A DNA stretch of 64,000 nt, from IMG/VR virus record IMGVR_UViG_3300012274_000057, positions 124,001-188,000 of that record. The stretch is one strand, 5' to 3'. Below the pieces are notes generated by a model. The model searched no databases. It worked only from the letters and a program-made list of their open reading frames with translations, and was not told the origin of the DNA. Shown piece by piece: positions 1 to 64,000 of the stretch; within the stretch, counting starts at the first letter, position 1; every line of letters starts with the position of its first letter. Origin of the DNA: an uncultured virus (IMG/VR IMGVR_UViG_3300012274_000057). Lineage: Duplodnaviria; Heunggongvirae; Uroviricota; Caudoviricetes. The position numbers and the translations under genes are program-made.

Positions 1-91
1 ACTAAAAGACTTGAAAAGGAAAGTTTAAATATTAATGATAAGATTAGTATAACACCATTTACTGAAATCTAATTATAACGTTTACTTTGTA

Positions 92-103
92 AACATATAT
101 ATA
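92..103 (+). promoter_or_regulatory. late-type promoter motif AACA-N6-TA
   Basis: AACAtatataTA upstream of the RBS (GGAGG) and ATG 136. Confidence 0.65.
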
Positions 104-135
104 ATTATGAGTAAATTAAGATAGGAGGAAATAGA

Positions 136-945
136 ATGAAAAATAAAATTCTTCCTTTATTTGATAAAGGAAAAAATTACGATTCATGTTCAGTTCATAG
201 AACTAATATAGTTATAAAGAATGAGTTTACTGGAGAAGAAGTTTTCAGGGGTTCTAATAAAGTAATAATTGGAGGTTCAGCATTTACAGCTGCTAAGCAT
301 TGGAATATAGCACCACCAGTTTTTACGCCAACATATAATACTATAATGGGATTAGATAATTCTGTTATAGAACCTTATTCGGGTGATGGTATTAGAAAAG
401 AAGAACAGGTATTTTTATTTGCAGTAGGTACAGATGGCTGTGGACAAGAAAACTCACAAGTATTCGATGTAAATTATACTAAATGGATAGCTCCAGAAAA
501 TTTAGTTCCATTTAGATATCAATTAGAAACAAATGATATCGCAGGACATTTAAGAGATAAATATTTTGGAAGAAAAACAACAACAAATAGAATAGCTTAT
601 TATTTTAAAGCATTCGAGATGCCACCTCTATTTAAACAGCAATATGTAGATGGGACACCAATAGATGAAAATATTTATACATCAAGCAGAATAGAAGAAG
701 TTGAATCTTTTGTAGAAATAAATTTAAAAATAACTAAAGAAGATTGCAGAGACTTCTTTTTAGCAACAACAGGTATAAACGATGCTAGAATTAACACTAT
801 ATCTCTATTGACAGCATGGAAAAAAGAAATAGATGGTTATGTTTATTATCAAGATATTAGACCATTAACAAAGCTAAACTTTCCTAACGAGTCATTGATT
901 GATATGTCAAAAGGATTAGACATTATATACGATATATATTATTAA
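136..945 (+). CDS. hypothetical protein, probably a late/virion protein
   Basis: 269 aa ORF with AGGAGG RBS and a late-type motif upstream; no recognisable catalytic motif. Confidence 0.6.
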   Translation: MKNKILPLFDKGKNYDSCSVHRTNIVIKNEFTGEEVFRGSNKVIIGGSAFTAAKHWNIAPPVFTPTYNTIMGLDNSVIEPYSGDGIRKEEQVFLFAVGTDGCGQENSQVFDVNYTKWIAPENLVPFRYQLETNDIAGHLRDKYFGRKTTTNRIAYYFKAFEMPPLFKQQYVDGTPIDENIYTSSRIEEVESFVEINLKITKEDCRDFFLATTGINDARINTISLLTAWKKEIDGYVYYQDIRPLTKLNFPNESLIDMSKGLDIIYDIYY

Positions 946-951
946 AATAAT

Positions 952-982
952 AAAGAGGAGGTATAATCTCCTCTTTATTTTT
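952..982 (+). terminator. intrinsic terminator
   Basis: AAAGAGGAG-gtataat-CTCCTCTTT followed by a T-tract. Confidence 0.75.
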
Positions 983-999
983 TAGAGGAGGAATTAAAT

Positions 1000-2247
1000 A
1001 TGGCACAGAAAAGACAAATAAGAACAGCAAGAGCTGTTACTAAAAAAGAAGATATTGATTATTTAGTTAATATAAAAGAAGAAGATATTACAACAAGTTT
1101 TATAATGGATACATTTGCAGAATTTAATGGTAAAACTAGATTTGATCCATATGATACTATAACTATACCTCCTGGTTCTTATGGTCCAGAAGGAAAAAAG
1201 AATAAAAATTCATTTGACACAACAGTAGGATTATGGATTTTTAATAAATATTTTATAGAGAAAGATTTATTTAATTTATTTTTACCAAGTGGATATATAA
1301 ATAAGTCTATAGATAAGAAAACTTTTGGAATGATAAATACCAAATTATCCAGGGCGATATTAGAAGATGATATAGAATTAGAAGCATCAAAAAGATATTT
1401 AATGAAAACACAAAAGAGTATGCCTTATGTTAGTATATTATCTCCTAGCCATACATTAAGTTTATTATTAAGTCCTAAAGAAATAGAAAAAAAGAAAAAA
1501 GAACTAGCTAAAAAATATGCTAAAGAGTTAGAAGCAGGAGACGAAATAGTAGCGGAAAAAATAGAAACAGAGTTATTAGAATTTGCTAAGAGTTTTCTGG
1601 CAGGAGACCCTTCTATGGATTTCTATAATTCAGGAGCCAGAGGCTCATTTGGAAATAACTTTAAAAATATGTATGTAATGAAGGGTGCAATCAAAGATCC
1701 AGATCCAAACAAAGGTTATAATATCGCAATGTCAAATTATATGAATGGCATATCTAGAGAAGAATATGCAACATTCGCAAACTCATTAGCAGCTGGTCCT
1801 TATGCTAGAGGAAAGAAAACAGAAATCGGTGGTTATATGGAAAAACTATATTTATCGGCATTTCAACATATCACTTTAGACAAGCCTGGTTCAGATTGTC
1901 ATACTGATCAATATATAGAAGTTTTATTAGAAGGAAAATCAATAGATGATTATATGTATTCATATGTAATAGACGGAAATAATCTTGTAGAATTAACTTC
2001 TAAGACTATAGATAAATATAAAGGAAAGAAAGTTAAATTGAGATTCTCTTCTTTATGTAAGAGTAAAACAGGTATTTGTAATAAATGTGCTGGGACTTTA
2101 TTATATAGATTAGGATTAAAAAATGCAGGTATGACTTTACCAATAATACCTTCTACCCTAAAGAATTTAAGTATGAAAAGCTTCCATGATTCGAGCGTAG
2201 TAACAATAGAAATGGACCCTATGAAAGCATTTGGCGTACAAAAATAA
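1000..2247 (+). CDS. multisubunit RNA polymerase beta'-like subunit, C-terminal part (split phage RNAP)
   Basis: SGARGS motif; SNYMNGISREEY...KTEIGGYMEK bridge-helix-like region; SDC...CKSKTGICNKCAG Zn site; LKNLSMKSFH resembles the beta' trigger loop (TQLTMRTFH). Confidence 0.85.
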   Translation: MAQKRQIRTARAVTKKEDIDYLVNIKEEDITTSFIMDTFAEFNGKTRFDPYDTITIPPGSYGPEGKKNKNSFDTTVGLWIFNKYFIEKDLFNLFLPSGYINKSIDKKTFGMINTKLSRAILEDDIELEASKRYLMKTQKSMPYVSILSPSHTLSLLLSPKEIEKKKKELAKKYAKELEAGDEIVAEKIETELLEFAKSFLAGDPSMDFYNSGARGSFGNNFKNMYVMKGAIKDPDPNKGYNIAMSNYMNGISREEYATFANSLAAGPYARGKKTEIGGYMEKLYLSAFQHITLDKPGSDCHTDQYIEVLLEGKSIDDYMYSYVIDGNNLVELTSKTIDKYKGKKVKLRFSSLCKSKTGICNKCAGTLLYRLGLKNAGMTLPIIPSTLKNLSMKSFHDSSVVTIEMDPMKAFGVQK

Positions 2248-2288
2248 TGAAAATATCGAAAAACAAAGTACTTTCTTATTATTAACAT

Positions 2289-2300
2289 AACATATAATTA
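2289..2300 (+). promoter_or_regulatory. late-type promoter motif AACA-N6-TA
   Basis: AACAtataatTA upstream of the RBS of the HNH gene. Confidence 0.6.
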
Positions 2301-2325
2301 ATTAAATAATAAGGAGGAAACAGAA

Positions 2326-3225
2326 ATGATAGACTTAAATGAAATTTATATTCCAAAGACAGAGAATTTATTATTCGAGAACCCAATTAATCCAGGAGAT
2401 GAATTATATTATTACATGGGAAGAAAGGAAATATTCTATCTAATAGATTTTTTTGGCGTAAAAGAAAATTCATATTATATTAGTAATTATGGTAGAGTAT
2501 TTAGTCTTTTAAAAAGAAAACAATTAGAAGGAATATATGTACCTGATGAAATAGGAAATTGTTATTTTAGGGTGTCATTGACTATGAGAGACGGAGGTCT
2601 AAAAACAATGTCGGTCCATCGACTTGTGGCAATGGCATTTCTACCTAAATCTATTAACGATTTTCAAAAAAGTAGGGATATAGTAAACCATAAAGACTAT
2701 ATTAAATCTAATAATGTTATGTGGAATCTGGAATGGATGAGCAATCAGGAAAATGTAAATTATTCAGTTGGTCATCAAATAACTAAAGATATGTTTCTAG
2801 TTACATTTGATAGAACTAGTCAAGATCCAAATAAGAGACAATTTGGAGAAACAAGACTTACTGAAACCGAAGTTCATCTTATATGTAAAGCATTAGAAGA
2901 TGGTAGTTCATATGATCAGTGTTGCCAGTTCGCAAGAATAAAAAATACTCCTGCTAATAAGACTATTATATGTAATATAGCAGCAGGAAGAAGATGGCAA
3001 GAAATATCATCTCAATATAATATCCAAAGAGAGATGAGAAAAATGACTGATTTATCTAGTTATATAATTCCAGTATGTGAATTATTACAAGAAGGAAAAA
3101 TGAATATAAAACAAATAGTTCAGTATTTAAATATTCCTGGAAGTTATGATTCAGCAAGGATGTTTGTCTCTTCAATTAAGAATAGAAAAACATATACTAA
3201 TATATCAAAAGATTATTCATTTTAA
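2326..3225 (+). CDS. HNH homing endonuclease (NUMOD4-like N-terminus, helical C-terminal repeats)
   Basis: YYISNYGRVFS, VHRLVAMAFLP and VNHKDYIKSNNVMWNLEW motifs. Confidence 0.85.
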   Translation: MIDLNEIYIPKTENLLFENPINPGDELYYYMGRKEIFYLIDFFGVKENSYYISNYGRVFSLLKRKQLEGIYVPDEIGNCYFRVSLTMRDGGLKTMSVHRLVAMAFLPKSINDFQKSRDIVNHKDYIKSNNVMWNLEWMSNQENVNYSVGHQITKDMFLVTFDRTSQDPNKRQFGETRLTETEVHLICKALEDGSSYDQCCQFARIKNTPANKTIICNIAAGRRWQEISSQYNIQREMRKMTDLSSYIIPVCELLQEGKMNIKQIVQYLNIPGSYDSARMFVSSIKNRKTYTNISKDYSF

Positions 3226-3226
3226 T

Positions 3227-3261
3227 CAAGCTATACTTTAATTGGTATAGCTTGTCTTTTT
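3227..3261 (+). terminator. intrinsic terminator
   Basis: CAAGCTATAC...GTATAGCTTG stem plus T-tract. Confidence 0.7.
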
Positions 3262-3320
3262 CATTTTATACATAATATCAAACTATTATATAATAGATAA
3301 TAATAAGGGAGAGATTAATA

Positions 3321-4019
3321 ATGACAAATGAATGGATTGAAAATGAATTAGACTTATATGAAAATGCACATAATATCAAACTTAATAAAGAAGAAATAAA
3401 AGGTGTTATAGAAATCTTTAAAGCACAAGGACATAGTGGTTTTAGTGCTAGTTATGCTATTGGTTACATTAAACGCCTCATATTAACGCATGATGAAACA
3501 AAAAGAGATTTAGAGAAAATGTTAAAATCAGAGGATAAAGATGGAACACAAAAACTCATAACAGATAATATATTTGATATATATAATGCATGTGAAAATT
3601 TGAATGTATCCGAAGTAGGATTAGTATTATCTTTATTAGACCATAAACCTCTTACCCCATTAACAGGTGAAGACGATGAATGGGGCGAAATATTTGATGA
3701 TAATATACAACAGAATAAAAGATGTTCTGCAGTTTTTAGAGAGAAATATGACAATGGTCTTATAATACCATATTATTTAGATGATGCTATATATTCTGAT
3801 GATGGAGGACTATCATTCTATACTACTAATAAATTTGGTAGAAAAGAAATAACTTTTCCATTTACAATACCAGAAAATTCTCAATCTATATATTTATATT
3901 ATAACGAGGAAGGTATGAGACCTATAATATTAACTAATCCAGAGACTATTAAAAAACTAAAAAGTATTATTGAAGATAAAAAAGAGAATGAAGCTATTAT
4001 AGATGAAAAAGTATTATAA
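3321..4019 (+). CDS. phage hypothetical protein
   Basis: 232 aa with RBS; QGHSGFSA and KPLTPLTGEDDEW motifs resemble a widespread uncharacterised phage family (from recall). Confidence 0.7.
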   Translation: MTNEWIENELDLYENAHNIKLNKEEIKGVIEIFKAQGHSGFSASYAIGYIKRLILTHDETKRDLEKMLKSEDKDGTQKLITDNIFDIYNACENLNVSEVGLVLSLLDHKPLTPLTGEDDEWGEIFDDNIQQNKRCSAVFREKYDNGLIIPYYLDDAIYSDDGGLSFYTTNKFGRKEITFPFTIPENSQSIYLYYNEEGMRPIILTNPETIKKLKSIIEDKKENEAIIDEKVL

Positions 4020-4096
4020 AATTAATGCAGCATTATTGAATAAATAAATATAAAGGTTATACCATATGGTATAACCTTTTAAAATATTTTTATACT

Positions 4097-4107
4097 TATA
4101 TATTATA
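4097..4107 (+). promoter_or_regulatory. early-type promoter motif TATATATTATA
   Basis: exact motif just after a terminator, upstream of a small-gene cluster. Confidence 0.7.
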
Positions 4108-4143
4108 TACATGAATAAAAATATAAAGGAGTTGAAAAAAGTA

Positions 4144-4221
4144 ATGAAAATTGCAGCAATAATTATATCATTAGTGGCAATACTTTTAAATATAATTACT
4201 TTATTTATTAGAAGAAAATAA
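4144..4221 (+). CDS. 25-aa single-transmembrane peptide (not in ORF track)
   Basis: AAGGAG upstream; MKIAAIIISLVAILLNIITLFIRRK*. Confidence 0.55.
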   Translation: MKIAAIIISLVAILLNIITLFIRRK

Positions 4222-4237
4222 AAGGAGATGTTTTATC

Positions 4238-4456
4238 ATGAATAATTTTATTGTTCAAGAAAACCTTGCAAAAGATTTGGAACTATTCCAGAAGGAAAAT
4301 ATATGTAACCACGCTTCAAATCAATGCAAATCATGTGTGTTTAATATTGAAAATGGATGTGCATATAATTTAGTTATTAATGTACTATCTAATAATTTGA
4401 GTTTTGATAAAGAAATAAGTAAAAAACAATATAAGGAGATTATAGGATTTAAATAA
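4238..4456 (+). CDS. small Cys-containing hypothetical protein
   Basis: AAGGAG RBS; C..CKSC..C cluster. Confidence 0.6.
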   Translation: MNNFIVQENLAKDLELFQKENICNHASNQCKSCVFNIENGCAYNLVINVLSNNLSFDKEISKKQYKEIIGFK

Positions 4457-4494
4457 TTAATTTGTAGGTGTTGCGAAGAAAGGAGATTAGATAA

Positions 4495-4737
4495 ATGAAT
4501 AATCTTGAAAGAAAACATTATGAACTTTTAAGAAAAAATTTCAATATTCTAATTAAAATGATTTTAGGTACGGGCTATTATACTATAGCTTCACAAGTTT
4601 ACGATTCGGACGTTGAAGCCTTTATAGACATGAAGGAAAAGATATATAAACTTAAATGTAATTTAAAGATGTGGAGAAGAATTGCAATAGTTATGATTGT
4701 AATTACAATACGATTAATTCTTCTAGCATTATTATAA
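4495..4737 (+). CDS. small protein with C-terminal TM helix; paralog of 61779-62030
   Basis: RBS; shares YExLRK, ILGxxYY and VYxxD with 61779-62030. Confidence 0.65.
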   Translation: MNNLERKHYELLRKNFNILIKMILGTGYYTIASQVYDSDVEAFIDMKEKIYKLKCNLKMWRRIAIVMIVITIRLILLALL

Positions 4738-4759
4738 ATAAATTTCAGGGGGAAATAGT

Positions 4760-5872
4760 ATGAAAAAAATTAAAAATCAAATAATGAAAATACTAGACGA
4801 ATCAGGAATAGAATGTGCTAATTCTATAGAATATGGTACATGCAATGGTGCGTTAATATGGTTTAAAGTATTAGATAGTAAGAGAAGATTATTACTAGTT
4901 AACGATAATGGAAAAACTGAACAAATAATTAGATATTGTGATGAAATGAATATGGTCATAATTAAAAATTTAGTAACAGGTCTCATTACTTCTACTGTGT
5001 ATAATAAACTTAATCTTAAAACATTTACATCTATTTATATTATATCAAATGATGAAAAAATTAGTGGTATGTTAAAAGAAGATAAAAACGTAGTATCACG
5101 TACTACCTATAAATATAATAGAAATAGAAAAGTTAAATGGTCACAACAAATTTCAAATTTTAATACAATTACAACTAAATATATTTATGAAGGTAATAAA
5201 TTAATAAAGGAAATCGAAGAAACCGAATATAAATTAGAAAAAGAAATTTGTAAAAATACTATTAAAGTAAGAATATTAGAATATTTCGAAGACACTGACA
5301 TTCTAAAAAGGGATTATACTACAGTAAATGACAAAATGAAATCAGAAATCTTATTTAATGAAAAAGGTGAAATTTTACATTTTCTAGATAATTATTATAT
5401 ACAGCGTGATTACTTATATAAAAATAATTTATTATCAGCAATTGTAGTATCGAACAAAGAAACAGGAAAAATATTACAAGTATCTGATTATGAATACAAT
5501 AAAAATGCTAATCAAATATGTGACAACGCACATATTGATGGACGTAACTATTGCAATTATTACGAATATGATGATCAAAATAGACGTACTATAATGATAT
5601 CATATGCAGAAGGTAAATGGCTTTCTACTATATATTATGAATATTATATTATCAATGGTAATAATATAATTAAACAAACTGAAAGAAGAGATAAAGGATT
5701 TATAAGTATAATCATATTATCTAATAATAAATATCTTAGCCAGTTAACACATTTCTTTGATAATATAAAACCATCAATGGTATTTACGGGTTATGATGAA
5801 AATGGAAGAGAGATACAAAGAATAGAGGATGGTAAAATTGAGATACTAGAATATAATACTATAAAACTATAA
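4760..5872 (+). CDS. Tyr-rich YD-like repeat protein
   Basis: recurrent YEYD/YDENGR-type beta-hairpin motifs. Confidence 0.6.
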   Translation: MKKIKNQIMKILDESGIECANSIEYGTCNGALIWFKVLDSKRRLLLVNDNGKTEQIIRYCDEMNMVIIKNLVTGLITSTVYNKLNLKTFTSIYIISNDEKISGMLKEDKNVVSRTTYKYNRNRKVKWSQQISNFNTITTKYIYEGNKLIKEIEETEYKLEKEICKNTIKVRILEYFEDTDILKRDYTTVNDKMKSEILFNEKGEILHFLDNYYIQRDYLYKNNLLSAIVVSNKETGKILQVSDYEYNKNANQICDNAHIDGRNYCNYYEYDDQNRRTIMISYAEGKWLSTIYYEYYIINGNNIIKQTERRDKGFISIIILSNNKYLSQLTHFFDNIKPSMVFTGYDENGREIQRIEDGKIEILEYNTIKL

Positions 5873-5936
5873 TTAAAAAAAAATAACTTTATGACCAAAC
5901 CCAAAAAAAAATAATTAAATATAGGAGAATTAAATT

Positions 5937-6362
5937 ATGAAAGTAAATGTTATCTTGGCAAAATGTAAAGATGGTTCGGTAGAATGTATCTCAATATTAA
6001 CAACAAATGTAGAACCTGAGAAATATATTTCTCAGAATGATAAATATGTATATTTCTGGTTAGAGAAAGATATAGAAGTAGTAATGGCAAATATGTGCTC
6101 CGATAAAATTACAGAATTGGATATATATCTAGCATATAATCATAATTGTGAATATCATATATTAGGAATAACTCCTAAGGATGCCCTAAACATGCATTAT
6201 TTTTATGGTAAAGCCTTAGATGAGTCGTTTGTAGTTACAGTACAAACGCTTAAAATCAATGCTACTCAAGAAACAAAACTACCAATAATATGCCCTAAAT
6301 GTTATAACAAAATAGATACTATGATATGTCCTAAATGTAATACACATAATTCTAGTATATAA
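5937..6362 (+). CDS. hypothetical protein with C-terminal zinc ribbon
   Basis: CPKC...CPKC at the C-terminus; GGAG RBS. Confidence 0.65.
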   Translation: MKVNVILAKCKDGSVECISILTTNVEPEKYISQNDKYVYFWLEKDIEVVMANMCSDKITELDIYLAYNHNCEYHILGITPKDALNMHYFYGKALDESFVVTVQTLKINATQETKLPIICPKCYNKIDTMICPKCNTHNSSI

Positions 6363-6390
6363 ATATAAAATTAGGTTGTTAATTTGTAGT

Positions 6391-6421
6391 AAAGAGGTAT
6401 TATAATACCTCTTTATTTTTT
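6391..6421 (+). terminator. intrinsic terminator
   Basis: AAAGAGGTATTATAATACCTCTTT palindrome plus T-tract. Confidence 0.75.
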
Positions 6422-6442
6422 GTAAAAGTATTATTTTTTAGG

Positions 6443-6453
6443 TATATATTATA
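6443..6453 (+). promoter_or_regulatory. early-type promoter motif TATATATTATA
   Basis: exact motif after a terminator, upstream of 6525. Confidence 0.7.
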
Positions 6454-6524
6454 AATATGTATAGAAAGTTGATAGTAATCTTTTATATATAATAAAATAT
6501 GAAACTATCAGAAGGAGTAATAAA

Positions 6525-6956
6525 ATGAAAAAATATACTAAACAACAAATCTTAAACATTCTTAAATACGAGTTAAGCAGGACTGAATTGGAAAAACTAT
6601 ATAATAGTTTAGAAGAAGGGTACTATACTCTAGATAAGACTTCAGATATATCTATGCTTAAGGAAAGATATGTGTATATAAAAGATATTTATCATGATAA
6701 TAAAGATGATATCGAATTAATAGTAGAATCCAAGGAATTGTTAAATCTAGGATATTCTAAAGCAGGATTTATTAATAGATATGAGACAAATTATGAAAAT
6801 TATAATTTTAATAAATGTGATTTTCTAAGAAGAGATACAATTATTCAATCTGAGAATAAAAAACATGTGCTGCTAAACAAAATTTGTAATAAAATAAATG
6901 GTATGATTAGTAATGTATATGAATTAATTTTCTATGTTCCTGTCCAAACATATTAG
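6525..6956 (+). CDS. hypothetical protein
   Basis: 143 aa ORF with AAGGAG RBS. Confidence 0.6.
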   Translation: MKKYTKQQILNILKYELSRTELEKLYNSLEEGYYTLDKTSDISMLKERYVYIKDIYHDNKDDIELIVESKELLNLGYSKAGFINRYETNYENYNFNKCDFLRRDTIIQSENKKHVLLNKICNKINGMISNVYELIFYVPVQTY

Positions 6957-7554
6957 GAGGAACTATGATATGAGAGAATTATTAATCACTATTATTGAAA
7001 ATGAGAGTAGCAATAAAAATATAGATATTCATACTACATTAGATTTTTCAGCAGAAATAAGAAGGAGATATGAAAATATGAAGAATAATTGTAAGAGATT
7101 TGGACAAAATTTAGGTTCTATATATGAAGATATGGAATGTATGTTGTGTGATAAGCAAAGTGAATGTGATATTAAATATAGAGAAACCTTACTTGCAAAA
7201 AGAAATAAAGAGGCTTGTAGACCTTGTACAGGATGCAGAGAATTAATTCAATGTAAAAAATATAAATATGGAAAAAGATGTATAGGTCAATATGAACTAT
7301 CTCATGAATATAATGAATGCACACGTTGTAATTGTAGATTTAATTGTATACAATTCTCAGGGGAAAAAGTATCATTTAAATGTATTAAAGATTTAATAGC
7401 AATTAGAGATGGACAGGAATATAGATTCTTTAAAAATAAAGAATATACTTTTATTAAAATATGTAATACTTTGATTTATGAATATACTATAATTACAATA
7501 AATCAAAATAATTTAAAAGAATATTTAATTCCTATATCAGAAGATTTAATATAG
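6934..7554 (+). CDS. Cys-rich hypothetical protein (start probably ATG 6970)
   Basis: multiple CxxC clusters; AGGAGG at about 6955-6960. Confidence 0.6.
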   Translation: MFLSKHIRRNYDMRELLITIIENESSNKNIDIHTTLDFSAEIRRRYENMKNNCKRFGQNLGSIYEDMECMLCDKQSECDIKYRETLLAKRNKEACRPCTGCRELIQCKKYKYGKRCIGQYELSHEYNECTRCNCRFNCIQFSGEKVSFKCIKDLIAIRDGQEYRFFKNKEYTFIKICNTLIYEYTIITINQNNLKEYLIPISEDLI

Positions 7555-7712
7555 AAAGAGGTATTTATTATGGTACATGATTTAAATAATAGCATTATAA
7601 TTTCAAAAGATTCAAAATTTGATAGAGGATTTATTCCAAACAATAAATTATTATTTGCAAATTATCTAAAATAGACGTAAGTATATCTATATCATAATAT
7701 AAAAAATTTAAG

Positions 7713-7738
7713 ATATATATATATATATATATATATAT
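7713..7738. repeat. (AT)13 dinucleotide tract
   Basis: directly visible intergenic tract. Confidence 0.9.
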
Positions 7739-7774
7739 AAGACCCAAAATAAAAAAATAAAGGGGGAAAATATA

Positions 7775-8101
7775 TTGTTATCAGGTAATGTAATATTAGA
7801 TAAAATTTATAAAGAGGCGAAAGGATTCAATGGTGCTGGAGGATTTACAGATATTCCATCATTTGAACAATTCGAAAAAGAATTACCTGAATTTATTAAC
7901 GATTGTAAATTACCTAGACACTTAGAAGAGATAATTAATATGTCCTATACTAAACAGTATAAGACAATTAAAGATGTAATAAATGAATATAACAAAATAT
8001 CATATCCTCGAGCGATGGATATACTTCGTATTACTGGATGGACATATTATACGTATAAATGTGAAGATAATAAATCTAATGTATTAAAGAAAGAGGTATA
8101 A
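7775..8101 (+). CDS. hypothetical protein
   Basis: TTG start after AAGGGGG; 108 aa. Confidence 0.55.
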   Translation: MLSGNVILDKIYKEAKGFNGAGGFTDIPSFEQFEKELPEFINDCKLPRHLEEIINMSYTKQYKTIKDVINEYNKISYPRAMDILRITGWTYYTYKCEDNKSNVLKKEV

Positions 8102-8104
8102 ATA

Positions 8105-8485
8105 ATGGAAAAGAAATATACAATAGCTACAGAATATATATTTAAAATAGAAAGAGATTATGAAGAAAATGATACTATGCAATTTGTAATATCGGTTACT
8201 GAAAATAACAATGTGCTATTTATGATTTATATAAGTTATCCTAATATAAAACTTGAACCTTTTAATTATGATGCTTATTATAAATATATAGCTGAATATA
8301 ATTTACGAATTCATATGAACAATCATATGGTATTAGAATTTGAAGACTGTACCATCTTTAAAAATATATTTAATAATGTAGATAATATGTGTAAAGAATT
8401 ACATATATTATCTGAAGATTATATTAATCAAAACAACTTAAATTTTAAGAATTACATTTTTAAGGAGATTAAAAATGAAGAATAA
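8105..8485 (+). CDS. hypothetical protein
   Basis: GAGG RBS; operon-like spacing. Confidence 0.6.
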   Translation: MEKKYTIATEYIFKIERDYEENDTMQFVISVTENNNVLFMIYISYPNIKLEPFNYDAYYKYIAEYNLRIHMNNHMVLEFEDCTIFKNIFNNVDNMCKELHILSEDYINQNNLNFKNYIFKEIKNEE

Positions 8486-8990
8486 TTTAATAATACAACA
8501 AATATTAATTATTAATGAAATAGATGATTCTGAATATCAAGAAATCAGAAATCCATTGAATAAATATGCTTTATCATATGTAAAACATGATTGTTCAAAA
8601 GAAGATATAGAGTATATGTTGAGTAATATATCTTTGAATGATTCATATATTTATATTATAAATAAAAATGGAAATGAAATTAAATTTGATGCATCTGATG
8701 ATACTATCACTAAAATATATGAATTTATGAATAATAATATTAATATTGAAAAATCTAAAGAAATACATTTACAACTCACACGATTAGAACTAATAGATTG
8801 TGATAATATTATATTTATAAATTATTATGGATTTAAAAATAATAATATAAGAACTAACGATTTCGGAGGTAATAATTCGCCAAGTGAATTTGATGGAGAT
8901 CCTCTTATCATAGATGATACTGATTATACAAATAAGATTCTTAATAAAGGTAGAAATTCAATATATATTAAACGGGGTAAACTAAAATAG
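8475..8990 (+). CDS. hypothetical protein
   Basis: AAGGAG RBS; overlaps the upstream stop. Confidence 0.6.
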   Translation: MKNNLIIQQILIINEIDDSEYQEIRNPLNKYALSYVKHDCSKEDIEYMLSNISLNDSYIYIINKNGNEIKFDASDDTITKIYEFMNNNINIEKSKEIHLQLTRLELIDCDNIIFINYYGFKNNNIRTNDFGGNNSPSEFDGDPLIIDDTDYTNKILNKGRNSIYIKRGKLK

Positions 8991-9094
8991 TATGGTTCCA
9001 TGGAGTAAAAAAGAGAGTCCTAAACTCTCTTTTTTATTTTTTACCAATACTCCCACATTAAAATAATAATTATTTTATAAAAGGGGAATGGGAT

Positions 9095-9415
9095 ATGTCA
9101 AATATAAATTATTTTGAAGTAGACAAATTAGAAACAAATCCATACTTTAGAGAAGAAGAATTAAAAAAACACATTAACAGATTAGCTAAACATTTTAAAG
9201 GAAATTATTATTTAATTATTGGAATTGCTACCCATACAGAAACAGAAGAAAAAATGGTAATTTATAAAGCTTTATATGGAGAGTGCAAAATGTATACAAG
9301 ACCAATGAAAATGTTTTTAGAAAAATGCACTAAAGAACAACGTGAATTATATGGACAAGAATATAGATTTGAATTTGTTAATTTAAGAGGAGTAACAAAA
9401 TACGATAAGGAATGA
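9095..9415 (+). CDS. DUF1653-family protein
   Basis: HFKGNYY...ATHTETEEKMVIYKALYG...RPMKMF...QEYRFE signature. Confidence 0.8.
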   Translation: MSNINYFEVDKLETNPYFREEELKKHINRLAKHFKGNYYLIIGIATHTETEEKMVIYKALYGECKMYTRPMKMFLEKCTKEQRELYGQEYRFEFVNLRGVTKYDKE

Positions 9416-9480
9416 TTTAATAAAATGAGAGTATTATATAATACTCTCAGATACATATTGTAAAAGTATATATAATGAAT

Positions 9481-9491
9481 TATATATTATA
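9481..9491 (+). promoter_or_regulatory. early-type promoter motif TATATATTATA
   Basis: exact motif upstream of 9562. Confidence 0.65.
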
Positions 9492-9561
9492 TTAGTGTAT
9501 AAAAAGTTTGTAAGTATCTTTATACATTTAAATTTTCAAACTTACAGAAGGAGAATTAATT

Positions 9562-10170
9562 ATGAAAAAAGAATTAAAATCAATATCAATGAAAAAGGTA
9601 GAAGGCGGTTCAGAACTAACTATAGTAGAATTTATACCATCTGGAGAAAATTTAGAAAAATATATACAAGAAAAAGTAATGGAATACAATAAATCTGATG
9701 AGTTATCTAATATGCTTCAAATGGATAATTTCTCAGCCAGAAATTTCTCAGCCAGAGGTGTTATAGTACCATATTACAAATTGAGACCTGTTCGTAGTCC
9801 ACATATTACAGCGGGAAATATAAGAAAAATTGCTATAAAAACTAGACGTCATCACCTATCAGCAGATCCATCTAATTTTTCTAGTATGGAGTCAATTTTT
9901 GAAATAAAAAATAAAGAAGAAATACCGATGAGGAAATATAGTAGAAAGGTGCCAGTAATGAAAGGTGATAACAATATTTCATGTGGTATACAGCCTATCT
10001 TTTCAAATATTTTTTCTAAAGATACAGAAATAGAAAAACGTAATGAGTCAACATTGATAGATGATTTTGATGGAGAATTAAATATGAAAAAAATATATGG
10101 AGAGTATAGATGCAGATATAGTTACAAGGGGAGTGAGGGTTACAACTGTAAAATTTATACCAACTATTGA
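9562..10170 (+). CDS. hypothetical protein (3' end uncertain, see frameshift finding)
   Basis: GAAGGAG RBS; N-terminus resembles that of the downstream HTH gene. Confidence 0.55.
   Translation: MKKELKSISMKKVEGGSELTIVEFIPSGENLEKYIQEKVMEYNKSDELSNMLQMDNFSARNFSARGVIVPYYKLRPVRSPHITAGNIRKIAIKTRRHHLSADPSNFSSMESIFEIKNKEEIPMRKYSRKVPVMKGDNNISCGIQPIFSNIFSKDTEIEKRNESTLIDDFDGELNMKKIYGEYRCRYSYKGSEGYNCKIYTNY
9727..9756 (+). repeat. perfect 15-bp tandem duplication (NFSAR x2)
   Basis: AATTTCTCAGCCAGA repeated twice in frame. Confidence 0.9.
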
Positions 10171-10522
10171 TGATGACAATATTAAAAAAGAAATCATACA
10201 AAACGAAATAGAAAAATTTGATCAATATAATTATAATAAAGAAAATAATTTAAGTATATTTTTAGAACAGAATATACTTAACAATAATTTTGCAAAATTT
10301 TTATATGAAGTAGAAGATATGGAGTTTCAATTAATTAAGAATTTAGTAAAAGAAAGAAAAAAGAGATCTATTACACAAAAAGAAATAGCTGAAAAGACAG
10401 GTTTGTCTCAGCAGGCTATATCTAGGATAGAAAAATATGGAAATAAACCTACATTAACAATTTATTTAAAATATATGTATGCAATAGGGATTAATATTAA
10501 TGATTTGTTTGAAAGAGAATAG
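10097..10522 (+). CDS. XRE/Cro-C1 family helix-turn-helix protein
   Basis: RKKRSITQKEIAEKTGLSQQAISRIEKYGNKPTL. Confidence 0.85.
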   Translation: MESIDADIVTRGVRVTTVKFIPTIDDDNIKKEIIQNEIEKFDQYNYNKENNLSIFLEQNILNNNFAKFLYEVEDMEFQLIKNLVKERKKRSITQKEIAEKTGLSQQAISRIEKYGNKPTLTIYLKYMYAIGININDLFERE

Positions 10523-10705
10523 TAGGCTTCTTAAATTATGTACAGATCGTTTTAAACTATTAGATTGCCAAAAATATATTATAGAAAAACGATGTATATG
10601 AAATTATAAACTTTCCCATCGATATAATCAATATATAGAATGCAATACCAGGGAGAATAATTAAAAATAAAATAATTTATTTTATTAAAGGAGATAAAAG
10701 TAATA

Positions 10706-11191
10706 ATGGAAAGAATATATGAAATTATTAACAGTATTCAACAATCTTTAGGAGTAACACAAACATCTGAAAAGGAAATGGATAAATTTAGGTTTGATAT
10801 ATATTTTCATAATGATCAAACTGATGACCAACATTGTCTAATACGAAAAGGAAATAGGAGTTATACAAAAGAGGAATTAAATAATGTATTAAATCGTATA
10901 CTGACTTATATATATGGTTCAGGAAAATGTTATTCGTATAGAATTAATAGTTTTGATAAAAGATTAGCACAAATAGGAATTTCCAAAAAAGAGCAAGAAA
11001 GAGAAAGAATTAGTATTATAACTATAGCAAGCATATTTATAATAGCTAGAGGCTATCTAACACCTGAAAATGATTTATGTTCTACAATGTCATATTTGAC
11101 TTATTGGTTAGATAGTACTAATATGCAACAATCTCTAAATGAAGAAAGTTCATTTTCTAAATGTGAAAAAATCGAAAGACCATGGGGGTAG
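10706..11191 (+). CDS. hypothetical protein; tandem paralog of the next gene
   Basis: shared MER.YEI.N, ITIASI and WLD motifs. Confidence 0.65.
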   Translation: MERIYEIINSIQQSLGVTQTSEKEMDKFRFDIYFHNDQTDDQHCLIRKGNRSYTKEELNNVLNRILTYIYGSGKCYSYRINSFDKRLAQIGISKKEQERERISIITIASIFIIARGYLTPENDLCSTMSYLTYWLDSTNMQQSLNEESSFSKCEKIERPWG

Positions 11192-11649
11192 ATGTAATGG
11201 AAAGAGAAAGAATGTATGAAATTGTAAATATTCTTGAAGAATCGATGGGGTTAAGAAAATCCCCAATTGAACGATTGGAAAAATCCTGTATACGTAACCA
11301 TTTTGATATTGTAGATGGTCATACTAAAAGTATTATAATTCATGAAATGAATCATGAATGTGAAGTATTCATAGACGATATCTTAGATAAGGTAGCTAAA
11401 TATATTTATCCAGATACAGTAATAGGTTTATGTAGAAGGAGAGTACTAGAGGAAAAGTTAAAAACATTAAAAATAGATGATGATAGTGTCACAGTAATAA
11501 CAATAGCATCTATTTTAATATACTCACGTAGAATAAATATTAATAATGAAACAGTATGTAATGAATATAGATTAGTGCCTCTTGTTGTTTCTATATTAAG
11601 TTTTTGGTTAGACAATGGCGAAAAAACGTCATTTGTAACAATTAAATAG
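11182..11649 (+). CDS. hypothetical protein; tandem paralog of the previous gene (start probably 11197)
   Basis: MERERMYEIVN...ITIASIL...FWLD. Confidence 0.65.
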   Translation: MGVDVMERERMYEIVNILEESMGLRKSPIERLEKSCIRNHFDIVDGHTKSIIIHEMNHECEVFIDDILDKVAKYIYPDTVIGLCRRRVLEEKLKTLKIDDDSVTVITIASILIYSRRININNETVCNEYRLVPLVVSILSFWLDNGEKTSFVTIK

Positions 11650-11703
11650 AGTAAATAAAGAGAGTCATAAACTCTCTTTATTTTTTACAATATAGTTTTA
11701 AAT

Positions 11704-11714
11704 TATATATTATA
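11704..11714 (+). promoter_or_regulatory. early-type promoter motif TATATATTATA
   Basis: exact motif after a terminator, upstream of 11749. Confidence 0.7.
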
Positions 11715-11748
11715 CATATGAAATAAGAATAAGGGGGATTATATTATT

Positions 11749-12165
11749 ATGAATAGTATTTTACAAGGAAAACGATTATTACCGACATCAGAAACTATAT
11801 ACAAAGATTATTCTATTTTATTAAATGAAATAGGATTATGTATATTCGAAGATATTGATAGAATAAAAACTAAAAGTATGGAAACATATGAAGCATTTTA
11901 TAAAAATTATTATGAAGAAATGCTTCATACAAGATTTGAATTGGAAAAACAAATTAAAGAAATACAACCTGCAAGACCTTTTGAATGCATGTGTATAATA
12001 TATAATAATATAGCTGAAGATTTACAAGAATATATTATAAATAAATTTCCAAAAATTATATCTGATGAAGATTTTTATCGTATAATAAATAATAGACAAC
12101 AGGCTTATTATTTCTTTATAGATTCTATAAAATCTATATGGAAATTAAAAGAGGAGGAATTATAG
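11749..12165 (+). CDS. hypothetical protein
   Basis: AAGGGGG RBS; 138 aa. Confidence 0.6.
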   Translation: MNSILQGKRLLPTSETIYKDYSILLNEIGLCIFEDIDRIKTKSMETYEAFYKNYYEEMLHTRFELEKQIKEIQPARPFECMCIIYNNIAEDLQEYIINKFPKIISDEDFYRIINNRQQAYYFFIDSIKSIWKLKEEEL

Positions 12166-12302
12166 ATGAAAATAGTAAAATACTAATATACAAAGATTCT
12201 ATTAATGATAAAATTTTATATGTAGCTCAGGGTGATATAAGTATTATAATTGAGGATAATAAAAAGGAGTAATTCACTCCTTTTATTTTTTACTTGTTCA
12301 TT

Positions 12303-12314
12303 AACAAAAAAATA
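12303..12314 (+). promoter_or_regulatory. late-type promoter motif AACA-N6-TA
   Basis: AACAaaaaaaTA upstream of 12338. Confidence 0.55.
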
Positions 12315-12337
12315 AGTTAATAAAAGGGGGAGTCAAT

Positions 12338-13885
12338 ATGATAAAAACATTAATAAAAAAAGAAAAAAATAAAAATGGAAGTGAAACATTATTTTATAAT
12401 GACGGTATGATAGAAAAAGACAAAAGTGGTAATATAACCCATGAAATTAAAATAGAAAAGGAGAAAAAGGAAATCCTTCCTAATAGTGGTATATTTTTAG
12501 AATTAGAAACTGTTATTGAAAAATGGTGGAAATATGATCAAGATAACAGACTAATTTATTATAATAGGAATAATGAATACAATGAATATAGGCAATATTT
12601 GAATGATAATGATACACAATATATTACCAAAAAAGAGAATATAAGAGAACAAACCTTAGAAATAATAAATGAAAAAAATCAATGCATCCAAAGAGAAAAA
12701 GATGGAAAACAACATTTTTATTCTTATAATAGTAATGGAAGAATAGTAGAATATAGTACTTATAATAGCACACGCCTGGGAGCAAGAGAATTAGTTAATA
12801 TGATCAAATTAGATAATAATGGTAATATTACTTATGCATTTTATACACGTATAGTAGAGCCTACTAAATACATTAACGCATATACAGTGGAGGAAAAGGT
12901 TTATGAATGGTATAAATATGATGAAAAAAATAGAAATATTGAATATAAAACAAAGATTGAATCTTCTAATCTAGAATCAGAGAGAATATATCTAGAAGAA
13001 TATTCTTATTATGATGATAGCAATAAAATTAGAACTGCAAAGCGTTATATTATCTTTATAAATTCTAATTTTTGTGAAAATAAACAACTTATAGAAATTG
13101 TAGATTATGATTTATATCAAAATATAATATCTAAAAAAAGTAATAATCGTATAACAACAGTTTTCGAATATTATGCAGATGATAAAAATAAATTAAAATT
13201 TAGAACCGTAACAATAGATGATAAATATAATAAAGAAACTAATACGAAATTATTAAAATATGATGAATATGATAGATTAATATATAAAGAAACAACCGAG
13301 AGTATTGAATCTTTTGAATATGAAAAAGATAAATTTGCACTCCGCCACAAAAAAATCATGTCTTTAAATGGCACAGGTCATCTAGATGAGTATTATGATG
13401 AAGAAGGAAGAATAATAAAAGAAATAAACAAAGCTTATATTATTGAATATGAATATAAAGATATAGATAATCCTAATTGCATTACTTTAAAAAAATATAA
13501 TAATATAAAAGAAAGATTTAAATATAGTAATAAAATATGTGTTTATCATACTATTCAAAAAGGAAGGAAGATAGTATATAAAGAAACATGGGCTTATGAT
13601 AACAATAATAGATTATTAAAGTATGAAAACTCAAATGGCGACTTTAAAGTATATAGATATGATCATAAAAATAGAAAAGTTTATGAGTCAGAAAATATAC
13701 CTCATAAATATCGTATAACTATATATAACGATGGGAATAAACCAGAGGAGTATTATGAAAAAGATGAATATGGTTTAGTTAAGCATTATATTGGGTACAA
13801 AGAAGACTTCTCTAAATCCATTTATCAAATGAATGAAATATTTAACCAATTAGAAGAATCGTATTTAAAGAAAAGTTTAAAATAA
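12338..13885 (+). CDS. Tyr-rich YD-like repeat protein
   Basis: many W/YxYDxxNRLIY-type repeats. Confidence 0.7.
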   Translation: MIKTLIKKEKNKNGSETLFYNDGMIEKDKSGNITHEIKIEKEKKEILPNSGIFLELETVIEKWWKYDQDNRLIYYNRNNEYNEYRQYLNDNDTQYITKKENIREQTLEIINEKNQCIQREKDGKQHFYSYNSNGRIVEYSTYNSTRLGARELVNMIKLDNNGNITYAFYTRIVEPTKYINAYTVEEKVYEWYKYDEKNRNIEYKTKIESSNLESERIYLEEYSYYDDSNKIRTAKRYIIFINSNFCENKQLIEIVDYDLYQNIISKKSNNRITTVFEYYADDKNKLKFRTVTIDDKYNKETNTKLLKYDEYDRLIYKETTESIESFEYEKDKFALRHKKIMSLNGTGHLDEYYDEEGRIIKEINKAYIIEYEYKDIDNPNCITLKKYNNIKERFKYSNKICVYHTIQKGRKIVYKETWAYDNNNRLLKYENSNGDFKVYRYDHKNRKVYESENIPHKYRITIYNDGNKPEEYYEKDEYGLVKHYIGYKEDFSKSIYQMNEIFNQLEESYLKKSLK

Positions 13886-13948
13886 AAAAGACAGCTTGTT
13901 GCTCTCTTTTTATTTTTTATATAACTTTTATATAATAATAAAGATAAT

Positions 13949-13959
13949 TATATATTATA
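13949..13959 (+). promoter_or_regulatory. early-type promoter motif TATATATTATA
   Basis: exact motif upstream of 13991. Confidence 0.7.
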
Positions 13960-13990
13960 ATCTTGAATATTTATATAGGGGGATATAATT

Positions 13991-14206
13991 ATGGATAGAA
14001 AAACTTTTGGAAATATTGAAGAATTGTATGGATGTGGTTATTGGAATGTATGCTCAGAACATAGCTGTCCATGTGGACCTTCCGCTAGAGTAACTAGAGG
14101 ATATGATGGACGAACTTATAATGCAATGAGAGTTTCATTTGAAAAAGAAAAACAAGAACAGAATAGACTTTATAACAGTTATGAATTTGAAGAATGTGAT
14201 TATTAA
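13991..14206 (+). CDS. small hypothetical protein
   Basis: GGGGG RBS; own promoter motif and terminator; Cys/His cluster. Confidence 0.6.
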   Translation: MDRKTFGNIEELYGCGYWNVCSEHSCPCGPSARVTRGYDGRTYNAMRVSFEKEKQEQNRLYNSYEFEECDY

Positions 14207-14251
14207 ATTAACAAGGAGTTTCTGCTCCTTGTTATTTTTTATATGTTCCTT

Positions 14252-14295
14252 AACAAATAAGTAATGTACATACGTAATTACAGTTATATATTATA
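14252..14295 (+). promoter_or_regulatory. tandem late-type (14252-14263) and early-type (14285-14295) promoter motifs
   Basis: AACAaataagTA and TATATATTATA upstream of the RNAP gene. Confidence 0.65.
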
Positions 14296-14335
14296 ATATT
14301 GTAATATAATGTAAAATCGAAGGGAGATTTGATTA

Positions 14336-15898
14336 ATGGGAAATTTTAACGTAAATTTAAGTTATCCTTTTTCGCCTGATTTCTATTATGAGACAAGGCT
14401 AAAAAGAATAAATCTTGATGAGAGAAGAAAACAATCAATTATTAGTGGAAAGGGGTTTATAATCTCCAATCCTCAAAGTACTTTAAAGAAAGATATGAAA
14501 GATCCAAATAGTATATTTTCATCTAAATTTGGACAAACATTACAAGATGTAAATCCATTTGGTGATAGATACAAATGTGAATGTGGATATTTAACGTCAA
14601 GAATAAATCATGACATAGAGTGTCCGATATGTCATAAAAAAGTAAAATATATAGATGATGATTTTGGAATATTTGGTTGGATTGTATTGAAAGATCCATA
14701 TTATATAATACATCCAAACTTATATAAATCTATGGAATATTTAATTGGTGGAGGAAAATTTGATGGTAAGAATGGAAGTAGACTTGATAATATTCTTAAA
14801 CCAGTAGAACAAAAGGACGAAGATGGTCATACAATAGGAATAGGAGGATTACCAAACGGTAAACAAATTCCAGCAGACCAACCTTTTTATGGTATTGGTA
14901 TTTTAGAATTTAAAGAAAGATTCGAAGAAATAATGGATTACTATTTAAAGAAAAATCCTAATAAGAAAGATTATTATGATGATATAATCGAAAATAAAGA
15001 TAATATATTTACTCAATCTGTTCCAGTATATACAACACATTTAAGACCTTTTAAAATAGATGGAGTGTCGTTTCATTTTGAAGGTGTAAATGCAATTTAT
15101 AATATGATTTCTAAGCTTTCATCTTATATAAATAAAGATGATCTAAAAATGTTTAGAAAAAAGAAAACAAAAAATCAACTTCTATACGATATGCATATAA
15201 AATATTTAAAATTATATGGAGAGTTAGAAGAAGTATTAGCAGGAAAGAAAGGTACTTTAAGATCAGTGTTTGGTGGAAGATATAACTTTTCATCAAGAAA
15301 TGTTATAGTACCAAATGAAACATTAAGAATAGATGAGGTAACAATGCCATATGCAGCTATGGTAGAACTGTTACAACAAACAATAATAAATATACTTCAT
15401 AAGACATATAATATAACTTATAATGATGCTTATAATATTTGGGCTAAAGCTCAATTGGTAAGGGATGATAGAGTATGGCAAATAATAGAAGGTTTAATCA
15501 AGGATTCAGGTAGGGGTATACCTGTAATTATTAATAGAAACCCAACGATTCAGTATGGTTCACTACTACAAATGTATGTAGTCGGCATAACTGACACATA
15601 TACATTAGCGTTACCATTACAGATACTACCATTAATAGCTGGAGACTTTGATGGTGACGTATTAAACGTATTATATATTATTAATGAATCATTTAAACAA
15701 CAAGCAATAAAAATACTAAATCCAAGAAATGCAATGTATATTTCAAGGAATGATGGTAAAATGAATCCAGATGTAAATCATACTAAGGATTTATTAATAA
15801 ATGCAAATGCATTAATAAGATTGGGTAGAACAAACTATACACAAGAACAAGTTGATAGAATTAGACAATTACAGAATATGCTAAATTTAGCATCATAA
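14336..15898 (+). CDS. multisubunit RNA polymerase beta'-like subunit, N-terminal/catalytic part
   Basis: CECG...CPIC Zn finger; GKKGTLRSVFGGRYNFSSRNVI; INRNPTI; AGDFDGD catalytic motif. Confidence 0.92.
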   Translation: MGNFNVNLSYPFSPDFYYETRLKRINLDERRKQSIISGKGFIISNPQSTLKKDMKDPNSIFSSKFGQTLQDVNPFGDRYKCECGYLTSRINHDIECPICHKKVKYIDDDFGIFGWIVLKDPYYIIHPNLYKSMEYLIGGGKFDGKNGSRLDNILKPVEQKDEDGHTIGIGGLPNGKQIPADQPFYGIGILEFKERFEEIMDYYLKKNPNKKDYYDDIIENKDNIFTQSVPVYTTHLRPFKIDGVSFHFEGVNAIYNMISKLSSYINKDDLKMFRKKKTKNQLLYDMHIKYLKLYGELEEVLAGKKGTLRSVFGGRYNFSSRNVIVPNETLRIDEVTMPYAAMVELLQQTIINILHKTYNITYNDAYNIWAKAQLVRDDRVWQIIEGLIKDSGRGIPVIINRNPTIQYGSLLQMYVVGITDTYTLALPLQILPLIAGDFDGDVLNVLYIINESFKQQAIKILNPRNAMYISRNDGKMNPDVNHTKDLLINANALIRLGRTNYTQEQVDRIRQLQNMLNLAS

Positions 15899-15955
15899 TT
15901 ATAAAGAAGAGGTGATTCCTCTTCTTTCATTTTTATTAATAAGGAGTGTAGATAC

Positions 15956-16291
15956 ATGTTATTCGATATAGAAACTAATATAGAAGCTTCATTTTTTAAA
16001 GATAATAAAGGAAAACAATTATTTAATGGCGAATTGCTTAAAGTTAAGTATAACAATAATAATTATCTTGGAGAGCTTATATATAATGGTAATTATTTTA
16101 CTATAAAAATATATGGTTATGATGATGGTATGCAACTATTATATGTTGAGGGTTATATAGATTTAAGACAATATTATAATATAATTGAATTCTGTACCGT
16201 CAGTGCTTTAGATTTTGTAGAGTCTTTAGGTATCAACTCTTATAATACTAATTTAGGAGCTTATCAAATTTATAATGACAATATAGGCTAA
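15956..16291 (+). CDS. hypothetical protein (YopX-like DxxGKxxFxGE motif)
   Basis: AAGGAG RBS; KDNKGKQLFNGELL. Confidence 0.55.
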   Translation: MLFDIETNIEASFFKDNKGKQLFNGELLKVKYNNNNYLGELIYNGNYFTIKIYGYDDGMQLLYVEGYIDLRQYYNIIEFCTVSALDFVESLGINSYNTNLGAYQIYNDNIG

Positions 16292-16325
16292 ATAAAATTA
16301 AAAAATATAGAAACGATAATATAGA

Positions 16326-16547
16326 ATGGATGCTATATCATATTTAGGATTTTCTAGGGAAACAGAAAATATAATAAAAGATATAACAGAAGAAGATATA
16401 ATATTAGGATATAAGTTAGTCCCTTGTCCAGAATGTTTAGGTACTGGAGTATGGGATTTTGCACCTTATATTTCTATAGAAGAATGTGTTGTATGTAAAA
16501 GGCACAGGAAAAGTATATATAAATGTATAATAAAGGAAGAAGAGTGA
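16326..16547 (+). CDS. small DnaJ-type CxxCxGxG zinc-finger protein, apparently frameshifted near the 3' end
   Basis: CPECLGTG; second motif CVVCKGTG is restored by removing one A at 16497-16500. Confidence 0.6.
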   Translation: MDAISYLGFSRETENIIKDITEEDIILGYKLVPCPECLGTGVWDFAPYISIEECVVCKRHRKSIYKCIIKEEE

Positions 16548-16553
16548 AATAAA

Positions 16554-16778
16554 ATGGATATTAGAATATTTAATTTGGAAGATTTAAATAGAGAAGGGTT
16601 AATACGTCTTTTACGAGATTACGATGACTATGTTAAAGAGATAATTGAAGATGGAGATTTTTTAGACAGAGCACCTGTATGTATTTCTGAATATTTAAAT
16701 AATGATTTTAAGGAAAATAATGAAATAGATTCACTTATATTAAGTCCAATGATAACAATTAAAAAATCATATAAATAA
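16554..16778 (+). CDS. hypothetical protein
   Basis: 74 aa ORF in an operon. Confidence 0.55.
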   Translation: MDIRIFNLEDLNREGLIRLLRDYDDYVKEIIEDGDFLDRAPVCISEYLNNDFKENNEIDSLILSPMITIKKSYK

Positions 16779-16801
16779 AATATATAGGGGGTTAAAAATA
16801 A

Positions 16802-17335
16802 ATGAATATTAAAGATGCAAGAGAATTTATAAACGAATATGAAATACTAGAGAAATCTATATATCAAATAGGTAAGATACGTAAAATTAATGAAGATCTT
16901 AAAAATAAAGCAACTAATTTATCTATATCTATAAATGATGATGGAAATATATTATTCGCTTATAAAGTATATAATATATTTCATGAAAATGGAAAAGTCG
17001 TTATATTAAATTTTGATATGCCTAAAAATAGTATTTTAAAATCTGAGTTTAGAGATATACTAGGCAAATATTCGGATGCATATGCATCATTCATTCGAGG
17101 TATTGAGAAGATTACTAAATCTAATATACAGTTTATAAGTAACAGTATTAATGAATTAGATAATATTAATAATTTTATTCTAGCATTATGGAGAGCAAGT
17201 GGTGAATTTCCTTTAAAAGATAAATTAGATATAGATACATTTGATTTAAAACATGATTTAATAAAAATGATTTTAAATTATGAATCTGTATTATTAAATC
17301 GTAAAAAAGAAATGGAAATACAAATGGAAGATTAA
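16802..17335 (+). CDS. hypothetical protein
   Basis: GGGGG RBS; 177 aa. Confidence 0.6.
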   Translation: MNIKDAREFINEYEILEKSIYQIGKIRKINEDLKNKATNLSISINDDGNILFAYKVYNIFHENGKVVILNFDMPKNSILKSEFRDILGKYSDAYASFIRGIEKITKSNIQFISNSINELDNINNFILALWRASGEFPLKDKLDIDTFDLKHDLIKMILNYESVLLNRKKEMEIQMED

Positions 17336-17358
17336 AAAAAATATCGGGGGATGAGGGA

Positions 17359-18513
17359 ATGAATATAGATTTAAACAATATGGTTACAATGGGATTAATT
17401 GGGTATATGGCGATATTAGCAAAAAGTATACCAGGAAAGATATTCTCATTATTCAAAAGTAATTTAGCATACTCAATCAGTATTACAAGTGCTGATGAAG
17501 ACCAATATGATAAGATAAATAACTGGCTCATTAATCTTAATAAAAGATGTATAAATAATAATATTAATTTAATTCAAAGATTTGAAGGTGGATTGGTTAG
17601 AAGTCAGAAAACTATAAACTATGGTGTATATACTTTTATATATAAGGGTTCCCTTATAACTATAGATAAACATTTATTATCACAATCGAGCGAAGCTCTT
17701 ACTGTAAAAGATATTTTAGAAATAACCATATGGGGTTATAATGCAAGAACAACATATAATGAACTTAATAAATATTGCATAATAAATTCTATGAATGGGC
17801 TAATTATAGAAACAGTTACTAGTTTTAATAATAAATATAATATAACTCAAGATAAAAAATTTGATGATATATTTATAGATAATAAACAGCAAATAATAAA
17901 TCATGTGAATAGATGGGTTAGTAACGAGCAATTTTATTTGGACCATGGCATAATATATAAAACAGGTATATTATTATATGGAGAGCCAGGAACTGGTAAA
18001 ACTACATTGGCAAGAGCTATAGCAACATATTTAAAATGCAATATAATTATAATAGATTTTAAATCTAAGAAAAGTATTTCAGACCTAAGTTCTATTATAG
18101 GTAGTGCTATGCAACCTGGTAATAGAAAGATAATTTTATTAGAAGATATAGACTGTATATCCTCTAATAGAGAAGATGAAGACGAAATTAGCGATGAAAA
18201 GAGAGAATTTATAGGCTCATTATTAAATTTATTAGACGGAGTTAATAGTCCTAGAGACACTATATTCATAGCAACAACTAATCATATAGAAAAGTTAGAT
18301 CCTGCTATAATAAGAAGTGGAAGGTTTGATCTTAAAATGGAAGTAGGAAATATATCTAAAGAACTAGCAATTCAAATGTGTAAAAGGTTCGGTATTAATG
18401 ATCATAGAATTCTTAAAAATGAACAATTCCCAATAAATCCTTCTTATTTACAATGTAAAATATTAGATAAAATAGTCAAAGGTGATGCTCTATTAATTAA
18501 GGAGGTAATATAA
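17359..18513 (+). CDS. AAA+ ATPase, BCS1-like
   Basis: GILLYGEPGTGKT (Walker A), ILLEDID (Walker B), LLNLLDG, TTNHIEKLDPAIIRSGRFD; hydrophobic N-terminus. Confidence 0.85.
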   Translation: MNIDLNNMVTMGLIGYMAILAKSIPGKIFSLFKSNLAYSISITSADEDQYDKINNWLINLNKRCINNNINLIQRFEGGLVRSQKTINYGVYTFIYKGSLITIDKHLLSQSSEALTVKDILEITIWGYNARTTYNELNKYCIINSMNGLIIETVTSFNNKYNITQDKKFDDIFIDNKQQIINHVNRWVSNEQFYLDHGIIYKTGILLYGEPGTGKTTLARAIATYLKCNIIIIDFKSKKSISDLSSIIGSAMQPGNRKIILLEDIDCISSNREDEDEISDEKREFIGSLLNLLDGVNSPRDTIFIATTNHIEKLDPAIIRSGRFDLKMEVGNISKELAIQMCKRFGINDHRILKNEQFPINPSYLQCKILDKIVKGDALLIKEVI

Positions 18514-18514
18514 T

Positions 18515-19435
18515 ATGTATAATATTACAAAAATAAAAGGAATAGACTGTCCAAGTAAATATTTAATAAGTATTAAAAATGAAAATTTATTCTTTGTAAA
18601 TAGTAAAAGAGTAGCAGGGCTAGCAATTAGCTATTTAGAAGGTAATGATCGTGTAGATTTACCTGATAATACTAAGAGATTTTTAAAGAATTATAGAAAA
18701 GTAAAAGAAGATGATATAAAACAAGAGCAATATCATCCTATAGCTAAATATGATAATAATGAGAATATATTTTATTATAACGATTGTCATGGATATGAAT
18801 ATTGGGAACAATATGATGAATATGGTAATATGATTCATTACAAAGATTCTTATAGATATGAATATTGGCAGGAATATGATGACAATGGTAATATAACTCA
18901 TTATAGAAATTCTAAAGGACATGAATATTGGAAAAAATATGATAAGAATAAAAATTTAATTTATTATAAAGATGATATTACCGAAGTTGAATATTGGAAA
19001 GAGTATAATGATAATGGGAAATTAACTTATTATAAAGATGATGAGAATGAATATTGGAAAGAATACGATAAAAATAATAATATAATCCATTATAAAAATT
19101 CCGATGGATATGAAGAATGGCGTAGATATGACAATAAAGGAAATCAAACTTATTATAAAAACTCTACTGGATATGAAGATTGGCAGGAATATGATGAAGA
19201 TAATAATATAATTCATTATAGAAATTCGAAAGGGCTTGAAGATTGGAATCAATATGATGAAAATGGTAATATAACACATTATAGAAATTCTAATGGGTAT
19301 GAAGAATGGAAAGATTATGATGAAAATGGTAATATGATCTATTGCAAAAACTGTTATGGAGATGAAGAATGGTATCAGTATGATGAAAATGGTGATATAA
19401 TCGAAGATAAAGATAGTATTACTATTACAATATAA
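18515..19435 (+). CDS. 21-aa tandem-repeat protein (YDxNGNxxHYKNSxGYExWxE)
   Basis: about 11 regular repeats visible in protein and DNA. Confidence 0.8.
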   Translation: MYNITKIKGIDCPSKYLISIKNENLFFVNSKRVAGLAISYLEGNDRVDLPDNTKRFLKNYRKVKEDDIKQEQYHPIAKYDNNENIFYYNDCHGYEYWEQYDEYGNMIHYKDSYRYEYWQEYDDNGNITHYRNSKGHEYWKKYDKNKNLIYYKDDITEVEYWKEYNDNGKLTYYKDDENEYWKEYDKNNNIIHYKNSDGYEEWRRYDNKGNQTYYKNSTGYEDWQEYDEDNNIIHYRNSKGLEDWNQYDENGNITHYRNSNGYEEWKDYDENGNMIYCKNCYGDEEWYQYDENGDIIEDKDSITITI

Positions 19436-19440
19436 GGAGG

Positions 19441-20070
19441 ATGTTAAAAATAAAAATGAGATATTGTATAAAATTAATAAAAAATATATTGGATAGATTA
19501 AAAATATCTACGAAATATAATAATAATAATGAAGTTTATTGTAAATATCTTAGTGGATTAGAGATTTGGAAAGAGTATAATGATGAAGGTAATTTGATCC
19601 ATGAAAGAAATTCTAATGGTTATAAATTATGGAAAGAGTATAATAACAATGGGAGTACCATACATCGTATGTATCCCGATAGAGGGGAACAATGGATAAA
19701 ATATAATAATAGAGGTGTTCCTATTAGTGGCTATTTTATAAGTCTCGATGGACACGAAGAATGGAAAGAATATGATAATAAAGCATGTTTAATTCATTAT
19801 AGAGATAATAAAGGCTACGAATATTGGATGGAATATGATAAGAATAGAAACTTAATACATTATAAGAATTTTAATGGAATTGAATATTGGAAAAAATATG
19901 ATGATAAGGGAAATATGATTCATTTTAGAGATTTTAATGGATATGAATATGAGTGTAAATTTGACAATAAGAGAAATATAACTTATTATAAAGATTCTAA
20001 TGGAATTGAATATTGGAATAAATATGATGATAAGGGAAATTGTATTTATAACAAAATAACAACGCAATAA
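19441..20070 (+). CDS. 21-aa tandem-repeat protein, paralog of 18515-19435
   Basis: about 8 repeats of EYWKEYDxKGNxIHYxDxNG. Confidence 0.8.
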   Translation: MLKIKMRYCIKLIKNILDRLKISTKYNNNNEVYCKYLSGLEIWKEYNDEGNLIHERNSNGYKLWKEYNNNGSTIHRMYPDRGEQWIKYNNRGVPISGYFISLDGHEEWKEYDNKACLIHYRDNKGYEYWMEYDKNRNLIHYKNFNGIEYWKKYDDKGNMIHFRDFNGYEYECKFDNKRNITYYKDSNGIEYWNKYDDKGNCIYNKITTQ

Positions 20071-20100
20071 ATTAAATAATAAAATAAAGGAGGTATTAAT

Positions 20101-20406
20101 TTGAGAAATTTTGAAAATGCAAATGAATTTAAAAAGAAAGGTATAAAACCACATCAAATACTCGTAGTAATTACGAATGAATCAGATTGTGAAGAATGCA
20201 GAAGAATATTATTAACTCATATAGAAGGATTAGAGGTTGGTGAATATTTATTATTAGAAGGTGAACACTGCAGTTGCTATGATTTTGATGAAACCGATTG
20301 GCATGGAACTGTTTATACATTAGATGAATTAAATAAATTAGCTAAAGCTGAGTATAATGAAAATGATGTATTTTGGAAAGAAATATTATCTATACCTCAA
20401 ATTTAG
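20101..20406 (+). CDS. hypothetical protein
   Basis: TTG start with AGGAGG RBS; HCSCY motif. Confidence 0.6.
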   Translation: MRNFENANEFKKKGIKPHQILVVITNESDCEECRRILLTHIEGLEVGEYLLLEGEHCSCYDFDETDWHGTVYTLDELNKLAKAEYNENDVFWKEILSIPQI

Positions 20407-20424
20407 TTTCATGTGGTATACAAT

Positions 20425-20459
20425 AAAATAAAGGAGGTATAATACCTCCTTTATTTTTT
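20425..20459 (+). terminator. intrinsic terminator
   Basis: AAAATAAAGGAGGTAT-AATACCTCCTTTATTTT. Confidence 0.75.
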
Positions 20460-20501
20460 ATAATAATACTAATCGTTCATTCATTATCAGTGCATACTCT
20501 A

Positions 20502-20513
20502 AACATATAAGTA
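20502..20513 (+). promoter_or_regulatory. late-type promoter motif AACA-N6-TA
   Basis: AACAtataagTA upstream of 20538. Confidence 0.65.
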
Positions 20514-20537
20514 ATATTTTATTAAGGAGGTAATTTT

Positions 20538-21812
20538 ATGGATATTAATGATATAGAAACTAGAGAATTGTATCAAAGTTTATCAATTCCATCAATAATA
20601 AATTCACATTCATTAGCAGTAGATTATATGCAAAAATGGTTTTTATCTAAGTTCAAATCTAATTATTTTAAAAAGATTCATATAGATAAAAGACATATAC
20701 TACATGAATTTAAACAGGAAGACTATAATAATATTAGAGCATTAAAAGCTGCAAAACCATCTTTAGCTATTATACCAAACCCACAATTTGATTTTAATAG
20801 AGATATGGTTGATTTAAATCAACAAGGATTAGGTATTTATCATAGAAGAAGTAAATTAGATAGGCACTTCTTTAAAGATTTATATAGAAATATGTATTTA
20901 GGAGTTTCATTAGATCAATTATTAATTAATTTTACATTTAGAATTAGGGTATCAACAAGAGCACAGCAAGTAGATCTTGCATCTTATATGAATATGGCTT
21001 TTAGAATAGGTTCTACCCAAGGTGAAGATATAGATATGGATATTCATATTCCATATAGTTTAATGATGCAAGTTGCTAAAGATGCTGAATTTGAAGTTAT
21101 TGACGATAAAGTAGTTAACGTGGTAGAGTTTGTTGCTTATTTAAATAAACATTCTTTATATCCTATTTTATATAAATTTAGAGCTATAAATGGTAAAAGT
21201 GAATTCTTTATGAGACTATCTGGATTATATACTCATATTTCTTGTTTAGAATCTTTATCGCTAGATGATGGTGAAAGACAAGGACATTTGAATAATGATT
21301 TTGTTATAGAAATGGGTGCTCAATTAAAAATAGCATCTCCTAAACTATACAGTTACTATTCATTAGAGAAACATGATATTATAGATAGCATAGAATCAGA
21401 TGAAGACAGTCTAGGTATAGGCGTATATAATGTAAAACTCGCAGATATACCAGAAGTTAATCAAAAAGGGTGGACGCAATATTTAACTACAGAATATCAA
21501 GATAAAGATTTAAGTAATAATTTAGTAATAGAATTTAGGGAATTATTTTCAGGTGGAGAATTAAATGATTTTATTACTAGATCTAAGAATATGTATATTT
21601 CTCCTTCATTGTATATAGACTTTAAACTATTTAATAATGGAGATGAAATTGAATATGAGATAGATTGGGATAAATTTACTATAACTACTAAAAAACCAAT
21701 ACAGTCTGAAATAACCAATATTTCAATATATATAGATAACGAATATTTAAATACGGAATTGATAAATATAAAAAATCTAAGTGAAGATAGAATTAGACAA
21801 CAAAATGGATAA
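20538..21812 (+). CDS. hypothetical protein, probably virion structural
   Basis: 424 aa; AAGGAGG RBS; late-type promoter motif. Confidence 0.6.
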   Translation: MDINDIETRELYQSLSIPSIINSHSLAVDYMQKWFLSKFKSNYFKKIHIDKRHILHEFKQEDYNNIRALKAAKPSLAIIPNPQFDFNRDMVDLNQQGLGIYHRRSKLDRHFFKDLYRNMYLGVSLDQLLINFTFRIRVSTRAQQVDLASYMNMAFRIGSTQGEDIDMDIHIPYSLMMQVAKDAEFEVIDDKVVNVVEFVAYLNKHSLYPILYKFRAINGKSEFFMRLSGLYTHISCLESLSLDDGERQGHLNNDFVIEMGAQLKIASPKLYSYYSLEKHDIIDSIESDEDSLGIGVYNVKLADIPEVNQKGWTQYLTTEYQDKDLSNNLVIEFRELFSGGELNDFITRSKNMYISPSLYIDFKLFNNGDEIEYEIDWDKFTITTKKPIQSEITNISIYIDNEYLNTELINIKNLSEDRIRQQNG

Positions 21813-21839
21813 GAGATATTAATCTCTTATCCTTATTCT

Positions 21840-22301
21840 TTATATTATATCCATATTTTCAAATACATTTATTGTTTTAGGTTTGGTCTCCTCAATAAGT
21901 TCATCATTAATATCATCTTTTATATTTTCATCATCAAGATCAATTTCTAATTCTGGTATATATTTACTAAAAAATAGATTACGAATAGATTCATATTCTA
22001 AAATACAATATAGCTCATCTTCTAGAGTCTGTATTATATAATTGCTTATTTCATAATCATATAATTGTTGAAATTGGTAAATAATTTCATCGCATAAATC
22101 GAATAAAAAGTCCTTTTGCTTTATATCTTCTTTAGAGCAATCATTTTCTTGAATATAAGCATACAATAATCCCTCTATAGATCTTCTATACTTATTCATA
22201 GTTTCATTGTCAACTCTACTAATAGTTAACATCTTTCCTAATTGTTTAATTTTAAGTATTATTAATATAACTAATAATACTCCACCGACCATTTGTATCA
22301 T
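21840..22301 (-). CDS. membrane-anchored acidic hypothetical protein
   Basis: N-terminal TM helix; late-type motif at 22327-22338 (-). Confidence 0.6.
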   Translation of the reverse strand: MIQMVGGVLLVILIILKIKQLGKMLTISRVDNETMNKYRRSIEGLLYAYIQENDCSKEDIKQKDFLFDLCDEIIYQFQQLYDYEISNYIIQTLEDELYCILEYESIRNLFFSKYIPELEIDLDDENIKDDINDELIEETKPKTINVFENMDII

Positions 22302-22400
22302 AAATACAACCCCCTATATATTATTATATTTTAATGTTGCGTATATGGTAAATTATTACTATGCACATAACAAAAAATAAAGAATAAAAGAAGAGGGGTA

Positions 22401-23513
22401 ATGAAGACAATGAAAGCAAATGAAATTACAATCAATTTTCCAACAGGAATTGCAACAGAAATTAAAAATACATCTAAACCAGGGAGGTCATTTAAATTTA
22501 ATGAAGATTATAATCAGCTTTTTTTTAAAACACAACGTGGTGAATTAGAATTTATTGGATACGCTCCAATGTATTTCGATTTAATTAATTTTGGAGCAGA
22601 GAGAGGGGTGTTTTTTCATGATGGTATGATTACCAAAACTATAGATTTGAATCATAATGAATATATCAATATCACTTCATCATTCGATAATGATGAAAAT
22701 GAAAATGTATTAATAGCATCTATTAATACATTTGAGGCTGATTTATTAGATGATGAAGTGATATTTCCAAAATATAATACTTATATAGTTCCAGATGGTG
22801 TCGGTTATAAAGGTTCAATATATCTTAGAATAAATGATGAGCAATTAAATGAATATTTATTACATTCTATTCATTATGTTGATATAAAAGCTGCTGCAGA
22901 AGATTTATACAGAATAGAAAATGATTTTATAGAAGCACAATTTGAAAATATGATAGAAAATATAATTACGAATGAATATGCATATGCTATAAAAAATAAT
23001 ATTATATCTAGAATAACTGCTCCATTTGAAACTTTTGAAAAGTTCCAAATAGATATACTAAATTCAGATAAACATTTATATCCACATGCTACAGATTTGG
23101 TATTAGAAGATTATACAATAATAACAGAAGATGTATATATTATGTATGAAGGTGATATATATTATCAAGCTAAAGAGGTACACAATCCAGATCCTAAAGT
23201 ATTTGCCCCTGTATTTAGTAAATCATTAATAAAGTTATTTGTTTCACTAAGAGATACAATATATCAATATAAAAGCAAGGATATTGATATGATAGAAGTA
23301 TTAAATGAAACATATCTACAGTTTATTAATGTTAAAAAAATGATCTTAAAGAAAGATGGAACTAATGAGATATTAAAAAGAGGGATTGTATATCAATTCG
23401 GTTTTGGTTCAATACTAATAAATTCTAACTTTATTGAATCAATATTTACAGAAGTTACTAATATTTACAAAGAACTTAATCATGAGACAAAAAATCTGGA
23501 ATGTACTGAATAG
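22401..23513 (+). CDS. hypothetical protein
   Basis: 370 aa ORF with GAGGGG RBS. Confidence 0.65.
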   Translation: MKTMKANEITINFPTGIATEIKNTSKPGRSFKFNEDYNQLFFKTQRGELEFIGYAPMYFDLINFGAERGVFFHDGMITKTIDLNHNEYINITSSFDNDENENVLIASINTFEADLLDDEVIFPKYNTYIVPDGVGYKGSIYLRINDEQLNEYLLHSIHYVDIKAAAEDLYRIENDFIEAQFENMIENIITNEYAYAIKNNIISRITAPFETFEKFQIDILNSDKHLYPHATDLVLEDYTIITEDVYIMYEGDIYYQAKEVHNPDPKVFAPVFSKSLIKLFVSLRDTIYQYKSKDIDMIEVLNETYLQFINVKKMILKKDGTNEILKRGIVYQFGFGSILINSNFIESIFTEVTNIYKELNHETKNLECTE

Positions 23514-23523
23514 TACATTCCAA

Positions 23524-23895
23524 TTATTGTTTATCTTCTAATTCTTTTTTCATTATATCATCTATAAGTGGTTTCTTAGCTCGATATATTTTTATCCAAA
23601 ATGCTAAATTTTTTATTTTACCTAAAACTTCAAATCCTAACATACCTCCAACAAAGCATGGAAGTATAAATAGTTTCATAGATATTTTAGAGAGTATAAA
23701 TTCACTTAACGAAAATAAAATTATAGATGATACTGTTGTCGATATCAATATTCTACTTATTTTTACCTTAGTGTCCTTTTCAGTAAAAGTGTTATAGGTG
23801 TCTTTAATTATAGCCCCCAATAAACTAAAAACAAATATAAATAAAAAATCCATTATACTTGAAATAAGTGCTACTTTGTCAATTACCATCCCCAT
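23524..23895 (-). CDS. small multi-TM protein, holin-like
   Basis: about 3 hydrophobic helices and a charged C-terminus; lies at the end of the late block. Confidence 0.5.
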   Translation of the reverse strand: MGMVIDKVALISSIMDFLFIFVFSLLGAIIKDTYNTFTEKDTKVKISRILISTTVSSIILFSLSEFILSKISMKLFILPCFVGGMLGFEVLGKIKNLAFWIKIYRAKKPLIDDIMKKELEDKQ

Positions 23896-23921
23896 TTCAC
23901 ATCACTCATTTCTTTACTAAA

Positions 23922-24902
23922 TTAATCTTGTTTTGGAATTTTATTTTGTAAACACCCTGAGCCTATAATCACAAATATACCTATTATTGTAGATTGTGCC
24001 ATAGCTGCAGCGTTTCTTTTCTGATTTTCTATTATATCATTACGCAAATCATCAATTTGATGCTTGTATTCATATATATAAGACAAATAAGGTTGTAATG
24101 CATCTAATATATTAATTCTTTGAATAATAATAATCTTAAAATTATCTATTTTGTACCCTAAGCTGTTTAAATCTTTAGTTCCAAATATATCTCCTTCTTT
24201 AGTCAAATATAGAGGTACTAATAATTCATAAGAGCTTAAAGCTGTTATTCCTTCTTCTTTATAAATTTTAAGTAGTTCCTTTATATTCATAGAACTAATG
24301 CACTTATGTGGATTATTAGATCCAATTGGCTCCCAGAATATAAACTCATTTTCAAGATTGGTATTTTTTATTGCATTTATAGCTTGTTCAGTTAAAGCTG
24401 TATTATGGACTACACTTTTCATTTTACTCCAACTCATATATTGAGTTTCTATATCTTGGTTTGCATCAAATTGGTATCCAATAGATCTATTCCAGAGAAT
24501 GTTATCCATTGAAGCAACAAAAACTTTATTTGACATAGAATCTTTATTTATATAGGTATCGGATAACATCTCATCAAATATTTTTGTTAATTCACTATCA
24601 GTACTAGGGTTACTGATATCATACTCTAGATCATTTAACTCTCCTGCATATCGATTTAACATTGTTTGCTGAATATCATTTGTTCTAATTGTTAATGAGT
24701 CTTCAGCTCTTCTTATATTTTCAAGTAGAATTGTAGAGATATAATTCTCCATATTACATTCTACAGATTCTATTATATTATTATATTTAATTTTCATTAT
24801 TTCATATTCATTATATTGCTTATATCCAAATACAGTCACACATAGCAATATTGAAAGTGTTGACATAGCTAAGATTTTCGATATGACATTTTTTTTCATC
24901 AT
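23922..24902 (-). CDS. membrane protein with N- and C-terminal TM helices
   Basis: hydrophobic termini; AGGAGG RBS; late-type motif at 24923-24934 (-). Confidence 0.6.
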   Translation of the reverse strand: MMKKNVISKILAMSTLSILLCVTVFGYKQYNEYEIMKIKYNNIIESVECNMENYISTILLENIRRAEDSLTIRTNDIQQTMLNRYAGELNDLEYDISNPSTDSELTKIFDEMLSDTYINKDSMSNKVFVASMDNILWNRSIGYQFDANQDIETQYMSWSKMKSVVHNTALTEQAINAIKNTNLENEFIFWEPIGSNNPHKCISSMNIKELLKIYKEEGITALSSYELLVPLYLTKEGDIFGTKDLNSLGYKIDNFKIIIIQRINILDALQPYLSYIYEYKHQIDDLRNDIIENQKRNAAAMAQSTIIGIFVIIGSGCLQNKIPKQD

Positions 24903-24946
24903 AATTCGTCACCTCCTTTTATTATATTTATGTTATACAAAAAATG

Positions 24947-24972
24947 GAAGCAGGAATATATATTCCTGCTTC
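24947..24972 (-). terminator. hairpin terminator after the Cys-rich gene
   Basis: GAAGCAGGAATATATATTCCTGCTTC perfect palindrome. Confidence 0.7.
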
Positions 24973-24980
24973 TAATATTA

Positions 24981-25922
24981 TTAACCAAATCTATTTTCTG
25001 AATTACATAAACATCTTCCGTTGCAATTACATGTGCCATTTCCTCTGGTGACGCATGAACATAGTTCATAAACATCACATGTACATCCAGACGTTGGGGT
25101 TCTACTCACACACATACAATCCGTATTGCATGTGCATGCTTCAATTGTTGTTCTACCAACACAATTACATACATTATCTGCATTACAAGTACAATCTGGA
25201 GAAAATGTTCTATCAACACATAAACAACCATGTTGTATACATATCGTCTCTGCTGTTCTGTCAACACAGGTACAACCAGTATCGGAATTACTAGTACATT
25301 CAGTGCCTGTCCTAGTGACACATAAGCAATTAGATGGACAATCACCGCCAGTTACTTCCCCTGAAGTTCTTGAGTTACAATCACAATTTGTTATTCCTAC
25401 TCTCGATACGCATGTACACAAAATATTAGAATCGCATGTGTCAACTGCTGTTCTTGATACACATGAACAAGTATTATCATTACAACTACAAGAATATCCT
25501 GTTCTAGCAACACATGAACATGAGACATTCTCAATACATTCTAATTCTGATGTTCTAGCCACACAACTACATATATTACTTGAACAAATATCGCCTGATG
25601 TTCTTGCAACACAATTACAAGATGTATGAGCATCACAGGAGAGTTCTGAAGTTCTAGTAACGCAATTACATGTAGTATCTACATGTGAATCACATGTTAA
25701 TGGCATTATATTATCCATAATATCCTCTATATCACCTATAGAGACAGTATTATCTTTTAATGCAAAATTATCTATATGAGCTATACAAGTTCCAAGGTTT
25801 CTTTGATTATTCATATCATCTAATAAATCTTTTAATTGACCTAATGAATTATATTGAGGAGGATTTGTATAACCCTTTTTTATTTGTAATAAGTTTTTTA
25901 ATCTTATTAAACTCTTATTCAT
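24981..25922 (-). CDS. Cys-rich repeat protein (about 14 CxC[V/N]xR[T/G] repeats); putative radical SAM substrate
   Basis: about 47 Cys by hand count, after a ~75-aa Cys-poor N-terminus; AGGAGG RBS; near two radical SAM genes. Confidence 0.75.
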   Translation of the reverse strand: MNKSLIRLKNLLQIKKGYTNPPQYNSLGQLKDLLDDMNNQRNLGTCIAHIDNFALKDNTVSIGDIEDIMDNIMPLTCDSHVDTTCNCVTRTSELSCDAHTSCNCVARTSGDICSSNICSCVARTSELECIENVSCSCVARTGYSCSCNDNTCSCVSRTAVDTCDSNILCTCVSRVGITNCDCNSRTSGEVTGGDCPSNCLCVTRTGTECTSNSDTGCTCVDRTAETICIQHGCLCVDRTFSPDCTCNADNVCNCVGRTTIEACTCNTDCMCVSRTPTSGCTCDVYELCSCVTRGNGTCNCNGRCLCNSENRFG

Positions 25923-25938
25923 AATTTATCCTCCTATA

Positions 25939-26712
25939 TTATTTATATAAAATAGTCCATCTAAAGCCACCAACAAAACTTCCTGAATTACCTACATATA
26001 TATTTGTAGCATCAGCTCTAATCCATGTTTCGCCTAAATATCCTTGAGGATTTTCAATAGGCATAATCATTATATTTGTTGGTGTAAATGATAATCCATG
26101 GGCTATAGTAACTTCATTATTACTTCCAGCAAAATTTGCTATACCACTTTTATCTGTTATTTTTTGACTTAATTTTTCTGCTATTGAAGTAGCAAAATTA
26201 GGATCTTCTCCTAATGCTTTAGCTAATTCAGATAATGTATTTAATGTCTCAGGCGAAGAATCAATTAAATTAGTAATTGCTGTTTCTACCCCTTCAGTTA
26301 TTTTAGCATCTGTTTCCGTTTTATTATAGTAATCAACTAAAACGTTTGCTATTATCTCTTCTACTGTTAATTGAGGTTTGTTTAGATTAGGTACACCTTT
26401 AAATGCAATAAAATTAAATACTGTATCTATACCTGTAGTTCCCCAATCATTTCCTAAAGACATTATAGCTGTACCTTCTGGATTTATTGTGTATGACGTT
26501 TCAGGAATATATTTACCAGCAATAAATACAAATAATAAATCATAATTAATATTAAAATTTTCTATACCAATATTTACACTAGGTGCAGTTCCTGTAATAG
26601 TAATATTATTTTTTCTATATCCTATAATACCAGTAGCAGCAGCTTTTTCAAATTGCATAAATAAATCATTGCTTATTTCGTGACCTGTTACTTTTCCTCC
26701 TATACTAGCCAT
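25939..26712 (-). CDS. tail fibre-like protein
   Basis: LIDSSPETLNTLSELAKALGEDPNFAT tail-fibre motif; YYNKTETD; late-type motif at 26739-26750 (-). Confidence 0.75.
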   Translation of the reverse strand: MASIGGKVTGHEISNDLFMQFEKAAATGIIGYRKNNITITGTAPSVNIGIENFNINYDLLFVFIAGKYIPETSYTINPEGTAIMSLGNDWGTTGIDTVFNFIAFKGVPNLNKPQLTVEEIIANVLVDYYNKTETDAKITEGVETAITNLIDSSPETLNTLSELAKALGEDPNFATSIAEKLSQKITDKSGIANFAGSNNEVTIAHGLSFTPTNIMIMPIENPQGYLGETWIRADATNIYVGNSGSFVGGFRWTILYK

Positions 26713-26754
26713 ATTATTTCACTCCTTCATTTATATATTATTATAATGTTAAAA

Positions 26755-26778
26755 TTGGGTAGGATTAATCCTACCCAA
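26755..26778 (-). terminator. hairpin terminator after the radical SAM pair
   Basis: TTGGGTAGGATTAATCCTACCCAA palindrome. Confidence 0.7.
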
Positions 26779-26797
26779 CTATACTTATTATATAATA

Positions 26798-27706
26798 TCA
26801 TATTTGTAATAGTTGTTGATAATAATCATATACTTTTTTTCTCATATTATATACTATGATATTACTCTCTTCTAATGTATGTTGTGTTTTGATAATTTTA
26901 TAATTTAAGTCTTTAGATGATGTATAATCATTACTATTTCTACCATAAGTTTCGCCTATAACTTTACCAGATGAATCTTTAACATATGTTCTGATATCAT
27001 TTTTAGGAGGTGGCACTAGAAAATCTGATATTTGTATACCTTCAAGTTTATTTGATATAATATCATGAGCTAAATCATGCATTTCAGACAGATATCTATT
27101 TAAATAATTTTCATCTACAGGCATTGTAGATTCTATAATACCTATATTCATTCTACACCTTATGCCTTTTTCATGTAGTTCATGAATACTTTCTCTTAAA
27201 AAAGCTATATTATACGGATGAGTAACAATATGCATATTGTAATTAATACCATTTCTATTTAACTTATCTATATTTTCTATTACTTTATCAAATGTATTCT
27301 CATGTGTATCCTTAAATACTCTAAGCTGATTGGCAATTTTATTACCGTCTAAACTTATAGAAAATACTATATTTTTATTCTCTTTAAGAAATTTAATGTG
27401 TTCATCTTCTAATATAGTGCCATTAGTTGTAATATATATTGTATTTACTATATTATTAAATGAAGTGTTTCTTTCGGTAAGTTCTATCCATTCATATGCA
27501 CTTTTAATATTATCAAAAGCTAACATTGGTTCTCCACCTAGAAATTCTATATTAAATCTTTTATTATGACCAGCGAAATTGTATATATTATTTATTAAGT
27601 CTTCGATTTCTTCTTTACAATATATAGATTTTTTATCTTTTTCGTAACAATATTTACAATTACAATTACATTCCTTGGTTACATGAATGACATAAGTTTC
27701 TATCAT
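26798..27706 (-). CDS. radical SAM protein without SPASM domain
   Basis: CNCNCKYC (CxxxCxxC), FLGGEPML, ITTNGT, SISLDG; no C-terminal Cys cluster. Confidence 0.85.
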   Translation of the reverse strand: MIETYVIHVTKECNCNCKYCYEKDKKSIYCKEEIEDLINNIYNFAGHNKRFNIEFLGGEPMLAFDNIKSAYEWIELTERNTSFNNIVNTIYITTNGTILEDEHIKFLKENKNIVFSISLDGNKIANQLRVFKDTHENTFDKVIENIDKLNRNGINYNMHIVTHPYNIAFLRESIHELHEKGIRCRMNIGIIESTMPVDENYLNRYLSEMHDLAHDIISNKLEGIQISDFLVPPPKNDIRTYVKDSSGKVIGETYGRNSNDYTSSKDLNYKIIKTQHTLEESNIIVYNMRKKVYDYYQQLLQI

Positions 27707-27719
27707 AATTATTCACCAC

Positions 27720-29258
27720 CTAGAGATTTTTTATTATTTGCGTAAGAGCTTCAGGTATCAATTCTGTTACACTAGTATACATATCTTCAATTTTATTATT
27801 TAAGAATTGCTTTTCTAAAATTAATCCAGTATATTCTTCGATAGTTAAACCTTCTTCTTCAGCACGTTCTAATATTTTATTATAAGTAGATTTAGCTAAT
27901 TTTATTGTAACAATATTATCTGATTTAATCTCAACTTTATTAGCTGATATCATATCTGCTTTGAGTGTAAACTTATTATTAGTCTCTTCGCTATCTATTA
28001 AATTAAATTGTGTACCTCTTGAATCACATAAACATGCTGGGTTGTCTGGATTATTTCCTATGGTTGAACTTATTTTATTATCTTTTCTATCTAATACTCC
28101 CAATTTATAATACTCCTCTACTTCTTTTTTTATATATGATTGTATTTCTTTTTCTATTTTACTCATTTGACATCTATACCCTCTAGATACAGATAATATA
28201 GAACCATTTTCACAAAGATTTTCTGCTATACATCTATAACAATGATAACAGTCACAATCTGGATCATCTATTTTACAACTTAAATCATTATTATCATACT
28301 CTACGAATAATAATCTTTTTTGATCGTCTATACCATCAAATATATTACCTATTATATATTGTCTTTCTGGATCATTAAAATATATATGATGACAAGGTGA
28401 AATATCTCCATTGGCAGTAATAGTAATAAAACTATTACCAGCTCCACAAGGTTTATTCGAAAAATCACAAGCATTAGATAAACTTCTGTCTAATGGTGCA
28501 TAATTTCTTATTTCATTTAAATTACCTTCCTTTTCTACTCTATTTAATATATAGTCTGCTATTTTGCCTAATTGTTCTTTATACATATTAACATCTTTTT
28601 GAGTCCAATCATTACTATGAATAGGCATAAACCATATATGTTTTAAACCCCAATCTTCTCTAAAGAATTTATAACTTTCAAATAAATATTTCATAGAAAA
28701 ATCATTTAAACATCCATGTATGCTTAAATTATCAGGTTTATTTTTGAAAAGATTTTTCCATTTAGGGATATTCTTTTCTACTATTTGAAAACTACCTTTT
28801 TTATTATGTGTTATTCTAAAAGCATCTTGAACTTTTTGAATACCATCTACAGATAATTGAACAGTAAGATTAACGTTATATATTCCTTTACTAAGTATTC
28901 TTTCTAATTCTGTTGTCAGTATGGTACCATTTGTTATCATATTCATAGACACGGGTATCTTTGTTATACTACTTATAGCACTAGCTTCATCGATTATAAA
29001 TTCCAATATCTCTGGCTCTAATGTTGGCTCTCCTCCAAATAATAATATATTTACCCGTTGCTCTCCAAATCCATTATCTATATTTTTTTTCGCATTGTCA
29101 AATAAGAATTTAATACCTTGATTAGCAACTTCATAAGACATTTTATTCTTATTATGTTTTTCGAAACAATATGAGCAAGCTAGATTACAATTTTCTGTAA
29201 CTAGAAAACTTGCTGCAGTGGGTTGTAAAATCTTTTTAATGTCGATTATTTTTATCAT
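27720..29258 (-). CDS. radical SAM/SPASM maturase with C-terminal extension
   Basis: CNLACSYC, FGGEPTL, ITNGT, LSVDG; SPASM-like PCGAG...ISPCHH...CDCYHCYRC...C. Confidence 0.9.
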   Translation of the reverse strand: MIKIIDIKKILQPTAASFLVTENCNLACSYCFEKHNKNKMSYEVANQGIKFLFDNAKKNIDNGFGEQRVNILLFGGEPTLEPEILEFIIDEASAISSITKIPVSMNMITNGTILTTELERILSKGIYNVNLTVQLSVDGIQKVQDAFRITHNKKGSFQIVEKNIPKWKNLFKNKPDNLSIHGCLNDFSMKYLFESYKFFREDWGLKHIWFMPIHSNDWTQKDVNMYKEQLGKIADYILNRVEKEGNLNEIRNYAPLDRSLSNACDFSNKPCGAGNSFITITANGDISPCHHIYFNDPERQYIIGNIFDGIDDQKRLLFVEYDNNDLSCKIDDPDCDCYHCYRCIAENLCENGSILSVSRGYRCQMSKIEKEIQSYIKKEVEEYYKLGVLDRKDNKISSTIGNNPDNPACLCDSRGTQFNLIDSEETNNKFTLKADMISANKVEIKSDNIVTIKLAKSTYNKILERAEEEGLTIEEYTGLILEKQFLNNKIEDMYTSVTELIPEALTQIIKNL

Positions 29259-29279
29259 AAATATCTCTCCTCCCTTGAT

Positions 29280-29291
29280 TATAATAATGTT
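29280..29291 (-). promoter_or_regulatory. late-type promoter motif driving the radical SAM pair
   Basis: AACAttattaTA on the minus strand, just upstream of the GGAGG RBS. Confidence 0.65.
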
Positions 29292-29314
29292 TGTCCCATG
29301 ATATAATAATAAAA

Positions 29315-29346
29315 ATTACAAGATACCAATTAAGGTATCTTGTAAT
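29315..29346 (-). terminator. intrinsic terminator
   Basis: ATTACAAGATACC-aattaa-GGTATCTTGTAAT. Confidence 0.7.
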
Positions 29347-29348
29347 GA

Positions 29349-30197
29349 TTAGCAAGTAGCAACCCAACTTGTTCCATTATAATATTTCATAATACCATTT
29401 TTCCAACCTGAATTATAAGGTTGAGGTACATTTGATGTTACCCATGAACTCCCATTCCATACATGGCAACCAGATCTATAAGTTGCATCCCAGCCTTCTT
29501 CTGCTTGTAAATCCGATTCATAACTTCCATTTAATGAAGACACTGCAAATTGAATACCATCATAAGCACCAGCAGCACTATTAACAGGAAAGTCATATCG
29601 ATTACTTACAACAGTACTTTGATAACTCCAATTGGCATTCCATGTTCCAGTAGAATGATTATAATATCTAGCATATACTTTATATCCAGTTGCTCCAGAT
29701 GCTCCAGTAAAGGTAACTCTCATTTCTTCTCCTTTATTGAATAATCCTGAAACAGATACGTTTGATGGTTTGTTTGGAATTGTTTGAATTTGATCTAATG
29801 TAACAGTTTTTCCTACACTCATCGTTCCTATCCAAACACCTGTATAAGTAATTTCTATAGCAAATGTTGCTGCTAGATCTACTGAACGAGATCCATCTGA
29901 ATTATGAGGCACTGTAGCTGTTCTAGTAACTAATACATTTTGCCAAATTTGACTATCATCATTTCTATCTGGAACAGATTTACTAAAATTTTGCGTACTT
30001 CCATTTATTGTGGTTGTTCCATTTTTTACTAATCCCCATGTACTTACAGAACTACTTTCCATTATTACTGAAATTGTTACAGAGGATGAATTAGTAGCTT
30101 GATTTGGAGTTGATGACCATTGAATACCTAATCTAACATTATATCTCTCTAAAGCAGAACCACCATAATACCCACTCCAAAATATTCCACTAGCCAT
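29349..30197 (-). CDS. tail/receptor-binding-like protein (beta-rich N-domain plus FN3-like domain)
   Basis: QATNSSSVT...TVPHNSDGSRSV...VTLDQI resembles Firmicute phage tail proteins; PNKPSNVSVS FN3-like start; YNGTSW end. Confidence 0.65.
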   Translation of the reverse strand: MASGIFWSGYYGGSALERYNVRLGIQWSSTPNQATNSSSVTISVIMESSSVSTWGLVKNGTTTINGSTQNFSKSVPDRNDDSQIWQNVLVTRTATVPHNSDGSRSVDLAATFAIEITYTGVWIGTMSVGKTVTLDQIQTIPNKPSNVSVSGLFNKGEEMRVTFTGASGATGYKVYARYYNHSTGTWNANWSYQSTVVSNRYDFPVNSAAGAYDGIQFAVSSLNGSYESDLQAEEGWDATYRSGCHVWNGSSWVTSNVPQPYNSGWKNGIMKYYNGTSWVATC

Positions 30198-30212
30198 AGA
30201 TATACACCTCCT

Positions 30213-31793
30213 TTATATCCAACTTATCCACACATCTCCAGTTTTAGGGCTAGATGGTGCAGTTTTTTGTATCTTTATTTTACTATCTAATGTAGTTATT
30301 GTATTATTTATAGTATTTACTTTACCATCCATTTCAATTTTAGTATAATAACTACCAAATTTGTTATTTATAGTGGTTATCTTACCATCTATTTCACCTT
30401 TGGTATAATAATTACTTAGACTATTGGATAAGCTAGATATACTATTATTTATAGTATTTATCTTACTGTCTATATTCGCTTTATTATAATAATTATTAGC
30501 AAGATTATCAGATAAGCTATCTATACTATTATTTATAGTATTTACTATATTATCTATCTCTAATTTAGTATAATAATCATTAAATTTTTCTATAGCACCA
30601 GTTATCATATCTTGTATTTCTTTAGATAATGCTTCCCATGGTATAGAGCCAGGATCTATTATAGAGCCATCCACTCCTACTTCTGATATAGGAACGTTAA
30701 CTAATCCTATAATATTAAATACTGTTGGGTTTTCTGGTGTCCCTTCCCATATTTCTGTTTCAGGACATAATATATTAATACCATCTTCTGTAATTGTATA
30801 ATCTTCATTTTCTGCTAAAAATACACTATTTTTGAATACTAGTAAAAAGTCAACGCCCTTTCTAAATTTAATTCCTATTTCAATATAGTTTACATTTTGT
30901 GTTATAGCTACAGTATTTTTTCTTGCTACAAATCCTCCATTAATTCCATCTTCTCCAGTAGCTATTACAATCCATCCTGTTCCATCAAATTGCTTTATAG
31001 CCTTAGCAGAAGTATCAAACCAGATGTCTCCTCTTATTCTATCATATGGTTCACTAACACTAACAATATATCTATATCCATTTACCATATCAGCATCTAT
31101 TACACTATCATCTGATATAATTTGTGCATAATTAAATATATATGTTAATCTTTCATCTTGATTAATTACAGGATATGATTGAGAAAAAATAAGATTATAG
31201 TCCTCTGCAATAACATAATCTTCTGTTTTTACAAGTTCATCATTTCGTAATACAACCATTGGAAATTTAGTAAAATCATAACCAACAAAAGGCACAGGTA
31301 TTCTAAATATTCTCTGAGCTGTTCTTTCAACAAAATAATGTTCCATTTGAGTTTTTAACTCAAATCTTTTTCCTTCTTTAATCATATCGTCTAAAACGCT
31401 TGATAATGGGGTACCATCATCATTAAATACTTGGCTTGTTAATGTTCTGGGAGCAGTAGCTATACCATTTTCCTCTATTGTCGCTGGAACTAGTTCTCTT
31501 AATATCGCACCACCTAATATAACATCATCTGTTATTCTCATCCAAGAATATTTAAATTTATAAGTCATATTTGTTTCTTTTACAAGATATATCATAGATA
31601 AGTCTGGTGTTTCAATTTGTTCTCTTTCATATTCAGTTGCTAATATGATAATATTTTCAACTAGAACTCTTTCAGCATTGTTATTATCTACGAATATTTC
31701 ATTTGTGTCTGTACATTCAATAATCTGACCTGTAATTATAGGTATTTTTACTAATCCAGGTTTTAATGCAGATATATATTTTATTATAGTCAT
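30213..31793 (-). CDS. tail fibre-like protein with YYTKxEID coiled repeats
   Basis: four YYxKxxIDxKxxTINN repeats; GDIWFDT and APSSPKTGDVWI motifs; late-type motif at 31820-31831 (-). Confidence 0.7.
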   Translation of the reverse strand: MTIIKYISALKPGLVKIPIITGQIIECTDTNEIFVDNNNAERVLVENIIILATEYEREQIETPDLSMIYLVKETNMTYKFKYSWMRITDDVILGGAILRELVPATIEENGIATAPRTLTSQVFNDDGTPLSSVLDDMIKEGKRFELKTQMEHYFVERTAQRIFRIPVPFVGYDFTKFPMVVLRNDELVKTEDYVIAEDYNLIFSQSYPVINQDERLTYIFNYAQIISDDSVIDADMVNGYRYIVSVSEPYDRIRGDIWFDTSAKAIKQFDGTGWIVIATGEDGINGGFVARKNTVAITQNVNYIEIGIKFRKGVDFLLVFKNSVFLAENEDYTITEDGINILCPETEIWEGTPENPTVFNIIGLVNVPISEVGVDGSIIDPGSIPWEALSKEIQDMITGAIEKFNDYYTKLEIDNIVNTINNSIDSLSDNLANNYYNKANIDSKINTINNSISSLSNSLSNYYTKGEIDGKITTINNKFGSYYTKIEMDGKVNTINNTITTLDSKIKIQKTAPSSPKTGDVWISWI

Positions 31794-31842
31794 AATAACT
31801 CCTCCTTATTTAGTTTACTTATTATTATGTTTGCTGAAGACA

Positions 31843-31876
31843 AATAGAGTGTATATAATATTATATACACTCTATT
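31843..31876 (-). terminator. hairpin terminator
   Basis: AATAGAGTGTATATAATATTATATACACTCTATT palindrome. Confidence 0.7.
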
Positions 31877-31878
31877 AT

Positions 31879-32604
31879 TTATCTTATAGAATTTAATAGT
31901 TTTATCAAAAATGTCATATCTGTCCGTTTAACTATTTCTGATGTACTCTTCTTTGTAGGTAAAGTTCCTCTTATAAATTGAGTTAATGGTATCATTGCAT
32001 CTATAAATTCATTATAATAATTTATATGCCAGATACAGGTGGAATCTATACCTACAAAAGAAAATGCTGTTAAATACTTATATATCCTAAATTCATTTAT
32101 TTTTTGTCTAAGTGAGATTACATCGTTTATAGTAATGTGTGTTTGTTCACCTATCTTCTTTTCTTGCCATGTAAAATTAGCTGGTCTAGGTTTTTGATCC
32201 TGTTGAATATTACACTGACATGCTATTTGACACATATCTTGACAATAGCTTTGACAAGTAGTTAAACATGCTTTTTCACATGTAAATTGACATAACATTT
32301 GACAATTTTCTTGGCAATTTAATTCACAACCAGTTTGACAAGCCGTTTGACAAACAGTTTGGCAAGTTTGACATCCTTGTCGTTCACATTGGCATACTGA
32401 CAAACATGTTGCTAAGCATGCTTCATTTACTAATTGACAAGCATTTTCACATTGATTGCATTCTGCCTCTATGTCCATACACATACATGTATTCATACAA
32501 GCATCTGAACAACTGCTATTTGCTAAAGTTACGTTATTAGAATCATTCAAGAAGTCAGGAATAGTTATTTCAGTACCTTTTAAAAAATCGCTCATTTCGA
32601 TCAC
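31879..32604 (-). CDS. Cxxx-repeat Cys-rich protein fused to a C-terminal globular domain; putative radical SAM substrate (start probably ATG 32595)
   Basis: 26 Cys in about 105 aa, including 12 consecutive Cxxx units; its RBS overlaps the last codons of the radical SAM gene. Confidence 0.8.
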   Translation of the reverse strand: MIEMSDFLKGTEITIPDFLNDSNNVTLANSSCSDACMNTCMCMDIEAECNQCENACQLVNEACLATCLSVCQCERQGCQTCQTVCQTACQTGCELNCQENCQMLCQFTCEKACLTTCQSYCQDMCQIACQCNIQQDQKPRPANFTWQEKKIGEQTHITINDVISLRQKINEFRIYKYLTAFSFVGIDSTCIWHINYYNEFIDAMIPLTQFIRGTLPTKKSTSEIVKRTDMTFLIKLLNSIR

Positions 32605-33857
32605 CTCCTGTTAAATTGAGTTTTAAATAATTCATTTGACTCACCTGCTAACGTATTCATTATATTTATCGATGTATCTAAGCATATATTATAAAATTTA
32701 CATAATATTTCTGGAACTATTGTTAAATCGCCACAGGAAAAATAATTGTTTATAGAGCAATACCCATCACATATATTATGGAGTCTGCATGTCTTACACC
32801 TTTTTGAATCAGAACACCTGACTTTTTTTACATCAAACGAGTTTATAATTTCCCATCTTTTATCATTATAGATTTCAGTGAATAAATTACCTATTATAAA
32901 TTTATCTCCATTTTCTCTGTTTCCTACCATTTCTTGGCAAGAATATATTTCTCCATCGGGACCTATTGATGCAAATCTGTTAGAACCTAATCCACATCTA
33001 CCATATGCAGGTGCATCTGTAGCATTTCTAAACGATGTAGTTTCATTAAATCTATTAATTTTTTTTATATTACCAAATGCATAATCAAATTGCGAAATGG
33101 ATATATCTCTACCTTCTCTTATTAATTCTATATACCAATTAGCAACTTCATTGATCGCTGTTACTAAATCATTAACCTCTTGATTAGTCCATTTGGCAAA
33201 TACATTAACAATAAAAAATATATTATTATATCCTCTTTCTATAGCAAATTTACAGTTATGCAATAATTGCTTACAATTATCATGATCTAATGTCATTCTA
33301 AAAGTCATATTAGGATTTAATTTTAGAGCTTTAGGGATATTATTTATTATTAAATCAAATGATGATTTTCCATTATGAAGAGGTCTATTTAAATCTTGTG
33401 TAGGTTTATCTCCATCAATACTAATCATAATTCCAATATTATTATCTTTTATGAATTGTAGCCTCTCTTCATTCAATAATGTACCATTGGTCGTCATAGA
33501 TAATTGAAAATTATCATTACATTGCTCTCTAATATATTTAGTCAATGGTACAATTATTTCATCCCATTTGAGCATAGGTTCTCCACCAAAGAAATTGATA
33601 CTAGGAATATCGCCTTGTATTTTAGAATTTTCTATAATAAAATCTACAGCTCTTTTTGCAGTATCATAAGACATTTCTTTAGCATATTGATCTATAAAAC
33701 AATACTTACATTTAAGATTACATTTTTGTGTAACATTGAGAAATATAGAAGTTATTAATGGTAATTCTCCATCTTTCCATATTTGTTCTACTGTTCTAAA
33801 ATTATTATTTTCACATTGTTGATTTATACATTGTTCACAATTCATATTAATTACCAC
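32601..33857 (-). CDS. radical SAM/SPASM peptide or protein maturase
   Basis: CNLKCKYC, FFGGEPML, MTTNGT, ISIDG; SPASM RCGLG...YSCQE...CKTCRLHNICDGYC...C. Confidence 0.92.
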   Translation of the reverse strand: MVINMNCEQCINQQCENNNFRTVEQIWKDGELPLITSIFLNVTQKCNLKCKYCFIDQYAKEMSYDTAKRAVDFIIENSKIQGDIPSINFFGGEPMLKWDEIIVPLTKYIREQCNDNFQLSMTTNGTLLNEERLQFIKDNNIGIMISIDGDKPTQDLNRPLHNGKSSFDLIINNIPKALKLNPNMTFRMTLDHDNCKQLLHNCKFAIERGYNNIFFIVNVFAKWTNQEVNDLVTAINEVANWYIELIREGRDISISQFDYAFGNIKKINRFNETTSFRNATDAPAYGRCGLGSNRFASIGPDGEIYSCQEMVGNRENGDKFIIGNLFTEIYNDKRWEIINSFDVKKVRCSDSKRCKTCRLHNICDGYCSINNYFSCGDLTIVPEILCKFYNICLDTSINIMNTLAGESNELFKTQFNRR

Positions 33858-33907
33858 CTTTAAAAAATAATTAAAAAACCCATTACGAGTTTTTTAATTA
33901 TTATATT

Positions 33908-35113
33908 TTATGAGAAATAAGCACCACCAAGTGTAATCCATCCAGAAGTTGTTTTTAATTTTATTACTTTATTTATACTATCTATCCACAACTCATTTTC
34001 TAAAGCATTAACAGGTTCCATAGTCTGAATGTAATATGTCGGTTTCTTAGATAGCATGGCATCAACTTCAGATTTTGTATATACCATATTAGTATCTACC
34101 TTAGAAGCTATCTGTTGGATTATAGTGCTTGACATATTCGGATTACTTGCTAACATATTAGAAAGTTGGGTCAAAGTAGCTAAATCTGTTGGAGAAGCAT
34201 TGATTATACTTTGAATTAAATCTTGAGTTTCTTGTTTTGTATAAGTATTATCTCCATCAGCCTTTGATGTAAAGTAAGTTATTTGATCTTCGGTAACAAA
34301 TTTGTTATACATATCTTGAACTATACTCTCTGCTCTGATAGCTATATCATCAGCAAGTTTTATTGATGTTATAGATTTATCTGCATAATTTTTGGTTGTA
34401 AGAACTGTATTGGCGTTTAAATCATAAAATCTAGTATAAAAAAATATAAATAATGCAAACTCTCCTTGATTTAGGGCATCATTTGGGTTTTTAATTACTA
34501 AATCATCGCCTTTTACTTCATACTTTCCACTAAAATTATAGCCTCTAACAATTACAGCCATCTTATCTTGAGCCAAATCATAATTAGCTATCGGATATGG
34601 TATTTTTATTATCATCTGTTTATCTCTAGTAGCATGTACATAAATAGATTTACTAGCTGTAACTGCTATTTTATCAATAGCCTCTAAGGATTCTGCTAAT
34701 GTACTTCCATCTTCCATAATTACAACACTTGATAATGTCGTAGGAGCGATACTCTGCTCCATTGCAGCATAAAGTCCTTTTGTAGAATAAGTACTTTGTA
34801 AGAACTCATCTGAAGAGAATGCTGTTGTTAAGAAATCTTGTTGATCTTGTATAGTAAGCCATATTAAACCATCGTGCTTGTATACATTACCAGTTTCTTT
34901 AACATAATAAACTTTAGTCATTGACGTATATTGTAATAGGTCTTTATCAGCTTCGGTTGATAGATATATTATTTCATTTAATATTATACGTTGTTCATCT
35001 GATAAATCAAAAAAAGACTCTTTTGTATCAGTGCAATATATTATTTGATTTGTAAATAATCGAGTATTTCCTAACATATCTCGTATTATTTCTTTATAAC
35101 TAACAAATGACAT
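33908..35113 (-). CDS. tail fibre-like protein, paralog of 30213-31793
   Basis: QIIYCTDTKE vs QIIECTDTNE; YTKxE repeats; SPTDLATLTQLS; ENELWID; late-type motif at 35139-35150 (-). Confidence 0.7.
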   Translation of the reverse strand: MSFVSYKEIIRDMLGNTRLFTNQIIYCTDTKESFFDLSDEQRIILNEIIYLSTEADKDLLQYTSMTKVYYVKETGNVYKHDGLIWLTIQDQQDFLTTAFSSDEFLQSTYSTKGLYAAMEQSIAPTTLSSVVIMEDGSTLAESLEAIDKIAVTASKSIYVHATRDKQMIIKIPYPIANYDLAQDKMAVIVRGYNFSGKYEVKGDDLVIKNPNDALNQGEFALFIFFYTRFYDLNANTVLTTKNYADKSITSIKLADDIAIRAESIVQDMYNKFVTEDQITYFTSKADGDNTYTKQETQDLIQSIINASPTDLATLTQLSNMLASNPNMSSTIIQQIASKVDTNMVYTKSEVDAMLSKKPTYYIQTMEPVNALENELWIDSINKVIKLKTTSGWITLGGAYFS

Positions 35114-35208
35114 ATTAAATCCTCCCTTATAAATTAATTAATATTATGTTATCTTTATGGATAGATACAAAGAATAACACTTCTTGAATTAACAAGAAGT
35201 GTTATATT

Positions 35209-35727
35209 TTAATCTAGCATATCATCCCAACTAGGAATCTTTTTTTCTAATTCAGCTTTTAGAGTATTTAATGATGTTTTGAATACAAAATAAGAGACTA
35301 TACTATTTTCTGCATAAATTGGGATTAAGTCCCCATCTGCTTCATGCATAGTATTTGCTTCTTCCATTGTTGATACTATATTAGCAAATACTTTAAGCCA
35401 TTTATCATCAAACCATATATAACCCGAACCAGTATTATATAATACATATATAGCACCTTCTTCTCCTACATCGGGTAAAGAATATACTAATTGTGCACTA
35501 TTAACATCGTCTTGCAGTGCTAAAGCTTTTAATTCTTTATTTGAATTAATTATATATGCTTTATTTGAACCATTATCAGTGGTAACACCTATGACTTGAT
35601 TAATATAAGATGTTGGACTATTTGCATATGCAATTGCTTCACTCATAGTATTAAAAACTGTATCGACATCTAAGGGACCACTAAATAATCTCTTATAACT
35701 TAAAACCATTGAAGTACTTGTTGCCAT
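35209..35727 (-). CDS. probable tail-associated protein
   Basis: located in the tail block; YKRLFSGPLD and LPDVGEEGAIY motifs. Confidence 0.55.
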   Translation of the reverse strand: MATSTSMVLSYKRLFSGPLDVDTVFNTMSEAIAYANSPTSYINQVIGVTTDNGSNKAYIINSNKELKALALQDDVNSAQLVYSLPDVGEEGAIYVLYNTGSGYIWFDDKWLKVFANIVSTMEEANTMHEADGDLIPIYAENSIVSYFVFKTSLNTLKAELEKKIPSWDDMLD

Positions 35728-35741
35728 TTTTAAATCCCTCC

Positions 35742-36920
35742 TTAAATAGTTACAGTATACGTATCTGAACTTGCGAATGGAATACTAGGTGTATAAATAT
35801 ATACTTTATATTCTATAGGCTCATAACTATTAACACCGCTTACTTGAATTAATTGTTTTGTAAAAGTATTTTTAACATCTAAATTTAATGCACTAGATAT
35901 TACACTTGTAATATCTCTTAATGTAGATGGATAAGCAAATATTATCATTGATGTACCAAGTGATATATTTATAGTTAATTTGGTTCCATTAACAGGATCT
36001 AATATATTTTGAGGTAAAGCTCTAATATTATCACTATCTATAGTACTTATTGTGGATATTAGACTACCATAGAAGGCTTTTCTTTTACCTACATATTTTA
36101 ATGTAGATGAAAGAGTTCCTGCATTTATTTGACCTATCGGATAATCGTTACCTAAATTATCTTGTTTTATAGCTCCTTGATTATAATCTACACTAGATGT
36201 GAATTTTAGATTTTCACCATCTGGTACAACTATACTAGTTTGTGAATAAGACTGGATAGCTAAAGCATCTACGACCTTAGTAGTACCTAACGAATCGATT
36301 CTGGATAAACTATATTTAGTTATATCTCCTGCATCGTTCTTAATAAATGAACTATTTATAGTTGGCGAAATTGCAGAACCAGATTCTAAAGTTTGTATGC
36401 CTCCTGGTATTATTGATAAAGTAGGCATTTTATAAATAGGAGGGATTATTTTTGCCATTTGATTTGCTATTATTGTTTGGATAGGAGTACCAGATGGTAT
36501 TATGTCTCCATCTTTATATACACCTATATTTTGCCCTATAACATTTATAGGAACAGTAGTTAATAGATTATCTGCTCCAGTTCCTATACCAGTTTTTATA
36601 TATTCTCTAATAGCTTCAGCGGTTACTAATCCGACTGTAGATTCATCCATTATATTAGAAATGTCTGGAATTAACTGTTTCCATTCTGTTCCATTCCATA
36701 TATTTACACTTAAATTTGGTAATATATATATTTTATTTTTACCTGCAATGGTAGGTAACTCATTTACAAATGTTGCGTTTTGTGTATAACACTCATTTCC
36801 TTTATAAATTTCTTTTGTATCATTTATATAGTATAAAGCATTTGGATTTTTAATTTGTATTAATTCATATTCCGAATGCGTAACATTAAACCATTGAATT
36901 ATATTGGTTATTTCAGCCAT
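35742..36920 (-). CDS. probable tail-associated structural protein
   Basis: NALYYINDTKEIY, LPTIAGKNKIY, IIFAYPSTL; late-type motif at 36939-36950 (-). Confidence 0.6.
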   Translation of the reverse strand: MAEITNIIQWFNVTHSEYELIQIKNPNALYYINDTKEIYKGNECYTQNATFVNELPTIAGKNKIYILPNLSVNIWNGTEWKQLIPDISNIMDESTVGLVTAEAIREYIKTGIGTGADNLLTTVPINVIGQNIGVYKDGDIIPSGTPIQTIIANQMAKIIPPIYKMPTLSIIPGGIQTLESGSAISPTINSSFIKNDAGDITKYSLSRIDSLGTTKVVDALAIQSYSQTSIVVPDGENLKFTSSVDYNQGAIKQDNLGNDYPIGQINAGTLSSTLKYVGKRKAFYGSLISTISTIDSDNIRALPQNILDPVNGTKLTINISLGTSMIIFAYPSTLRDITSVISSALNLDVKNTFTKQLIQVSGVNSYEPIEYKVYIYTPSIPFASSDTYTVTI

Positions 36921-36955
36921 ACTAATACCTCCTTAAACTATGATGTTGTTATATA

Positions 36956-37987
36956 CTATTGTTTCCAAGCCAATAATGTATCTATTTCTTGTTTACTATA
37001 ATAGCTTCTAATTATGTCTTCTACAGAATAATATCCATCTCTAATATCTATTTTATCAAAGTATAAATCTTTCATTTCATTTACATCATAATATTCAGTT
37101 GCTAATTCTTGTTTAGAAACATAGTTTTGTTCTAGATAAGCTACATCTACTTCGACTTGTTCTTCACTTCCAGTTCCTATTTCTCCATAAGCAGAATATT
37201 CTGCCATCCAAGTATTACCAGCATCCCATGTTATAAATTTATATATTTGATGGGAATTTGCAGCAGGTTGAACACCTCTATTATTTCTAAATAAGATATT
37301 TTCACCGAATTTAAATTCTGGTTTAAATGAATACGTTATTATATGCCAATATATTTCACAGAATTCATCTAGTGTTTTTGGTAATATAATAGTAGCATTT
37401 TCATGCATATTGGTAGTCATTTGTCTTTTAATCGCTTTTAAATTTACTCTACCATTTACAGGTTCTATTTTTTCAACTCTTGTACTTTTAGTAGAATCTT
37501 CATTATCTGGAATACCTCCTCCACTACCATCAGGATTATCTCCAGCTATTGGTAGATCTGTCCATACTATACTTCCATTTTTCTTTTGAGGTACAGTTAA
37601 TTCTCTTGCAGTATCAAATCCAACTATTTGTATAAATGAATATTTACTTTCAATGGAAGATCCATCTAATTTACTAGCTTTAGGAATATAATGCATAGTT
37701 CTATTAGAATCTACTACTTGTAATGAATTATCTATAGCTGTTTTTATTTGAATAAGATATTCTGTTAAATTTATAGTGCCCAATCCAGGAATCGTAATTT
37801 CTATTTTATCTCCACCTATATTATCTATAGCGTTTTTTATCTCAGATGTTACATCGATCAATTCCCCTGTAGGAGAAGCTATATAAATATCTCCAGTTTC
37901 ATAATTAATTACCAATTCCTTGGGCTTAGCCAAATGTTTATCTTTATAATCTAAAGGACTTATAGGAATCCTTCCCAATTTTGCCAT
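36956..37987 (-). CDS. probable tail-associated structural protein
   Basis: ELVINYETGDIYI; C-terminal YYSKQEID repeats; late-type motif at 38014-38025 (-). Confidence 0.6.
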   Translation of the reverse strand: MAKLGRIPISPLDYKDKHLAKPKELVINYETGDIYIASPTGELIDVTSEIKNAIDNIGGDKIEITIPGLGTINLTEYLIQIKTAIDNSLQVVDSNRTMHYIPKASKLDGSSIESKYSFIQIVGFDTARELTVPQKKNGSIVWTDLPIAGDNPDGSGGGIPDNEDSTKSTRVEKIEPVNGRVNLKAIKRQMTTNMHENATIILPKTLDEFCEIYWHIITYSFKPEFKFGENILFRNNRGVQPAANSHQIYKFITWDAGNTWMAEYSAYGEIGTGSEEQVEVDVAYLEQNYVSKQELATEYYDVNEMKDLYFDKIDIRDGYYSVEDIIRSYYSKQEIDTLLAWKQ

Positions 37988-38052
37988 AATATTTACCTCC
38001 TTTTAATAATATTTACATAAATGTTCTAAATAATTATAGACCAGCATCTCTG

Positions 38053-40305
38053 CTAGTCTATAATTTTATCATTCATATTAGCATCTAGTGCTCTGATAAT
38101 AATATTTCCATTATTGTCTGTTTCAGTAAATTCAGTATCATCGAAATCATATACAAATAATCCATTTTCAGAAGTTGCATGAGCAAGATAATAATCATAT
38201 ATAACTTTATAGATTACTTCTTTCATCCCTATAGCATTTTTATTAACTATATCTTCTATATCGTTAATATTGCTTATACCAAATAAATCAGTTAATTCAT
38301 TTATATTAGTATTTATAGATTGTTCCATAGTGGATATATTATTCATAAATAATTCATATAATGTATTATCATTAGGAATATATTTTAGTATGGTTAGATT
38401 CTTTGAACTAGAAATATCTGTATCAATTATTTTTATCTTATTAGCATCAATATCTATTAATTGATCCTTTCTAAGCTTTCTTCCATTTATAAAGAATAAT
38501 AATAAATCTTTACTTAACGGATAATTTATGTCACTTCTACCAACTACAAGATTTCCTGTTATAGGCACATTAGGATTAACTGGAATTTCTTCTAGAATAA
38601 ATGGCATATAAAAAACTTCCACTTTATCAGATTTCCTCAAAGGTATATTAGTATATATAGCAACTTCATCAAAAGGTCTAGTTGTCTTTATAATGGTAAT
38701 CCTATAATTCTCTCTAGGTATCATTTTACCATTTACATATACTAAAAATTTACTCTCATCATTACAGTACATAAAATCATTGTGAGGAAGTACAATATTA
38801 TAACATTCATCTTCTTGGATTATTTTAAACGAATATCTAAATATTGATTTAGGAACTAAGTCTAATGTCCTATCGTAATAATAAGAATTATCTGGATGTA
38901 TTTTGACAGTATTATTATCTAATCTTCCAGCTATAAAAGAAATTTCATATTTTACGTCTTCTCTAGTTTCTGTATCAAAATCTTTATGATAAGCATCCAT
39001 ACAATATATTTTACAATCATTTATATTAATACTAGAGCCTAGTTTCAATATACCTTTATCAGATGATAATAACTTTATTTTATAAATATTATTATTCACA
39101 TTTTTAAGATACATTACTTCTATTATATCCGTATCAATAATATTTATAACAGGAAATGTGAAGTTTTTATTTTTATAAGCTATCTGTGAATATTGCTCAT
39201 ATATCATACCATTTTTAAATACTATTACATAATTATCTAGATTGTCATTTCCTAGATTTCTAGACATAGTTACATAGCCAAAATTATCTTTTAGAGAATT
39301 TATATAATTACCACTATATTTTTTTATTGTAATAGGAGATTTATCTTCGTATACACTATTCATTAAAGATGAATTATAACTCATGATATAATTTAATGAA
39401 TTAATTAAATTTTGTTGATACGATAAATTCTTATCGTATTTAAAATCAAAGGGTTCTATCAATTGACTATAAGCACTATCCTGTTTATTTTTAAATTTAT
39501 CAAATAAATACCCTTTCTCTTCTATTCTTAGTAAGTTGTCTTTAGGATTATATAAAGTTAAATCATAAAATATCCTTGCTTCTAATATATCTCCACCATA
39601 AGAGTTTCCATCTATATCAAATGTATTTATCCCACATAAGGTTACTTCCGCATCCCTATGATATAAACCATTTTTAAATACTAATATATTTTCCCTAAGC
39701 AATTTTATTTCTTTTGACGCACTCGAATATTGCCTTCTATTAGATTCTATAGACATACGTTCATAATATATATCTGTATTAGGAATATATATTGCTGTAC
39801 AAATATCTAAAACTTCAGTAGTTAATCTACCCCTACTATTGAATATAAAATGGGCATTATTAGGTTGAGACGTAATTTGTTCTTGGTATTGGACTGTATC
39901 TGGTAATATTATGCATCCTATTTCCTCTGGATTTACTCTTCTAGTTTCTACATTATTTATAAGGATATAATTGTATTTACAATCACAAATAATAATTATA
40001 TCTGTCCATTTAATAAATTTACCATTTATAAATAGCATAAACGGCTTTATTTCTTTTTTAGATATAACTTTATCCAAAGTATCTGCATATACATGTCTCT
40101 TTCTATTAATCATAAATGGTAGATTACTGCATGTATATAATAGAGCAGTGTCCTTGTATTGTGAATGATTAAATCCATGTGTTCTAAAATTAAATCGTTC
40201 CTCTAAATTAAGTTTATAGTTATATGGAATTTTAAATTTTTGTTGATTAGACAGAGATGAATTGGTGTAATTTTTTAGACTTTCGATAGAATCTATAATA
40301 TTCAT
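38053..40305 (-). CDS. large beta-rich structural protein (baseplate/tail-like)
   Basis: repeated LFINGK/VFKNG/VYVNGK modules; located in the late block. Confidence 0.55.
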   Translation of the reverse strand: MNIIDSIESLKNYTNSSLSNQQKFKIPYNYKLNLEERFNFRTHGFNHSQYKDTALLYTCSNLPFMINRKRHVYADTLDKVISKKEIKPFMLFINGKFIKWTDIIIICDCKYNYILINNVETRRVNPEEIGCIILPDTVQYQEQITSQPNNAHFIFNSRGRLTTEVLDICTAIYIPNTDIYYERMSIESNRRQYSSASKEIKLLRENILVFKNGLYHRDAEVTLCGINTFDIDGNSYGGDILEARIFYDLTLYNPKDNLLRIEEKGYLFDKFKNKQDSAYSQLIEPFDFKYDKNLSYQQNLINSLNYIMSYNSSLMNSVYEDKSPITIKKYSGNYINSLKDNFGYVTMSRNLGNDNLDNYVIVFKNGMIYEQYSQIAYKNKNFTFPVINIIDTDIIEVMYLKNVNNNIYKIKLLSSDKGILKLGSSININDCKIYCMDAYHKDFDTETREDVKYEISFIAGRLDNNTVKIHPDNSYYYDRTLDLVPKSIFRYSFKIIQEDECYNIVLPHNDFMYCNDESKFLVYVNGKMIPRENYRITIIKTTRPFDEVAIYTNIPLRKSDKVEVFYMPFILEEIPVNPNVPITGNLVVGRSDINYPLSKDLLLFFINGRKLRKDQLIDIDANKIKIIDTDISSSKNLTILKYIPNDNTLYELFMNNISTMEQSINTNINELTDLFGISNINDIEDIVNKNAIGMKEVIYKVIYDYYLAHATSENGLFVYDFDDTEFTETDNNGNIIIRALDANMNDKIID

Positions 40306-41252
40306 TATATTGATTCTCCACCAACTCTTAATATTGCAGTAGCAAATGTAACCATATCTCTTCCAACAACTTTTTCAATTGTTTTTTGATTGTTTAAGTA
40401 ACAACCAACATAAACATTTGTAAGCAATGTTGCAAAAGAAGGATATAATTCTAATGCAAATTGAGTTCCAGTTCCATATAAATATAACCATTTTTCTAAA
40501 AATACTTCTAGAGTTAATTTAGGCAACCTAAGAATTTTACTTACATTATCTATAAATGTATTTATTGTAAGAAAAGCATCATCTGATAGTTGTATTAATA
40601 AAATTTCTTGTTCTCTTTCTGATAAACCTGATACATTTCTAGCAACAGATTTTATACTATCAGTCATATCCTTATTTAATATATTTATTGAATAGTATAA
40701 ACTAGCTAGATATAAACATTTAGATCTTGTAGCAGGAACAGTACTTATTTTATGAAGATAATCTACGATATGGGTAAATAACCCAGCAAAACATTTAGAA
40801 CCATTTTTTATTATTTCCTCCCTCATTACTAATCTTTTTGGGTCCATATAATAAATTAGTTGGTTCATAGCAGATACTAAATATGCTATAAATATATCTA
40901 TATTTACGCATTTATATTTACCATCTATTTTTTTTATTACATCACAGTCTATAAATACTTTTAATGCATTATCGCCTTTAATATCTTTAGCTGCAAAAGT
41001 TTTAAACGCTCTAGGTAATGGCGTTGGGTGAGTTAAAAGTATTACTTTTTTTGAATCGAGTACTTTTACCAATGCATTAGATACTTGTCTCTTCTTAACC
41101 TCATATCTTATATCATCAAAGGAATCATCTAACTTATTTATTTCTTCAGCAGTCATCATGTACTCGTATAATCGTTTCTCATAATTAGCCTTATTATATA
41201 AATAAGTATTAGCAAATGTTTTTGTTATTGGTCCTTTACTTAATTCTGGCAT
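40305..41252 (-). CDS. late hypothetical protein
   Basis: 315 aa; GGAGG RBS; late-type motif at 41283-41294 (-); stop overlaps the next start. Confidence 0.6.
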   Translation of the reverse strand: MPELSKGPITKTFANTYLYNKANYEKRLYEYMMTAEEINKLDDSFDDIRYEVKKRQVSNALVKVLDSKKVILLTHPTPLPRAFKTFAAKDIKGDNALKVFIDCDVIKKIDGKYKCVNIDIFIAYLVSAMNQLIYYMDPKRLVMREEIIKNGSKCFAGLFTHIVDYLHKISTVPATRSKCLYLASLYYSINILNKDMTDSIKSVARNVSGLSEREQEILLIQLSDDAFLTINTFIDNVSKILRLPKLTLEVFLEKWLYLYGTGTQFALELYPSFATLLTNVYVGCYLNNQKTIEKVVGRDMVTFATAILRVGGESI

Positions 41253-41367
41253 AATTTAGCCCTCCTTTTATTTCTTTATGTTTACATTTATGTTCACTAT
41301 AAGGGAAAATATATAATTATATATTTTTAAAAGAGTAGTAGTATAGGAATTTATCCTATACTACTTT

Positions 41368-42231
41368 TTATTTTCTTTTTAATAACAATTCTTTAGAGAC
41401 GAAGCCACTACTCTTTCCATGTCCACCGCCACCGAACTTCTCAGCTATTTTGCCACAGTTAATATCATCTTTAACAGTGAAAATAGAATACATATAAGCT
41501 TCTCCTGTAAATACATAACTACATACAAGATCATAATCGTTTATTTTATCTCCAAAAATAGCTGAATATGCTCTCCTATTTACAACTAAACACTTATGAC
41601 CTTCTAATAAAGATTCATAAGCATATTTATTTAGATATTCTTTAAACTCTTGTTTATTATATTCATTAATCACTTTACCTTTTTCAATAAGCTCATTAAT
41701 AAGTTTATTTTTATCATCATCTTCATTTAATTTTTCCCATATAGGATCTAGCGGACCATAGTTTGTTGCATTTAATCCTAATATAAAATATTCAGAGTCT
41801 TTACCTAATTCAAATTTAAAACAATCAAAATCACTTACATATTGTATAAACAAAGGACAATCTTTTATGCTGTATAGATCTTCAAAATACATACAAGCTA
41901 GACCCATACCAGATATACCCTCTAGTCTTAAACCTGCTATTTCTTCTTCTATCTCAGGATATTTCTCTATTAGTTTCATAGAAGATTGATGATGATCAAT
42001 CCAAACTATATTTTTTGTAATTTTTCTCAACTCTTGTAGCACATTATAGGAAGATTCCTTAAAAGAATAATCTACTATATATACTTTTTCATTTTTAGAG
42101 ATTTTATCTAATGGAAATGGCTTTAGATAATCTAATTCTATATAATCAGATTCTTTGGTATTTCCAGTGTGTTTTGATACTACATATGCAGCACCTCTTC
42201 CGTCTGCATCATCATGGTGTATAATTTTCAT
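41368..42231 (-). CDS. DHH/DHHA1 family phosphoesterase
   Basis: HHDDADG, IVDYS, WIDHH, FGGGGHGKSSGF; late-type motif at 42246-42257 (-). Confidence 0.88.
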   Translation of the reverse strand: MKIIHHDDADGRGAAYVVSKHTGNTKESDYIELDYLKPFPLDKISKNEKVYIVDYSFKESSYNVLQELRKITKNIVWIDHHQSSMKLIEKYPEIEEEIAGLRLEGISGMGLACMYFEDLYSIKDCPLFIQYVSDFDCFKFELGKDSEYFILGLNATNYGPLDPIWEKLNEDDDKNKLINELIEKGKVINEYNKQEFKEYLNKYAYESLLEGHKCLVVNRRAYSAIFGDKINDYDLVCSYVFTGEAYMYSIFTVKDDINCGKIAEKFGGGGHGKSSGFVSKELLLKRK

Positions 42232-42312
42232 TATTATCCCTCCTTTACAAATATGTTAAGCATACAAATTTATAATATTAATAACTTACTAATAATTGAA
42301 AGGGTGATTTTT

Positions 42313-43050
42313 ATGATTAAGAAATTATTAGAAGAATTATGTATAGATACGATTAAAGAAGATGAAGCAAAATATTTTTATAATGGAATAGGAGTTCCAA
42401 GAGTAACAGAAATTTTAAGTTCAATGTTGCATGAAGAATATTTAATGCAATGGGCTAATAGAATAGGTTTATATAGAAAAAAGAAATATGAAGATGAAAG
42501 AGATAGAGCAGCATTTATAGGAACAAATGTACATGAATGTATAGAAAAATACTTAAAATGTAATAATTACGATATCATGAATATAGATGAATTATCTAAA
42601 GATAAAGTGGTAATAAATTCTATAAATAATGGGGCTAAATCATTTATTTTATGGTACGATGAAATTATCAGAAATAATCAGTTTGAAATAATTGCTCAAG
42701 AACAATCCTTATCATGTCAATGGTTTGGAGGCACATATGATATGTTATGTAAAATAAATGGTAAAATATATTTAGTAGACTTTAAGACGAGCAATCATAT
42801 ATCATATAAATATTTCTTACAACTAGCTGCATATAGGTATATGATATTTTTGAATTTGGGTATAAATATAGATGGATGTATAATTCTCCAAGTTGATAAA
42901 AAACAAATAGCATTTGAAGAATATGTATTAGATTTCTCAATAAAAGACCATTATGATTTTATAGAACAATGTTTCACTACATTTCTATCATTGATCTATG
43001 CCTATTATAATAAAATGATTACTATAAATATGTATAATAATATTTTTTGA
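42313..43050 (+). CDS. PD-(D/E)XK-family (exo)nuclease
   Basis: PRVTEIL, GTNVHE, GGTYD...LVDFKTS, LQLAAY; start moved to ATG 42313 after AGGGTG. Confidence 0.8.
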   Translation: MIKKLLEELCIDTIKEDEAKYFYNGIGVPRVTEILSSMLHEEYLMQWANRIGLYRKKKYEDERDRAAFIGTNVHECIEKYLKCNNYDIMNIDELSKDKVVINSINNGAKSFILWYDEIIRNNQFEIIAQEQSLSCQWFGGTYDMLCKINGKIYLVDFKTSNHISYKYFLQLAAYRYMIFLNLGINIDGCIILQVDKKQIAFEEYVLDFSIKDHYDFIEQCFTTFLSLIYAYYNKMITINMYNNIF

Positions 43051-43520
43051 TGAGGTGTTACAAAATGTATTTTGATGCTATTATGAAATATATGAATTTA
43101 TATAATATTAAAAGAAATAAATTATTTAAAAACATTTATAAGATGATATATTATTTTAAATATATAAAACCAATGATTGTGTTTGAAACAGATATATTGT
43201 CATATAAATATATTAAACCATTATATAATTTAGTAAATTTATTTGGTACTATAAAATATAATAAAGGGCAAATAAGTTCAATTAATAACAGACTGATTAT
43301 AGAAAATATTATTATTTATAACAAGATTACAATTAATCTATATGATTATGATAAGGAAATAGAATTGATAATAGATAAAGATGATTCAACAAGGATTATT
43401 ACAAATATAATCCATAGAACTTTTGATGAAGCGATAAAGGATGAATTAAATATATGTAATAAAATTATACAATATTGTATAAAACATGTTTGTAGGATAA
43501 TATTTTTAAGAAGAGGTTAA
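43047..43520 (+). CDS. hypothetical protein
   Basis: ORF coupled to the upstream stop and followed by a terminator. Confidence 0.5.
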   Translation: MMRCYKMYFDAIMKYMNLYNIKRNKLFKNIYKMIYYFKYIKPMIVFETDILSYKYIKPLYNLVNLFGTIKYNKGQISSINNRLIIENIIIYNKITINLYDYDKEIELIIDKDDSTRIITNIIHRTFDEAIKDELNICNKIIQYCIKHVCRIIFLRRG

Positions 43521-43577
43521 TCCTCTTCTTTTATTTTTTACTTTAACCTTAACAGATTAATAAAGGAGTGATTAAAT

Positions 43578-44774
43578 ATGATACCAATGGTTAAATTTAT
43601 ATCTGAGGAAGAGCAAATATATAATTTAAATATAAAAAATAATACATTAAGGGGAACATTAAAAGAAGTTCATATAGCAGATATTCATTTTGGGGTATTA
43701 GATCCAAAATATCAATACACTATTTTGACAGAACAATTTACAAATAAATTGATTAATTTAGATTTTGATGTATTGGTCATAGATGGAGATTTATATGAGC
43801 ACAAATTTATGAGTAGTTCAGACCCTATAATGTATGCATCATTATTTGTAAATGATCTTATAAATTTATGCAGAATTAAATCTGCCACATTCGTTATTCT
43901 TCATGGTACTAAATTGCATGATGATAATCAACTAAAAATGTTTTATCATTATCTAACTGATGAAACAGTAGATGTAAGAATAGTAGAAACTCCAAAATTT
44001 GAGTATATTAAAGGGGCTAAAGTATTGTGTATACCAGAAATGAATAATTTAGAGTCTTCGATATATGAAAATTTACTATATTATTCAGGATGGTATGATA
44101 CTGCATTTGTGCATGGGGAATATTTAGGTTCTATATATAGAGAAAAAAATGTTGTCCCAACTCTAGAAGGGCATACTCCTATATTTACATTAGATCATTT
44201 CTGTTATTGCAAAGGACCAATATTATCTGGTCATGTCCATGTAACAGGATGTTTTGCTGGTTATTATTATTATTGTGGTTCACCATATAGATGGAAATTC
44301 GGTGAAGAACAAGAGAAAGGGTTTTTAATAGCTCTTCATAATTTAGATACACAATGGCATTATGTACATTTAGAACCTATAAAATCATATAGGTATGATA
44401 CTATTAATTTAGATATGATGTTGATTCAAGACCCAAAAGATGTAATTGAGTATGTAAATAAATTACAAGAGCAAGGAATAGATTATATAAGGTTAGAATT
44501 TAAAAAAGAATTAAATGATAAAGAGATAGCCAACTTAGAAATATTAAAGAAATATTATAGGTCTATTAAAACTGTTAAATTAAAAATAGATAATGCTAAG
44601 AAAAATGAAATGTTGAAAGCCAATGAAGAACTAATGCAACAATATAGTGAATATGACTTTATAATGGATAAAAATTTATCCCCAGAAGAAATATTCTGTA
44701 GATACGTAAATATACAAGAAGGTTGTGAATTTATATCTGTAAATGAGCTGGTTGAATTATTAAAAGAAGAATAA
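43578..44774 (+). CDS. SbcD/Mre11-like metallophosphoesterase nuclease
   Basis: ADIHFG, DGDLYE, HGTKLHD, SGHVH, YCGSPYRWKFGEEQEKGF; late-type motif at 43551-43562. Confidence 0.85.
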   Translation: MIPMVKFISEEEQIYNLNIKNNTLRGTLKEVHIADIHFGVLDPKYQYTILTEQFTNKLINLDFDVLVIDGDLYEHKFMSSSDPIMYASLFVNDLINLCRIKSATFVILHGTKLHDDNQLKMFYHYLTDETVDVRIVETPKFEYIKGAKVLCIPEMNNLESSIYENLLYYSGWYDTAFVHGEYLGSIYREKNVVPTLEGHTPIFTLDHFCYCKGPILSGHVHVTGCFAGYYYYCGSPYRWKFGEEQEKGFLIALHNLDTQWHYVHLEPIKSYRYDTINLDMMLIQDPKDVIEYVNKLQEQGIDYIRLEFKKELNDKEIANLEILKKYYRSIKTVKLKIDNAKKNEMLKANEELMQQYSEYDFIMDKNLSPEEIFCRYVNIQEGCEFISVNELVELLKEE

Positions 44775-44803
44775 TTGAAAGTACTTGTAAAGGTACTTTC
44801 GAT

Positions 44804-44814
44804 TATATATTATA
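44804..44814 (+). promoter_or_regulatory. early-type promoter motif TATATATTATA
   Basis: exact motif upstream of a GGAGG RBS. Confidence 0.65.
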
Positions 44815-44849
44815 AATATAGAAATAATAAAAAGGGAGGATCAATTATT

Positions 44850-45095
44850 ATGAATATGAAAAAAGATTTGTTAATACAAGTTCATTGTAACGAATATAAA
44901 TATGAATCGGGATTGATAAAGAAGTGGGCTAATGAATTTTATAGTCTTCTATCATATGATAGAAGTACATGTATATCAACAATTAACTTTAAAGAAAAGG
45001 TTATAAAAATACACAGTAAATTAAAATTTCAAAAAAGAATAATTAATAGGCAGCGATTATATGAAAAAAGAAAAAGATTAGGAAGATCACTATAG
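44850..45095 (+). CDS. small basic hypothetical protein
   Basis: ATG 44850 follows GGGAGG; in frame with track ORF 44775-45095. Confidence 0.55.
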   Translation: MNMKKDLLIQVHCNEYKYESGLIKKWANEFYSLLSYDRSTCISTINFKEKVIKIHSKLKFQKRIINRQRLYEKRKRLGRSL

Positions 45096-45141
45096 TTTAA
45101 TTTATTAAAGTTTAAAAGAAAAAATAAAGAGGAGAGATATT

Positions 45142-45900
45142 ATGAATATGAATCAATTATGTAGGAGTTTAGCTAAATATACAAATTTTATAGCAAGGTG
45201 CAGCTGGGCAAATAAATCTATTGATAGGAAAACAATAGTAAGTACATCATATTATAAATTAATAGATGAAATATTAAAAGAAAATATTATAGACGAATTT
45301 AAAAATAAGATACAATTTTATTTCGATAAAAATGAACTAATTGAAAAGGATACTTTATATTATACAATAAAGGATTATAATATAGAATTTTATTATAAAA
45401 GATTTCATTTTGTTGTGCCTGATATTGGTACATACGATACGATAGAACAGCTTGTAGAATATATAAATAATAAGACACGTTTTATCATAAATAATAAAGA
45501 TTTATTTATAGATATAGAAAAATATATTGATGCAGTAAATCAATTAAAATGTGAATTGTATAGTAAAAATAATATAAATATATTTGAAATAGGTATGTTC
45601 GAAATTATTGTGATGGATAGAACTATATTGTTCTATGAAAATAATGTAGTACCTGGACATTCTCATGAAAACACCGATTTCATAAGCATAGATAAATTTA
45701 AAGAGATTGATAATAATGAATATAGAAATTATTACTTAGATAAATTAATAGATTTCCATATAAATTCTGTGAGGGATAAGATAAATGAAAATATAAAAAT
45801 TCAACAACAAAAATTAATAGATTTAGATGAAAATGAAACTGAATTAATAAATTTAAAAGAAACAATTAGAGATATAAGGGGTGTTAATCATGGAGAATAA
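45142..45900 (+). CDS. hypothetical protein
   Basis: GAGGAG RBS; 252 aa. Confidence 0.6.
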   Translation: MNMNQLCRSLAKYTNFIARCSWANKSIDRKTIVSTSYYKLIDEILKENIIDEFKNKIQFYFDKNELIEKDTLYYTIKDYNIEFYYKRFHFVVPDIGTYDTIEQLVEYINNKTRFIINNKDLFIDIEKYIDAVNQLKCELYSKNNINIFEIGMFEIIVMDRTILFYENNVVPGHSHENTDFISIDKFKEIDNNEYRNYYLDKLIDFHINSVRDKINENIKIQQQKLIDLDENETELINLKETIRDIRGVNHGE

Positions 45901-46060
45901 AAAACATTTTACAATGGAATTGATAGCACATAATGATCCATTTGAACAAGGTATGGTTATATATGGGTTTAAAGAATATAAACAGACCTATATGACAATT
46001 CCAGAATATCGTACATGCGAGCATAATATTCATTTAGTATGTAACTATGATATAAACTAG
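45890..46060 (+). CDS. 56-aa hypothetical protein (not in ORF track)
   Basis: AGGGG RBS; overlaps the upstream stop; MENKKHFTMELIAHNDPFEQ... Confidence 0.45.
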   Translation: MENKKHFTMELIAHNDPFEQGMVIYGFKEYKQTYMTIPEYRTCEHNIHLVCNYDIN

Positions 46061-46110
46061 ACTCATTGTCTAGTTTATTTTTTCTATGTTCCTGTAAAAG
46101 AAGAAAAAAT

Positions 46111-46145
46111 AAAAAGAGTATGCGTATTGCATACTCTTTTCTTTT
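46111..46145. terminator. bidirectional terminator between convergent genes
   Basis: AAAAGAGTATGC-gtatt-GCATACTCTTTT with A/T tracts on both sides. Confidence 0.75.
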
Positions 46146-46806
46146 ATTTAGATTTATAATAAAAATAATATTTAGTTGTCTCTTGTGTTTGATGATTTGT
46201 TTCTATTATCTTATCAATTAATTCATTATTATATTCAAATTCTAATGTACTTATAAGTTTATTCTCCATCTTTTTGTGATGAAACTTTAACTTATTTTCA
46301 TCATATATAAGGATATCTTCAAATTTTCTAAGTATATTACTTATATTAATATAATTAGCAGATAATATTATATTTGTATCTTCATTGTAATGTCCGTATG
46401 CAGAGTTGGTATTGAAATCGCCATCACGACGATATATATCTTCTTTAACATTTCCAGTAGATCTATCAATTATTTGACTAATAATATTATTGCTATCATA
46501 TTTATATTGTTCGTATATATTATTATCCAGAATCGGGCTTCTAATACATTCTACTAATTCAGATCTAACACATTCTATTGGAATAAATTCATCATTATCA
46601 TACTTAAAAAGATAAGTGTTTGTTTTATTATCATTATATAATAATGTACAACGACATTCTGTTTCAGTTTCAGCCAAATTTGAATATATATTTAGTACGC
46701 TAGATTTATCTTTTTCTCTTATAACTTCGCATGTAGATATAGCCACTTTATTATTCATTAACGATTTGGCAAATTCTATTTCTAATATTTTATCTATAAA
46801 ATACAT
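46144..46806 (-). CDS. YD-like repeat family protein
   Basis: YKYDSNN, YDENK and FEYNNE motifs. Confidence 0.55.
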   Translation of the reverse strand: MYFIDKILEIEFAKSLMNNKVAISTCEVIREKDKSSVLNIYSNLAETETECRCTLLYNDNKTNTYLFKYDNDEFIPIECVRSELVECIRSPILDNNIYEQYKYDSNNIISQIIDRSTGNVKEDIYRRDGDFNTNSAYGHYNEDTNIILSANYINISNILRKFEDILIYDENKLKFHHKKMENKLISTLEFEYNNELIDKIIETNHQTQETTKYYFYYKSK

Positions 46807-46822
46807 TACAATAACCCCCTAT

Positions 46823-47086
46823 TTATTTATATTTAAATTTAGATAAATCGACCCCTAGAGCCAATAATGCTAGCATTACGTAATCTTGTTTTTTCTTATC
46901 ATCTATAAATGTAAATAATTCTTCTATACATTTTGTAAATAAATCATATGATACAGATGGTATCAGATGCCTTTCAAAAATATCGTATTCCTGTATACTA
47001 TTTAATATACTTTTTACGCCTTTAAGGTAATTCTTTATCTCTGATTTATCATACCTTTCGTTTTCATATATTATTAAATTATTCAT
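46823..47086 (-). CDS. hypothetical protein
   Basis: GGGGG RBS; 87 aa. Confidence 0.55.
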   Translation of the reverse strand: MNNLIIYENERYDKSEIKNYLKGVKSILNSIQEYDIFERHLIPSVSYDLFTKCIEELFTFIDDKKKQDYVMLALLALGVDLSKFKYK

Positions 47087-47147
47087 TTTTTTACCCCCTA
47101 TTTTATAAAAGAATTAGGTATGATATACTTATCATACCTAAAAAATT

Positions 47148-47906
47148 TTATTCATATATATAATTTATGCACTCTCTTGTATGTTCTTTTTTAGTATTAT
47201 TAATAATTTCTTGTTTTAGTAACTTATTTTCATCATCATAGGTATTGTGGAATATATTAGTTTCTTTTATTTTATTAGTTTTTGAGCATGTTACTCGACG
47301 GGTAATTTTTATTTTATTACCATTTTCATCATATTCATATAATAAATTTATAAGATCAAAATTATTCTTCTTATATTTATCATAACAAATTGAATTTGTT
47401 TCTCTTATAGTTCCATCTTTATTTAATGATGACATACCAACGATATTCTTACCTATATATTTGCTATATTTATTATCCTCATAAATAATATTATTTTTAA
47501 GGGTTTCATTATTCATAAATGAACCAATTTTTCTACCTTGATTGTCATATGAATGGTGTATTGTACGAATTTTTTCACCTTTATAATATTTTTCTCTTCT
47601 TATAAGATTATTATTATCATCATAAAAATATAATAATTTATATTTAAGTGAATCAGATGAATTCTCATTTACTTCATATATTAATCCATTTCCATTTATA
47701 AGATATTCTGTTTTAACCTCTCTTTCATTAAATACTCTTATTATTTTCTTCTCTTGATATATAAATACATATTCTTCTTTATAATCTATTTCTAACGAAT
47801 TCAAATCTGTATATACCAAATTATTACACTTGCATTTATATATTCCTTTTTTAAACAAACTCTCTAATTGTTCATGATCTAAAAGAACTGACTTAAATAT
47901 TTTCAT
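47148..47906 (-). CDS. YD-like repeat family protein
   Basis: YDDNNNL, YDNQGR, YEYDENGN and YDDENK motifs. Confidence 0.65.
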   Translation of the reverse strand: MKIFKSVLLDHEQLESLFKKGIYKCKCNNLVYTDLNSLEIDYKEEYVFIYQEKKIIRVFNEREVKTEYLINGNGLIYEVNENSSDSLKYKLLYFYDDNNNLIRREKYYKGEKIRTIHHSYDNQGRKIGSFMNNETLKNNIIYEDNKYSKYIGKNIVGMSSLNKDGTIRETNSICYDKYKKNNFDLINLLYEYDENGNKIKITRRVTCSKTNKIKETNIFHNTYDDENKLLKQEIINNTKKEHTRECINYIYE

Positions 47907-47925
47907 AATTAATCTCCTCCTCTAT

Positions 47926-48120
47926 TTATAAAAGACGTGTTAAACAATTCTCTACTGCTTCTCCAACTTTTTTACTTCCATACATACTCCCATCTGAAAA
48001 CCCATCTAAATAAGCATCAATGTAACCCTTAATATAATCATCTGATTTATTATTTTTTCTTAACAGAACTATTTTCTCATTTAGCACTGCTACATTTTTA
48101 AGCATTCTTTCTTCATCCAT
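47926..48120 (-). CDS. small hypothetical protein
   Basis: GAGG RBS; GYxDxYxDGFxDG repeat. Confidence 0.55.
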   Translation of the reverse strand: MDEERMLKNVAVLNEKIVLLRKNNKSDDYIKGYIDAYLDGFSDGSMYGSKKVGEAVENCLTRLL

Positions 48121-48143
48121 ATCTTCATCATCCTCTCCTCTAT

Positions 48144-48563
48144 TTATAAATTTATATAAAACTTATGATTAATATATTCATGATTAGAATGAAAACTAGC
48201 TCCAATGTTCTTATAGAAATGTATTAAATCGCTTCTACATTCTCCTTCTATATATTTAAATCCCCACTGTTTGCCTATATCCTTTAAGTTTATCATAGCT
48301 ATAGTACCATATCCTTTATTTCTATATTCTTCCTCAATTTCAAAATATTCTAAATATATAGAATTTGTTTCTCCATCATCAGCCATTACTCTCATATGAC
48401 CAATATATTGATTTATAATAAAAATTTCCATATCGCCTTGTAAATCAACAAAATTTTCTTTTGTAAAATTCATTCCTGGTATTTTAAAATTAATTTTATT
48501 TTCCATATCCATCATCCTATCATTATAATAATTTAAACTCTTATAAATTGTTTCTATATTCAT
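48144..48563 (-). CDS. GNAT-family acetyltransferase
   Basis: FEIEEEYRNKGYGT (acetyl-CoA motif A) and FYKNIG. Confidence 0.8.
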   Translation of the reverse strand: MNIETIYKSLNYYNDRMMDMENKINFKIPGMNFTKENFVDLQGDMEIFIINQYIGHMRVMADDGETNSIYLEYFEIEEEYRNKGYGTIAMINLKDIGKQWGFKYIEGECRSDLIHFYKNIGASFHSNHEYINHKFYINL

Positions 48564-48649
48564 TTCTAGGTTTTAATGATTTAACCCATTCTAATAGATT
48601 TATATTTGTCTTCATTATCTCAATATCTAAATTATTTGCCTTTATTTTA

Positions 48650-49003
48650 TTATATATTTTTTCTGATTACTATACTACCATTGACTAATATTTCATCCTC
48701 TATTGTAAACCCGCATGGGATATTATCTGGAATATAGATACTATGTTTAAATGCGATATAGGTGCTTATAGTTTCTAAACTAGCATCATAATGACCGCTA
48801 CAACTCCAAGAAGTCTTATAATCTTTTCTATTCAGTATTTCAATAGTAGGCAATATTAAATCGTCGATTTCAAATATCACACCGCCACAATTAGTTAATG
48901 GGCACTTCGTATACCCATTATATTTTTTTGTATAAATATCATCTGTTTGATTTAATACTTCTTTACGAAATTTATTAAAACAATCTAAACAAATATAACC
49001 CAT
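48650..49003 (-). CDS. zinc-ribbon/CSGH-motif protein, probably truncated by a +1 frameshift
   Basis: CLDC...CPLTNCG...TSWSCSGH; a shifted frame stays open to about 48543. Confidence 0.6.
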   Translation of the reverse strand: MGYICLDCFNKFRKEVLNQTDDIYTKKYNGYTKCPLTNCGGVIFEIDDLILPTIEILNRKDYKTSWSCSGHYDASLETISTYIAFKHSIYIPDNIPCGFTIEDEILVNGSIVIRKNI

Positions 49004-49026
49004 AGATATTCCTCCAAACTTTATAT

Positions 49027-49788
49027 TTATTGATATATAAAACTATAATCATACTCTTCTGTATATAAACTTATTTGATTATTATTTATTTTCTTTTCTA
49101 ACATTGTTATTTTATTTATATTTTTATACCCTTTATAGTTATAAGTATATTTAATTTCACTAGTTTTAGTTGTGTTATCATTATTTATAACACATATTTC
49201 TTTAATTAATTTATCTCTATTATACTCATAATTACATTTTATATTATTATTAGATTCATATAATCCATGTTGGCAATAAGATAAAATATTTCCTAATGTA
49301 TCTAATTTAACCAATCCTCTATCTTTATCAGATTGTATACATACATTTATACTTCCATCTTCATTATTAGCATATTGAAAATTAAATTTTTTATGTCTTT
49401 TAGCAGATGATAAATGTTTATTAAAACTTTCCTTAATAATACTAGTTACTAGATTTTCTTGATTTATAAGATAATTTATACAACCAGTAAACTGTCCTTT
49501 ATTATACGTATATATAAATTCTAATTTATTATTATAATATATATACTCTCTATACTTTTCCATTTTGTCATTAATTAATAAAAATATTTCACTTATTAAA
49601 TCTTTATACGAATGTATTAGATAAATTTTATTTTTCTTTTTACCATTTTGTATAATAGTCTCATATATTCTTCGTGAATTAGTATCAAAATCATAAATAG
49701 CATATTCTTTTTTATTACATAATACAGTGCATTTATTAATACTATTTTTAAACATCGTTACTAGTTCGTCATTACTAAACTTGAACAT
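49027..49788 (-). CDS. YD-like repeat family protein, similar to 47148-47906
   Basis: Tyr-rich hairpins; early-type motif at 49826-49836 (-). Confidence 0.55.
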   Translation of the reverse strand: MFKFSNDELVTMFKNSINKCTVLCNKKEYAIYDFDTNSRRIYETIIQNGKKKNKIYLIHSYKDLISEIFLLINDKMEKYREYIYYNNKLEFIYTYNKGQFTGCINYLINQENLVTSIIKESFNKHLSSAKRHKKFNFQYANNEDGSINVCIQSDKDRGLVKLDTLGNILSYCQHGLYESNNNIKCNYEYNRDKLIKEICVINNDNTTKTSEIKYTYNYKGYKNINKITMLEKKINNNQISLYTEEYDYSFIYQ

Positions 49789-49923
49789 AAATAATTTCCC
49801 CCTTTATTTTGTTTTTATACATTTATATAATATATAATTACCTTATTGTTTACATATAAGTAACAGTGCTATACTAACCATATAAGGATGATATAGTTAG
49901 TTGTAATAAATAAAAATATGACT

Positions 49924-49935
49924 AACAATAAAGTA
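49924..49935 (+). promoter_or_regulatory. late-type promoter motif AACA-N6-TA
   Basis: AACAataaagTA upstream of the helicase gene. Confidence 0.55.
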
Positions 49936-49955
49936 CTCAATTAAAAATAATAGGG

Positions 49956-51788
49956 GTGGATGTTATGAATTTAGAACGAAGAAAAAAATATCAAAATCAA
50001 GGTAGAACAGCAGTTCAAACAGATAAAAAAATAGATATAAATTTTGATTTAAATGCATTAAATTTAATGTGTGTATATGTATTATCAGAGAATAGAAATA
50101 TAAGAAGATCTCATCTAATAAATATGAGAAACTTATTTGAAATAATAGATTTAGATTTATATATAAATGATATAGAAAAAATGAAGAGAGTAAATTTTAT
50201 TAAAAAAGGATTGGAAGGAAAGCTATTACATAATTTAAAAAACTCTGTAATAGTTATGAAATATATAAATGGTGGATTAATGGATGATGATATTATTGAT
50301 ATAAATAATTTTGTATCATTATCCAATGAAGAGTTAATGTGGATTAATGAAACAGTATCAGAGTCTTTAAACTATGCTTTCATCTATAATGATATAGATA
50401 AGATGATTGATGTATGTACAAGATTTAAAGCTGCTGATTATAGAAGCAGAGGGGTTATAGTAGACGAAATACAAGGACTTATAAATGATATGCAGACTAA
50501 ATTCAGGAGGACAAGAGTTCAAAGTTTATCTGAAGTTAGTTTCTGTCTAAAACAAGGACTAATGGAAGAAGTAGTTGCAGATATTCATGAGCAATTAACA
50601 AGTCCATCACGTAGATTAATCACAGGAATGCAAGGATTAAATGAATTACTAGGTGGAGGATTTGAAAGTACTAGAGTTTATATGTTATTGGGTTTAACAG
50701 GTGTAGGTAAATCTGTAACATTATTAAATATAGCTTATCAAATTAAAAAATATAATAAATCTTATAAACCAAAAGACCCAACTAAAATTCCAGCAATTTT
50801 ATATGTAACGATGGAAAATACAGTTGCAGAGACTGTTGATAGATTGTTCACAATGTCTACAACAGCAGATGATATGAAAAATCATAGTAAAGAAGACGTA
50901 ATAAACATGCTTAGGACAGAAGGAGAATTATTCCTTACTGATTCTGATCCAATAGATATAGTAATTAAATTCGTGCCAGATAGATCGGTAGATACAGGAT
51001 ATCTATATACAATGGTTGAGGATTTAGAAGATGAAGGATATGAAGTAATAGCATTAGTACAAGACCATATTAAGAAAATAAGGTCAGCATATAAACATAA
51101 TGATATAAGATTGGAACTAGGTTCTATAGTGAATGAGTTTAAGGTATTTTCTGCTTTAAAGGACATGCCAGTTATAACTAACTCTCACTTAAATAGAGAA
51201 GCTGCTAGAGTTGTAGATGAAGGTAGGAAACATAATAAAGCTGATTTAACTAGAATGCTAGGACGAGCTAATGTTGGAGAATCAATGCTTATGATAGATA
51301 ACTTAGATTGTGCATTCTTAATAGGATTAGAATTTGATGCTCAAGGTAATAAATATATGGCATTTAATAGAATTAAAATGAGATATAAAGCTACAAATAG
51401 GGATTATATATGCCATCCGTTTGTTCCAGGAAATGGAATTAAACTTGTAGAAGATTATTATCTTCAAGTTCCTGTATTTAAAGATTCTCTCAAAGTACAA
51501 CCAGAGGAAAGTAGTCTTTATAATGCTCATCAAGTTCAAAGAAAAGAACCTGCGTATGCGAGTAATATTAGAGATATTGATGATATCCTTACTAATAAAA
51601 CTATTGATGATGATGTAAATATATTTACAGCTTCAAGATATATGTCACAACCTAATATCACCCAAATATATCTGGAAGAAGATAATGTAATAGATGTTGA
51701 AACAATGCCAGCATTAGTTGCAGGGAAGAGATCAACATCAACTCGTGAATTACAACCAATGGTAACATTTAAAAGAGATGTAGCGTAA
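49956..51788 (+). CDS. DnaB-like (SF4) replicative helicase
   Basis: TGMQGLNELLGGGF, GLTGVGKS (Walker A), YVTMEN, VQDHI, PVITNSHLNRE. Confidence 0.85.
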   Translation: MDVMNLERRKKYQNQGRTAVQTDKKIDINFDLNALNLMCVYVLSENRNIRRSHLINMRNLFEIIDLDLYINDIEKMKRVNFIKKGLEGKLLHNLKNSVIVMKYINGGLMDDDIIDINNFVSLSNEELMWINETVSESLNYAFIYNDIDKMIDVCTRFKAADYRSRGVIVDEIQGLINDMQTKFRRTRVQSLSEVSFCLKQGLMEEVVADIHEQLTSPSRRLITGMQGLNELLGGGFESTRVYMLLGLTGVGKSVTLLNIAYQIKKYNKSYKPKDPTKIPAILYVTMENTVAETVDRLFTMSTTADDMKNHSKEDVINMLRTEGELFLTDSDPIDIVIKFVPDRSVDTGYLYTMVEDLEDEGYEVIALVQDHIKKIRSAYKHNDIRLELGSIVNEFKVFSALKDMPVITNSHLNREAARVVDEGRKHNKADLTRMLGRANVGESMLMIDNLDCAFLIGLEFDAQGNKYMAFNRIKMRYKATNRDYICHPFVPGNGIKLVEDYYLQVPVFKDSLKVQPEESSLYNAHQVQRKEPAYASNIRDIDDILTNKTIDDDVNIFTASRYMSQPNITQIYLEEDNVIDVETMPALVAGKRSTSTRELQPMVTFKRDVA

Positions 51789-51790
51789 TG

Positions 51791-52207
51791 CTACATCTCT
51801 TCTAGTTTGTATCTATTATTTAAAATAAGTTCTTTCTCAGAATTATATATAGAAGATAATAATGATTGTACCACATCAACTCTAAGCATTTTTAGTTTTC
51901 TAAAATTAAATTCTTTTACATTACAAATATTATTCATATATAATATAAGAAAATATAATTCTGTTGAACCATATATATCATACGCTAATAATTTAGGTTT
52001 ATAAACATATTTCTGATATTCTGTTTCAGTAAACTCTACAGTAACTGATAGATCATTCAATTCGTGTAGATAGTCATTTAAAACATTGTATATTACTAGC
52101 TGTACATTATTCATTTTTTCTATTATAGATAATTCTTGATATGCGATCTTAGTAACTGGTGCAGATGCTATAAACTGTTCAACTGTATAAGTTTGTTCTG
52201 GTCTCAT
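51791..52207 (-). CDS. baseplate wedge-like protein (T4 gp53/LysM-like)
   Basis: YKPKLLAYDIYGSTELYFLILYMNNI resembles the gp53-type RPDxIAxxxYGxxxxxWxIL.xN motif. Confidence 0.6.
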   Translation of the reverse strand: MRPEQTYTVEQFIASAPVTKIAYQELSIIEKMNNVQLVIYNVLNDYLHELNDLSVTVEFTETEYQKYVYKPKLLAYDIYGSTELYFLILYMNNICNVKEFNFRKLKMLRVDVVQSLLSSIYNSEKELILNNRYKLEEM

Positions 52208-52209
52208 AA

Positions 52210-52761
52210 TTAAATCCTCCCTATTATTTTACATTCATTTATATTTCCACCTGCAAAAGATACTATAAATTTGTCTCCAGCTTTTCCTTGAGGGTCAGGA
52301 TTTTTAATGTCATGATTCAAGTCTGGAGCATCCATATTTATTCCAGATGATGATATAGGTGATTCTGCTATGACAGAATCTATTCTACTATCTGCATATG
52401 ATTTTATTTCATTCATTTTATTTTGTGCAAATTGTAATACTTCTGATATTCTATTATCTGAATCTGTTATACTTTTATTTACATAATCATATATATGATT
52501 ATAATCTGCTAATTGCAAAGGAACATACAAATTTATATAGTTTCCTGTAACTATATCTCCTATAACTAAGTTTTTGGAATCTTTATTCATTATATTTTTC
52601 TTTATAATAGAATGACTTATTGATTTGGCATATTTATTATCTATAAGTGACATTAGAGCAGGAATAAAAAATTGAACAGTATCTCCATATTTATAATCAT
52701 TCATTGCTATAGCGACTTCGTTATAATCGGTTTCTGTACCTATAAATGTTGAATTATTCAT
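52210..52761 (-). CDS. late hypothetical protein, possibly baseplate-associated
   Basis: co-oriented with the wedge-like gene; late-type motif at 52792-52803 (-). Confidence 0.5.
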   Translation of the reverse strand: MNNSTFIGTETDYNEVAIAMNDYKYGDTVQFFIPALMSLIDNKYAKSISHSIIKKNIMNKDSKNLVIGDIVTGNYINLYVPLQLADYNHIYDYVNKSITDSDNRISEVLQFAQNKMNEIKSYADSRIDSVIAESPISSSGINMDAPDLNHDIKNPDPQGKAGDKFIVSFAGGNINECKIIGRI

Positions 52762-52776
52762 TTTAACTTACCTCCT

Positions 52777-52803
52777 AACAATAAATTAAATTAATAAAAT
52801 GTT
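52777..52803. promoter_or_regulatory. pair of oppositely oriented late-type motifs
   Basis: AACAataaatTA (+, 52777-52788) and AACAttttatTA (-, 52792-52803). Confidence 0.6.
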
Positions 52804-52837
52804 GATACAATAAATTAAAAATTAGGAGTGATACTAA

Positions 52838-53278
52838 ATGGATAAAATTACGTATACAATAATGAATGAAATAGGATTAGATATAGACATTCTAGGAAGA
52901 GTAGTTGATCAGGATTATGATACAGTTATTTATATGAACGGTAAAACAATTAAAGCAAATTATAACGATAATATAAATACACCTATAGCTAGAAATGAGG
53001 TATTATTTAACCCATTATTCGATGCCAAACTTGGTAAATATTTATTTGGATACTATTTAAAAAAAATAGCAGAGTTAGATGAAAGAAAATTTGATTTATT
53101 CTATGCTCAACAGGATTCTACTGATAATAGAAAATCGTATTTAGAAATTAGGGGAGCAGATGAGGTTATACGTGGTAAATCATATTTCTCTGAAAGTCTA
53201 AAAATTATGGATTTACTTTTAAGAACAGCAGGTCATTTAGATACAGATTTGTCTTTTCTTGACAATCAAATGATATAA
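52838..53278 (+). CDS. hypothetical protein
   Basis: AGGAG RBS; 146 aa. Confidence 0.6.
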   Translation: MDKITYTIMNEIGLDIDILGRVVDQDYDTVIYMNGKTIKANYNDNINTPIARNEVLFNPLFDAKLGKYLFGYYLKKIAELDERKFDLFYAQQDSTDNRKSYLEIRGADEVIRGKSYFSESLKIMDLLLRTAGHLDTDLSFLDNQMI

Positions 53279-53296
53279 TGGAATGAGGTAATATAT

Positions 53297-54496
53297 ATGA
53301 GGCATATTACTTTAACAAAGAAACAGCAATATGTAGTAGATGAAGCCGCTAAATTCTGGAAAAGTGATTCTGAACAGATATTCCAATATGCTGGAGAAGC
53401 AGGAACAGGGAAGTCTATAGTTTTGGAAGCTATAAAAGAAAGATTAGGTATACCAGCAAGAAAAATAGCTCCTATGGCTTATATAGGTCAAGCAGCTATT
53501 ATTATGAGAATGAAAGGGATGACTAATGCCAAGACGGTTTACTCTTGGCTTTTTAATCCTGTTGAGGATTATTTATTAGACAAGGATGGACGTATTGTAA
53601 AAGATACATATTTCAATACTCCTAAATATACCATAAAATTTGAACCAAAACCTTTAGATGATATAGATTTAATGCTTATAGATGAAGCTCCATCGTGTCC
53701 ATATGATTTGAGAGGAGAAATCGTTTCAAGAAATAAAAAAATTATAGCTACTGGAGATTTAGGTCAACTACCTCCAGTATACGGAAAACCTGCTTTCTTG
53801 TATGAGGGTAAAGTTCATATATTAACAGATGTTATGGCTCAACAAAGTGGTTCTGCATTATTATATTTAGCTTATAGAGCGAGAAGAGGATTACCTATAC
53901 ACCCAGGATTTTATGGTGATGTATTAGTAATAGAAGAGAATGATTTAACAGATCAGATGATAATAGGTTCAGACATTGTCATATGTGCAAAAAATGCTAC
54001 AAGAGATAAAATAAATAAAAGAGTTAGACATGATATTCTACATATATATTCAGATTTACCTACTTGTGGTGAACGTGTAGTATGTAGGAGGAATAATTGG
54101 ACCACAGAAGTAGATGGAATAAATTTAGCAAATGGGTTACTAGGAACTGTAGTTAATATGCCTAGTGTTGAAGGTTTTGACGGAAAAGCATTTACTATGA
54201 GTTTTAAACCAAACTTTATAAATGGGTATTTCTCTAATTTAAAGTGTGATTATAACTATCTCATAGCTCCCCATGAACAAAAACAAATGTTAAAAAATAA
54301 TAAATTTAATCGATCTGAAAAATTTGAATTTGCTTATGCTATAACTTGTCATATGGCTCAAGGTGGCAGATTTAGAAATGGTATATATATTGAAGAATTT
54401 TTAAATAAAGATATACAAAATAATTTAAATTATACTGGTATAACCAGATTTTCTAATTCTCTGATATATGTAAAGAAAAGTAAAAAATACTACTAG
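53297..54496 (+). CDS. RecD/Dda-like superfamily 1B helicase
   Basis: GEAGTGKS, LIDEA, GDLGQLPPV, AYAITCHMAQG, YTGITR. Confidence 0.88.
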   Translation: MRHITLTKKQQYVVDEAAKFWKSDSEQIFQYAGEAGTGKSIVLEAIKERLGIPARKIAPMAYIGQAAIIMRMKGMTNAKTVYSWLFNPVEDYLLDKDGRIVKDTYFNTPKYTIKFEPKPLDDIDLMLIDEAPSCPYDLRGEIVSRNKKIIATGDLGQLPPVYGKPAFLYEGKVHILTDVMAQQSGSALLYLAYRARRGLPIHPGFYGDVLVIEENDLTDQMIIGSDIVICAKNATRDKINKRVRHDILHIYSDLPTCGERVVCRRNNWTTEVDGINLANGLLGTVVNMPSVEGFDGKAFTMSFKPNFINGYFSNLKCDYNYLIAPHEQKQMLKNNKFNRSEKFEFAYAITCHMAQGGRFRNGIYIEEFLNKDIQNNLNYTGITRFSNSLIYVKKSKKYY

Positions 54497-54512
54497 TAAA
54501 AATAAATTTAAT

Positions 54513-54523
54513 CATATATTATA
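54513..54523 (+). promoter_or_regulatory. early-type promoter motif (CATATATTATA)
   Basis: one-mismatch copy upstream of 54587. Confidence 0.6.
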
Positions 54524-54586
54524 GATATGAACTAGAATAGAATATAGTTCATATCTATAATAAATTATGAAGGAGAGATATAAATA

Positions 54587-54997
54587 ATGAATAATGATAA
54601 AGAATTAAAACCAATGGTAGTGTTTAACGAAGGGTTAAACGATGACGAAAGAGTAGCAAAAATAGCGAAAGTACTAGAATGCAATGAGAATAGAAACATT
54701 GCAGAAGAAGAGTTATTAAATGGCTCAAAGAAAAAATATCTTATCTTATATTATATGATAGGAGATGATAATGATATTATAAAAGGCTGGGATGAAATCA
54801 AAGGAAGAGAATCAGCTTTCAAATTTATAAAGAGCATGGTAGATAGTATAGATATACATGCTTCTAAGATAATGGTAGATACAGTTCCATTTTCAGAAGC
54901 TGTGAGTATATATGAGTTTATGCAACATGTACAAGGATTAATTGATGATGAGTTCGATATTGAAGATTACAATAACGGACAAAACATAATAGATTAA
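54587..54997 (+). CDS. acidic hypothetical protein
   Basis: AAGGAG RBS; N-terminal ELKPMVVF motif. Confidence 0.65.
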   Translation: MNNDKELKPMVVFNEGLNDDERVAKIAKVLECNENRNIAEEELLNGSKKKYLILYYMIGDDNDIIKGWDEIKGRESAFKFIKSMVDSIDIHASKIMVDTVPFSEAVSIYEFMQHVQGLIDDEFDIEDYNNGQNIID

Positions 54998-55016
54998 AAA
55001 TGAAAGGGGGATTATT

Positions 55017-55463
55017 ATGGCAGCAAAACATAATAATAACAAGAAAAAAAATAACTATTTTACAAAAGCAATTCAAAGGTATAATGACCCAGATTTTATA
55101 AAATATAAAAATGCCAAAGAATTAGAATTTGAGTCAAATATCATATTTAGAGAATTAGCTTCAGGAAAAATCGATATTGTTGAATTTGGATGTTACTTTG
55201 TAAATCCAGATTTATTAAATGCTATGATTAAGGTATCTTATGAGAAATATATATTCTATTATTATTCTCATCAAGGTATGCAAGCTTTAGCACAATTAAA
55301 AGGAGCAGATGCTACAATTTCTATGGTCCAAGATGCTCATAGAAGAAGCACAGAGGCTTATAGAATATTAAATGAAGGATTACAACATCTAGCAGCAACA
55401 GGTGACCCTAATCAAGTATTTGCATTAGCAAATCTGTTGTTTAATTATAGAAGTTGTTTTTAG
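55017..55463 (+). CDS. hypothetical protein
   Basis: AAGGGG RBS; 148 aa. Confidence 0.65.
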   Translation: MAAKHNNNKKKNNYFTKAIQRYNDPDFIKYKNAKELEFESNIIFRELASGKIDIVEFGCYFVNPDLLNAMIKVSYEKYIFYYYSHQGMQALAQLKGADATISMVQDAHRRSTEAYRILNEGLQHLAATGDPNQVFALANLLFNYRSCF

Positions 55464-55506
55464 GAATTACTTTCCTAACAATTAAATATATGATAAATAA
55501 AGGGGG

Positions 55507-55872
55507 ATGAGGAATATGACCAAAGAGCAAATAGGAAAATTAAAAGAACTATTTGATGAAAAAACATTTAGAATATTTGTAGATAACGCTATGATAGTAG
55601 ATGAAAGGGCTGAAGGTACAGAAATTGTTTGGGATGATGTTAATGAATTTATGTATGTTATAAGACCTAATTCTGTAAACTACAATAATCAAGCAAACCA
55701 ACCTTTTACATTTGAGATTTTTGCATATGAGAATATACAAAAAATCTTAACAGAAAATAATGAAGTAGAGATTAAAGATAAATTAAATATCTTAAAAAAT
55801 AATTCTCTACTTACAGAAGAACAATATAATAATATAATTGAAACTACTATAAAGAAATATAGAATAATATAA
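55507..55872 (+). CDS. hypothetical protein
   Basis: AGGGGG RBS; 121 aa. Confidence 0.6.
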   Translation: MRNMTKEQIGKLKELFDEKTFRIFVDNAMIVDERAEGTEIVWDDVNEFMYVIRPNSVNYNNQANQPFTFEIFAYENIQKILTENNEVEIKDKLNILKNNSLLTEEQYNNIIETTIKKYRII

Positions 55873-55886
55873 AAAAGTACATTGCA

Positions 55887-55911
55887 AACAAAATTATAAT
55901 TGTATATTATA
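55887..55911 (+). promoter_or_regulatory. adjacent late-type (55887-55898) and early-type (55901-55911) motifs
   Basis: AACAaaattaTA and TGTATATTATA. Confidence 0.6.
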
Positions 55912-55969
55912 GTAGTGTAAAATAATATAATAATAAATAAAATATATGAATTTTAAGGAGGAAATATTT

Positions 55970-56866
55970 ATGTTTAACAATTATGGACAACCACAACAAA
56001 ACTTATACGGTGCTGGATTCGGTAATGGAATGGGTATGCAATATGCACCTGTAAACCAAGCTAAAATGACTCAGCCACTAAGTGAAGAGGATAAGAAATT
56101 ATTAAGACAAAATTCAGATAATTTCAGTTTACAAGTTTCACCAATGGAGCTAAAAAGATCAGTATGTACCCACAAAGATGCTAATAAAATAACATTAATT
56201 GATAATGGAAATGGAACAGCTACATGCACAATTTGTGGTGCAACATTTGAACTAGTAAATGAGCCAGAAGAGCAAATCGAAGGATTAACTAGAGATGTAA
56301 TCAGTGTATTACAATCTATTAAAACTTACTTCTTAGATATACCAGAGCAGTACGCAAATGAATACTTTAAAGTAATTCCACTATTAGAGAAATTACCAGT
56401 ATTCTATAAAATGGCTAGAAGTAACTGGAGAAGATATGAGAATGCAAATCCATTACAAAATGCTAATGGAATGTACTCTTACAACTTACTTCAAAATATA
56501 ACAAGCCCTGGATATGCACAAGCACCAGGAATGATGCCACAAATGTCTCCATATGGAGCACCAATGGGAACACCAGCAATGGGTGGATATCCACAACAAT
56601 CACCAGATATGTTCGGAGGATACCCACAACAACAACAACAATCTTATGGAAATAACCCATTTGGAAATTATGGTCAAGCACCAGCTCCAGGATACAATCC
56701 AGCATTAGATGGTAGTTATGGTCAACAACAAGGTTATGGTCAAGCACCAGCTCCACAACCAACAAGTGGACCACAACCAACAGCAAGTTACCAACCACAA
56801 AATTTAAATAATACAGAGCGTGTAGAAAACGGACAAGTTAAAACTACAGCTACAATGACAGTATAA
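55970..56866 (+). CDS. zinc-finger protein with long Q/G/Y/P/M-rich low-complexity tail
   Basis: CTH...CTIC; C-terminal ~120 aa of YGQ/APG/PQQ repeats; AAGGAGG RBS places the start at 55970. Confidence 0.75.
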   Translation: MFNNYGQPQQNLYGAGFGNGMGMQYAPVNQAKMTQPLSEEDKKLLRQNSDNFSLQVSPMELKRSVCTHKDANKITLIDNGNGTATCTICGATFELVNEPEEQIEGLTRDVISVLQSIKTYFLDIPEQYANEYFKVIPLLEKLPVFYKMARSNWRRYENANPLQNANGMYSYNLLQNITSPGYAQAPGMMPQMSPYGAPMGTPAMGGYPQQSPDMFGGYPQQQQQSYGNNPFGNYGQAPAPGYNPALDGSYGQQQGYGQAPAPQPTSGPQPTASYQPQNLNNTERVENGQVKTTATMTV

Positions 56867-56876
56867 TATAATTAAA

Positions 56877-56904
56877 GAAGATGTAAGAGAAATCTTACAT
56901 CTTC
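56877..56904 (+). terminator. intrinsic terminator
   Basis: GAAGATGTAAGA-gaaa-TCTTACATCTTC. Confidence 0.75.
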
Positions 56905-56953
56905 ATTTTATTGTTATTATAACATATTTTTTCTATGTTACTGGTTATTGAAT

Positions 56954-56964
56954 TATATATTATA
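56954..56964 (+). promoter_or_regulatory. early-type promoter motif TATATATTATA
   Basis: exact motif upstream of gyrB. Confidence 0.7.
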
Positions 56965-57008
56965 TAATTGATAACAAGATAATAATGACGATGAAGGAGG
57001 ATTTAGGG

Positions 57009-59339
57009 ATGGCTAAAAATGATATGGAGCAAAAAATAAAAGAATACGCTGAACAGATAAAAACATTAGAAGATTTTGTTGCAGCAGTAAGAAAGATGCC
57101 TGGAATGTATATAGGCATGATAGGTAACAGAGGATTTTTAAACATGATACGAGAAATCTTTCAAAACTCAATTGATGAGTTGATTAAGAAGGATTCTCCT
57201 TGTGATTATATTATGTTAACATATGATGAAAGAAGTCATATAACAACAGTAGAGGATAACGGTAGAGGCATTCCTTTTGGATTAATGGAGAGAATATATG
57301 CATCTCAGCATACATCTTCAAATTACGAAAAGAAACCAGGAGAGTATTCGAGTGGACTCCACGGTGTAGGTGCAAAAGTTACAAATGCATTAGCTGAATT
57401 TTTCTATGTAGAATCTTTTATATTAGGAGATGCAAGAAGAATAGAATTCCATGATGGAAAACCATGGAAAAAGGGAGAAATAAAAATTCCCAATAAAGGA
57501 AATAAACAAGGAACTATAGTAACATTTAAACCAACATACGATGTTATGGGCGAACTTACATTATCTGTTCAACAAGTATTTAACTTAGTTAGAATGGTTA
57601 TGTTCTTAACTCCTATAGGATCAAAATGTCTATTCAAAGGTATATTGGCAGATGGCTCAATATTCCAAGAAGAGATAGTAAACCAAGACGGTATAATAAC
57701 AGACTTAATATTAAAGACTGTAGCTCCGTTAGTTAAACCAATATGTATATCAGATGATACAGGATTTATGAAGGCAGATATAGCTTTCACTTATGACTCC
57801 AACGATCTTGATGTAGAACAAATTACTTCATTCAGTAACTGCTGCCCGACTACAAGTGGTACACATGTTATTGGATTTATAGATGGATTATGTAAATTCT
57901 TTAGAGAACACATGAACAAAATATACTTAGCAGGAAATAAGAAACAACTTACGGTAGTTAATAATGATATAAAAACAGGATTAAAAGCTATTGTTTCAGT
58001 TGCACATTTAACTCCTATATTCGAAGGACAAGCTAAAGACGTTTTAGGAAATGAAGATATGATACCATTTGTCAGAGATACAGTTTATAACTCTCTAGAT
58101 AAATGGTCTAAAGAAAATGCATCCGATCTACAAAAAGTTTGTAAATACCTCAAAGAAGTTGCAGAGATCAGAGTGAATATGGATAAAGAGAAAGACAAAA
58201 TTGTTAACAAATTTGCCACTTCTAGTTTATCTAAAGGTTTACCTCGTAAGTATATAAGACCAAATGATATGAGAGCAGATGATCTTGAATTTATAGTAGT
58301 TGAAGGAGATTCTGCTGGTGGTTCGGCTAGGAATAATAGGTGTAAAAGAAATCAAGGTATATTCCCAATTAGAGGTAAAATGCCTAATGCATTTACAACA
58401 GAAAGAGCTAAGTTTCTTAGCAATGAAGAAGTTCAAGGAATAATTGCTATTTTAGGTGCAGGTTATGGTAGAAAATTTGATATAACCAAATGTAAATATA
58501 AGAAAATAATATTTATGGCAGATGCAGATCCAGATGGAAAACACATAAGAACTCTATTATTAAGATTTTTCTTATTATACTTTAGACCATTAGTAGAAGC
58601 AGGAAGGGTGTATGCATCAATACCACCTCTTTATGGATTAGACCTTGGTAAGAAAAAGAAAGAATATTTTACTGATAGAATAGATTATGTTGCATATATT
58701 CAAAAACAATTTTCTAAAGTTAATGAAATAACTACAGTAAGAGATGGCTCAATGACTCAAAAGGAAATTGTAAAAATATTATATAACAATATTGATTATA
58801 CGTATCAATTAGAAAAGGTTGCTAATACTTATGCAATAGACCCATATTTATTAGAGGACATAATCATTAATAGAAATTTACCAAGTGACAAATTATATAA
58901 AATACTTCATAAAAAATATAGATTTATTGAGGATATCGAAAATAAAAATAATACTATAATCATTAAAGGATTAGTAAATAATAAATATCAGACATTATTT
59001 TTAAATGATAAAATTACATCTAATATACAAGAAGTATTAAATATATTAGATATTAATGATAGTTTTCAATATAAAGTAAATGGGGAATTATGTTCTATTT
59101 ATACTCTTATGAAAAAATTTGAATCAAGTTCTCCAGCATCTATAACAAGATATAAGGGATTAGGAGAAATGAACGGTAAGGTATTAGCTGATACTACTAT
59201 ATTACCTGATAATAGAACTTTAATTCAATATACACCTGAATCTATAGAAGAGGAAATTAATTCTATTAGATATTTTGAATCTAATTTAAAAGAGTTAATA
59301 AAGGGTACTAAAGCTACAAGATTCGATTTAATGGGTTAA
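57009..59339 (+). CDS. gyrB: DNA gyrase / type IIA topoisomerase subunit B
   Basis: VRKMPGMYIG, EIFQNSIDE, DNGRGIP, GLHGVG, VEGDSAGGS, PIRGK, DADPDG, RYKGLGEM; start ATG 57009 after AGGAGG. Confidence 0.93.
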   Translation: MAKNDMEQKIKEYAEQIKTLEDFVAAVRKMPGMYIGMIGNRGFLNMIREIFQNSIDELIKKDSPCDYIMLTYDERSHITTVEDNGRGIPFGLMERIYASQHTSSNYEKKPGEYSSGLHGVGAKVTNALAEFFYVESFILGDARRIEFHDGKPWKKGEIKIPNKGNKQGTIVTFKPTYDVMGELTLSVQQVFNLVRMVMFLTPIGSKCLFKGILADGSIFQEEIVNQDGIITDLILKTVAPLVKPICISDDTGFMKADIAFTYDSNDLDVEQITSFSNCCPTTSGTHVIGFIDGLCKFFREHMNKIYLAGNKKQLTVVNNDIKTGLKAIVSVAHLTPIFEGQAKDVLGNEDMIPFVRDTVYNSLDKWSKENASDLQKVCKYLKEVAEIRVNMDKEKDKIVNKFATSSLSKGLPRKYIRPNDMRADDLEFIVVEGDSAGGSARNNRCKRNQGIFPIRGKMPNAFTTERAKFLSNEEVQGIIAILGAGYGRKFDITKCKYKKIIFMADADPDGKHIRTLLLRFFLLYFRPLVEAGRVYASIPPLYGLDLGKKKKEYFTDRIDYVAYIQKQFSKVNEITTVRDGSMTQKEIVKILYNNIDYTYQLEKVANTYAIDPYLLEDIIINRNLPSDKLYKILHKKYRFIEDIENKNNTIIIKGLVNNKYQTLFLNDKITSNIQEVLNILDINDSFQYKVNGELCSIYTLMKKFESSSPASITRYKGLGEMNGKVLADTTILPDNRTLIQYTPESIEEEINSIRYFESNLKELIKGTKATRFDLMG

Positions 59340-59392
59340 TCCCATTAATCGAATACTTTGTATATAACGTATAATTAGGAAGGTGATTTAAT

Positions 59393-61750
59393 ATGGCAGA
59401 AACTATAATTAAAAAGAATATATTAGAACAATACAAGGATGACTTAAGAGGATATGCTTTATATGCTAATAGAATGAGGGTAGCCCCAAATATTAAGGAT
59501 GGGCTTAAACCAGTTCATAGAAGAATATTACAAGCAGGATATTTTGATGAAAAAGCTACATCTCGTTTTGTAAAATCTGCAGCCTTTACAGGAACTATTA
59601 TGAGAAAGTATCATCCACATGGAGATGCTGGGGTTTATGATGCAATGAAGGGTATGCTAAATTGGTTTGAAATAAATATACCTTTATTAGATGGGGATAG
59701 TAACTGGGGAAACTTTCAAGGTGCTAAACAAGCGGCTGCTAGATATACCGAAGCAAAGATATCTGATTTTACTAAAAAATATGTAATTAAAGAAGCAGAT
59801 GAAGTTAGAGCGGTTGTAGACTGGATAGAAACTTATGATAATAGAAATCTAGAAATGGAGTATATGCCAATAAAAATACCTCTATTATTAATAAACGGTT
59901 GTTATGGAATAGGCATAGGAATGTCTTGTTCAATACCTCCACACAATGGCAGAGATGTAATAGATGCTACATTACGTTTAATAGATGATCCGAGTACAGA
60001 AGTTATTATTCCACCAGATCAAAATATGAAATGCGATATAATAAAAACAAATTTCAAAAGTATCTGTAACCTTGGTCAAGGAAAATTTGTAGTCAGAGGT
60101 CATATAGATATTATAGATTATAACGGTAAACAAGCTTTATCCATAAAATCTACACCAGATATGGTGTATTCGCAAAAAATAATAGATAAGATAGATGAAT
60201 TATTAGAACAAAAGAAAATAATAGGTATTATTGATCATGCAGAAGAATCAACAGAAGAACAGATGAATCATGTTTTTATATTAAAGAGTGGTACAGATCC
60301 TGAGTATATCAAACAATCAATATACAGTATGACGGATATGCAAAAAACAATTAGTGTAAATTTTGAAGTACTTGAAAATAATAACCCAATAAGAATGTCT
60401 TATAAATCATATCTACTATCATTTATAGAATTTAGGAAGATATGTAAATTTAGATATTATTGTAATAAACTTCAAAGAGTCCAAACTAAATTACATGAAA
60501 AAGAAATTTATATAAATGTAATACAAAGTGGAATGATAGATGAAATAATTAATACTATAAAAAATCTTACTGATGATAATGAGAAAAAATGTATAGAGTA
60601 CTTTGTTAAACTACTTGGTGTTACGGACCTACAGGCTTCATTTATATTACACTCACAAATACTAGATTTATCCGTAGGAAAACTTAATAAATATATAAAT
60701 GAACAAATGGCATTAAAAGTTGAGCAAGATCTATATATGAAAAAAGTATTAAGTGATGAAGAATTATTGAAAGAGATAAAACAAGAACTTTTAGAATTTA
60801 GAGAAGAATATGGGAAACCAAGAAATTGTAGAATTATAGATTCTTCTGAATTAACTGATATACCTGCAGGGGAATTTAAAGTTATATTTACAGATAATAA
60901 CTATATTAAGAAAGTTCCTGCAAATGAAAGTATAGGTAGTTTTAAAGGGGATGCTCCTACCCATGTATTAAAAGTTGATAATAGAGAAAGCGTTCTTATC
61001 TTTGATGAACAAGGTAAAGCATTCAAACTTCCAATACACAAAATTCCTATTAGTGATAGAAAAAGTAATGGTACAGATATAAGATTAGTAGTTAAGAAGT
61101 TAACATCAAATATTTGTACTGTGTTATACGAACCAAAAGTAAAAGAGTTATCTAATAACTTAAGAAAATACTTTGTAACTTTACTTACAGCAGGTGGAAA
61201 TGTTAAGAAACTAGATTTAGAAGATATATTATCCGTACCACCTTCAGGGATAATCTGTATGAAACTAGATCCAGGTGATTATATTAAAAATATATCTTTA
61301 GTAGGAGAAGGAATTGACGTTATTGTTTATTCTAAAAATAAAGCACTTAGAATGGGTATAGATGAAATTCCACATCAAAAAAGAAATACTAAAGGTCAAA
61401 GAGCTATGATAGAAAGTTCTGTTGATGGATTATCCATAATAAAACCAAATACAACAGATATTGTTGTTATAACCGAATCAGGAAAAATAAATAGATTTGA
61501 TGTAATAGCTCTTCCTAAGCTTGGAAGGAATAAAAGTGGTTCTAAGGTTATTAAACTTGGTAAATCTGATTCTATCAAATGTATATATGGAGCTAATATT
61601 AATGATATCCTTAGACTCTACACTAGAGATGAAAAAATAGATATCAATATAGCAGATATTCCATTAGGCAGCTCTATTAGCGGTGGAAATAAAATGATAC
61701 CATTGAAAAATGATAATATAATAAGATGTGAGATTAGAAAGAGAGTATAA
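59393..61750 (+). CDS. gyrA: DNA gyrase subunit A
   Basis: DGLKPVHRRIL, YHPHGD, AAARYTE active-site Tyr; C-terminal beta-pinwheel repeats with QKRNTKG. Confidence 0.92.
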   Translation: MAETIIKKNILEQYKDDLRGYALYANRMRVAPNIKDGLKPVHRRILQAGYFDEKATSRFVKSAAFTGTIMRKYHPHGDAGVYDAMKGMLNWFEINIPLLDGDSNWGNFQGAKQAAARYTEAKISDFTKKYVIKEADEVRAVVDWIETYDNRNLEMEYMPIKIPLLLINGCYGIGIGMSCSIPPHNGRDVIDATLRLIDDPSTEVIIPPDQNMKCDIIKTNFKSICNLGQGKFVVRGHIDIIDYNGKQALSIKSTPDMVYSQKIIDKIDELLEQKKIIGIIDHAEESTEEQMNHVFILKSGTDPEYIKQSIYSMTDMQKTISVNFEVLENNNPIRMSYKSYLLSFIEFRKICKFRYYCNKLQRVQTKLHEKEIYINVIQSGMIDEIINTIKNLTDDNEKKCIEYFVKLLGVTDLQASFILHSQILDLSVGKLNKYINEQMALKVEQDLYMKKVLSDEELLKEIKQELLEFREEYGKPRNCRIIDSSELTDIPAGEFKVIFTDNNYIKKVPANESIGSFKGDAPTHVLKVDNRESVLIFDEQGKAFKLPIHKIPISDRKSNGTDIRLVVKKLTSNICTVLYEPKVKELSNNLRKYFVTLLTAGGNVKKLDLEDILSVPPSGIICMKLDPGDYIKNISLVGEGIDVIVYSKNKALRMGIDEIPHQKRNTKGQRAMIESSVDGLSIIKPNTTDIVVITESGKINRFDVIALPKLGRNKSGSKVIKLGKSDSIKCIYGANINDILRLYTRDEKIDINIADIPLGSSISGGNKMIPLKNDNIIRCEIRKRV

Positions 61751-61778
61751 CTCTCTTTCTTTTTTTAGGAGGGTTTTT

Positions 61779-62030
61779 ATGGATAATATTGAGAAAATGC
61801 AATATGAAAACTTACGAAAATGTTTTAGCAACAATATAATAGATCCTATTCTAGGAAAAAATTATTATAATTTAGCATTAGACGTTTATGAATGCGACAG
61901 AATGACTAGTGAAGATGTAAGGGATAAATTTATTGAACTTCATAAGAAATCAATTTTCTATAAGAATTTAGCAATTATAAATTCTGTTATTGGTATTATG
62001 ACATTTATATTATTAATAATTTTTAAATAA
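61779..62030 (+). CDS. small protein with C-terminal TM helix; paralog of 4495-4737
   Basis: AGGAGG RBS before ATG 61779; motifs shared with 4495-4737. Confidence 0.65.
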   Translation: MDNIEKMQYENLRKCFSNNIIDPILGKNYYNLALDVYECDRMTSEDVRDKFIELHKKSIFYKNLAIINSVIGIMTFILLIIFK

Positions 62031-62053
62031 AAAAGTATTAAGGGGGATAAGAC

Positions 62054-62236
62054 ATGGTAGAAGAAAAAATTGAGAAGCGTAAACCACATATTAATATTGG
62101 AACAATAGGACACGTAGACCACGGTGGAACAACATTAACAGCAGCTATAGCATCGGTATTAGCAAATAATGGATATACAAAAGCATTCAGCGATGTCGAT
62201 ATAAATAAGGCATCAAAGCATAATGAATATAAATAA
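62054..62236 (+). CDS. EF-Tu N-terminal fragment-like miniprotein (60 aa)
   Basis: [23 protein letters not shown] matches EF-Tu [23 protein letters not shown]; has its own RBS and stop. Confidence 0.8.
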
Positions 62237-62250
62237 AGGGGTGGATTAAT

Positions 62251-62766
62251 ATGAAAAAAATTAATACATTAATAATATCAGCATTTCCAGGTTGCGGTAA
62301 AACATACGCATTTAAAAATTATAAATTTCAAAATGGTGTATTAGACAGTGATTCTAGTGAATTTAGTTGGGTTAAGGATGAAAATGGAAATAATACAAAA
62401 GAAAGGAATCCAGAATTTCCGACTAATTATATTAGACATATACAAGATAATATAGGTAAGGTAGATGTAATATTTGTATCTAGTCACGAAGTTGTTAGAG
62501 ATGCTTTAAAAAATGCAAATATAAATTATGCATTAATTTATCCTATAAATACTGAAGAAGTTAAAGCAGACTTCTTAGACAGATATAAAAAAAGAGGAAA
62601 TGCAGAACCTTTTATAGAATTCATAGATAAAAATTGGGATCACTTTATCGATCAAATGAATAATGATAATTTTCCAATAAAAATTGCAATTAAAAAGGAT
62701 GTTTATATTAATGAGAATATATTACGATATATATTTAAAATTTATAGAAATAAATTAATAAATTAG
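62251..62766 (+). CDS. P-loop kinase-like protein
   Basis: IISAFPGCGKT, DSDSS, FPTNYI. Confidence 0.7.
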   Translation: MKKINTLIISAFPGCGKTYAFKNYKFQNGVLDSDSSEFSWVKDENGNNTKERNPEFPTNYIRHIQDNIGKVDVIFVSSHEVVRDALKNANINYALIYPINTEEVKADFLDRYKKRGNAEPFIEFIDKNWDHFIDQMNNDNFPIKIAIKKDVYINENILRYIFKIYRNKLIN

Positions 62767-62900
62767 GATATAGAATAAGAGAAGTGGAAGTCCACTTCTC
62801 TTATGTCTAGTATATTTTGATTATAATTTAATTTTTATATGCATTAAGGGGACATATAAATTATATTTATGTTATTCGTGTAAAAGCATACTTTTTTGAT

Positions 62901-62911
62901 AATATATTATA
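62901..62911 (+). promoter_or_regulatory. early-type promoter motif (AATATATTATA)
   Basis: one-mismatch copy upstream of 62945. Confidence 0.55.
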
Positions 62912-62944
62912 GATATAATAAGAAATATAGAGGAGATAATTATT

Positions 62945-63886
62945 ATGAAAAAATTATTTAATAAGTTTGTAGATGACAGACTGAAAGAACAAAAAGAGGA
63001 AATAAAAAAAGAACCAACGAAAAAAGATATAATAATAGAATATTTTATATCACCTGCTATTTTTATAGTAATTTCTATTATTATTATTATATTAATAAAC
63101 ACAGGCTCTATGAAACAAATATTAGTTGGAACACAAAGTTTTATATTTCAAAATAGAACCGAATCAGTACAAGAAACAATGTTATCTGAAAACTCTGCAA
63201 TAACTAATAAGCAAATTGTAGAAGAAGCTGTAAACAATCCTAAATGGCAAACTACAATATCTATGCATGATTGGAATTTAAAATTAGTAACAAAAGTTAC
63301 AGGACAGATAGCTATAGATGATAAAATATCAAATATCGAAATACAATTTGATCAAAATAAACAAATGGCTATGTATTTAATAGATGGTAAAGGACAAATT
63401 GGAATTGACAATTTTATGAAAACCATAGGTTCGGAAAAATTATTAGGATTATTAGTCAACACCTTGGGCAATGCTTCCGATACTAATGGGAAAAACGCAT
63501 CTACTCAACAAATGACTGTTAATACGACAATGCAAAATAATTCGCAGAAAATGTCCCCATCTAAAGATGATTTAATAAGTCTTGTATCTGATTCATATTT
63601 TTATGATAATTGTTCAGGAACAATACAAGAAAATATGCAGGCTGTTTCTCAAGCCAGTTTAAACTGGGATGCAGGATTATTAGATAATGGACAATATTAT
63701 GTATCTATAGTAGGAACCGTAATAGATGAGCCTAATAGTACTTGGCAAATAAATTTTTGTATAGATAATTACGAAAATGGTTCATTCTATATAGATATGA
63801 TGTTGGGGTATTCTAATGGTAGTTGTGTTTCACAAATTTCAGATATAAATGAATTGGAGAACATTATATCTAAATATGCTTGGTAA
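62945..63886 (+). CDS. membrane-anchored protein with large soluble domain
   Basis: single strong TM helix near the N-terminus; S/T/Q/N linker; GAGGAG RBS. Confidence 0.65.
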   Translation: MKKLFNKFVDDRLKEQKEEIKKEPTKKDIIIEYFISPAIFIVISIIIIILINTGSMKQILVGTQSFIFQNRTESVQETMLSENSAITNKQIVEEAVNNPKWQTTISMHDWNLKLVTKVTGQIAIDDKISNIEIQFDQNKQMAMYLIDGKGQIGIDNFMKTIGSEKLLGLLVNTLGNASDTNGKNASTQQMTVNTTMQNNSQKMSPSKDDLISLVSDSYFYDNCSGTIQENMQAVSQASLNWDAGLLDNGQYYVSIVGTVIDEPNSTWQINFCIDNYENGSFYIDMMLGYSNGSCVSQISDINELENIISKYAW

Positions 63887-63944
63887 AAAAGAAAAGGGTA
63901 TTAGAAATATACCCTTTTTTCTTTTTTATAAATTTACATATGAT

Positions 63945-63955
63945 TATATATTATA
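63945..63955 (+). promoter_or_regulatory. early-type promoter motif TATATATTATA
   Basis: exact motif after a terminator; RBS and ATG at the window end (63998). Confidence 0.7.
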
Positions 63956-64000
63956 AACATGAATAATAATAAATATATAATCAAGGGGGATACAATAATG

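Follow-up and report, generated by a model that had tools for sequence, protein, structure and literature searches.

In the 64,000-nucleotide stretch of viral DNA analysed here (hereafter the window), which lies within a virus record of 230,112 bases with 26.6% G+C, a gene of the tail-fibre region encodes a two-part protein that likely caps the tip of a fibre, and whose many cysteines are probably cross-linked by the radical SAM enzyme encoded upstream; we put the probability of this reading at a little below 0.6. The phage is a 230-kb AR9-like one, with enzyme and target placed among tail-fibre genes (Table 1). The product of 40305-41252 matches virion proteins of the Bacillus jumbo phages AR9 and PBS1, the products of 33908-35113, 29349-30197 and 25939-26712 match tail and tail-fibre PHROGs, and the three radical SAM genes of the genome as well as both long Cys-rich open reading frames (ORFs) all lie in the tail-fibre block. 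A second system was observed on the minus strand at 24981-29258. It comprises the other two radical SAM genes and a gene for a tail fibre, together with a Cys-rich protein of 313 aa that has 47 Cys in CxC..RT repeats and an ENRFG end fitting the docking motif described below.

Table 1. Features of the fibre-enzyme-target locus, in window positions
Feature	Position	Strand	Remarks
Tail-fibre-like protein, 401 aa	33908..35113	minus	phrog_23820 tail fibre, E 1.7e-14; ends GAYFS (33911-33925)
Radical SAM/SPASM enzyme, 418 aa	32601..33857	minus	CxxxCxxC at 46-53; seven SPASM-type Cys
AGGAGG ribosome-binding site	32604..32609	minus	in final codons of the radical SAM gene
Target gene, Cys tract and predicted cap domain	31879..32595	minus	238 aa from ATG; leader-like start
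Leader-like motif I-x-I-P-x-x-L	32548..32568	minus	common to Cys-tract relatives
Cys tract, 26 Cys	32212..32511	minus	residues 32-131; C-[Q/E]-x-x units
Twelve consecutive Cxxx units	32218..32364	minus	C81-C129
End domain, 103 aa	31879..32190	minus	three internal repeats, each closing in helix; predicted tail-tip cap/adaptor
15-bp hairpin	31843..31876		just 3' of target stop codon; found on plus-strand listing, consensus match

The target gene and its radical SAM enzyme

The target ORF runs on the minus strand from 32604 to 31879, where the plus strand is full of stops, and can be read from a GTG at 32604 (241 aa) or from an ATG at 32595 (238 aa). As a model's earlier reading of the letters (the sequence-only reading) had claimed, AGGAGG overlaps the end of the radical SAM/SPASM gene, forming its last two codons before the stop at 32603-32601. 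Since this site lies 8 nt before the ATG and itself overlaps the GTG, the product is probably the one of 238 aa; the database protein P0002 likewise has 238 aa. The gene is not an assembly artefact, because an identical protein is encoded on another viral contig and a contig of run X2, from the same study as the possible source run, spans 31847-35300 without gaps.

The same reading had counted 26 Cys, which is right for the N-terminal tract and not for the whole protein, where one more Cys in the end domain brings the number to 27. Its run of twelve Cxxx units is present as described, and its ordinary domain of about 105 aa, starting PRPANFTW, measures 103 aa. When the N-terminal 133 residues were shuffled 20,000 times, no shuffle had more than seven consecutive Cxxx units; the tract contains one CxxxD and two CxxxE among its 26 Cys. 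The proposed "Cys helix" found no support, as the tract folds at low confidence only, with a pLDDT mostly under 50 in the full-length model. The leader-like motif, which is probably the recognition site of the enzyme, occurs in 10 of 21 Cys tracts by one pattern, two of them with three copies; three or more tandem copies were seen in the longest tracts (P0125, P0131 and locus L028 at 4975-5200). The hairpin behind the target gene is a possible terminator of the enzyme-target pair, and no RNA holder was listed. Together with another long hairpin at 35174-35205, it brackets the fibre-enzyme-target block.

The enzyme carries its CxxxCxxC motif at Cys 46, 50 and 53 and matches PF04055 with 65.5 bits (cut-off 29.5). 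Seven further Cys (288, 307, 354, 357, 363, 367 and 386) form what we take to be the SPASM pattern, matched by eye; the enzyme does not score with PF13186 (SPASM) itself at E 0.01. Of the family models, that of the ranthipeptide maturase PapB (NF047865, E 6.6e-68) scores highest, with 229.4 bits against a cut-off of 340, and TIGR04115 gives 116.6 bits against 350; as both scores are below cut-off, the enzyme is a member of neither family. A match to the DNA methyltransferase model NF010253 (16 bits against 244) was rejected as chance. There is no room for an N-terminal RRE, since only 45 residues precede the motif, and 15-38 do so in the 14 other relatives with the motif located. At the N-terminus an extra CxxCxxxxC (Cys 7, 10 and 15; minus strand, 33813-33839) was noticed; a similar short Cys-bearing extension exists in L036 and none in most enzyme relatives.

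A two-row alignment of the SPASM half of the enzyme was used to search viral contigs and gave 31 viral loci with 18 distinct enzymes of 33-99% mutual identity, two of them being the query rows. All 18 adjoin a Cys tract within blocks of structural genes. In 16 the enzyme is followed by a gene that opens with the tract, fused to FN3, Ig-like or cap domains, and the enzyme stop and the next start mostly overlap in these loci. In L028 the tract appears in the next gene once TAG is read as Gln, and in L064 it forms the C-terminal part of the Tal protein encoded just before the enzyme. The coupling of enzyme and target gene recurs in unrelated phages, in the Dit-Tal modules of siphophages and the baseplate modules of myophages. 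Tract-free domain genes had an enzyme in the fetched flanks in 0 of 23 and 0 of 17 cases, some of these flanks being short (L029, L031, L033). From 18 paired enzymes of 18, and none near the 40 tract-free genes, it follows that enzyme and tract travel as a cassette inserted into tail modules. As to the link between enzyme and end domain, only L008 and L028 test it in a non-circular way, because four such loci were found through the enzyme.

These counts bear on the idea, which we consider unlikely, that the tract is not cross-linked and its Cys instead ligate metals or Fe-S clusters or pair as disulfides, the enzyme having another substrate or loading the clusters. Cys-rich proteins usually bind metal cofactors, even modified CrpA has been suggested as a metal binder in the available part of PMC13692751, and the low-confidence helices of the model could line a metal core. 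However, the strict pairing of enzyme with tract argues against it, and so does the extension of Gln/Glu one unit past the last Cys, which metal ligation by Cys does not need. A further reading, to which we give a very small chance, takes the target as a RiPP precursor: the stapled tract would be released from its carrier and act as a free peptide directed at host or competitors. The leader-like motif and the PapB-like enzyme would suit it, as would a stand-alone 133-aa Cxxx protein with 23 Cys in L041 (5379-5780), which lies among baseplate genes besides the fused target that follows the enzyme gene; yet nearly all loci have the tract in fusion with tail-module domains, and neither protease nor exporter was found among the 16 neighbouring window ORFs scanned.

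Several other observations concern these loci. The enzyme and target of L028 (3827-6330) have 3 and 17 recoded TAG codons, the Gln-rich tract being full of them. L064 (4324-8528) encodes a 959-aa tail protein with a coiled-coil-like stretch and then a long Asp/Glu-rich CxxC tract. In L008 (8817-9704) an unrelated phage-like N-terminus is joined to the SPASM half only, which is either a misassembly or a deletion. The myophage targets of L035, L041 and L042 match phrog_10993, "Hoc-like head decoration", yet stand behind baseplate and tail-fibre genes. Phage Phass-1 (L004, 7956-9149) has a related enzyme gene with an in-frame stop under table 11, beside suppressor tRNAs and outside any evident tail module. 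The best GenBank-phage matches of the enzyme were set aside as SCIFF-type host maturases or as lying outside tail modules. In the enzyme tree the window enzyme is placed near L036, at a position without starred support.

The end domain and its predicted fibre partner

The end domain is a single chain of three repeats: its thirds, aligned pairwise by hhalign, gave probabilities of 95, 64 and 29, and its model has three helices at a pLDDT of 89. It has no Pfam match. It matches the last 100 positions of phrog_37329 (E 1.2e-5) and is homologous to this type over its full length, at the C-terminus; it also matches the C-terminus of an FN3 protein encoded after the tail fibre genes in the Bacillus phages PBC2 and Basilisk, with 25% identity over 105 aa to the Basilisk gp52 domain (pairwise E 1e-8). 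The sequence-only reading had likened the domain to a tail-protein module of Firmicute phages and had made its proposal depend on homology to phage structural proteins; phrog_37329 and the FN3 proteins Basilisk gp52 and PBC2 gp199 supply that homology and bear the comparison out. It had also suggested structure and profile searches with this domain alone, of which Foldseek returned no PDB match and the profile search no solved relative. Among the best VIA matches were a designed filament (Z 6.5) and the Beclin BARA domain (Z 6.0), which were rejected as relatives with Z within the range of common helical arrangements, and the BFVD matches were uncharacterised phage proteins only (TM 0.80, E 0.011).

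A search of 1.84 billion representatives gave 16 matches, 14 of them genuine, from which a 14-row profile was built; P0008 and P0013 were judged chance and left out of the alignment. The end domain scores 126 bits against this profile, of which the target is itself a row. The profile found 141 proteins, 120 of them listed. The domain sits at the C-terminus, at most 5 residues from the end, in all 137 proteins scored (2 of 139 being unscored), and among the loci L008 is the sole exception to this placement. A Cys tract is present in 9 of the 137 (7 distinct) and the others have FN3, Ig-like or other arms; the closest relative of the same architecture is P0003, with 41% identity in the domain. 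In a domain tree made by a quick method with 43 rows, at least three label changes are needed for the Cys tract, which hints at repeated fusion or loss. No paralogue of the domain was found elsewhere in its own genome. In some phages it was observed with peptidase arms (P0056, P0113, P0139 (PF00112) and L033 at 730-2355, the last subtilisin-like in sequence by eye).

Loci of the family were drawn from viral contigs, genomes and metagenomes. The relatives are encoded directly behind Tal or minor-tail genes, in the order TMP-Dit-Tal-[domain gene], as confirmed by PHROG labels on the neighbours tested, and the enzyme gene, where present, stands as an insert between the Tal gene and the domain gene (L036, L046, L047, L050). 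Regarding the gene upstream, we scored the C-terminal pattern [FW][GASK] in the nearest non-rSAM ORF of at least 200 aa. Of the 29 discovery loci 25 had this end, compared with 3 of 162 other ORFs; of the 17 held-out loci, fetched after the motif idea had been written down, 11 had it, compared with 3 of 67 other ORFs. One held-out locus (L085) is closely related to the discovery loci. The misses (4/29 and 6/17) include the Cys-tract loci L008, L028 and L046, and of the six held-out ones five lack a long tail gene upstream, the sixth being the counter-example L099. At enzyme loci whose target has no end domain the motif occurred in 0 of 10. Moreover, motif and domain occur together in the cultured phages Basilisk, Sophrita and PBC2, and in the domain-free PBC4, Tsamsa, Kirov and Sundance the motif was found in 0 of 16 tail-module genes of at least 200 aa, with one 165-aa gene of Kirov fitting the pattern. 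These comparisons of sequences suggest that [F/W]-[G/A/S/K]-stop is likely a docking motif for a fibre-tip cap.

In the window, the enzyme gene likewise lies between the domain gene and the fibre gene, whose product ends in accord with the motif and is the predicted docking partner of the cap domain. Four of the 136 long ORFs of this genome fit the motif, one of them being the other Cys-rich protein; the 24981-25922 product also ends FG. The predicted partner, the 33908-35113 product, is a jumbo-phage fibre, unlike the Tal partners elsewhere, and for its C-terminal region no relatives were found; fibre end and domain gene could have been inherited as one block. A complex prediction with three copies of fibre residues 342-401 and the end domain scored 0.14 against a mark of 0.32 and counts neither for nor against the pairing.

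The gene context points to a virion location of the target. The same context would equally fit an assembly chaperone that binds the fibre C-terminus and is then released, the modified tract never appearing on the virion surface, as would the C-terminal motif. T4 gp38 is cited as a chaperone of this kind in the available part of PMC12032242, and no family member was found in any virion proteome located. We nevertheless regard a chaperone as improbable: the variable FN3, Ig-like and peptidase arms of the domain are typical of displayed proteins, the L064 tract belongs to Tal itself, and gp52 differs between Basilisk-like phages of different selectivity (PMC6145125, available part).

The probable cross-linking pattern and a proposed mechanism

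In the Cxxx units of 21 tracts, Gln or Glu directly follows Cys in 197 of 256. Over 22 tracts, which are related and hence not independent, Q/E follows 304 of 379 Cys that have another Cys 3-4 residues upstream against 31 of 148 that have none; position +5 from the last Cys is Q/E in 19 of the 22 tracts and position +1 from the first Cys in 1 of them, with a background of 142/1219 (11.6%). Among the three tracts lacking Q/E at that +5 position is the window's own, which ends CxC and has Gln at +5 of its next-to-last Cys. Across its 26 Cys the +5 residues include 13 Gln and 3 Glu.

The asymmetry between +5 and +1 would be expected if each donor Cys were joined to an acceptor downstream of it, and it makes thioethers from Cys to downstream Gln/Glu likely in the tract. 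According to the available part of PMC12373016, PapB requires an acceptor C-terminal of the donor Cys, from i+1 to i+7, and in PMC13692751, as far as available, CrpC staples a large Cys-repeat protein, CrpA, in which the donor Cys precedes the acceptor. Against the register stands the acceptor range of PapB, which cross-links acidic acceptors only (PMC12373016, same part), whereas the +5 positions in the window tract are mostly Gln.

Some other chemistry on the tract, such as links from Cys to the +1 Gln/Glu, Cys-Cys links, alpha-carbon (sactionine) links or interchain links, has in our view a small chance of being the right one. The frequent Q/E at +1 of the Cxxx units would fit it, and so would the i+1 acceptors that PapB tolerates, Gln not being shown as a PapB acceptor in that part of PMC12373016; but neither a +1 rule nor a Cys-Cys rule predicts the counts at the first and the last Cys.

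For the cross-linked fibre cap we propose the following course. Late in infection the RRE-less enzyme would recognise the target, probably through I-x-I-P-x-x-L, and form thioethers along the tract, a step in which we have good confidence. Each Cys would be joined to the Gln/Glu after the next Cys (C-x4-Q/E, or C-x3-Q/E in CxxC steps), yielding overlapping rings and a stiff, reductant-proof rod; this geometry we hold only slightly better than even. Since Tal and tail fibres are trimers, the three repeats of the end domain may grip three C-termini, and we find it fairly probable that these would be the ..[F/W]-[G/A/S/K]-COOH ends of a fibre trimer, which in the window is the 33908-35113 product. 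In this arrangement the stapled rod would replace the FN3/Ig arms displayed by most family members and would most likely make the first contact with the host surface. More tentative, and in our estimate rather doubtful in its full extent, is the general picture that phages of anaerobic Firmicutes may carry a mobile cassette of RRE-less enzyme and C-[Q/E]-x-x ladder, whose product would be a poly-thioether Cys-Gln rod mounted on the tail tip by a pseudo-threefold cap domain reading a two-residue C-terminal address, that is, a stapled receptor-contact appendage.

Relation to known systems

In the literature searched, subscription papers and bioRxiv supplements being outside it, no description of phage structural proteins cross-linked by a radical SAM enzyme was found. 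Term searches gave nothing relevant in the available parts of PMC7824862, PMC11118758 and PMC12801897, nor in that of the Tsamsa proteome paper (PMC3903500), Tsamsa having no domain gene. The co-occurrence of enzyme and tract may already have been noted, because PF27846 clusters contain many viral members. If the present reading is true, phages build part of their adsorption apparatus post-translationally, enzymology gains access to a radical SAM subfamily that lacks an RRE and probably uses Gln acceptors, and a domain that is common in Firmicute tail modules, though unannotated, acquires a function and a partner rule, the C-terminal [F/W]-[G/A/S/K], which can be tested in existing cultured phages.

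Among described systems, CrpC/CrpA of Methanococcus voltae is similar in that a radical SAM/SPASM enzyme adjoins a large Cys-repeat protein, the Cys comes before the acceptor, and the product is a modified protein and no short peptide (PMC13692751, available part). It differs in that CrpC has an RRE and belongs to TIGR04463, with which the window enzyme scores 73 bits against 525, and CrpA has a 17-residue repeat and, in the part of PMC13692751 available, no virion domain; the word "phage" is absent from the text of that paper and from three supplementary files. PapB/PapA is the best-scoring family, with repeated four-residue Cys motifs and a donor Cys N-terminal of the acceptor (PMC12373016, available part); unlike it, the window enzyme stays under the 340-bit cut-off and has no RRE, and the window target has a single CxxxD, Gln-rich acceptor positions and a fusion to a tail-module domain.

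The sequence-only reading had placed the pair near the CXXX-repeat systems (TIGR04115; TIGR04114/PF27846, TIGR04117). What holds of this is the four-residue spacing of the Cys in a gene that adjoins a radical SAM gene; the family scores do not support it, as the target reaches 9.1 bits with TIGR04117 against a cut-off of 50 and the enzyme also falls short with TIGR04115 (117/350). Scans of the target showed no TIGR04114 or PF27846 row, where biased composition may be filtered and the presence of the models in the libraries is unconfirmed. An Atlas cluster that is 67% viral and has PF27846 on 42% of its members scores 0.88 and serves as a lead only. Unlike these systems, the window pair has no helper gene between enzyme and target and has a fused cap domain.

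As to the domain, Basilisk gp52 and PBC2 gp199 (phrog_37329) share the homologous C-terminal domain and lie behind a fibre gene ending AVFG, but have FN3 arms in place of the Cys tract and no enzyme; their function is speculated only, gp52 being proposed as a structural tail protein in the available part of PMC6145125. A functional analogue would be the Gp38 adhesin of T2/T6-like phages. Its gene follows the fibre gene, and the monomeric product combines a tip-attachment domain with a variable displayed part; this attachment domain is N-terminal and not C-terminal as in the window target, and no enzymatic modification of Gp38 is described (PMC12032242, available part). The Gp38 attachment domain is not among the listed sequence or fold matches of the end domain; by analogy, the cap may work like this monomeric adhesin. 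Thioether stapling of the RiPP type has been described in peptides and in a small number of cellular proteins, QhpC and CrpA (PMC13692751, available part). The chemistry considered here belongs to a known kind, unlike its substrate and setting; the present analysis adds the C-terminal partner motif with its controls and the donor-acceptor register.
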